A stretch of DNA of 37,059 nt from a virus (taxonomy: Duplodnaviria; Heunggongvirae; Uroviricota; Caudoviricetes). The DNA lies in IMG/VR virus record IMGVR_UViG_2657245588_000006, one strand, 5' to 3'. Position 1 is the first letter of the stretch. Each line of letters opens with the position of its first letter. The translations under genes were made by a program, and so were the position numbers. The notes under the pieces are model-generated. The model searched no databases, was not told the DNA's origin, and saw only the letters and a program-made list of their open reading frames with translations. This document shows positions 1-37,059 of this stretch, in pieces.

Positions 1-494
1 GGCCAGATACTGCGAGGTGGTTTTGCCCTTAATGGTGATGTCTTTTTCCGTCACCCAGCCACCATTACGCTGGATCTGAACCAGCAGGCGGACTTCCGAC
101 GGATTCCGGTCCCCCTTTGAGGTGGTTTCCACCAGTGCCTGCACGCCGAAGGTAAAGCGCAGACGGTCGATGTTTGCAGACGTAATGGTGCGGGTGATCG
201 GCGTGTCATATTTCACTTCCGTACCCAGCACCGTCTCGGAGCCGGAGGATTCAAACCCCTCCGGCGGTGTCTGCTCCTGCTCACCGGCACGGAACACCAC
301 CGTGACACCGGAGATGTTGGTATTCCCCTCAGTGTCCAGCACCGGCGTACTGTTCAGCAGCACGCTTTTTAATCCATCCACCGGACCTTCAACCGGCCCT
401 TCGCTGATGGCATCGATCACACTCAGCAGCTGCGTGGACTTCAGGTTGTCCTTCGCTTCGCGCGGGGTATGCCCCTTACTGCTGCCTTTACCCA
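1..494 (-). CDS. J: Tail tip / host-specificity protein J, N-terminal part (gene continues past window start)
   Basis: Minus-strand ATG at 494..492; my translation MGKGSSKGHTPREAKDNLKSTQLLSVIDAISEGP... stays open to position 1 and matches the remembered start of lambda gpJ. Absent from the ORF track because no stop lies inside the window. Confidence 0.85.
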
Positions 495-555
495 TTCCTC
501 ACGCTCCATAAATGACAAAACCGCCCGCAGGCGGTTTCACATAAAACATTTTGCA

Positions 556-1227
556 TCAGCGACCAATCACCACAACCTGACCACCGTCCCCTTCGTCTGC
601 CGTGCTGATCTCCTGAGAAACCACGCGAGACCCCACGCGCATTTCCCCGTACAGAACAGGCAGAACATTGCCCTGGGCAACCATGTTATCCAGTGAGGAG
701 AAATAGGTGTTCTGCTTACCGTTATCCGTTGTCTGTGTACGGGGAGTTCTGGCTTTCGGTGCCAGCATCTGCGCCACACCACCGAGCACCATACTGGCAC
801 CGAGAGAAAACAGGATGCCGGTCATACCACCGGTCCCAATGGCTGCCCCCCATGCTGCAAGGGTGGCTCCGGCGGTAAAGAATGATCCGGCAATGGCGGC
901 AGCCCCCAGGACAATCTGGAATACGCCACCTGACTTGGCCCCGGCGACTCTGGGAACAATATGAATCACAGCGCCATCAGGCAGAGTCTCATGTAACTGC
1001 GCCGTTAACCCGGACGTGCTGACGTCCCGCCCGGCAATCCGTACCTGATACCAGCCGTCGCTCAGTTTCTGACGAAACGCCGGGAGCTGTGTGGCCAGTG
1101 CCCGGATGGCTTCAGCCCCCGTTTTCACACGAAGGTCGATGCGGCGACCAAATCGTTGTAAATCCCCGTAAAGGCAGATGCGCGCCATGCCCGGTGACGC
1201 CAGAGGGAGTGTGTGCGTCGCTGCCAT
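556..1227 (-). CDS. I: Tail tip assembly protein I
   Basis: 223-aa ORF, same length as lambda gpI, positioned between K and J as in lambda. Confidence 0.9.
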   Translation of the reverse strand: MAATHTLPLASPGMARICLYGDLQRFGRRIDLRVKTGAEAIRALATQLPAFRQKLSDGWYQVRIAGRDVSTSGLTAQLHETLPDGAVIHIVPRVAGAKSGGVFQIVLGAAAIAGSFFTAGATLAAWGAAIGTGGMTGILFSLGASMVLGGVAQMLAPKARTPRTQTTDNGKQNTYFSSLDNMVAQGNVLPVLYGEMRVGSRVVSQEISTADEGDGGQVVVIGR

Positions 1228-1868
1228 TTGTCGGTGTACCTCTCTCGTTTGCTCAGTTGTTCAGGAATATGGTGCAGCAGCTCGCCGTCGCCGCAGTAAA
1301 TTGCGGCGTGATTCGGCACTGATGAACCAAAACAGCACAGCAGCACATCGCCCGGCTGTGCCGCTGACAACGGCACCTGATACAGCCCCGTCGCCTCCAG
1401 ATTATCCAGATAGAGATTCTGGCCGTTACGCCACCAGTCATCCTCACGATAAAAGTCCGGCATCTCAATCCCCGCCAGATGATAAGCATCCCGGAACAGT
1501 GTGTAACAGTCCGTCACACCGTGCTCAAAGCGCCGCCCGGTGAGATGCGGCACACAGCGGAACTTATGAATCGTCCCCCGGCAGACCAGCCACCACGGCA
1601 AATCACTCTGCACCTGCAGCCGCCGGTCGGCCTCACTCAGCCAGGGCAGACCACCGGGGTGGCTGTGGACCAGCGCCACAATCTCACCCTGCATTTCTGC
1701 CTGCAGCCAGTCTTCCGGCGACATACGGAAATACGCCTCCGGCTCACCGGAGATATTCACGCAGGGAAAATATCTTTCCCCCTCCGGCGTGCTTACCACG
1801 AAGCCGCACGACTCCGCTGGCGCACATCGCCGGGCGTGCGCCAGAATCGCTGATTCTGTCTGTGTCAT
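1125..1868 (-). CDS. K: Tail tip assembly protein K (JAB/MPN + NlpC/P60); lambda annotation uses an internal start giving 199 aa (would be 1125..1724)
   Basis: 247-aa ORF; JAMM-like motif HSHPGGLPWLSEAD; the long form starts 5 nt after the L stop; residues from M49 equal the 199-aa lambda K. Confidence 0.85.
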   Translation of the reverse strand: MTQTESAILAHARRCAPAESCGFVVSTPEGERYFPCVNISGEPEAYFRMSPEDWLQAEMQGEIVALVHSHPGGLPWLSEADRRLQVQSDLPWWLVCRGTIHKFRCVPHLTGRRFEHGVTDCYTLFRDAYHLAGIEMPDFYREDDWWRNGQNLYLDNLEATGLYQVPLSAAQPGDVLLCCFGSSVPNHAAIYCGDGELLHHIPEQLSKRERYTDKWQRRTHSLWRHRAWRASAFTGIYNDLVAASTFV

Positions 1869-1873
1869 GGGAT

Positions 1874-2572
1874 TTACTGCGAAAGTTTGTTAATGGAAAG
1901 GAAGCCGCCAAAGTTGCCGACGTTATTGCGAAACTTACAGCCACTCAGGCATTTGCTGCATTTATCCTTCGTGATATCGGACGTTGGCTGGTCATATTCA
2001 TCCGCGACCGCCGGACCGTGATAACCGCACTCATCGCCGCGATAGGTCCAGGTGCAGGTGTTGGCCAGCATGATACGTCCCGGAAAAACAGCGCCATCTG
2101 TTTCCGTCGGCGTGGACAGTACAAAGGAGGCACTCACCGCGCTCAGTTCGCTGCACTGCTCGATGCGCCAGCGGCTGATCACCTCCTGCTCCGGATCGGC
2201 GTCACTGTTTCCGTTGACGAAGTTCACCGCATCCAGAAAACGGGCGTAAACCTTACGCCGGACCACCGTTCCGCCGACCAGACTCTGCAGATCTTCCGCC
2301 ATCCCGGTGACCATACCGTACAGGTTAGAAACCGTCAGCGTGGGGCGCGTACTGGTGCCTTTGCCATTCAGTTCAAAACCACTCCCCTGAATGGGATACG
2401 GCTGATACTGTCGCCCCTGCCAGGTGACCGGCTCACCTTTTTCGTTCTGCTCATTACAGAAAAAATAACGTTCTCCACCGACCTCTGTCAGGTCGATTTC
2501 CCAGAGCACCACGCTGGCCGACTGCTCCGCACGGGTGCATTCATTCAGTGTTTCCTGCCGGATATCCTGCAT
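1874..2572 (-). CDS. L: Minor tail protein L
   Basis: 232-aa ORF, length and sequence as remembered for lambda gpL; abuts M. Confidence 0.9.
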   Translation of the reverse strand: MQDIRQETLNECTRAEQSASVVLWEIDLTEVGGERYFFCNEQNEKGEPVTWQGRQYQPYPIQGSGFELNGKGTSTRPTLTVSNLYGMVTGMAEDLQSLVGGTVVRRKVYARFLDAVNFVNGNSDADPEQEVISRWRIEQCSELSAVSASFVLSTPTETDGAVFPGRIMLANTCTWTYRGDECGYHGPAVADEYDQPTSDITKDKCSKCLSGCKFRNNVGNFGGFLSINKLSQ

Positions 2573-2901
2573 CAGTTCACCACCTGTTCAAACTCTGCGC
2601 TGAACTCAACACGCAGCATACTGACCCGCGACGACCATTTTGCGCAGGTCACCTTTATCTGCCGCCACTCATAAGGCGGCGTCCACAGAAAGGCTTTCCA
2701 GCCCCCGTGCTCTTCCAGAAACGACTCCAGTACCGTGGCCTCCTCACGGGGGACAGAAAGCGTCACGCTGTACGTTTTCAGGTTGGCATTCAGCCCGGCA
2801 GGCGCTCGCTGGGAATAGCCATCACCAAAGCGCACCTTTCTTACAGAAGGGACCGAAGCCACATCCATACCGGGTTTCACTTTCCAGCGGAAGGTCTTCA
2901 T
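2572..2901 (-). CDS. M: Minor tail protein M
   Basis: 109-aa ORF starting MKTFRWKVKPGMDV..., lambda gpM length; overlaps the H stop. Confidence 0.9.
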   Translation of the reverse strand: MKTFRWKVKPGMDVASVPSVRKVRFGDGYSQRAPAGLNANLKTYSVTLSVPREEATVLESFLEEHGGWKAFLWTPPYEWRQIKVTCAKWSSRVSMLRVEFSAEFEQVVN

Positions 2902-5459
2902 CGTCCACCTCCGGAGAACAGGCCACCATCACGCATCTGTGTCTGAATTTCATCACGGGCACCCTTGCGGGCCATGTCATACACCGCCTTCAGAGCAGCC
3001 GGACCTATCTGCCCGTTCGTGCCGTCGTTGTTAATCACCACATGGTTATTCTGCTCAAACGTCCCGGACGCCTGCGACCGGCTGTCTGCCATGCTGCCCG
3101 GTGTACCGACATAACCGCCGGTGGCATAGCCGCGCATCAGCCGGTAAAGATTCCCCACGCCAATCCGGCTGGTTGCCTCCTTCGTGAAGACAAATTCACC
3201 ACGGTGAACAATCCCCGCTGGCTCATATTTGCCGCCGGTTCCCGTAAATCCTCCGGTTGCAAAATGGAATTTCGCCGCAGCGGCCTGAATGGCTGTACCG
3301 CCTGACGCGGATGCGCCGCCACCAACAGCCCCGCCAATGGCGCTGCCGATACTCCCGACAATCCCCACCATTGCCTGCTTAAGCAGAATTTCTGTCATCA
3401 TGGACAGCACGGAACGGGTGAAGCTGCGCCAGTTCTGCTCACTGCCGGTCAGCATCGCCGCCATATTCTGTGCAATACCATCAAAGGTCTGCGTGGCTGC
3501 ACTTTTTACCTGCGACATACTGTCCGTGGCGCTCTCTTCCCACTCACTCCAGCCGGACTTCAGGCCTGCCATCCAGCTCCCGCGAAGCTGGTCTTCAGCC
3601 GCCCAGGTCTTTTTCTGCTCTGACATGACGTTATTCAGCGCCAGCGGATTATCGCCATACTGTTCCTTCAGGCGCTGTTCCGTGGCTTCCCGTTCTGCCT
3701 GCCGGTCAGTCAGCCCCCGGCTTTTCGCATCAATGGCGGCCCGTTTTGCCCGTTGCTGCTGTGCGAATTTATCCGCCTGCTGCGCCAGCGCGTTCAGGCG
3801 CTCCTGATACGTAACCTTGTCGCCAAGTGCAGCCAGCTGGCGTTTGTACTCCAGCGTCTCATCTTTATGCGCCAGCAGGGATTTCTCCTGTGCAGACAGC
3901 TGGCGACGTTGCGCCGCCTCCTCCAGTACCGCGAACTGACTCTCCGCCTTCCACAAATCCCGGCGCTGCTGGCTGATTTTCTCATTTGCTCCGGCATGCT
4001 TCTCCAGCGTCCGGAGTTCTGCCTGAAGCGTCAGCAGGGCAGCATGAGCACTGTCTTCCTGACGATCGCCCGCAGACACCTTCACGCCGGACTGTTTCGG
4101 CTTTTTCAGCGTCGCTTCATAATCCTTTTTCGCCGCCGCCATCAGCGTGTTGTAATCCGCCTGCAGGATTTTCCCGTCTTTCAGTGCCTTGTTCAGTTCT
4201 TCCTGACGGGCGGTATATTTCTCCAGCGGCGTCTGCAGGCGTTCATAAGCCTTCTGCGCCTCTTCGGTATATTTCAGCCGTGACGCTTCGGTATCGCTCT
4301 GCTGCTGCGCATTTTTGTCCTGTTGACTCTGCTGCTCAGCCTTCTTTCGGGCGGCTTCAAGCGCAAGACGGGCCTTTTCACGATCATCCCAGTAACGCGC
4401 CCGCGCTTCATCGTTAACAAAATAATCATCCTTGCGCAGATTCCAGATATCGTCCGCTTTCTTAAACGCGGCCTCTGCCTTAATCAGCATCTCCTGCGCG
4501 GTATCAGGACGACCAATATCCAGCACCGCATCCCACATGGATTTGAATGCCCGTGCTGTCCTGTCTGCCCAGGTTTCCAGCGTGCCCATGTTCTCTTTCA
4601 GGCGGCGGGTCTGGTCATCAAACCCTTTCGTTGCGGCCTCGTTCGCCGCCTGCAATGCCCCGGCTTCATCGCCGGAACGCTGCAACTGAGCAACATACGC
4701 AATCTGCTCCGCCGTCACGTTATGGAACTGGCGTGCCATCGCCGTCAGCCCCGACGTCGGGTCTGTGGTCAGCTTCCCGAAGGCTTCAGCGACCTTGTCC
4801 ACCTCCACGCCGGATGCAGAGGAGAAACGCGCCACACTCTGGCTGATGGACGCAATCTGAGCCTCACCGCTTACCCCCGCCTTAACCAGTGCGCTGAGTG
4901 ACTCGCTGGTCTGGTTAAACGTCAGCCCTGCCGCCTGCCCGGCTCTGGACAGGACCAGCATACGATCTGCCGTCAGTCCCGCCTGATTGCCGGAAAGGAC
5001 CAGCGTTTTGTTGAAATCGGACAGGGTTGAGTTGCCCTGATACCAGGCATACGCCAGCGCTCCGGTCGCCACCGCCAGCGAGGTAGCCCCCACCATCGGC
5101 AGGGTGATCGCACCGGCAAGCCCCCGGAACATGGGGATCATCCCGCCGAAGGAGTCCTTCACCTGACCCCCCTGTTGCAGCAGGATCAGCCACGGACTTT
5201 GCCCGCCTGCAAGCTGCGTGGCCACGTCGGTGAACTGTGCAGGCAGCATACGCATGGCGGCTTTATACTGCCCGACGGAAATCCCCGCTTTCTGTGCAGC
5301 CAGCGCCTGTCGGCTCAGCGACTGTTCAACGACTGCCGCTGTTTTTTTCGCATCAGTTTCCGTACCGGAAAAATGACGCCTGACTCTGGCCATCTGCTCG
5401 TCAAATCTGGCCGCATCCAGACTTAAATCAACGACCAGATCGCCTACCGGTTCAGCCAT
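2898..5459 (-). CDS. H: Tail tape measure protein H
   Basis: 853-aa ORF, identical in length to lambda gpH; coiled-coil rich with a Gly-rich C-terminal region. Confidence 0.92.
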   Translation of the reverse strand: MAEPVGDLVVDLSLDAARFDEQMARVRRHFSGTETDAKKTAAVVEQSLSRQALAAQKAGISVGQYKAAMRMLPAQFTDVATQLAGGQSPWLILLQQGGQVKDSFGGMIPMFRGLAGAITLPMVGATSLAVATGALAYAWYQGNSTLSDFNKTLVLSGNQAGLTADRMLVLSRAGQAAGLTFNQTSESLSALVKAGVSGEAQIASISQSVARFSSASGVEVDKVAEAFGKLTTDPTSGLTAMARQFHNVTAEQIAYVAQLQRSGDEAGALQAANEAATKGFDDQTRRLKENMGTLETWADRTARAFKSMWDAVLDIGRPDTAQEMLIKAEAAFKKADDIWNLRKDDYFVNDEARARYWDDREKARLALEAARKKAEQQSQQDKNAQQQSDTEASRLKYTEEAQKAYERLQTPLEKYTARQEELNKALKDGKILQADYNTLMAAAKKDYEATLKKPKQSGVKVSAGDRQEDSAHAALLTLQAELRTLEKHAGANEKISQQRRDLWKAESQFAVLEEAAQRRQLSAQEKSLLAHKDETLEYKRQLAALGDKVTYQERLNALAQQADKFAQQQRAKRAAIDAKSRGLTDRQAEREATEQRLKEQYGDNPLALNNVMSEQKKTWAAEDQLRGSWMAGLKSGWSEWEESATDSMSQVKSAATQTFDGIAQNMAAMLTGSEQNWRSFTRSVLSMMTEILLKQAMVGIVGSIGSAIGGAVGGGASASGGTAIQAAAAKFHFATGGFTGTGGKYEPAGIVHRGEFVFTKEATSRIGVGNLYRLMRGYATGGYVGTPGSMADSRSQASGTFEQNNHVVINNDGTNGQIGPAALKAVYDMARKGARDEIQTQMRDGGLFSGGGR

Positions 5460-6290
5460 ACCGGACTCCTCCTGCGATCCCTTCTGATACTGTCATCAGC
5501 ATTACGTCATCCTCCGTCATGTCCGCCACATCCGGGGAAGCGGGGATAACTTCATTCCCTTCCGGGCCAAAGCGGACGCCTCCGGCAAGCCCTGCCGCTT
5601 TCTGCATCAGCACATCATCTTCAGGCTCTTCGTCAGCCTCACGCCGGTTCAGCAGACTGAAATCCAGCGGATGCATATCCGGATCGCTGAAAAACAGGCT
5701 GAGCACGGTGTACGTCAGCCCGGAAAAGTGCATATCCAGCAGAACATCATGAAAATAATGGGTACTGTAAAAGCGGTGCCAGTCGGCATACTCCGTGGAT
5801 GACATCCCGGCAAGCATGGCACGCCAGTCGGGTCGCCCCATCTCTCGCGCCAGTTTCAGGGCAAAACTCAGCTCACCATCGAACACTTTCCCGCAGAAAC
5901 AGGCTCTGCAGGCCCGGCGTCCTCTGTCTGTTCAGGAGCATCATTCACCACAAACTCATACATACCGGACAGCCGGTACACCACGTTTTCAGCATGAGAA
6001 ATTGCCTCCGTGGGCCAGGTGGTAAGCACTTCCTGCTCAATCTGTTTAACGGCTTCATTCATGGAAGGCAGCTTTGTCTTCTTCGGATGGTTATGCCACA
6101 GGGACATCGCCACCAGAAACGCGCCGGTTCTGATGGCGTCTTCCACAGTAAACTTCCGGTTGCTGTCTGACTCCGCCTGTTCTGCCTGCCGTTTCATCAG
6201 GGCGAGATGCTCAATACGCTGCAGGGCTGACAGTTCAGAAAGCGTGACGGTCACACCGTTATGTTCAAATGATTCGGTTTTCAGGAACAT
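5452..6290 (-). CDS. G-T: Tail assembly chaperone G-T fusion made by programmed -1 ribosomal frameshift
   Basis: T-frame ORF 5452..5886 overlaps the 3' end of G; slippery heptamer GGGAAAG on the minus strand at 5886..5892 (plus strand reads ctttccc), the known lambda G-T shift site. Confidence 0.8.
5868..6290 (-). CDS. G: Tail assembly chaperone G
   Basis: 140-aa ORF immediately upstream of the T frame; lambda gpG length. Confidence 0.9.
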   Translation of the reverse strand: MFLKTESFEHNGVTVTLSELSALQRIEHLALMKRQAEQAESDSNRKFTVEDAIRTGAFLVAMSLWHNHPKKTKLPSMNEAVKQIEQEVLTTWPTEAISHAENVVYRLSGMYEFVVNDAPEQTEDAGPAEPVSAGKCSMVS

Positions 6291-6305
6291 CTCTGACTCC
6301 CCGGA

Positions 6306-7046
6306 TTAACTGGCGGTGACGGTGATTTCTGCAACCGCAGCAAACTCACCATTACCGGATACAACCGGAATGTTGACCTTGCCTGCAGCAACGCCGTTCA
6401 CGGTGATGGTCATACCACTGACCGACACGGTGGCTTTTGTTTTATCCGCAGACACCGCACGAAAGCTCTTGTCGGTTACGCCCTCCGGCTGGAAGGCCAC
6501 GGTCAGCGTGGTGCTCTGCCCTTTCACCACCGAGGTGCTGGCAGGCGTCACGGTCATGCCGGTTGCCGCTGTTACCGTGCTGCGATCTTCTGCCATCGAC
6601 GGACGTCCCACATTGGTGACTTTCACCGTGCGGGTGATCACTTCCTTCGCCGTCACCGCCTTACCGATACTGCTGACCCAGCCACGGAACACATCGACCG
6701 TGCCGTTCGGGAAGCGGATTTTATAGGCACGGGTATCGCCTTCATTAAACCACGCCAGCAGCGCCTGCTGCCCCTGCTCTCCGGGCATCCACGCCAGCGT
6801 GAAGCTGGTATCTCCGGCAGATTTCTGCCCCTGCCCGGTCGCAGTCCAGTCTGCATCTTCATCATCGAGATAGCTGTCGTCATAGGACTCAGCGGTCAGT
6901 TCGCCGGGCGTCAGGTCTTTAACTTTTGCCAGACGCGACCAGTCAACGTCTGAAAGCGGATTCGCATAAGGGTCACCGCTCCCCTTATAAACCCACAGGG
7001 TGGTCCCGGCACCTTTCACCGGCATTGTAGGATTTGGTACAGGCAT
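6306..7046 (-). CDS. V: Major tail tube protein V (with C-terminal Ig-like domain)
   Basis: Track ORF 6306..7076; internal ATG at 7046 preceded by GAGGA gives 246 aa starting [14 protein letters not shown], the lambda gpV length and start. Confidence 0.9.
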
Positions 7047-7053
7047 AGCGTCC

Positions 7054-7449
7054 TCACATTTCATAGGTAATGACATAAGTCAGATCGGCTGAACTCCACA
7101 GGCCCGCATCATCGTCGCGCCGGTAGTCATAGCCGCTGGCCACCATACTGGTGATCAAATCTGACAGTGCCGGGATATCGCTCATCACCGGATAAATCCG
7201 GGACTCCATCCACGCATCCAGCTCTGAATCCGGCACCTGAGCAGGCAGGAAAACTTCGATATGCAGCTCCGCCTGCCAGGTATCGCTGTCCAGCTCTTCG
7301 CCCGTGTATTCAGCGCCGGTGAGATAAACGGCAACTGCCGGAAAATCCGCCTCATCAAAAACAGCGGGGCGACCATCAAAAAACGTCGCCCCGGTGTCAT
7401 GCTTCTCCAGTGCATCCAGTACGGCTGCACGGAGTTCAGTATGTTTCAT
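7054..7449 (-). CDS. U: Tail terminator protein U
   Basis: 131-aa ORF, lambda gpU length and position. Confidence 0.9.
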
Positions 7450-8024
7450 CGCTTTATTACCATCCTCAGTTGATGCTGCAGCGCATAGCCCAGCTCTTTC
7501 GGAAGACGTTCACGCCGTATCCGCTCAATATTCTGTTTAAACGCCGTGGTCAGCGGCACCGCCATCGGGATTTTCACCACATCAATGGGGTAACGGTTTT
7601 TCCCGGCCACACGCTGCATGACATGCCACCGGCCATTTTTCAGTTGCTGAATAAACGCGCCGGGAATACGACGGTTACCCACCACAAGCACGCTGCCGCC
7701 ACCTTTCAGGGATGAACGCTGCCCCTTTTTACGACGCCTGCGGCGCGAAAGGACAACCCGCGCATTACCCAGCTTGATTACGGGCAAATCCCCCCGGTTA
7801 ACTTTGATTCTGGCCTGCGGATTTTTGACCGTGGCCCTTTTCAGCCTGGCCCTTTCCTTTACCAGTTTCCGGCGTACCTTTGTCTCACGGGCAACTTGTG
7901 ACGCCGACTGCGATATCGCGGATGAAGCAACGCGGTTAATGGCCATTGCGGCGGCACCAGGCACCGCCGTTTTGCTGATACGGCTGAGGTTTTCAACGGC
8001 CTGCTCAAGACCTTTTATGGCCAT
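7446..8024 (-). CDS. Z: Tail completion protein Z
   Basis: 192-aa ORF, lambda gpZ length; overlaps the U start. Confidence 0.9.
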   Translation of the reverse strand: MAIKGLEQAVENLSRISKTAVPGAAAMAINRVASSAISQSASQVARETKVRRKLVKERARLKRATVKNPQARIKVNRGDLPVIKLGNARVVLSRRRRRKKGQRSSLKGGGSVLVVGNRRIPGAFIQQLKNGRWHVMQRVAGKNRYPIDVVKIPMAVPLTTAFKQNIERIRRERLPKELGYALQHQLRMVIKR

Positions 8025-8035
8025 ACATCCCCCTT

Positions 8036-8389
8036 TCAGCGGCGACGGTTAACGGCAGGCGGTACGCCCCGTCCAAGCCAGAGATGACAACTTCCGCCAT
8101 CATCCGGCGAAACCCGATCTACCCAGAAATTTTCCTCACCGATGGTCAGCGTGTCTCCACGCCGCAGCTGCCGCACCTCATCAGTCCGGACAAACAGGGA
8201 CGGGCTGGAGCCTTCAACGCGCACGCCCTGTCCGGCATAGCTGATATTTTCAGGGTCATCAAAAACACCACGTATCACCGCACCTGACTGCTCACCGGAT
8301 GTCATGGTGGCTGACGTTCCCATGTACCCGCGTATCGTTTCATCGGCGCGGGCAATGGCAGCATCGAACAGGTTATCGAAATCAGCCAC
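8036..8389 (-). CDS. FII: Head-tail connector protein FII
   Basis: 117-aa ORF, lambda gpFII length and position. Confidence 0.9.
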   Translation of the reverse strand: MADFDNLFDAAIARADETIRGYMGTSATMTSGEQSGAVIRGVFDDPENISYAGQGVRVEGSSPSLFVRTDEVRQLRRGDTLTIGEENFWVDRVSPDDGGSCHLWLGRGVPPAVNRRR

Positions 8390-8400
8390 AGCGCCTCCCG

Positions 8401-8799
8401 TTATTGCATTCTGGCCAGGCCGCGCTCTGTCATTTCGGCTGCCACACCGGCAGAGACACGAAACGCCGTTCCCGGCAGCACAAATGCCACAGGTTCATCC
8501 CGCGTGGCGTGAAGTGCATCAGTATGCAGCTTCACCAGTGCCACGACCGTGACCAGTTCAGACGTATCCAGAATCACGGTATCCGGCTGCGCTGATCCCA
8601 CCTCATTTTCATGTCCGGTCAGCACATTTTCCCGGCTGAGAGGGGTGTCCTGACCGGCAGTTTCATCCGTGTCATCAAGCTCCTCTTCCAGCTCTGCCAC
8701 ACGGAGCGCCAGTTCTTCTTTCGTCCCCGTCAGGCTGACATCACGGTTCAGTTGTTCACCCAGCGAGCGGAGACGGGCAATCAGTTCATCTTTCGTCAT
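8401..8799 (-). CDS. FI: DNA packaging / head assembly protein FI
   Basis: Track ORF extends to 8838; ATG at 8799 preceded by GGAGGAG gives 132 aa starting MTKDELIARLRSLGEQL, as remembered for lambda gpFI. Confidence 0.88.
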   Translation of the reverse strand: MTKDELIARLRSLGEQLNRDVSLTGTKEELALRVAELEEELDDTDETAGQDTPLSRENVLTGHENEVGSAQPDTVILDTSELVTVVALVKLHTDALHATRDEPVAFVLPGTAFRVSAGVAAEMTERGLARMQ

Positions 8800-8840
8800 G
8801 GACTCCTCCACAGAGAAACAATGGCCCCGAAGGGCCATGA

Positions 8841-9866
8841 TTACGCCAGTTGTACGGACACGAACTCATCAGGGTCAGCCAGCAGCATCAGCGGTGCTGA
8901 CTGAATCATGGTGAACTCACGCGCCGGATCGCCGGTGGTCACCCAGTTTTTCGGGTAACGGGCAGAGGCGTTAATGCCTTCGCGCTGTGCGTCCGCATCC
9001 TGAATGCAGCCATAGGTGCGCAGACCGCGTGCCTGAGTGTTCCCCAGCACCATCGTGTTGTCCGGCAGGAAGTTCTTTTTGACGCCGTTTTCCACGTACT
9101 GTCCGGAATACACGACGATGGCCACATCGCCATACATCCCCTTATAGGACACCGCTTTGCCCAGGTCTTTCACCGCTGTCTCCAGCTCGGAATGAGAGCC
9201 ACGACGGGTATCCAGCTTCTCCTTGACGGCTTTGAAGGAACGGAACAGCGCCCAGCCTTTCGGATCGAACACGATGATATTCACCACACCGCTGGCGTTC
9301 AGCGCGTAGGCTTCGATATCGTCGGTCGGGTCATACGTGGACTTGTCACGCTTGCTCCACTCCGTGCCGCCGGACTGCGTGATGTTATTCTCCTCACTGC
9401 GGCCCATATCCACCTCAACCGGATCGAAGGCTTCACCGGTCATGGTGTATTTGCCCTTAAGCACGGCAGAAACTGCCTGCATCTCTTCGACCTGAGCAAT
9501 GGCCAGCTCTTCGTCACGCATGTTCTGCATGATGATGCGACGGCGGCGGTAAGCCGGGTCCGCCAGATTCTGCGGATCTTCATCCGGCAGGCGACGCAGG
9601 GTCATCTGCGGATTCACTTCATGCTTCGGCTTGACATATCCCGGCGTAAATTCAGAGGTGGAGCCGCCACGGGAACGGATAACCTCACCGGAAACAATCG
9701 GCGAAACGTACAGCGCCATGTTTACCAGTCCCGGAATTTGTGAGAGATAGACTTTCTCCGTGGTGAAGGGATAGCTCTCACGGAAAAAGAGACGCAGAAA
9801 CAGCGGATCAAACTTAAATTTCTGCTCATTTGCCGCCAGCAGTTGGGCGGTTGTGTACATCGACAT
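8841..9866 (-). CDS. E: Major capsid protein E
   Basis: 341-aa ORF starting MSMYTTAQLLAANEQKFKFDPLFLRLFF, lambda gpE length. Confidence 0.93.
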   Translation of the reverse strand: MSMYTTAQLLAANEQKFKFDPLFLRLFFRESYPFTTEKVYLSQIPGLVNMALYVSPIVSGEVIRSRGGSTSEFTPGYVKPKHEVNPQMTLRRLPDEDPQNLADPAYRRRRIIMQNMRDEELAIAQVEEMQAVSAVLKGKYTMTGEAFDPVEVDMGRSEENNITQSGGTEWSKRDKSTYDPTDDIEAYALNASGVVNIIVFDPKGWALFRSFKAVKEKLDTRRGSHSELETAVKDLGKAVSYKGMYGDVAIVVYSGQYVENGVKKNFLPDNTMVLGNTQARGLRTYGCIQDADAQREGINASARYPKNWVTTGDPAREFTMIQSAPLMLLADPDEFVSVQLA

Positions 9867-9922
9867 AAAAAAATCCCGTAAAAAAAAGCCGCACAGGCGG
9901 CCTTTAGTGATGAAGGGTAAAG

Positions 9923-10255
9923 TTAAACGATGCTGATTGCCGTTCCGGCAAACGCGGTCCGTTTTTTCGTCTCGTCGCTGGCAGCCTCCGGCCAGAGCAC
10001 ATCCTCATAACGGAACGTGCCGGACTTGTAGAACGTCAGCGTGGTGCTGGTCTGGTCAGCAGCAACCGCAAGAATGCCAACGGCAGCACCGTCGGTGGTG
10101 CCATCCCACGCAACCAGCTTACGGCTGGAGGTGTCCAGCATCAGCGGGGTCATTGCAGGCGCTTTCGCACTCAATCCGCCGGGCGCGGTTGCGGTATGAG
10201 CCGGGTCACTGTTGCCCAGCGGCTGGTAATGGGTAAAGGTTTCTTTGCTCGTCAT
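9923..10255 (-). CDS. D: Head decoration protein D
   Basis: Internal ATG gives 110 aa starting [22 protein letters not shown], lambda gpD. Confidence 0.92.
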
Positions 10256-10264
10256 AAACATCCC

Positions 10265-10660
10265 TTACACTGGTGTGTTCAGCAAATCGTTAACGGCATC
10301 AGATGCCGGGTTACCTGCAGCCAGCGGTGCCGGTGCCCCCTGCATCAGACGATCCAGCGCAGTGTCACTGCGCGCCTGTGCACTCTGTGGTGCTGCGGCC
10401 AGAATGCGGCGGGCCGTTTCCACGGTCATACCGGGGGTTTCTGCCAGCACGCGTGCCTGTTCTTCGCGTCCGTGAGCCTCCTCACAGTTGAGGATCCCCA
10501 TAATGCGGCTGTTTTCTGCCGCAACCGCTGCGGTGATCTGCGCGTTCACGTCCGGCTGCGCCGCGCTGGCGTTTTCGCCCTCCGTCGCTGGCACCACGTC
10601 AGTAACGTCAGCCTGCGAAGCAGTGGCTGAAACAGTTGTTGATTGAGTCTCTTTGGTCAT
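10265..10660 (-). CDS. Nu3: Capsid scaffolding protein Nu3 (in-frame internal start within C)
   Basis: ATG at 10660 preceded by GGAGGGCGA; in frame with C; 131 aa starting MTKETQSTTVSATASQ. Confidence 0.7.
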   Translation of the reverse strand: MTKETQSTTVSATASQADVTDVVPATEGENASAAQPDVNAQITAAVAAENSRIMGILNCEEAHGREEQARVLAETPGMTVETARRILAAAPQSAQARSDTALDRLMQGAPAPLAAGNPASDAVNDLLNTPV

Positions 10661-11564
10661 TCGCCCTCCTGAGAGACGGGATTTACGTGCATCCAGTGCA
10701 TCACGCATGACGGTGATCGCATCGGTGCTGTTAACAAGTTCATCAGCCAGTCCGGCATCAATGGCCTCCTGACCGCTGTACACTGCAGCCTCGGTATCCA
10801 GCACAGCCTGCACGGACAGGCCGGTATATGCCGACACCTTCTGCGCAAACATCTGGCGGGTTGCGTCCATCCGGGACTGCAGTGTCTCCCGGACGTCATC
10901 CGGAAGATGGCTGTAGGGGTTGCCATCCACCTTATGGCTGCCGCTGTAAATCAGAGTGATTTCCACACCCTGTTTCTCCAGCGCAGCACCGTAATTACTG
11001 TGAGCCATCATGACGCCGATGGAGCCTGTCCGGGCGGTCTGCGTGACCAGACGCCGGGAGGCGGCACTGGCAAGCAGCTGACCTGCACTGCAGTTCATGT
11101 CGTTGGCCAGCGCCCATACCGGTTTTATGTCACGCACACGGGCGATGATGTCAGCGCAGTCAAATGCCCCCGCCACCATCCCGCCGGGCGTGTCCATATC
11201 GAGCAGAATGCCGTCCACCATCGGATCGCTGGCAGCCTGTTGCAGACGGGCGATAATGCCGTTGTAACCGGTCATCCCCGAGTACGGCTGCAGCGCCCGC
11301 GTCCGGCTGACCAGCGTGCCGGACACCGGCAGCACGGCGATGCCGTTCATGACCTGATAACTGCGGGCCTGTCGTGGTCCGTCATCATCACCGGATAATG
11401 CCAGCGTCGCGAGTGCCTCCTGGGCAGTCAGGCTGTCGCCGGACACCGCATCCATCAGGCGGCTGATCCCAAGCTGGCCTGCAAACGCACAAAAGAAAAC
11501 CCGCGCATAGGCGGGTTCAAGCATCAGCGGCTCATTAAAAGCCATGCTGGCAATATGCGGGAGA

Positions 11565-11584
<20 letters not shown>
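10265..11584 (-). CDS. C: Capsid assembly protease C
   Basis: GTG start at 11584 preceded by AGAGGAGGAGAAGA; 439 aa beginning (M)TAELRNLPHIASMAFNEPL; 20-nt overlap with the B 3' end, as in lambda. Confidence 0.88.
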
Positions 11585-15265
<3,681 letters not shown>

Positions 15266-15291
<26 letters not shown>

Positions 15292-15811
15292 TCAGCAACC
15301 CCGGTATCAGTTCATCCAGCGCGGCTGCTTTGTTCATGGCTTTGATGATATCCCGTTTCAGGAAATCAACATGTCGGTTTTCCAGTTCCGGAAAACGCCG
15401 CTGCACCGACAGGGGGATCCCGTCGAGAATACTGGCAATTTCACCTGCGATCCGCGACAGCACGAAAGTACAGAATGCGGTTTCCACCACTTCAGCGGAG
15501 TCTCTGGCATTTTTCAGCTCCTGTGCGTCGGCCTGCGCACGCGTAAGTCGATGGCGTTCGTACTCAATAGTCCCTGGCTGGAGATCTGTCTCGCTGGCCT
15601 GCCGCAGTTCTTCAACTTCCCGGCGCAGCTTTTCGTTCTCAATTTCAGCATCCCTTTCGGCATACCATCTTATAACGGCGGCAGAGTCATAAAGCACCTC
15701 ATTACCCTTGCCACCGCCTCGCAGAACGGGCATTCCCTGTTCCTGCCAGTTCTGAATGGTACGGATACTCGCACCGAAAATGTCAGCCAGCTGCTTTTTG
15801 TTGACTTCCAT
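15266..15811 (-). CDS. Nu1: Terminase small subunit Nu1
   Basis: 181-aa ORF starting MEVNKKQLADIFGASIRTIQNWQEQGMPV (HTH), lambda gpNu1. Confidence 0.93.
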
Positions 15812-16060
15812 TGTTCATTCCACGGCCAAAAACAGAGAAAGGAAACGACAGAGGCCCAAAAGCTCGTTTTCAGCACCTGTCGTTTCCTTTCTTTTCAGGG
15901 GGTATTTTAAATAAAAACATTAAGTTACGACGAAGAAGAACGGAAATGCCTTAAACCGGAAAATTTTCATAAATAGCGAAAACCCGCGAGGTCGCCGCCC
16001 CGTAACCTGTCGGATCGCCGGAAAGGACCCGCAAAATGATAATAATTATCATCTGCATGT
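15812..16060 (-). other. cos: cos site: cosB between cosN and Nu1, cosN cohesive-end sequence at 15989..16000, cosQ side to about 16060
   Basis: Plus strand aggtcgccgccc at 15989..16000 is the reverse complement of the lambda 12-nt cohesive end GGGCGGCGACCT; flanking sequence on both sides matches the remembered lambda left and right genome ends. Confidence 0.9.
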
Positions 16061-16199
16061 CACAACGTGCATCTACGCCATCAAACCACGTCAAATAATC
16101 AATTATGACGCAGGTATCATATTAATTGATCTGCATCAACTTAACGTAAAAACAACTTCAGACAATACAAATCAGCGACACTGAATACGGGACAACCTC

Positions 16200-16433
16200 A
16201 TGTCAACGAAGAACAGAACCCGCAGAACAACAACCCGCAACATCCGCTTTCCTAACCAAATGATTGAACAAATTAACATCGCTCTTGATCAAAAAGGGTC
16301 CGGGAATTTCTCAGCCTGGGTCATTGAAGCCTGCCGCCGGAGACTGTGCTCAAAAAAAAGAGTTTCTCCTGAAGCAAACAAAGAAAAGAGTGACATTACT
16401 GAATTGCTCAGAAAACAGATCAGACCAGATTGA
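16200..16433 (+). CDS. Small YlcI-like protein (DUF3950-type, ribbon-helix-helix-like pattern)
   Basis: 77-aa ORF starting MSTKNRTRRTTTRNIRFPNQMIEQINIALDQKGSGNFSAWVIEACRRRL; resembles cos-proximal YlcI of defective lambdoid prophages as I remember it. Confidence 0.5.
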   Translation: MSTKNRTRRTTTRNIRFPNQMIEQINIALDQKGSGNFSAWVIEACRRRLCSKKRVSPEANKEKSDITELLRKQIRPD

Positions 16434-16489
16434 AGCAATTTAGATAATCGTGCAGACTACGCCCCTCATATCACATGGAAGGTACTACA

Positions 16490-16900
16490 ATGGCTCAGGT
16501 TGCCATTTTTAAACAAATATTCGATAAAGTGCGAAATAATTTAAACTATCACTGGTTTTATTCTGAACTAAAACGTCACAATGTCTCACATTACATTTAC
16601 TATTTAGCCACAGAGAATATTCATCTTGTTCTTGAAAACGATAATACGGTTTTAATAAAAGGACAGGGTAAGGTTGTAAATGTAAGATTTTCAAAAAATA
16701 AATGCCTTATAGAAGCCACATTAAAAGGATTCAAATCAGGAGAGTTATCATTTTACGAATACAGGAAAAATCTTGCTACAGCAGGGGTTTTCAGATGGAT
16801 TACAAATATCCACGAAAACAAAAGGTATTACTATACCTTTGATAATTCATTACTCTTTACTGAGAACATTCAGAACACTACACAAATATTTCCGCACTAA
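16490..16900 (+). CDS. YbcV-like protein (DUF1398 family, tentative)
   Basis: Track ORF from 16475; second ATG at 16490 with an AAGG-type RBS gives 136 aa; cos-proximal position as in DLP12; family assignment from memory only. Confidence 0.4.
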
Positions 16901-17194
16901 ATCATAACGTCCGGTTTCTTCCGCGCCAGAACCGGACTCGCTGGCATGATGAAATATGTGTACCCGGTAACCCTGGTGTGCATCGTTTTTGATTATTCCC
17001 GCACACTCGCGCAGAAGGAGTTCCCCGTCGGGCTACGGTCTCTGTTAATACGGGAATACGGCGACGATACAGCGCATGATGTGTCAGGCTTGAATACCTT
17101 TATCCTTTAAAAGGGATATCAGTTAAGTTATCCCGTGTAGGGTATAAGCCATTATCAAAGCCACTCTGTAGGGAATGGCTTTTGTGATGGCAAT

Positions 17195-17217
17195 AAAAAG
17201 CCACACATATGCGTGGC
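17195..17217 (-). terminator. Intrinsic terminator candidate downstream of the protease gene
   Basis: 7-bp stem with one mismatch (gccacac atat gcgtggc) followed on the minus strand by TTTTT. Confidence 0.4.
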
Positions 17218-17250
17218 CATATCATGTATAAAATCTTATACAACGAATGT

Positions 17251-17991
17251 TTATTTCGTAGGGAAAGATGTGATCACATCAACGATGGGCTGGATTGAAA
17301 ATCCAATACCAATTCCGGAGTTAGCATTCTGCGACATCATGTCCGAAACAATCTGTAGCGATCTACCAAACATGTCCGCCATTTGCCCGAAATTAACACC
17401 CATGATCTCAACACTTCCATGCTGACTTGCTGAAGAAAGATATTGTCGCAGTTGGGCTATTTCTTGGCTGAAAGCATCAGCCTGATCGCCCATTATATAT
17501 CTACGCTGGGTGACGATACCTACTAACTCTCCCGAATCTCGATCAATAATAGGTCCTCCTGAGTTCCCCCCATTAACCATTCCATCAAGCGTAAATCGGC
17601 CATGCTCCATCGGTGCTGAAATAATTGCCTCACTTGTTAGTAACAGAGGTATCCCATGCGGGTATCCTGCAAAAATTACTTTTCTGCCCCTGGATGGAGC
17701 AAACCCAGCAGATGGTTGAAGGACTGTTCTCCCGGCAGGAAGCTGTGATTGCAACCGCATAATCGCAAAGTCGTTGTCACCATCAATGTGCAATATTTGA
17801 GCTTCGATATGCTCATTAACTTCAGTTTGAAGGATGACATGATTAATTTGACGCAGGTTCTGCAAGTCACAGCAGGTGGCGACAACATGCAAATTGGTTA
17901 CGACCAGATCTTCTCGCATGAAGCTGAACCCACTACCACGAGAATCACCTGCAATGACCTGAAACGTTGCGTTGGCTAAAGTTTGATGCAT
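17251..17991 (-). CDS. Trypsin-like (S1/chymotrypsin fold) serine protease, no signal peptide
   Basis: 246-aa ORF with GGAG RBS; candidate catalytic His in VTNLHVV, Asp in GDNDFAIM, Ser in GGNSGGP; no N-terminal hydrophobic signal. Confidence 0.7.
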   Translation of the reverse strand: MHQTLANATFQVIAGDSRGSGFSFMREDLVVTNLHVVATCCDLQNLRQINHVILQTEVNEHIEAQILHIDGDNDFAIMRLQSQLPAGRTVLQPSAGFAPSRGRKVIFAGYPHGIPLLLTSEAIISAPMEHGRFTLDGMVNGGNSGGPIIDRDSGELVGIVTQRRYIMGDQADAFSQEIAQLRQYLSSASQHGSVEIMGVNFGQMADMFGRSLQIVSDMMSQNANSGIGIGFSIQPIVDVITSFPTK

Positions 17992-18103
17992 CGATTTTCT
18001 CCGATACCGGTGAGTGAAAATTCATAATGGATTCATCCACCAGTTTAATTAATGAGATACATCAATTCACACGCAAAATATTCAACGCATCAATCAGCTC
18101 GTT

Positions 18104-18541
<438 letters not shown>

Positions 18542-18621
18542 TAAGGCAGGAGGTTCATCTTTCAGTGGCTGCCAGTGTTATTTCCCCACTTACTGGCTTG
18601 GGTTGTTTCGCGGTACTACCG

Positions 18622-19164
18622 TTAATTGGTGAGTCCGGGGATTACGGTTTGCCCGTGCTGTTCAAGGCGTTCAATTCTCGCCATTAACTGAGGCTTCTTA
18701 ATTTTTCCCCAGCGATTAAGCAGGCGGCCTGACATGCTGGCAACATCCTTCTCTTTCATGTACTCCAGCATTACGGCATTTCTCTCTTCTTCAAATTGAC
18801 GATGACCAACCTGAAGCATGGCGTACATCCAGTTGAATGCGTTGATGTAAGCAATTTTGATACGCATTGCTTCTTTTTTGGTGTAGGACATAACCAAAAG
18901 CATCAACCCATCCTTACGTAGCCGATAGAATTTTTGTGGCTTACCATTCTGTAACTCATTGTTTTTATAGCAAACCTCAAAATTGAGTTTTGTATCAAAC
19001 TCTTCAGGACAAGCAGCGATTGTTCTTTCTACATCACGCACAACGTTGTCATGTCGCTTACGAAATGCTTTCGCCACCATAAATGAATCGGTGACAGGGT
19101 CATTGTTGGTAATAAAAACCAGTTCTTTGAAATCAATGCCGTCAACGATAGTTGGATAATTCAT
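18622..19164 (-). CDS. rha: Rha-family phage regulatory protein
   Basis: 180-aa ORF with an N-terminal motif FITNNDPVTDSFMVAKAFRKRHDNVVRDVE typical of the Rha domain. Confidence 0.6.
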   Translation of the reverse strand: MNYPTIVDGIDFKELVFITNNDPVTDSFMVAKAFRKRHDNVVRDVERTIAACPEEFDTKLNFEVCYKNNELQNGKPQKFYRLRKDGLMLLVMSYTKKEAMRIKIAYINAFNWMYAMLQVGHRQFEEERNAVMLEYMKEKDVASMSGRLLNRWGKIKKPQLMARIERLEQHGQTVIPGLTN

Positions 19165-19311
19165 CGGTAATTACCTTTTAGTGATGAACCTTGTCACACA
19201 GGATTCCGGCCCACAGAAAGGCACCGATAACCAAACCGGCATCCTCAAGGGTCATCCTGAAAGGCTCTGTGTTCATAAGTCGCGCGTGTGAAGCGCATTT
19301 ACTGAGGACAT

Positions 19312-19335
19312 AAAAAAGCCCCGCTTCTGCGAGGC
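19312..19335. terminator. Hairpin flanked by A6 and T-run (bidirectional terminator candidate) downstream of Rz
   Basis: aaaaaa gccccgc ttct gcgaggc atttt; 7-bp stem with one mismatch. Confidence 0.4.
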
Positions 19336-19377
19336 ATTTTCCTGAAAGTCACTTGTTAAATTTCAGTGAAGTTAAAA

Positions 19378-19815
19378 TTATTTTAAGCACTGAGTCCTGA
19401 TGTACTCCTGCAGGTAGTTAACCTGCGCGGTTATCCTGTCGATTCCACTTCGGAGACGGTAATAATTGAGTTCAGCATCTGCTGTAAGTCTTGGGCTTTC
19501 TCCATCGCCCATGCTGCTGGCTCCGGTCTTTGACTTTGCACATGAGGCGGCGACTTGCAGCCGCTTACGCCCAGCAGAAACATCATCACGGAGACTTTCG
19601 ATAGTCGCGTTAGCATCAGCAAGCTCCTTTGTATATCTGGCGTCGAGTTCTGCTACGTCACGTTGACGCTTCTGCATGTCAGCGATGATGGATGTGGCTT
19701 TGTCGCGCTGGGCTTTGTAGGCGATGGCGTTATCACGGTAATGATTAACAGCCCATAACAGGCAGACGATGATGCAGATAACCAGAGCGGAGATAATCGC
19801 GGTGACTCTGCTCAT
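19378..19815 (-). CDS. Rz: i-spanin Rz
   Basis: 145-aa ORF with an N-terminal TM helix and coiled-coil periplasmic part; overlaps the R stop; Rz1 embedded in the +1 frame. Confidence 0.85.
19431..19616 (-). CDS. Rz1: o-spanin Rz1 (lipoprotein embedded within Rz)
   Basis: ATG at 19616 with AAGGAG RBS; lipobox LLGVSGC; Pro-rich mature part ([16 protein letters not shown]); entirely inside Rz in another frame. Confidence 0.75.
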
Positions 19816-20288
19816 GCCTCAATCTCTCTGACCGTTCCGCCTGCTTCTTTGAATTTTGAAATCAGACTGTCAGCCTTATGCTCGAACTGACCATAACCAG
19901 CGCCCGGCAATGAAGCCCAGATATTGCTGCAACGGTCGATTGCCTGACGAATATCACCGCGGTCAATCATCGGTAAAGCGCCACGCTCTTTAATCTGTTG
20001 CAATGCCACAGCGTCCTGGCTTTTCGGAGAGAAGTCTTTCAGGCCAAGCTGCTTACGATAGGCATCCCACCAACGGGAAAGAAGCTGGTAACGTCCGGCT
20101 GCTGTTGATTTGAGTTTTGGGTTTAGCGTGACAAGTTTGCGAGGGTGATCGGAGTAATCAGTAAACAGTTCACCACCGACAATAACATCATAACCGTGGT
20201 TACGTGTCGGTTGTCGCCCGTTATCCGTTCCTTCTGACCATGCAACCATATCCAGGAAAGCTTTACGCTGGGAATTTAGTACCTGCAT
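19812..20288 (-). CDS. R: Endolysin R (lambda-type lytic transglycosylase)
   Basis: 158-aa ORF starting [51 protein letters not shown], very close to lambda R as remembered; AAGGAG RBS. Confidence 0.92.
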
Positions 20289-20291
20289 AAA

Positions 20292-20618
20292 TTACTCCTT
20301 CGAGCTACCAAACTTGTTACCGATTACTCTCATTGCAGCCCCACGAATAGCATCGACCCCGATCAGCCCAACGCCGCCACCAATGGCAACAGAAAGAGAT
20401 TTAGGCCATCCGACATACTCAAGAGCGGATGCAAAAGTCAGCGTCAGAGCACCACAGAGCAAAATCTCGAGCGTTTTTCGTTTCCAGCCACCACCACCGC
20501 CAAAATAGGCAATGCGCAAGCCAGCCATAACGATCGACATAATCACTGCGCCCAGCGGTGTGTCTCCACGCCACCAGCTCTGGACCAACTCCAGCCAGGT
20601 ATTTGGGTTATGAGGCAT
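20292..20618 (-). CDS. S: Holin (not lambda-S-like in sequence)
   Basis: 108-aa ORF directly upstream of R with hydrophobic segments and a charged C-terminus; RBS GAGGTGAGAG. Confidence 0.75.
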   Translation of the reverse strand: MPHNPNTWLELVQSWWRGDTPLGAVIMSIVMAGLRIAYFGGGGGWKRKTLEILLCGALTLTFASALEYVGWPKSLSVAIGGGVGLIGVDAIRGAAMRVIGNKFGSSKE

Positions 20619-21072
20619 TTGTAGTTATCTCTCACCTCGCCGATACAGGAGGTGCAAATTGAGGGAGTACCACGAACCGCAAACCAGAAGCGGAAACGTA
20701 AAAGAAGCCGAGCCAATGGATAAGTGCTAGATAGACCAAGCCCAACGAATACCAAGGCCCAGAAATGACAAAACCCGCTCGACGGCAGGTTTAAGCTGTG
20801 TGGCGAAGTAACCACTCTTAACAGATTACACGATAAAATGCGGACCGCGTGAGGAAAACTATGGTTTTTTTGAAGCGAATGAGTAAAATCAACGCCACTT
20901 TGCACATAAGTTATCCACACTGTACGTTTGCAAAATCTCATTGCTCTCTTTGAGTTTTGTAAATGCGCTAATTTTTGGACTTTTTTTGCCGATAGAATCT
21001 AACCACTTGTGTGGTAAGTTCTGAATGAATGTTACCTCTTGGTTTGAAAATTCTTAACATAAGGACATCTGA

Positions 21073-22068
21073 ATGTTTGAGCAGCGTAAAGCCCTGTATG
21101 CGCAACTGGAACAAGCACGCAATTCAAAAGTATTATGCTATGTAACAGGTGATAGACCAAACCAAGAAGCTCAAATCAGCGCTGATGTATTCGATCTGTT
21201 CGTCAATCATCTTGATGTGATAGGTGATGTTCAAAAAATTAGCCTCGTGCTCTATACGCGAGGCGGCGACACTTTAACAGCATGGAGCCTTGTAAACCTG
21301 CTTCGTCAGTTTTGTAAAGAACTCGAAATCATAATCCCATCCAAATGCCATAGTTCTGGGACGATAATGTGCCTTGGCGCGAACAACTTGGTTATGACCA
21401 AGCAGGCAACCTTAGGGCCAATCGATCCAAGTGTGAATACACCACTTAACCCTTCGGCCATAATCAATGGGCAGCCACTTCAACTTCCAGTCAGTGTTGA
21501 AGAAATCAATGGCTATCTTGAAGTAGTTAAGCATGATTTGAGTATCAAAGATGATGCCTCACTTGCACAGATCCTCCTTGCATTAAGTGAAAAGGTTCAT
21601 CCCTTGGTACTTGGAAAAGTCTATCGAGCTAAAGCGCAGATTCAAATGCTCGCAAGAAAACTACTGTCTCACCAACTCACTGATAGTGAAAGCATTGAGA
21701 AAATTGTAAGTTTCCTTTGTAGTGATTCTGGTAGCCATGACTACACTATAAATAGGATTGAAGCGGTAAACGATTTAGGTCTTACGGTGGAAAAACCAGA
21801 TGAGCACCTTTACGGTCTGATCAAAGAAATTTATGAAGATTTCAAAACTGAGATGCATCTGGGTGAACCTTTTGACCCAAATGCTATCTTAGGAACAGTT
21901 AACCAGGCATCGTACGTATCTGTCAGAAGCATTTTAGAGGCTCCAGACACGTTTTCATATCAATTCCGCACTGAGGGGATGTTACAGCGTTTGCAAGTTC
22001 CAGGCGTCCCAGGTCAGTTCGGCATAAATCATAACCTTATCTCAGAGGGGTGGGCTCGACATGGATAA
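21073..22068 (+). CDS. ClpP/crotonase-fold serine protease, SDH (serine dehydrogenase proteinase)-family-like
   Basis: 331-aa ORF with AAGGA RBS; YTRGGDTLTAWSL and KCHSSGTIMCLGAN resemble the ClpP/SppA oxyanion and Ser-nucleophile regions; oriented opposite to the flanking Q and S genes. Confidence 0.6.
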   Translation: MFEQRKALYAQLEQARNSKVLCYVTGDRPNQEAQISADVFDLFVNHLDVIGDVQKISLVLYTRGGDTLTAWSLVNLLRQFCKELEIIIPSKCHSSGTIMCLGANNLVMTKQATLGPIDPSVNTPLNPSAIINGQPLQLPVSVEEINGYLEVVKHDLSIKDDASLAQILLALSEKVHPLVLGKVYRAKAQIQMLARKLLSHQLTDSESIEKIVSFLCSDSGSHDYTINRIEAVNDLGLTVEKPDEHLYGLIKEIYEDFKTEMHLGEPFDPNAILGTVNQASYVSVRSILEAPDTFSYQFRTEGMLQRLQVPGVPGQFGINHNLISEGWARHG

Positions 22069-22240
22069 CAAATCATCTACAGGTAACTTTGTAGTCTATA
22101 CTAACAGGCATACAACTACAGCTGCGCCTAAGCCAGCAAGCATTCCATCCACTGCTCAAAAAACAAGCAACAATGGCGTCAATGGCTACAGTAACTTTTT
22201 AAGTTGCACCACAGGTTCAGTCATAAAAAACAGTTTCTAA
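22061..22240 (+). CDS. Hypothetical small Ser/Thr-rich protein (59 aa), start overlaps the protease stop
   Basis: ATG at 22061 overlaps the protease TAA (ATGGATAA); my translation MDNKSSTGNFVVYTNRHTTTAAPKPASIPSTAQKTSNNGVNGYSNFLSCTTGSVIKNSF; stop 2 nt before the hairpin. Confidence 0.3.
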   Translation: MDNKSSTGNFVVYTNRHTTTAAPKPASIPSTAQKTSNNGVNGYSNFLSCTTGSVIKNSF

Positions 22241-22241
22241 A

Positions 22242-22268
22242 AACAACGGCTCTCTAAGAGCCGTTGTT
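22242..22268. terminator. Perfect 12-bp hairpin between Q and the protease cassette (bidirectional terminator candidate)
   Basis: AACAACGGCTCT cta AGAGCCGTTGTT; minus-strand side followed by TTTAGAAACTGTTTTTT; lies between the Q stop at 22273 and the small-ORF stop at 22240. Confidence 0.5.
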
Positions 22269-22272
22269 GTAT

Positions 22273-22635
22273 CTATTCACATTCTAAACGTATATCGAGC
22301 ATACTAAGGCAACCATCGATAAATCCCTCAGCCATCTGTATCTCAATGCGTATTAGTTTCTCATCCTTTTTACTAGCCTTGGCGAGCTTTCTTTTAGAGA
22401 TACCGTATAGGTAATGGGCAACAAGCAGCGAATGTTCGTCCGGCCTTTTTTGCTTTAGACGAGCAAGACAACCTTCAATAATTAATGCATCACTATCTGA
22501 ACAAGCCTGACGTGTTTTACTTGTATAGGGAAGAAGCCCTTTAAACCCAGCAGCTATAGGCGAATAATCTACTCCAGAACTATCACTCGCCGCCCATGCT
22601 CCCCAACGCTCCAGAACCATCTGAATATCACGCAT
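22273..22635 (-). CDS. Q: Late-gene antiterminator Q (QuuD / phage-82-type, not lambda-Q-type)
   Basis: ATG at 22635 with GGAG RBS gives 120 aa starting MRDIQMVLERWGAWAA, the start I recall for QuuD-type Q proteins. Confidence 0.8.
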   Translation of the reverse strand: MRDIQMVLERWGAWAASDSSGVDYSPIAAGFKGLLPYTSKTRQACSDSDALIIEGCLARLKQKRPDEHSLLVAHYLYGISKRKLAKASKKDEKLIRIEIQMAEGFIDGCLSMLDIRLECE

Positions 22636-22652
22636 CAACTTTCTCCACAAAA

Positions 22653-23648
22653 TCAGGCCAGCACACCAATCGCCAGCGCACGATCGATAAAACGAAATAT
22701 CAGCTCCAGCTGGGAGCCATACTTCTCTTCAAATGCCACGGTATCCGCATGCAGCTCGTCGTGATGCTTTCTGCACAAAGGCAACACAAAAAGGTCATGC
22801 GCTTTTGTACCCATTCCACCCTGACCGTGGCCTATCAGGTGGTGGGGATCATCGGCGGGCTTTCCACAACATGCACACGGCTGCGTCTTAACCCAGCGCG
22901 TGTACTTTTCATTAACCCAGCGGCGACGTTTTGGGCGTAACATAAAAGACTCCGGCGACTCCGGCTCCACTTTCAGCGCCAGCACCTTTTTCGCTTTATC
23001 CTGGATGATGCTGGTGGCAGGAACCGAAGGAACAAGATCACTTTCCCGGGTGACAGACGGCACAACAGGCTTCGGTAATCTCAGTGCCTTACGGGCTGCA
23101 CTTTCCGGTAAGGCATCCGCCAGGTCATTACGAACCAGCCACCAGCACAGTTCCGGCATTGTCACAACGTGACTGTCATCAAAACCGAGATCCCGACGCA
23201 CGACAGACAACACCCAGCGGGCACAGTTATCCGTTGCCATTGATTCCAGCCGTTCCGTGAACTGATCGCGCAGCTGGTTATCGCAGTGCCAGCACAGACG
23301 GATTGCGCCCGGAGCGTGTCGCATTGTGGTCATGTTCTCGCTGTGCCAGTCGGAATGAGGCCACTGGCAGCCTTTTTCACGAAGTAACCAGCTTTCAAGA
23401 CATTCCACGCCACCAGCACGACGGATCACCGCCTCATTGCGGAACACAGCCCGAACGGCAGGATCATCCGCCAGTGGTTGTAATGCCGCCGGAACGGCAC
23501 CACTGGAAAAAGATGAATAATGTTCCGGCTCAGGCTCCAGCAGGACACGCCCCTGCATAAACAGGGGCATCAGCTCTGAACCGGGTCTGAACAATACGAT
23601 CCCCATACGCGGGGCAATTTCAGGGGTCAGTAGCGCTCTCACGGTCAC
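22653..23648 (-). CDS. DUF968-domain protein (HNH-like C-terminal motif)
   Basis: 331-aa ORF; C-terminal CACCGKPADDPHHLIGHGQGGMGTKAHDLFVLPLCRKHHDELH; GTG at the track start, true start uncertain. Confidence 0.6.
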   Translation of the reverse strand: MTVRALLTPEIAPRMGIVLFRPGSELMPLFMQGRVLLEPEPEHYSSFSSGAVPAALQPLADDPAVRAVFRNEAVIRRAGGVECLESWLLREKGCQWPHSDWHSENMTTMRHAPGAIRLCWHCDNQLRDQFTERLESMATDNCARWVLSVVRRDLGFDDSHVVTMPELCWWLVRNDLADALPESAARKALRLPKPVVPSVTRESDLVPSVPATSIIQDKAKKVLALKVEPESPESFMLRPKRRRWVNEKYTRWVKTQPCACCGKPADDPHHLIGHGQGGMGTKAHDLFVLPLCRKHHDELHADTVAFEEKYGSQLELIFRFIDRALAIGVLA

Positions 23649-23649
23649 C

Positions 23650-24459
23650 TCAATGAACGGTATCGAGCAGCTTTAACAGCTCAGGGAATCGGGATTCGAA
23701 GAAATGCGGCTGCGTCTCACGCGGATTTGCAGGACTGGTGATGTTCTTGCCGAACATGCAGCCTTTCGCCGTCAGCGACCAGAATTTTTTAATGTTGTTA
23801 ATTGCGGTACGGCTGTATCGTTCGCGTTGTTCAACGATCCCCAGCTTCGCCATCTGGTGATATGCCTGATTAGCCGTCAGGCGGATACCATACTGCTTCA
23901 GCAGTGCACTCAGCGCCAGCGTCGGGCGGCTTGAGCCATCAGGCGCGTCAGCAGGAGCATCAATGGCATAGCGCGGTGCCAGATTCGGTAAGCCAACAGC
24001 CTCCTGGAGTTTCTGACAGGCACCAAGCACTGAAGAGTTAGACAGGTTTAACTCCCGGCGCATAAAGTCCAGCAGAATCACGCCAGCCTGCATCTTGTCA
24101 GCAGCCTGCCCGGATAATTTTTCCGGTGTGCTGGTTACCATATCGAAAGTACGGATCACCTTCAGATGGAATGACGGGCTGATCCACATTGCATAGGCAT
24201 ACACCAGTTCCTTACAGACATACGTTCCCCGTTCATTTCCCCCATGAATCACACTCACCGGGTCAACACCCAAATTCTGGGTGTTGGTTAATTCATGAAC
24301 AAGCTCAACAGTTTGTTGGCTGGAAAGAAACTTTCCTGGCTCCTTGGTTCTGGCATTTGCACCAGATGCTACTGCTGCGCGATGCAGATCGTTCAGGCTG
24401 TAACGCCCATAAGCATCCCGACGAACTTCAATACCATCAATGACCATCAGATTATTCAT
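23650..24459 (-). CDS. KilA-N domain protein
   Basis: 269-aa ORF; N-terminal MVIDGIEVRRDAYGRYSLNDLHRA resembles the KilA-N domain. Confidence 0.55.
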   Translation of the reverse strand: MNNLMVIDGIEVRRDAYGRYSLNDLHRAAVASGANARTKEPGKFLSSQQTVELVHELTNTQNLGVDPVSVIHGGNERGTYVCKELVYAYAMWISPSFHLKVIRTFDMVTSTPEKLSGQAADKMQAGVILLDFMRRELNLSNSSVLGACQKLQEAVGLPNLAPRYAIDAPADAPDGSSRPTLALSALLKQYGIRLTANQAYHQMAKLGIVEQRERYSRTAINNIKKFWSLTAKGCMFGKNITSPANPRETQPHFFESRFPELLKLLDTVH

Positions 24460-24478
24460 ACTTCGTTTCTCCTCTTAA

Positions 24479-24868
24479 TCAGGCGGCTGCACCCGCCGTT
24501 TTCTCGTACTTACTGATAGTGATCTCGACCTTCCCTTCCGGGATAACCGGTCCCCACTCCACCAGCATTCTTTTCACCTGACTGTCGTCTTCCCACACAC
24601 CCGCGTGGGTCAGGGCGTCAAACAGCGCCTTGTTATAGTTGTCCAGATCGCGGATCCGGTTATCCGGAGGAAACAACACGATCTCCACTGAAGCAGGTGC
24701 CGACGTTGGTTTCGGCAGACGACGTAACTGCTCAACTATTGCTGCGCACGCCGCGCTCTGGAATTTTCGCCCCGCCGCGCTTATCAGGCTCTTACCAGCA
24801 AACGCCCCTTTGTTGGGGTGTCGCCAGTACGTGTTCACGCTGGGCGGAAAAGGCAGGATCAGCTTCAT
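24479..24868 (-). CDS. rusA: Holliday-junction resolvase RusA
   Basis: 129-aa ORF with a RusA-like acidic motif RIRDLDNYNKALFDALTHAGVWEDDSQV; ATGA overlap with the upstream stop. Confidence 0.75.
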   Translation of the reverse strand: MKLILPFPPSVNTYWRHPNKGAFAGKSLISAAGRKFQSAACAAIVEQLRRLPKPTSAPASVEIVLFPPDNRIRDLDNYNKALFDALTHAGVWEDDSQVKRMLVEWGPVIPEGKVEITISKYEKTAGAAA

Positions 24869-25191
24869 ACTTTCAGGTCCCTCTCATGTAACCAGTGGGT
24901 TGCACGCAGCCTTGCGTTTTCCTCACCGGCAAGCAGTGCGCGGATAATCCCGACCGCCTCGCTGTCGTCGTCCTTCACCGCGGTATGAAGCGTTATCCCC
25001 CGGGCCACGCCACGCTTTATCGTGATGACGCCTTTTTTCTCCAGTGCGCGAAGATGCTCCACCGCTGCATTCACCGAACGGTATCCCAGCATGGTTGCCA
25101 CCTCCTGATTGGTTGGCGGGAAGCCACGTTCTTTCTGATAAGAAATCAGCATATCCAGCACCTGCTGCTGGCATTGAGTTAACGTCGTCAT
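24865..25191 (-). CDS. LexA-type N-terminal DNA-binding domain protein (no peptidase domain)
   Basis: 108-aa ORF; LTQCQQQVLDMLISYQKERGFPPTNQEVATMLGYRSVNAAVEHLRALEKKGVI resembles the LexA winged helix; AGGGAG RBS. Confidence 0.55.
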   Translation of the reverse strand: MTTLTQCQQQVLDMLISYQKERGFPPTNQEVATMLGYRSVNAAVEHLRALEKKGVITIKRGVARGITLHTAVKDDDSEAVGIIRALLAGEENARLRATHWLHERDLKV

Positions 25192-25259
25192 GCCGCCATC
25201 TCCCTGACCAGTTTTTCTGCCTGCTGGCGAACCTGCGCCAGAAACGCCTCACCACATGC

Positions 25260-25841
25260 CTAAAGTTCATCGCGCCCGATGTAGCTGATTGCCGGTCCCT
25301 TCCAGGTCTTGTCGAAAACAGCAATAGCACCAGCGAAGAAAGCGCCTGTCGGCACCTGCTTCTCATCCTTCGGGATAAACCAGGCAGGCAGTTCAAAACC
25401 AATACGCCCGCGAATAAAAGCAATATGGTCCGCATCTTCCGGCCACCACACTTCGCTGGTGGCAGCTTTGATCAGGAAAACATAGCGCCCGCCCTTATCA
25501 CGCATGGCACTGGCATGTTTCATGATGTAACGCATGCCGGTGATGTATTGCCCCTCATGCTGACTGGCGCGGCTGTATGGGGGATTACCAAAGGCAGCAC
25601 CTTTAAGCTCCGCAAGACGTTCTGACCAGTCATGCGCCAGCGCGTTATCTTCCGCCGTGTAATACGCGGCACATTTGGCGTTATCACCGTCAGTGAACAG
25701 ATCCAGAACAAACGGGCCAAACAGGGTGTTAATTCCCCAGAAAATGTTGTCCGGCGTGCGCCACTGATCGCCCACTTCCTTCAGTTCATGGGCTGGTTTG
25801 TTCCGCAGTTCCACCAGCGCCTGGCAATATTTATTACTCAT
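25260..25841 (-). CDS. Phage DNA N6-adenine methyltransferase (Dam-type)
   Basis: ATG at 25841 overlaps the upstream stop (TAATG); catalytic motif FGNPPYS; about 193 aa. Confidence 0.75.
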   Translation of the reverse strand: MSNKYCQALVELRNKPAHELKEVGDQWRTPDNIFWGINTLFGPFVLDLFTDGDNAKCAAYYTAEDNALAHDWSERLAELKGAAFGNPPYSRASQHEGQYITGMRYIMKHASAMRDKGGRYVFLIKAATSEVWWPEDADHIAFIRGRIGFELPAWFIPKDEKQVPTGAFFAGAIAVFDKTWKGPAISYIGRDEL

Positions 25842-26335
25842 TAAGCCCCCACGTAATTCCCTGACAGATACCACTCTTCACCCGATGCAGCGCGCTTGCT
25901 GCTTTTCCGTAAACACCGCTCACGACGCGCAAGAAAATTGTTTCGCTCTTGCTGGGAGTGGCTTTCACGGAATGCCGCCATCCACACCGTTGCAGCACGA
26001 CGGTATAAGCCCCTGGACTCCAGTTCTTCCGCCTGGCGGGTCAGGCATAAAATCACCCGGGGATCGTTAGTGCCGACATAGAAATTGCGCACAGATCTGG
26101 TTTCTCGAACTGGTTGTGGTTCCGGTTCCTGCGCTCTCTCAGTCAGGCGCGGAAAATGTCTGCGTGTATCTCCTTCACAACGGTGAGCCACACGCCCACT
26201 CTGACGTAACTTGCTTGCAGACTGCAGAACGCGCTGCCGTGAGTAACCTGCAAAAGCATCCGTAATGTCTCCGGAAGTACACCCCGGATGGGCTTCAATG
26301 AATTTCTGAACGTCATTCAAAAGACTCATGATCAC
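25841..26335 (-). CDS. Hypothetical protein with N-terminal wHTH-like and C-terminal PerC-like region
   Basis: 164-aa ORF, ATGA-coupled to the O-like gene; C-terminal LTRQAEELESRGLYRRAATVWMAAFRESH resembles PerC/Pch-family activators as I remember them. Confidence 0.4.
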   Translation of the reverse strand: MIMSLLNDVQKFIEAHPGCTSGDITDAFAGYSRQRVLQSASKLRQSGRVAHRCEGDTRRHFPRLTERAQEPEPQPVRETRSVRNFYVGTNDPRVILCLTRQAEELESRGLYRRAATVWMAAFRESHSQQERNNFLARRERCLRKSSKRAASGEEWYLSGNYVGA

Positions 26336-27273
26336 CCCCTGAATCCTGCCGGGATCTGGCTGTAGTCCACGTTGTCGTAACTGGATTTGAAGTACGGGTC
26401 TTCGCGTTTTTCGGTGTACGTGCTGACGGACGGCGATAAGCGCAGGGAAAGCTCATCCCATTTTTCCCGCAACTTCGACGGGCTGAGCACGTTACGGCAC
26501 CAGAACGGATCGCGGCTGACGCGGCTGTACATCTCGCAGATTTGTTTGTGAGTACGACCATCCTGCACGCACATCAGGCGAATTTCGTTTGCCCAGGCTG
26601 TCCAGTTCGGTTCTTTGGGACGAACCACCTCGCCGTCACATTCGGCAGCCTGCTCGTACAGGGCGATGATTTTTTTCCAGAGCCACTGTGCGCAGGTCAA
26701 ATCATCCTGCGTTCCCCACTGGCGCTTTTTAGGGCTGAATACAACCGCATCAGGATGGCGAGTTAAAAACTCTTGTTCAGCCGTCTGCGTGTCCGGTTGC
26801 GAAGCGTCCGGACGAGAAGTTTTTTTATCTGACGGATCATGTTTTGATTTTACTGACGGATCCCCGCCAGATTCTGACGGGTGAAAACCCGCTTTTTTGC
26901 CAGATTTCGACGCATCAAATTTTGACTGGTCAGATTTTGATGCGTCAGATTTTGACGGGTCAGAATCTGACAGTTGAGAAAATGCCGCTGCCTGAAGCTT
27001 CGCAACGTTAAGCTGATAAACATTCGACGCATTGCGGTTACCCTGGCGACGCGCCTTACGCGTTAACCAGCCTTCTGCTTCCAGCCGTGCGATAGCCGTT
27101 CTGACGGTGCTCATCCCCGCGCCAATCTGGCGGGCAATGGTTTCAATTGATGGCCAGCACACACCTTCGTCATTACTGAAATCAGCCAGGCGGGCCATAA
27201 TTGCCACGCTGGATAACTTCATGCCTGACGCAGCGCAACCATCCCATACATAGCCGGTTAATTTAGTGCTCAT
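26332..27273 (-). CDS. Replication initiator, lambda-O-like replisome organizer
   Basis: 313-aa ORF; N-terminal HTH-like region, a central pentapeptide-repeat linker encoded by the iterons, and a C-terminal domain; sits downstream of the cro/CII-like genes. Confidence 0.65.
   Translation of the reverse strand: MSTKLTGYVWDGCAASGMKLSSVAIMARLADFSNDEGVCWPSIETIARQIGAGMSTVRTAIARLEAEGWLTRKARRQGNRNASNVYQLNVAKLQAAAFSQLSDSDPSKSDASKSDQSKFDASKSGKKAGFHPSESGGDPSVKSKHDPSDKKTSRPDASQPDTQTAEQEFLTRHPDAVVFSPKKRQWGTQDDLTCAQWLWKKIIALYEQAAECDGEVVRPKEPNWTAWANEIRLMCVQDGRTHKQICEMYSRVSRDPFWCRNVLSPSKLREKWDELSLRLSPSVSTYTEKREDPYFKSSYDNVDYSQIPAGFRG
26826..26974. repeat. ori: Iteron array (candidate replication origin) inside the O-like gene
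   Basis: Five tandem 15-bp units of consensus TCAGATTTTGACGGG at 26900..26974 plus three degenerate copies at 26826..26882, with an adjacent AT-richer stretch at about 26814..26860. Confidence 0.6.
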
Positions 27274-27282
27274 GACCGACCT

Positions 27283-27621
27283 CTATTTCCCTGAATTTAC
27301 GACGAAACTGTTCGAGCGGGCTGAAGCACTCATGCTCATAGCCTTCGCGGAGGTAGATAACCCGTTGTGTTTCCGGTTCCCAACGAATGACTCTGACGGG
27401 CACTCCGTAGTGATCTTTGAACCAGCGGTTAACTTGTCGCAAAGGACTGTCTCCTTTTGCCGGTTGAAATCACCCACAGCCCACTCTGCAAAGCTGTGGG
27501 TTACAATTTCCCTGTCACCTGGTACATTCACTGCATAGCAATACTCCACCTTCGCTTTTCCACCCGGTACAGGAAGTGCAATCAGTTGCGAGCGACGGTA
27601 GTGTGTTGTTAAACTGTTCAT
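27283..27621 (-). CDS. Hypothetical protein
   Basis: 112-aa ORF; ATG overlaps the upstream stop (ATGA); no family recognised. Confidence 0.5.
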
Positions 27622-28232
27622 GCGTTAGTTTCTCCACAACCAGAAGCAATCGACGCCACGACGCCCGGAGCTGCACACTCGCGGGCGTCATTACTTTCTG
27701 AAATGCAAAAAATTTTGTAGACAAGTGCTGCATGCTCCTGCAGCTTCGAAATTGAGAGATACAGCTCGTCGTTAATTGCTGTCTTCTCATGCGGTTCCAC
27801 TACACCGTCTTCGATTGCTGAACGAATCTGTTTTGAATAACTGCCGATCTGTTCAATGACTTCCAGCAGACGCTGGTTAATATCGGCGTTGTCCACATCC
27901 TCGACGTCAGGAAGAGACACAAAGACGCCATTTGCAGACTGCGCCACAGCATCAGCAATGAAGTGAGTTCCACCAGCACGTTGCAAAATCATTGCCCATC
28001 CCAGCGGGAAAATCTGATCGCCATCAGCACGAAGGCGGTTAAATAATGCGTTCTCTGTTACATCCAGCCAGTCAGCTGCTTCAGCGTAACCACCCGGCAA
28101 CTTTGCGATAGTTTTTCTGACAGCTTTCACGTACCACTCAGGCTGTTTTTCTACTTTCCAGTGATGCTTACCCACGGTTAGCCTCATCGTTCTGTGGTTT
28201 CTGTTAATCGATTTATCCATTAGATTTTTCAT
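27618..28232 (-). CDS. CII-like / YdaT-family regulatory protein (tentative)
   Basis: Second gene after the cro-like gene; track ORF starts inside the cro-like gene, so the start is placed at the ATG at 28232 (ATG at 28220 is an alternative). Confidence 0.45.
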
Positions 28233-28413
28233 AAAGCTCAGGTTTAAATGGCAACCGTCCGCAAGTTCTATATGCAGCTTCTGCTGCACGTCCTTTTGGA
28301 ATTAACTGGCCCGGACGGTTTCGCCACTGATAAACGGCTTCAGTTGTTATGCCGAAAAAAGCAGCAACTTTCTCAATACTGCCGAAGTAGCTTTCGATAT
28401 CGTCAGTTGTCAT
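28213..28413 (-). CDS. cro: Cro-like HTH repressor
   Basis: 66-aa ORF with HTH (GITTEAVYQWRNRPGQ); GGAGG RBS; divergent from cI. Confidence 0.8.
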   Translation of the reverse strand: MTTDDIESYFGSIEKVAAFFGITTEAVYQWRNRPGQLIPKGRAAEAAYRTCGRLPFKPELYEKSNG

Positions 28414-28424
28414 ACGCCCTCCAA

Positions 28425-28489
28425 ACTAAGTTTTATTAGATGCTAATTACAAATCTATCTTTGGTCAATAAAAACTAAGATTACTTAGC
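28425..28489. promoter_or_regulatory. Right operator region with divergent promoters (pR-like on the minus strand; pRM-like unresolved)
   Basis: Two ACTAAG-N5-TTAG sites at 28425..28439 and 28474..28488; minus-strand -35 TTGACC (28463..28468) and -10 TAGCAT (28440..28445) with a 17-nt spacer, overlapped by the first site. Confidence 0.5.
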
Positions 28490-28510
28490 AATTCAAGAAA
28501 TGGTGCTCCT

Positions 28511-29137
28511 ATGGAAACGGTTGGTCAGCGTATAAAAGCTCTGAGAAGAGTTACCAGAACGTCCCAGAAAGAATTGGGTAAATTTTGTGGAGTAAGCGAC
28601 GTTGCTGTGGGGTACTGGGAGAAAGACATCAATACCCCTGGTGGGGAGGCACTTTCGAAATTAGCGAAGTTCTTCAATACGTCAATAGATTACATTCTTT
28701 ATGGTGCTGAGTTTGAAGGCAAACTCGTCACAAACATGCGCAGAGTTCCTGTAATATCGTGGGTTCAGGCTGGGCAGTTTACTGAGTGCAGGGCAGCAGA
28801 AGTGTTTAGTGAAGTGGACAAGTGGGTAGATACATCATTAAAGATTGGTGATAACTCATTTGCATTAGAGGTTAAAGGTGACTCCATGACTAACCCTAAT
28901 GGCCTCCCAACAATACCAGAAGGCGCAACAGTGATTGTAGATCCAGATGCAGAACCTCGTCATGGAAAAATAGTCATCGCTCGACTTGATGGAACAAACG
29001 AAGCTACAGTAAAAAAATTAGTCATCGATGGCCCTCAAAAGTTTTTAGTGCCATTAAATCCTCGGTATCCCAACATCCCTATCAATGGTAATTGCCTTAT
29101 CATTGGTGTAGTCAAAGGAGTTCAATACGAACTCTAA
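28511..29137 (+). CDS. cI: Prophage repressor, cI-type (HTH_XRE + S24 LexA-like autopeptidase)
   Basis: 208-aa ORF; N-terminal HTH, C-terminal GDSM Ser motif; divergent from the cro-like gene. Confidence 0.85.
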   Translation: METVGQRIKALRRVTRTSQKELGKFCGVSDVAVGYWEKDINTPGGEALSKLAKFFNTSIDYILYGAEFEGKLVTNMRRVPVISWVQAGQFTECRAAEVFSEVDKWVDTSLKIGDNSFALEVKGDSMTNPNGLPTIPEGATVIVDPDAEPRHGKIVIARLDGTNEATVKKLVIDGPQKFLVPLNPRYPNIPINGNCLIIGVVKGVQYEL

Positions 29138-29152
29138 GACCTCTCTTCTCTA

Positions 29153-29219
29153 ACTAAGGCACCGAACTAAGAAAAGTTTGGTGTTTTCTCTTGCCATAAT
29201 AACTAAGTTAAGTTAGATT
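29153..29219 (+). promoter_or_regulatory. Operator-like repeats and candidate repressor-controlled promoter after cI
   Basis: ACTAAG at 29153, 29166 and 29203; ACTAAG-N5-TTAG site at 29203..29217; -35 TTGCCA (29191..29196), 17-nt spacer, -10 TAGATT (29214..29219). Confidence 0.4.
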
Positions 29220-29321
29220 TTATGTCAAAGATAACGAACAGGCAGGACGCCCACGAAGTAGCCGCCGGTGGCGTATGAATGACCGGATGATTCGTTAAAT
29301 ACTATGTGTAAGAGAGCGCAA

Positions 29322-29524
29322 ATGAACCGTTATTTCACATGCTCGTTTTGTGGCGCAAACGAGCTGCAGGCAAAAAAATCATCGCCAAAGGCGGAAAAGA
29401 TGAAGTTGCTATCTGCTCTGAGTGCGTAGTCTTGTGTGTCGGAGCATTAATCAATATCAGCACAACTATTCAGTTCACACCAAATGAGAATGCGCCTTTA
29501 GATGCGCGGAAATCTGGAGGTTAA
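29322..29524 (+). pseudogene. ClpX-type C4 zinc-ribbon small protein, split by a -1 frameshift in an A7 tract (29372..29378)
   Basis: Frame A (ATG 29322) encodes MNRYFTCSFCGANELQAKK; frame B continues IIAKGGKDEVAICSECVVLCVGALIN to the stop at 29524; joined they give C7-x2-C10-x21-C32-x2-C35. Confidence 0.5.
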
Positions 29525-29532
29525 AGAACAAA

Positions 29533-29808
29533 ATGAAAGTCCAGATTTTAAACAATAGTGGTGAAGTCGTTTGGTCATACGACATAGCCGCTCCTGTAGA
29601 TCAGAGCGGCGATAGCTGGACCAATGGGAAACATCAGATTATGGCTGGAGTTGTATTCTCTTTACACCGTGCTTTGGAACAGGCTGAAGTATTTCCATCA
29701 GACCCTGAATGGAAATGGCCTTTTTCTATTTGTCCAAATTCGGAGAGCACATTTCAGAAAATTGGTCAGAAAGTCGCACTCGAAGAGCATCAGCCAACTG
29801 TTTTCTGA
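29533..29808 (+). CDS. Hypothetical protein (91 aa)
   Basis: ATG 8 nt after the zinc-ribbon stop; GGAGG 12 nt upstream; 3' end overlaps a convergent minus-strand ORF. Confidence 0.45.
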   Translation: MKVQILNNSGEVVWSYDIAAPVDQSGDSWTNGKHQIMAGVVFSLHRALEQAEVFPSDPEWKWPFSICPNSESTFQKIGQKVALEEHQPTVF

Positions 29809-29971
29809 TTTTTTCAGGTAACTCGTCGGCATCGCAGAAACAACAACGCTCGATCATGTTGAAAGCCGATTCGTAGAACTGTTTCTGCTGAGTGTCGCTG
29901 AGACAGGAAAAGAGCGACGTTACGATGATTTTATTAATTGCATTATCAAGTTCTTTTTCATCAAAAGTCAT
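29726..29971 (-). CDS. Hypothetical Cys-containing protein (81 aa), opposite to the cI operon
   Basis: AAGGA RBS 7 nt upstream of the ATG; contains CCFC; overlaps the 3' end of the 29533..29808 ORF by 83 nt. Confidence 0.4.
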   Translation of the reverse strand: MTFDEKELDNAINKIIVTSLFSCLSDTQQKQFYESAFNMIERCCFCDADELPEKIRKQLADALRVRLSDQFSEMCSPNLDK

Positions 29972-30209
29972 TTGATTTTCCTTTTATGTATACGGGCTTA
30001 AAAGGATACCACCGAGCCTGAAGTGGTGAAAAGACAGGCACATAACAGCTAAGTATTTTCAACCAGAGAGAATCCTTAGCGTTGTGGTGAATGCGGCTCA
30101 GCGCACGCGGGTTAAGGTTGAGGCTGACAGTCGACCTTCTGTGGATACCCACCCGTCTGGTGTGCAACCTTCGCCAGGCACCGGGAGGCACCCGGCACCA
30201 CAACTTTAT

Positions 30210-30271
30210 GCTGTGTGTAGTCTTGGCGGTACCAGTTTGTACCCTTGCTTCCGGCTGGTACCGCTCTTTTT
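30210..30271 (+). ncRNA. DicF-like small RNA candidate with intrinsic terminator
   Basis: CUUGGCGGUACCAGUUUGUACCC resembles my recollection of the DicF core UUUGGCGGUAUCAGUUUUACUCC; stem GGCGGTACCAG (30226..30236) / CTGGTACCGC (30255..30264) followed by TCTTTTT. The 5' end is not defined. Confidence 0.4.
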
Positions 30272-30408
30272 ACAAAACAGAGAAGAGCATCACCGGACGA
30301 CGGGCTCATAACCCAATCCATCCGGGCGGCTGCCACCGCAGGTGTTCTTCTCTGTTTTGTGGAGAAACCAACCGACCTTGCAGGGTCGATATGATGAGGA
30401 GCAGCAAA

Positions 30409-30771
30409 ATGGCTAGCGAACGCAGTACTGATGTGCAGGCATTTATCGGGGAGCTGGACGGCGGCGTATTTGAAACCAAAATCGGCGCAGTTCTCAGTGA
30501 AGTCGCTTCCGGTGTGATGAACACGAAAACCAAAGGTAAGGTCTCGCTTAACCTGGAAATCGAACCGTTTGATGAGAACCGTGTGAAAATAAAACATAAA
30601 CTCTCATATGTTCGCCCGACTAACCGCGGGAAAATTTCCGAAGAAGACACCACCGAAACGCCGATGTATGTCAATCGCGGTGGTCGCCTGACTATTCTGC
30701 AGGAAGACCAGGGACAATTACTGACTCTTGCCGGTGAACCTGACGGAAAACTCCGCGCAGCAGGTCATTAA
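30409..30771 (+). CDS. YfdP-like protein
   Basis: Track ORF 30091..30771 has a long extension over the structured RNA region; ATG at 30409 with GAGGAG RBS 7 nt upstream gives 120 aa. Confidence 0.55.
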   Translation: MASERSTDVQAFIGELDGGVFETKIGAVLSEVASGVMNTKTKGKVSLNLEIEPFDENRVKIKHKLSYVRPTNRGKISEEDTTETPMYVNRGGRLTILQEDQGQLLTLAGEPDGKLRAAGH

Positions 30772-30835
30772 TATCGTTTTTAATTAACTGATTATTTATC
30801 TCATCACTGAATATTTTATATAGTGAGGACTGATT

Positions 30836-31660
30836 ATGTCTCAGAACTTAGACGCAACCGCAATTAATCAAATCCATGCCCTTATTTCTGCTCAGGGTGT
30901 TAATGAAATTATCAGTAAGATTGGTGCCGATGCTGTGGCATTGCCTGAGAATTTCCGCATTCATGATCTGGAAAAATTTAATTTAAATCGCTTCCGTTTC
31001 CGTGGTGCGCTTTCCACTGCCAGCATCGATGACTTTACCCGTTATTCTAAAGATCTTGCAGATGAAGGCACCCGCTGCTTTATCGATGCTGATAATATGC
31101 GTGCCGTCAGTGTGCTTAACTTGGGTACTATTGATGAACCAGGTCACGCAGATAACACCGCCACTCTCAAACTGAAAAAGACAGCACCGTTCTCTGCCCT
31201 GTTGTCTGTTAACGGCGAGCGTAACTCCCAGAAGTCACTGGCAGAATGGATTGAAGACTGGGCCGACTACCTTGTGGGCTTTGATGCTAATGGTGACGCC
31301 ATTCAGGCAACCAAAGCTGCTGCGGCGATCCGTAAAATCACAATTGAAGCGAACCAGACCGCTGATTTTGAAGATAATGACTTCAGCGGCAAACGCTCCC
31401 TGATGGAGTCTGTCGAAGCGAAGACCAAAGACATTATGCCTGTGGCATTTGAATTTAAATGCGTTCCGTTTGAAGGTCTGAAAGAACGTCCGTTTAAATT
31501 ACGCCTCAGCATTATCACTGGCGATCGTCCTGTACTGGTTCTGCGCATTATTCAGCTGGAAGCGGTGCAGGAAGAAATGGCTAACGAATTTCGTGATCTG
31601 CTTGTTGAGAAATTCAAAGACAGCAAAGTAGAAACCTTTATTGGTACTTTCACCGCCTGA
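30836..31660 (+). CDS. YfdQ-like protein (DUF2303)
   Basis: 274-aa ORF with GAGGA RBS; length and position match YfdQ of CPS-53 as remembered. Confidence 0.55.
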
Positions 31661-31787
31661 TTTCATTACTGCAAATGCCCCTGCGGGGGCATTTATGGAA
31701 ACGTAATTAACTCAATAATCACCGGATGGTGAGGGCTTCCTTTTACCAGAATTCAGCGCGGTGCAGTGCATATACGTGGAGAATAAA

Positions 31788-32324
31788 ATGTCATTTATTA
31801 AAACTTTTTCCGGGAAGCATTTTTATTATGACAAGATAAATAAAGACGACATCGATATTAACGATATCGCGGTTTCCCTTTCAAATATCTGTCGCTTTGC
31901 CGGTCATCTTTCGCACTTCTACAGCGTCGCCCAACATGCGGTTCTTTGCAGCATGCTGGTGCCGCAGGAATTTGCTTTTGAAGCGTTAATGCATGATGCA
32001 ACAGAAGCGTATTGCCAGGACATCCCGGCTCCACTGAAACGCCTTCTTCCTGACTATAAACGGATGGAAGAAAAAATAGACGCCGTAATCCGTGAGAAAT
32101 ACGGGTTACCCCCGGTTATGAGCACGCCCGTGAAATATGCCGATCTCATCATGCTGGCAACCGAACGCCGCGATCTCGGGCTTGATGATGGCTCTTTCTG
32201 GCCTGTACTGGAAGGTATCCCGGCAACAGAGATGTTCAAAGTGATTCCACTGTCGCCAGGCCATGCCTATGGGATGTTTATGGAACGTTTTAACGAGTTA
32301 TCGGAGTTACGCAAATGCGCATGA
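31788..32324 (+). CDS. HD-domain phosphohydrolase, YfdR-like 5'-deoxynucleotidase
   Basis: ATG at 31788 with GGAG RBS gives 178 aa; His and His-Asp motifs (HAVLCSM, LMHDATE). Confidence 0.65.
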   Translation: MSFIKTFSGKHFYYDKINKDDIDINDIAVSLSNICRFAGHLSHFYSVAQHAVLCSMLVPQEFAFEALMHDATEAYCQDIPAPLKRLLPDYKRMEEKIDAVIREKYGLPPVMSTPVKYADLIMLATERRDLGLDDGSFWPVLEGIPATEMFKVIPLSPGHAYGMFMERFNELSELRKCA

Positions 32325-32677
32325 ATGTTTTCGAAATGGAAGGGTTTCTTCGCGGGAAATGTGTACCGCGAGATCTGAAAGTGAACGAAACAAATGCTGA
32401 GTACCTAGTACGTAAATTCGACGCGCTTGAAGCTAAATGTGCGGCACTGGAAAACAAAATAATACCAGTGTCAGCTGAACTGCCACCTGCAAATGAAAGT
32501 GTTCTGTTATTTGATGCTAACGGAGAAGGCTGGCTAATTGGCTGGCGTTCTCTCTGGTACACCTGGGGACAAAAAGAAACCGGAGAATGGCAGTGGACAT
32601 TTCAGGTCGGGGACCTTGAAAACGTCAATATCACTCACTGGGCAGTAATGCCGAAAGCACCGGAGAATAAGAAATGA
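32315..32677 (+). CDS. YfdS-like protein (DUF551)
   Basis: 120-aa ORF; start overlaps the upstream stop (ATGA); Trp-rich C-terminal part. Confidence 0.55.
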   Translation: MRMNVFEMEGFLRGKCVPRDLKVNETNAEYLVRKFDALEAKCAALENKIIPVSAELPPANESVLLFDANGEGWLIGWRSLWYTWGQKETGEWQWTFQVGDLENVNITHWAVMPKAPENKK

Positions 32678-32889
32678 GCGTGATAAAAACTCATACAGGA
32701 ATTGTTATTACCCGAAACGGTCCGCAGGTAAAAAAACTGCACCAGACAAAGCGGATGTGGGTCGTCGGAGAAAACGAGTTTTACCACAAAGAAACCGGAC
32801 GCCGCCACTTTGCAGAAAATACGCGCCGCCGACTGCTCCTGGACAGCATCAGGCCAATTAAACAGGTAGCAACCAGAGAACAAAATTAA
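32674..32889 (+). CDS. Hypothetical small basic protein (71 aa)
   Basis: ATGA overlap with the upstream stop. Confidence 0.45.
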   Translation: MSVIKTHTGIVITRNGPQVKKLHQTKRMWVVGENEFYHKETGRRHFAENTRRRLLLDSIRPIKQVATREQN

Positions 32890-32950
32890 TTATCAGGACT
32901 GAAATTTGATATTACTGCCCGTGTGCAGCGGGTTAAGTGGAGAAACAGCC

Positions 32951-33160
32951 ATGGCAAAACTAATGAAAGCGAGCCAATGGGGACGCCGTGAATTCTCTAA
33001 TGGCTCAATTCCTGACAACCGAACGATAAAACGCTGGGTCGAGAACGGTCTGCTCATGGGGCGTATCGTGGACGGTTCTGTTTTTGTCTGCGAAACAGAA
33101 AAATGGGGAGTCGACTCAATGGTTAGTCAAGCTGTTCGCAAGTTAATAAATGAGGGATGA
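32951..33160 (+). CDS. xis: Excisionase
   Basis: ATG at 32951 with GGAG RBS; 69 aa with a lambda-Xis-like pattern (TIKRWVENGLLMGRIVDGSVFV); stop overlaps the int start. Confidence 0.65.
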   Translation: MAKLMKASQWGRREFSNGSIPDNRTIKRWVENGLLMGRIVDGSVFVCETEKWGVDSMVSQAVRKLINEG

Positions 33161-34341
33161 CCATGGCGGCAAGGCCACGTAAAAAAGAATACAGACATCT
33201 TCCTGATTATCTGGTTTTTGATAAAGATCGAGGTGTTTATAAATTCACACTTATTACCGGAAAAAAGAAAAATATAGGTAAGGATCGGGCAATAGCCGTT
33301 GCAATCGCCAGAGAGTACAACCTGAGGATGCGATCAGAATTATACCCATCAGTGGATAATCTTATTAGAGAATCTGGCGGGGTCACCGGAGAAGCAAAAC
33401 CATTTGCTGAACATGTCGATCACATAATGGCCAGAATTATCGAAGACGAACGACCTTCCCAGAGTACCTTAGATGACTGGAAAAATGACGCTCTACGCGT
33501 AAAAGCGTTTTTCGTAAATGTTCCGGCATGCGATATCGAACTTGAACACGTTAATGCCTACATCAACAAATATCATGCCAGCGCATCCGCAAATGTGCAG
33601 AACAGAAAGGTCAGCTTTCTTAAAAAGTTGTTCTCTTATGCGGTCGATGAATCACTAATGCAGGATAACCCGGCCATCAGAAAAAAAATGCGTAGGACTG
33701 ATGAGAAGAAAAGACGGCGCCTGTCACTCGAACATTTTATAGCTATCAGGCAGGCCGCTGCACCATGGTTAAGAACAGCAATGGACCTAGCATTGCAGAC
33801 TACACATGCACGACTCGAAGTATCGCGAATCCGTTACTCAATTCGCGAACCTAAAGACGGTTTATGTGGATGTGTTTGGTTCGAACAACCACAAAATGGC
33901 ATATATGGTACACTATACATCCATAGGCAAAAAGTACAAAAAAAGGAGGCATCACATGTTGCAATACCAATTGGTGAAGAATTGAAACGGATAATTGACA
34001 ATAGCCGTGACAATGTGGCCAGTCCCTTTGTCGTTCATAGAATCCCAGAACGGCATGTTAAACGCAGTAAAGAGGTTTCGCACCCAACTCAAGTTGCACC
34101 AGATTATTTGAGTCGGTCATTCTCTTCCGTGCGAGACAAACTCGGACTATGCAATCATCTAGCAATGGAACAAAGACCTACATTCCATGAAATAAGAGCT
34201 TTGGCAGCTCACCTATTTGATAAACAAGGGATTGATCCGCAGGGACGAATGGCACATAGCGATGCGAAATCTACTAAAATTTATACTAAAAATCATATAG
34301 ATTGGATTGTTGTCCCTCATGGAGAAATTAAAACCGGTTAG
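33157..34341 (+). CDS. int: Tyrosine integrase
   Basis: 394-aa ORF; C-terminal HEIRALAAH and Tyr in STKIYTKNH; a start at 33163 has the better RBS spacing. Confidence 0.85.
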   Translation: MTMAARPRKKEYRHLPDYLVFDKDRGVYKFTLITGKKKNIGKDRAIAVAIAREYNLRMRSELYPSVDNLIRESGGVTGEAKPFAEHVDHIMARIIEDERPSQSTLDDWKNDALRVKAFFVNVPACDIELEHVNAYINKYHASASANVQNRKVSFLKKLFSYAVDESLMQDNPAIRKKMRRTDEKKRRRLSLEHFIAIRQAAAPWLRTAMDLALQTTHARLEVSRIRYSIREPKDGLCGCVWFEQPQNGIYGTLYIHRQKVQKKEASHVAIPIGEELKRIIDNSRDNVASPFVVHRIPERHVKRSKEVSHPTQVAPDYLSRSFSSVRDKLGLCNHLAMEQRPTFHEIRALAAHLFDKQGIDPQGRMAHSDAKSTKIYTKNHIDWIVVPHGEIKTG

Positions 34342-34478
34342 TTATTAAATTCTCCACTTTATTTTGACTGACAATAACGGTTGCTAAGGCATAGAGTAAA
34401 GCTTAATTTAAAAGGCAGTTCTATGCCCATTTACCATAACTTCTCCCTTGTCCAGAAAGCAATATTTATTAATAAAAT

Positions 34479-35435
34479 TTATTTACCCTTATTATACTCT
34501 TCAGTAATCTTATTCATGGATGATATATATTTATCCAGCCCACCATAGTTGGCTATCATTCGAAATGAATTACGGTACTCTGCCATTTTCACATCATGAT
34601 TAGTAATTCCACACCAGCCACAAACTTTATTTTCCATGTTTAAAGGCTCATAACATTTTTTACATTGCCTTGATGCAGGTATTATATTGCCATTAATAAA
34701 TTGGTGTGATTTGAGATTTTGAGATAAAAGAAATGGTGTAGTTGTTGTTTTTCCTATTACCATTTCGAAATATCTACATTTAGCCTTTTTAGCTAAAGAT
34801 TGAATTTTCTGCTTTAATAAATCATTTGATTTGTGCCCAACTATAACTCCAGTTATACAATTAATCGGTACCGGAAGGAGCATAAGATTGTCATTCAGTT
34901 TAGTAAGTGCTTTCTCATTAATTATTACGCGACGTTCCTGCTCATAACTCCAGCAAGTTTGTTTTGTCAAATATGCGGCTGTCATTATACAGGATTGTAG
35001 CCAGTAGATATAACGAGGTTTACAGATATGAAATGCTCTCGCCAGAATGTCTTCAATACCTGTATCTGGAGAATCTTTATATTCAACATCTGCTATTGAA
35101 CTATGATCCTGGAAGCCGATTTCATCCAAATACTTTTTAAACTTCTCCTCATTAATCTCTATTACAAAACCAGAAGAATTACCTGCATAATGTGCCCACA
35201 TAGGTGGTATCACAGGGCTTTTCGTAAAACAAGTTGCTGGTTGTTTTGTAACCATGCCAATCATTTCATTGTAAAATGCTAACTCATCAGAACCGCGATT
35301 AAAATCAATAGTAAGGAAAAACTCATAGGGATCATTATATTCATGTAAATGAGAGAATTTTATTCCTATATGTGTTTCATCCATCATCAATTTATCAATT
35401 ATATCCGCTCCCATAAACTTATACAAATTGGTCAT
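34479..35435 (-). CDS. DUF2971-like protein with C-terminal CxxC...CxxC zinc ribbon (function unknown; family assignment tentative)
   Basis: ATG at 35435 with AGGAG RBS gives 318 aa; N-terminal LYKFMGADIIDKLMMDETHIGIKFSHLHEYNDPYEF pattern; C-terminal CKKCYEPLNMENKVCGWCG; strongly AT-rich. Confidence 0.5.
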   Translation of the reverse strand: MTNLYKFMGADIIDKLMMDETHIGIKFSHLHEYNDPYEFFLTIDFNRGSDELAFYNEMIGMVTKQPATCFTKSPVIPPMWAHYAGNSSGFVIEINEEKFKKYLDEIGFQDHSSIADVEYKDSPDTGIEDILARAFHICKPRYIYWLQSCIMTAAYLTKQTCWSYEQERRVIINEKALTKLNDNLMLLPVPINCITGVIVGHKSNDLLKQKIQSLAKKAKCRYFEMVIGKTTTTPFLLSQNLKSHQFINGNIIPASRQCKKCYEPLNMENKVCGWCGITNHDVKMAEYRNSFRMIANYGGLDKYISSMNKITEEYNKGK

Positions 35436-35480
35436 ATACAACTCCTTTTTTATAAAATAACATTTTAAATCATATGATTA

Positions 35481-35882
35481 TGGAGGCACAAAATCCAGTA
35501 ATTAGTTTTCAAGCCGGTTGTGATGTAGTTCGAGGACAAACTGAAACGTATTATTGATAACAGTCGCGATAACGTTGCCTGCCCGTATATCGTTCACCGT
35601 ATACCGAGCGTAATAACAAACGCAGTAAAGAGGTATCCGCACCTGCCTATCTTAGCCATACTTTTCATTGCCCCGTGATTCGTTAGGCTTGTGTAATAAT
35701 TTGACGATGGAGCTGCGCCCCCACATTCCACAAAATACGCGCACTAGCTGCATTTTGTTTGATAAACAGGGAGTAGACCACAAGGGCTCATAGCCCACAG
35801 CGACGCGAAATCAACGAAAATTTATACGCGGAACCATATGATTGGGTAATGCTTCCGCACGGTGAAATTAAATACAATGCAT
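35481..35882 (+). pseudogene. Diverged 3' remnant of a second tyrosine-integrase gene
   Basis: DNA alignable by eye to the int 3' end at about 33945..34341, ending at the equivalent stop codon; no intact upstream ORF. Confidence 0.6.
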
Positions 35883-35886
35883 AATA

Positions 35887-35913
35887 AAATTGGCCTCAAA
35901 TGAGGCCAATTTT
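35887..35913. terminator. Inverted-repeat hairpin between convergent transcription units
   Basis: AAAATTGGCCTCA aa TGAGGCCAATTTT with A/T-rich flanks on both sides. Confidence 0.4.
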
Positions 35914-35918
35914 GGGGA

Positions 35919-36302
35919 TTAGGACGCTTTAGACTTGGTCATATTAGCGCAACGCTGGATTAATTTCTCTGCAGTCTTAATCGCGGTGCTTGATTGGGTT
36001 GGCGTAATAGTGTCGTTAAGTCTGTAATCACAAACTATTCTCTGATCCTTAAGCGATTGAAGAGCATACCCCAAACCAATTAAGTCTCTTTTTTCAAAAG
36101 GTTCGTTACCCTTCCAAGCATCGTTAACAAGATAGTCAATGAGGCCTTGGTGACTTTCTTTCGGCCCCATGGTCAAACACGGAAGTACGTGGTGATAAGC
36201 ACCATAATACGCACGTGCGACAGCGTTTCTGTAACCAATTTCGTCGTTACGCTTTTCACAATCTTTTGCGAAAGCGATAAAATCGGAACTATTAACTGGC
36301 AC
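35919..36302 (-). CDS. Hypothetical protein, second gene of a two-gene operon
   Basis: Track ORF starts at a TTG at 36353; GTG at 36302 has GGAGG 9 nt upstream and overlaps the upstream stop by 11 nt; contains an R-x6-H element RAYYGAYH. Confidence 0.45.
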   Translation of the reverse strand: MPVNSSDFIAFAKDCEKRNDEIGYRNAVARAYYGAYHHVLPCLTMGPKESHQGLIDYLVNDAWKGNEPFEKRDLIGLGYALQSLKDQRIVCDYRLNDTITPTQSSTAIKTAEKLIQRCANMTKSKAS

Positions 36303-37059
36303 GCGCAGGTTCCTCCAAACGCCCTTCAAACCATACGCTGAAGGGTTTTCCAATCAAACTTTCATTTTCTGCAAGAGAAAATGCTATATCCAAGTTCATA
36401 TCAGAGAGAACATCAGAATCTTCAGTATTAACTGCCATGACATATGATGACGTACGCTCTTCAGGGATAGAGCAGAAAGACATAGCAACAGGACTAACTT
36501 TATGGTCAGCCATGATATCCACTATGCGGTTTGCAATATCCTGTAGTTCTTCATCAGTAATTCCAGTTGCACTTTTGAAGGTCGTGGATTGGGCCAGTGC
36601 TGTGGCTGCGAGGTGCTTAACCAATTCAGCCTCCTTTTCATCTACCATACTTATCAATCTCTCAGCATAGTAGAGCGCTTTGTCAATACGCCCCAAGAAC
36701 AAGTTAGCTTCCCATGCATGGGACAGCATCGTAGGGGAGTTATAACGTTCAACTAATCGATTTACCACTTGTTCAACTTCACGGAAGCTGCCGTAATCGT
36801 TGAGATAAACTACATAATTTTGAGCAATGATCAGGTTGTTATGCTTCAATGCTTCTTCAAAGAATGCAACTGCAGTATCTTTACGCCCAAAAGCACCATT
36901 AGCCAACGCTTTGAGATAGTCCTCAGATGCGCTGTCGCGCAACTTTTCTATATCTCTGATATAACGAAAATATTGCATTTCGGATATCGTATTCCGAGCC
37001 GCAAGAATATCGATTAATTCACTGCTGATTTCGTTCGCTTTTAGCGCCGGCTGTGGCAT
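36292..37059 (-). CDS. Hypothetical largely helical protein, first gene of the operon; N-terminus may lie outside the window
   Basis: 255 codons open from the window edge (an ATG sits at 37059..37057) to the stop at 36292; no family recognised. Confidence 0.5.
   Translation of the reverse strand: MPQPALKANEISSELIDILAARNTISEMQYFRYIRDIEKLRDSASEDYLKALANGAFGRKDTAVAFFEEALKHNNLIIAQNYVVYLNDYGSFREVEQVVNRLVERYNSPTMLSHAWEANLFLGRIDKALYYAERLISMVDEKEAELVKHLAATALAQSTTFKSATGITDEELQDIANRIVDIMADHKVSPVAMSFCSIPEERTSSYVMAVNTEDSDVLSDMNLDIAFSLAENESLIGKPFSVWFEGRLEEPARAS

What the first reader, a model, noticed from the sequence alone, without database searches (positions are those of the whole stretch)
35919..37059. 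Two-gene operon of unknown function at the window edge beyond the prophage
Two overlapping minus-strand genes: an upstream gene of at least 255 aa, helical with TPR-like character, and a downstream gene of about 127 aa with a GGAGG RBS and GTG start overlapping the upstream stop by 11 nt. The operon ends at an inverted-repeat hairpin shared with the convergent integrase remnant. The small protein carries an R-x6-H element (RAYYGAYH) reminiscent of HEPN-type RNase motifs, though it sits unusually far N-terminal. Position next to an integration hotspot makes a toxin-antitoxin or defence module plausible; I do not recognise either protein.
Basis: inference. Interest (0 to 1): 0.55.

Follow-up and report, generated by a model that had tools for sequence, protein, structure and literature searches.

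The report
Phage-borne TPR–HEPN two-gene cassette
The two genes are a complete, conserved cassette that temperate phages carry as optional cargo: a probable HEPN-type RNase toxin and a repeat-protein partner that likely restrains it, an uncharacterised candidate toxin-antitoxin or anti-phage module.

Summary
Both minus-strand genes are real, complete and under purifying selection. The 255-aa gene is not truncated: its ATG is the last triplet of the window.

The 127-aa protein is a HEPN domain of the HEPN-T/UPF0332 type, by profile, fold and motifs. The counterpart of the catalytic Rx4-6H is R88-x3-D92-Y93 plus invariant H51.

The 255-aa partner is a TPR-like array plus a small α/β domain. It has no invariant polar residues, so it is probably a binder, not an enzyme.

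The pair is co-inherited and translationally coupled in about 60 loci examined. It always lies in temperate-phage DNA, in at least six different cargo slots.

In this window it lies inside the tRNA-Pro-bounded insertion, between a decayed integrase and attR. It is leftover cargo of an older prophage, not host DNA beyond the prophage.

Two E. coli type I-E CRISPR spacers match the two genes perfectly.

PADLOC 2.0 has no match, Pfam and NCBIfam nothing above their cut-offs, and PHROGs lists both as "unknown function".

Best reading: a toxin-antitoxin-like or abortive-infection module, with a HEPN RNase gated by the TPR partner instead of the usual nucleotidyltransferase. RNase activity, toxicity and defence are all inferred.

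The parts
36292..37059 (-). Partner gene, 255 aa, complete. Residues 1-165 (36565-37059) form a TPR-like helical array; residues 169-246 (36322-36555) form a small α-β-β-α-β domain carrying the family's best-conserved motif, DMNxxLA.
35919..36302 (-). HEPN-T/UPF0332-type HEPN protein, 127 aa, GTG start; putative RNase toxin or effector.
   Evidence: Profile versus PDB: 9xbd E 6.7e-5, 2hsb E 0.02. Model pLDDT 91.9. Foldseek top hits are HEPN. phrog_5176.
36312..36316 (-). GGAGG Shine-Dalgarno of the HEPN gene, inside the end of the partner gene. The 11-nt overlap (36292-36302) implies translational coupling.
   Evidence: Conserved in Citrobacter and Enterobacter. Junctions of -20 to +2 nt in all relatives.
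36024..36041 (-). Codons R88-I-V-C-D92-Y93, the counterpart of the HEPN Rx4-6H site, with D in place of H and an adjacent Tyr.
   Evidence: Invariant and visible in every distant member. Aligns to R..SDY of PDB 9xbd. The HEPN-T description is in Anantharaman 2013.
36150..36152 (-). Codon H51, the invariant His 'elsewhere' that accompanies the D-for-H variant.
36192..36215 (-).
   Evidence: R30 is replaced by L in L050.
35886..35913 (.). A-tract / 12-bp hairpin / T-tract between the convergent HEPN gene and the integrase remnant; likely a bidirectional terminator.
   Evidence: dG -17.5, z -4.4. Conserved in C. freundii. Not called by the consensus scanner, probably because the stem absorbs the T run.
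35484..35885 (+). Decayed 3' remnant of a tyrosine integrase gene (about the last 120-135 codons, several frameshifts). It marks the older prophage to which the cassette belonged.
   Evidence: PGAP pseudogene. tblastn in three frames. Colinear with the intact integrase of C. freundii.
36449..36483 (-). Protospacer (36449-36480) plus ATG PAM (36481-36483), matched 32/32 by a spacer in E. coli type I-E CRISPR arrays.
36033..36067 (-). Protospacer (36033-36064) plus ATG PAM (36065-36067), matched 32/32 by a second E. coli CRISPR spacer. It covers the codons of the R88 motif.

Best explanation
The operon is a self-contained two-gene cassette that temperate phages carry as optional cargo (a 'moron').

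The 3' gene encodes a small HEPN-T/UPF0332-type HEPN domain. I predict it is a metal-independent RNase that acts as a dimer. The predicted site is built from R88, D92 and Y93, plus H51 and probably H37, at one end of the helical bundle.

The 5' gene encodes a non-enzymatic partner: a TPR-like array plus a small α/β domain. It is made first and in step with the HEPN protein through translational coupling. I propose that it binds the HEPN protein and keeps it inactive, taking the place that the MNT nucleotidyltransferase antitoxin holds in classical HEPN-MNT modules.

In a lysogen the complex would sit idle. Loss or titration of the partner would free the RNase, stop translation and abort the infection. 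The most likely trigger is a protein of a superinfecting phage bound by the fast-evolving TPR surface. The same release would punish loss of the element.

In this window the cassette is what remains of an older prophage at tRNA-Pro, kept intact while its integrase decayed.

Shown: gene structure, HEPN identity, conserved polar site, strict pairing, phage-cargo distribution, purifying selection. Inferred: RNase activity, toxicity, neutralisation by the partner, trigger, defence phenotype.
For: HEPN identity:
- The family profile hits PDB HEPN/UPF0332 chains, with all three motifs aligned.
- The high-confidence model's best PDB matches are HEPN domains: AF0298, SSO P95883, TT1696, sacsin, Csm6, HepT, AbiV.
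- Seven of 10 diverse members give sub-threshold PF05168 hits. Several sources name relatives UPF0332 or HEPN.

Active-site-like conservation:
- E21, R25, Y32, Y33, P47, H51, R88, D92 and Y93 are invariant down to 27% identity.
- This matches the HEPN-T variant described in Anantharaman 2013: D replaces H, with a conserved H elsewhere and a conserved C-terminal Tyr.

Partner is a binder:
- TPR fold plus α/β domain.
- No invariant residue across 40 diverse members.
- No nucleotidyltransferase or DNA-binding domain.

Linkage:
- The HEPN gene follows the partner gene on the same strand, with a junction of -20 to +2 nt, in all loci, whichever protein was used to retrieve them.
- Identities of the two proteins correlate at r = 0.95.
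- The partner always diverges faster: mean 43% identity against 60% for the HEPN protein.

Gene order: the 5' position is that of the MNT antitoxin.

Mobile phage cargo, found in these slots:
- Between integrase and attP.
- Q to lysis.
- Lysis to terminase.
- nin region.
- Tail module.
- A P2-like phage.
- Also 19 IMG/VR contigs, two BFVD structural matches, and both proteins in PHROGs.

Other support:
- Both genes are intact (dN/dS about 0.1) beside a heavily decayed integrase.
- E. coli CRISPR spacers with correct PAMs target both genes.
- The pair is rare and accessory in E. coli, in 52 of 5426 complete genomes.
- A functional precedent exists: the prophage-encoded HEPN defence system Tha (PMC11087260).
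Against: - There are no experimental data for this family. Nothing was found in the held literature, and PADLOC 2.0 has no match.
- The canonical His of Rx4-6H is absent (D92). Some HEPN-T relatives, such as sacsin HEPN and NTase-fused HEPN domains, are thought to be non-catalytic nucleotide binders. The conserved site could therefore bind a ligand rather than cleave RNA.
- Pfam HEPN is below its gathering score (13 versus 22 bits), and Foldseek E-values are modest (best 5.8e-3).
- The partner lacks the DNA-binding domain usual in type II antitoxins.
- Binding between the two proteins was not modelled.
- One phage (YP3) has a solo HEPN homologue without a partner, which argues against obligatory toxicity.
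- The promoter scan was uninformative.
Confidence: 0.5

Rival explanations
1. It is a pure addiction toxin-antitoxin module. The HEPN toxin and a labile TPR antitoxin stabilise the prophage or island by post-segregational killing, with no role in phage defence.
For: The antitoxin-first, overlapping gene order is typical of type II and type VII TA systems. The cassette stays intact next to a decayed integrase. The pair is strictly co-inherited.
Against: A 255-aa TPR protein without a DNA-binding domain is an unusual antitoxin. The rapidly diverging repeat surface suits recognition of variable foreign ligands better than simple neutralisation. The cassette sits in the slots where phages carry lysogenic-conversion and exclusion genes, next to other defence candidates: PDC-S31, ApeA, methyltransferases.
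Confidence: 0.2
2. The HEPN-like protein is non-catalytic, acting as a nucleotide or ligand binder or an adaptor. The pair then serves the phage in another way, for example as a counter-defence or regulatory module.
For: D replaces the catalytic His, and several HEPN-T relatives are considered inactive or nucleotide-binding. A solo homologue exists in a phage tail module. The pair is not detected by defence HMM libraries.
Against: The Arg, the compensating His51 and the Asp-Tyr are invariant over wide divergence, the pattern Anantharaman et al. associate with retained activity. The own-terminator cassette in lysogenic-conversion slots is not typical of early anti-defence genes.
Confidence: 0.15
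3. It is an ordinary host (housekeeping) operon that merely neighbours an integration hotspot.
For: None beyond its position at the window edge.
Against: The operon lies inside the tRNA-Pro/attR-bounded insertion. Only 52 of 5426 complete E. coli genomes carry it. Every homologue examined is in phage DNA. CRISPR spacers target it.
Confidence: 0.01

Closest known systems
[quoted passage not shown]
   Same: A small standalone HEPN protein is encoded 3' of, and overlapping, its partner gene. An Arg-centred motif has an adjacent conserved Tyr. These modules are mobile-element borne. HepT structures are among the fold matches.
   Different: The partner is not a minimal nucleotidyltransferase: it has no NTase domain, motif or fold. 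Neutralisation by AMPylation of the Tyr is therefore not expected. The motif is R-x3-D-Y plus a distal His, not Rx4HxY.
HEPN-T / UPF0332 (PF05168-type) HEPN domains, e.g. AF0298 (PDB 2hsb) and PDB 9xbd/9xbc
   Same: These are the best sequence-profile and fold matches. They share the motifs RAYYxxF/Y, H, and R-x3-DY, and they have the same size, about 125 aa.
   Different: The match is below Pfam's gathering score. This clade is phage-borne and paired with a TPR-α/β protein. In every locus sampled here the partner was that protein and never an NTase.
HEPN families found in operons with TPR or Sel1 proteins (LA2681 family; AbiU2 with a Sel1-repeat gene), Anantharaman et al. 2013
   Same: A HEPN effector is genomically coupled to a TPR-class repeat protein in conflict systems.
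   Different: Those are different HEPN families with canonical Rx4-6H. No sequence relationship to them was tested here, and the partner's C-terminal α/β domain is specific to this family.
Tha, the prophage-encoded HEPN anti-phage system of Staphylococcus aureus (PMC11087260)
   Same: It is a prophage-carried HEPN effector that protects the lysogen and is activated by proteins of incoming phages (abstract).
   Different: Tha is reported as 'Tha', without a named partner (abstract). Its host range and HEPN family differ, and homology was not tested. It is a functional analogy only.
TPR-sensor immune proteins (Avs/STAND NTPases with TPR sensors; Pfam TPR-S)
   Same: A repeat array may act as the ligand-sensing surface. 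There is a weak TPR-S hit, E 1e-3.
   Different: There is no NTPase domain. Sensor and effector are separate small proteins.

Membership tests
HEPN superfamily | All-α up-down helical bundle of the HEPN fold | tested here: met
   The model has pLDDT 91.9 and five helices. Nine of the ten best Foldseek PDB hits are HEPN-domain entries (probability 1.0 for 2hsb and 2q00), although the best E-value is only 5.8e-3.
HEPN superfamily | Canonical Rx4-6H catalytic motif | tested here: not met
The site reads R88-I-V-C-D92-Y93 with no His. This is the D-for-H variant that Anantharaman 2013 describes for HEPN-T, with a conserved His elsewhere, here H51.
Pfam PF05168 (HEPN) / UPF0332 | Score above the Pfam gathering threshold (22 bits) | tested here: not met
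   The window protein scores 12.8-13.2 bits. Seven of 10 diverse members hit below threshold, best E 4.5e-4. A few homologues carry a precomputed PF05168 hit or a UPF0332 label.
Pfam PF05168 (HEPN) / UPF0332 | Sequence-profile relationship to solved UPF0332/HEPN structures, with family motifs aligned | tested here: met
   hmmsearch of the family profile gives 9xbd_A E 6.7e-5, 9xbc_A 3.9e-4 and 2hsb_A (UPF0332 AF0298) 0.021. RAYY, H and R..SDY are aligned.
Type VII HepT/MntA (HEPN-MNT) toxin-antitoxin | Partner is a minimal nucleotidyltransferase (MNT) that AMPylates the HEPN Tyr | tested here: not met
   The partner has no NTase hit in Pfam or NCBIfam. Its fold is TPR plus α-β-β-α-β. It has no invariant catalytic residues.
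Type VII HepT/MntA (HEPN-MNT) toxin-antitoxin | Rx4HxY motif in the toxin | tested here: not met
   The motif is R-x3-D-Y. The Tyr is present, the His is absent.
Type II-like toxin-antitoxin module | Bicistronic operon, antitoxin gene first, overlapping or abutting the toxin gene | tested here: met
   The overlap here is 11 nt, and junctions are -20 to +2 nt in all relatives.
Type II-like toxin-antitoxin module | Antitoxin with a DNA-binding domain for autoregulation | tested here: not met
   The partner has no HTH, RHH or AbrB hit or fold.
Type II-like toxin-antitoxin module | Toxin arrests growth; cognate antitoxin neutralises it by binding | not testable with these tools
   This needs expression, toxicity and interaction assays. 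No multimer prediction was available.
Catalogued anti-phage defence systems (PADLOC-DB 2.0.0) | Match to a model of a known or candidate defence protein | tested here: not met
   Neither protein has a hit at E <= 1, whereas the neighbouring DUF2971 gene hits PDC-S31 at 4e-22. The accessions and motifs are absent from the held DefensePredictor supplements, some of which were cut when stored.
TPR repeat proteins | TPR sequence repeats above Pfam thresholds, or a TPR fold | tested here: inconclusive
Phage accessory cargo ('moron') | Self-contained unit, present or absent among related phages, at different genome positions, with its own terminator | tested here: met
   There are six or more insertion slots in unrelated temperate phages. 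The same cassette has different flanking lysis and terminase modules. An own promoter was not demonstrated.

The most novel reading that the evidence does not exclude
The pair defines a previously uncatalogued, widespread prophage-encoded immune system. In it, a fast-evolving TPR-α/β protein directly senses a protein of an incoming phage and releases a D-variant HEPN-T RNase that aborts infection. That would be a HEPN toxin gated by a repeat-protein sensor instead of by AMPylation. The HEPN side of the family has about 1900 clusters at 90% identity, spread across Enterobacterales, Vibrio and Burkholderia phages.
Probability: 0.4. Interest if true: 0.7.

Novelty: new variant of a known kind. 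Interest (0 to 1): 0.55.

Why it matters
HEPN toxins are normally discussed with their MNT (AMPylating) antitoxins, or as fusions in CRISPR and Abi effectors. Here a whole clade of HEPN-T proteins has a different, non-enzymatic partner family with no Pfam or NCBIfam match above those libraries' cut-offs. The HEPN side counts about 1900 clusters at 90% identity. The partner side gave 158 matches among 50%-identity representatives, most of them full-length 240-290-aa proteins.

The clade travels exclusively as phage cargo through Enterobacterales, including very common Klebsiella prophages. If it is a defence or exclusion system, it is missed by the one defence library available here (PADLOC 2.0, 2023). 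It would add a simple two-protein sensor-effector design and a second way of restraining a HEPN RNase.

It also illustrates that the slot between integrase and attP in lambdoid prophages is an exchange site for such cargo. In this window the current prophage carries a DUF2971/PDC-S31 gene in the same slot.

If the protein turns out to be non-toxic, the finding reduces to two conserved phage genes of unknown function.

Tried and rejected
- R-x6-H as the catalytic motif. Rejected.
- Gene truncated by the window edge. Rejected.
- Promoter and terminator consensus scan of the region. Counts were no better than in shuffles. Only conserved upstream blocks could be noted.
- Rfam scan of the locus. 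Only chance-level hits: a histone stem-loop model on the hairpin, and HPnc0260.
- Literature searches for the accessions, UPF0332+HEPN, TPR-HEPN and PDB 9xbd/9xbc. Nothing relevant. The DefensePredictor paper and its held supplements contain neither accessions nor sequence motifs, but some files are truncated. Rousset 2022 does not mention such a pair.
- Pattern scan of genome contigs. Only 2 loci returned, limited by the exact peptide patterns.
- The afdb50 fold library was unavailable.
- Burkholderia and Chronis-type partners looked unrelated with the narrow profile A2. With the broad profile A5 they are clearly homologous.
- Search for a decayed partner gene upstream of the solo HEPN of Yersinia phage YP3. 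None found.
- Mutual exclusion of CRISPR spacer and cassette. Observed, but the expected overlap by chance is only about 0.2 genomes, so it is uninformative.
Full report
**Observation.** The window is E. coli chromosome, 100% identical to many complete genomes, for example O25b:H4 NZ_CP015085. Two minus-strand ORFs occupy 36292..37059 (255 aa, ATG) and 35919..36302 (127 aa, GTG). RefSeq annotates them with exactly these ends, as WP_001136067.1 and WP_001145023.1.

In the full record an in-frame TAG lies 21 nt upstream of the 255-aa gene's ATG, and an AGGTGA Shine-Dalgarno precedes it. The upstream gene is therefore complete, and the window simply ends on its start codon.

The GTG of the small gene is preceded by GGAGG at a 9-nt spacing. 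The two genes overlap by 11 nt. Homologues have ATG at the aligned position and the same MPVxS N-terminus.

A 12-bp hairpin flanked by A and T runs (35886-35913) follows the small gene. Its RNA dG is -17.5 kcal/mol with z = -4.4. The hairpin is shared with a convergent, multiply frameshifted integrase remnant.

Both genes are under purifying selection: dN/dS is 0.10 and 0.08 against a 93-95% identical relative, and synonymous sites are saturated in wider comparisons.

**The small protein.** Pfam gives only a sub-threshold HEPN hit (E 0.13). A profile of 27 homologues hits PDB chains named "HEPN domain-containing protein" (9xbd E 6.7e-5, 9xbc) and the UPF0332 protein AF0298 (2hsb, E 0.02). Three motifs are aligned: RAYYxxF/Y, H, and R-x3-DY.

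The AlphaFold model (pLDDT 91.9) is a five-helix bundle. Its best PDB matches are almost all HEPN domains: AF0298, SSO P95883, TT1696, sacsin HEPN, Csm6, HepT and AbiV. The E-values are modest.

- In 27 close homologues R25, N26, R30, Y32, Y33, Y36, H37, P47, H51, R88, D92 and Y93 are invariant.
- With phage homologues down to 27% identity, the invariant set is E21, R25, R30, Y32, Y33, P47, H51, R88, D92 and Y93.
- In a still more distant member R30 is Leu, while the rest is kept.

Anantharaman et al. [quoted passage not shown] They also note a conserved C-terminal Tyr.

The catalytic-site counterpart is R88-x3-D92-Y93 together with H51.

From the helix topology (helices 21-42, 51-66, 71-93), H37, H51 and R88-Y93 all sit near the same end of the bundle. 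This is an inference; no coordinates were available to me.

An exhaustive profile search of 1.84 billion representatives finds 158 proteins. Most are 240-290 aa and match end to end, so this is a small, uniform, stand-alone family without fusions.

Across 40 diverse members no column is invariant. The best-kept features are a DMNxxLA helix, an NYLxYL repeat motif and a C-terminal W-F/Y. This is the pattern of a binding protein, not an enzyme. It carries no nucleotidyltransferase or DNA-binding domain.

**Linkage.** In all 43 loci first collected, the HEPN ORF directly follows the partner ORF on the same strand. This held whether the loci were retrieved with the small protein or with the large one.

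Distant partner representatives (20-26% identity) again have a 113-132-aa gene abutting them. Each of these is a HEPN homologue with the same motifs.

Conversely, distant HEPN relatives each have a 244-262-aa upstream gene:
- Klebsiella, Salmonella and Yersinia prophages.
- Isolated Klebsiella, Vibrio and Burkholderia phages.

Those upstream genes that were tested are full-length homologues of the partner family: hhalign probability is 95-99.5%. The gene junction is always between -20 and +2 nt.

Over 22 distinct pairs the identities of the two proteins correlate at r = 0.95. The partner is always the more divergent, at a mean of 43% against 60%.

The only exception seen is a solo, C-terminally short HEPN homologue in the tail module of Yersinia phage YP3.

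**Context.** In NZ_CP015085 an intact tRNA-Pro next to yejM is followed by the prophage. The layout then runs: its integrase, a DUF2971 gene, the integrase remnant, the cassette, about 450 nt, and a 55-nt exact repeat of the tRNA-Pro 3' end. After that come yejO and narP. The cassette is therefore inside the att-bounded insertion.

In Citrobacter, Enterobacter, Pseudocitrobacter and several IMG/VR proviruses the same cassette is convergent with an intact integrase of the same yfdP/DUF2303-type lambdoid prophage. The tRNA-Pro repeat sits at the same 445-457-nt distance upstream. This includes relatives 93-95% identical to the window's pair (L030-L032). So the cassette is normal cargo between integrase and attP in that phage lineage.

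In this window its integrase has decayed and a second prophage of the same integrase family is adjacent. That prophage carries a DUF2971/PDC-S31 gene in the equivalent slot.

Elsewhere the cassette sits in other slots:
- Between Q and the lysis genes.
- Between lysis genes and terminase, in three phages with different lysis and terminase modules.
- In the nin region.
- In tail modules.
- In a P2-like Vibrio phage.

Both proteins belong to PHROG families of unknown function. Two gut siphovirus proteins in BFVD share the full partner fold.

Only 52 of 5426 complete E. coli genomes carry the pair, always on the chromosome.

**CRISPR evidence.** About 20 other E. coli genomes match the operon only by 33 nt, at 100% identity, inside the type I-E array between ygcE and queE.
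- One spacer matches 36449-36480 in the partner gene.
- Another matches 36033-36064, the HEPN gene's R88 codons.
- Both protospacers are preceded by ATG, which from my own knowledge is a functional I-E PAM.
- In strain STEC719 the neighbouring spacer resembles this phage family's integrase (28 of 31 positions).

This independently marks the cassette as part of an invader that E. coli has sampled.

**Mechanism.** The arrangement mirrors HEPN-MNT modules, where the 5' gene is the antitoxin and the 3' HEPN is an RNase toxin. Here the enzymatic MNT is replaced by a repeat protein.

I propose that the partner binds and silences the HEPN RNase. I further propose that disturbance of the partner frees the RNase, giving abortive infection or post-segregational killing. 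The most plausible disturbance is capture of its fast-evolving TPR surface by a protein of a superinfecting phage.

The prophage-encoded HEPN system Tha is a functional precedent. HEPN-TPR operons in other HEPN families were noted in 2013.

Shown here:
- the gene structure;
- the HEPN identity;
- the conserved polar site;
- the non-enzymatic nature of the partner;
- the strict pairing;
- the phage-cargo distribution.

Activity, toxicity, neutralisation and trigger are all inferred.

**Caveats:**
- The canonical His is missing.
- Some HEPN-T relatives are non-catalytic.
- The two proteins' interaction was not modelled.
- A solo homologue exists.
- No defence library (PADLOC 2.0) or paper in the held collection covers the pair.

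The module is a new variant of a known kind, a HEPN toxin module with a novel TPR-α/β partner in place of the MNT. It is widespread in temperate phages of Enterobacterales and beyond, and it is worth an experimental test.

Noticed in passing
window 36449-36483 and 36033-36067; L057 2501-2533; L058 2501-2533: Two different spacers in E. coli type I-E CRISPR arrays (the ygcE-queE array; e.g. strains W, LY180, B-766, STEC719, ES6) match the two genes 32/32, each with an ATG PAM. In STEC719 the adjacent spacer resembles this phage family's integrase (28/31). About 20 of 5426 complete genomes carry such a spacer, and none of them carries the cassette.
   Followed up: yes
window 34479-35441 (-): The gene between the present prophage's integrase and the integrase remnant is a DUF2971 protein that matches the PADLOC candidate defence family PDC-S31 (E 4e-22). 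It occupies the same integrase-adjacent cargo slot as the TPR-HEPN cassette does in related prophages.
   Followed up: partly
L001 about 10845-10870 (about 190 nt upstream of the partner gene's ATG, outside the window): A conserved inverted repeat, TGTGGATAA-n6/7-TTATCCACA (two DnaA-box-like 9-mers), lies between the att core and the cassette. It is kept in E. coli, Citrobacter, Enterobacter and IMG/VR proviruses. Further conserved blocks (TTGGAA, TGTAACCTT, AAGATTGC..GCAAC) lie closer to the start codon. Their function is unknown; they could be a promoter, an operator or attP arm sites.
   Followed up: partly
window 37057-37059; L026, L027, L029, L030, L033, L042, L043 position 1: The window, like seven IMG/VR provirus contigs, ends exactly on the start codon of the partner gene. 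Provirus-boundary calling therefore seems to cut at this gene and to miss the about 450 nt up to the real att repeat.
   Followed up: partly
L017 1179-1210 and 4756-4787: One Citrobacter freundii genome has two copies of the tRNA-Pro att repeat, with DinI- and HtrL-like genes between them. This indicates tandem or successive integrations at this site, as in the E. coli window.
   Followed up: no
L044 3507-3866 (Yersinia phage YP3): A solo, C-terminally shorter homologue of the HEPN protein sits between duplicated baseplate-like genes and a baseplate wedge gene. No partner gene or remnant is present.
   Followed up: partly
L006-L008 1-1589; L002-L005 6681-7727; L053 1207-1746: In other prophages the cassette sits near further conflict-type cargo: an ApeA-like HEPN protein (Serratia), N6/N4 DNA methyltransferases (Yersinia, Serratia) and a SocA/Panacea-domain protein.
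   Followed up: no
L059-L062 (Klebsiella prophages, nin region): The Chronis-type variant of the pair (244 aa + 140 aa) is very common in Klebsiella. The HEPN protein P0230 is indexed in 806 blocks of the assembly collection.
   Followed up: partly
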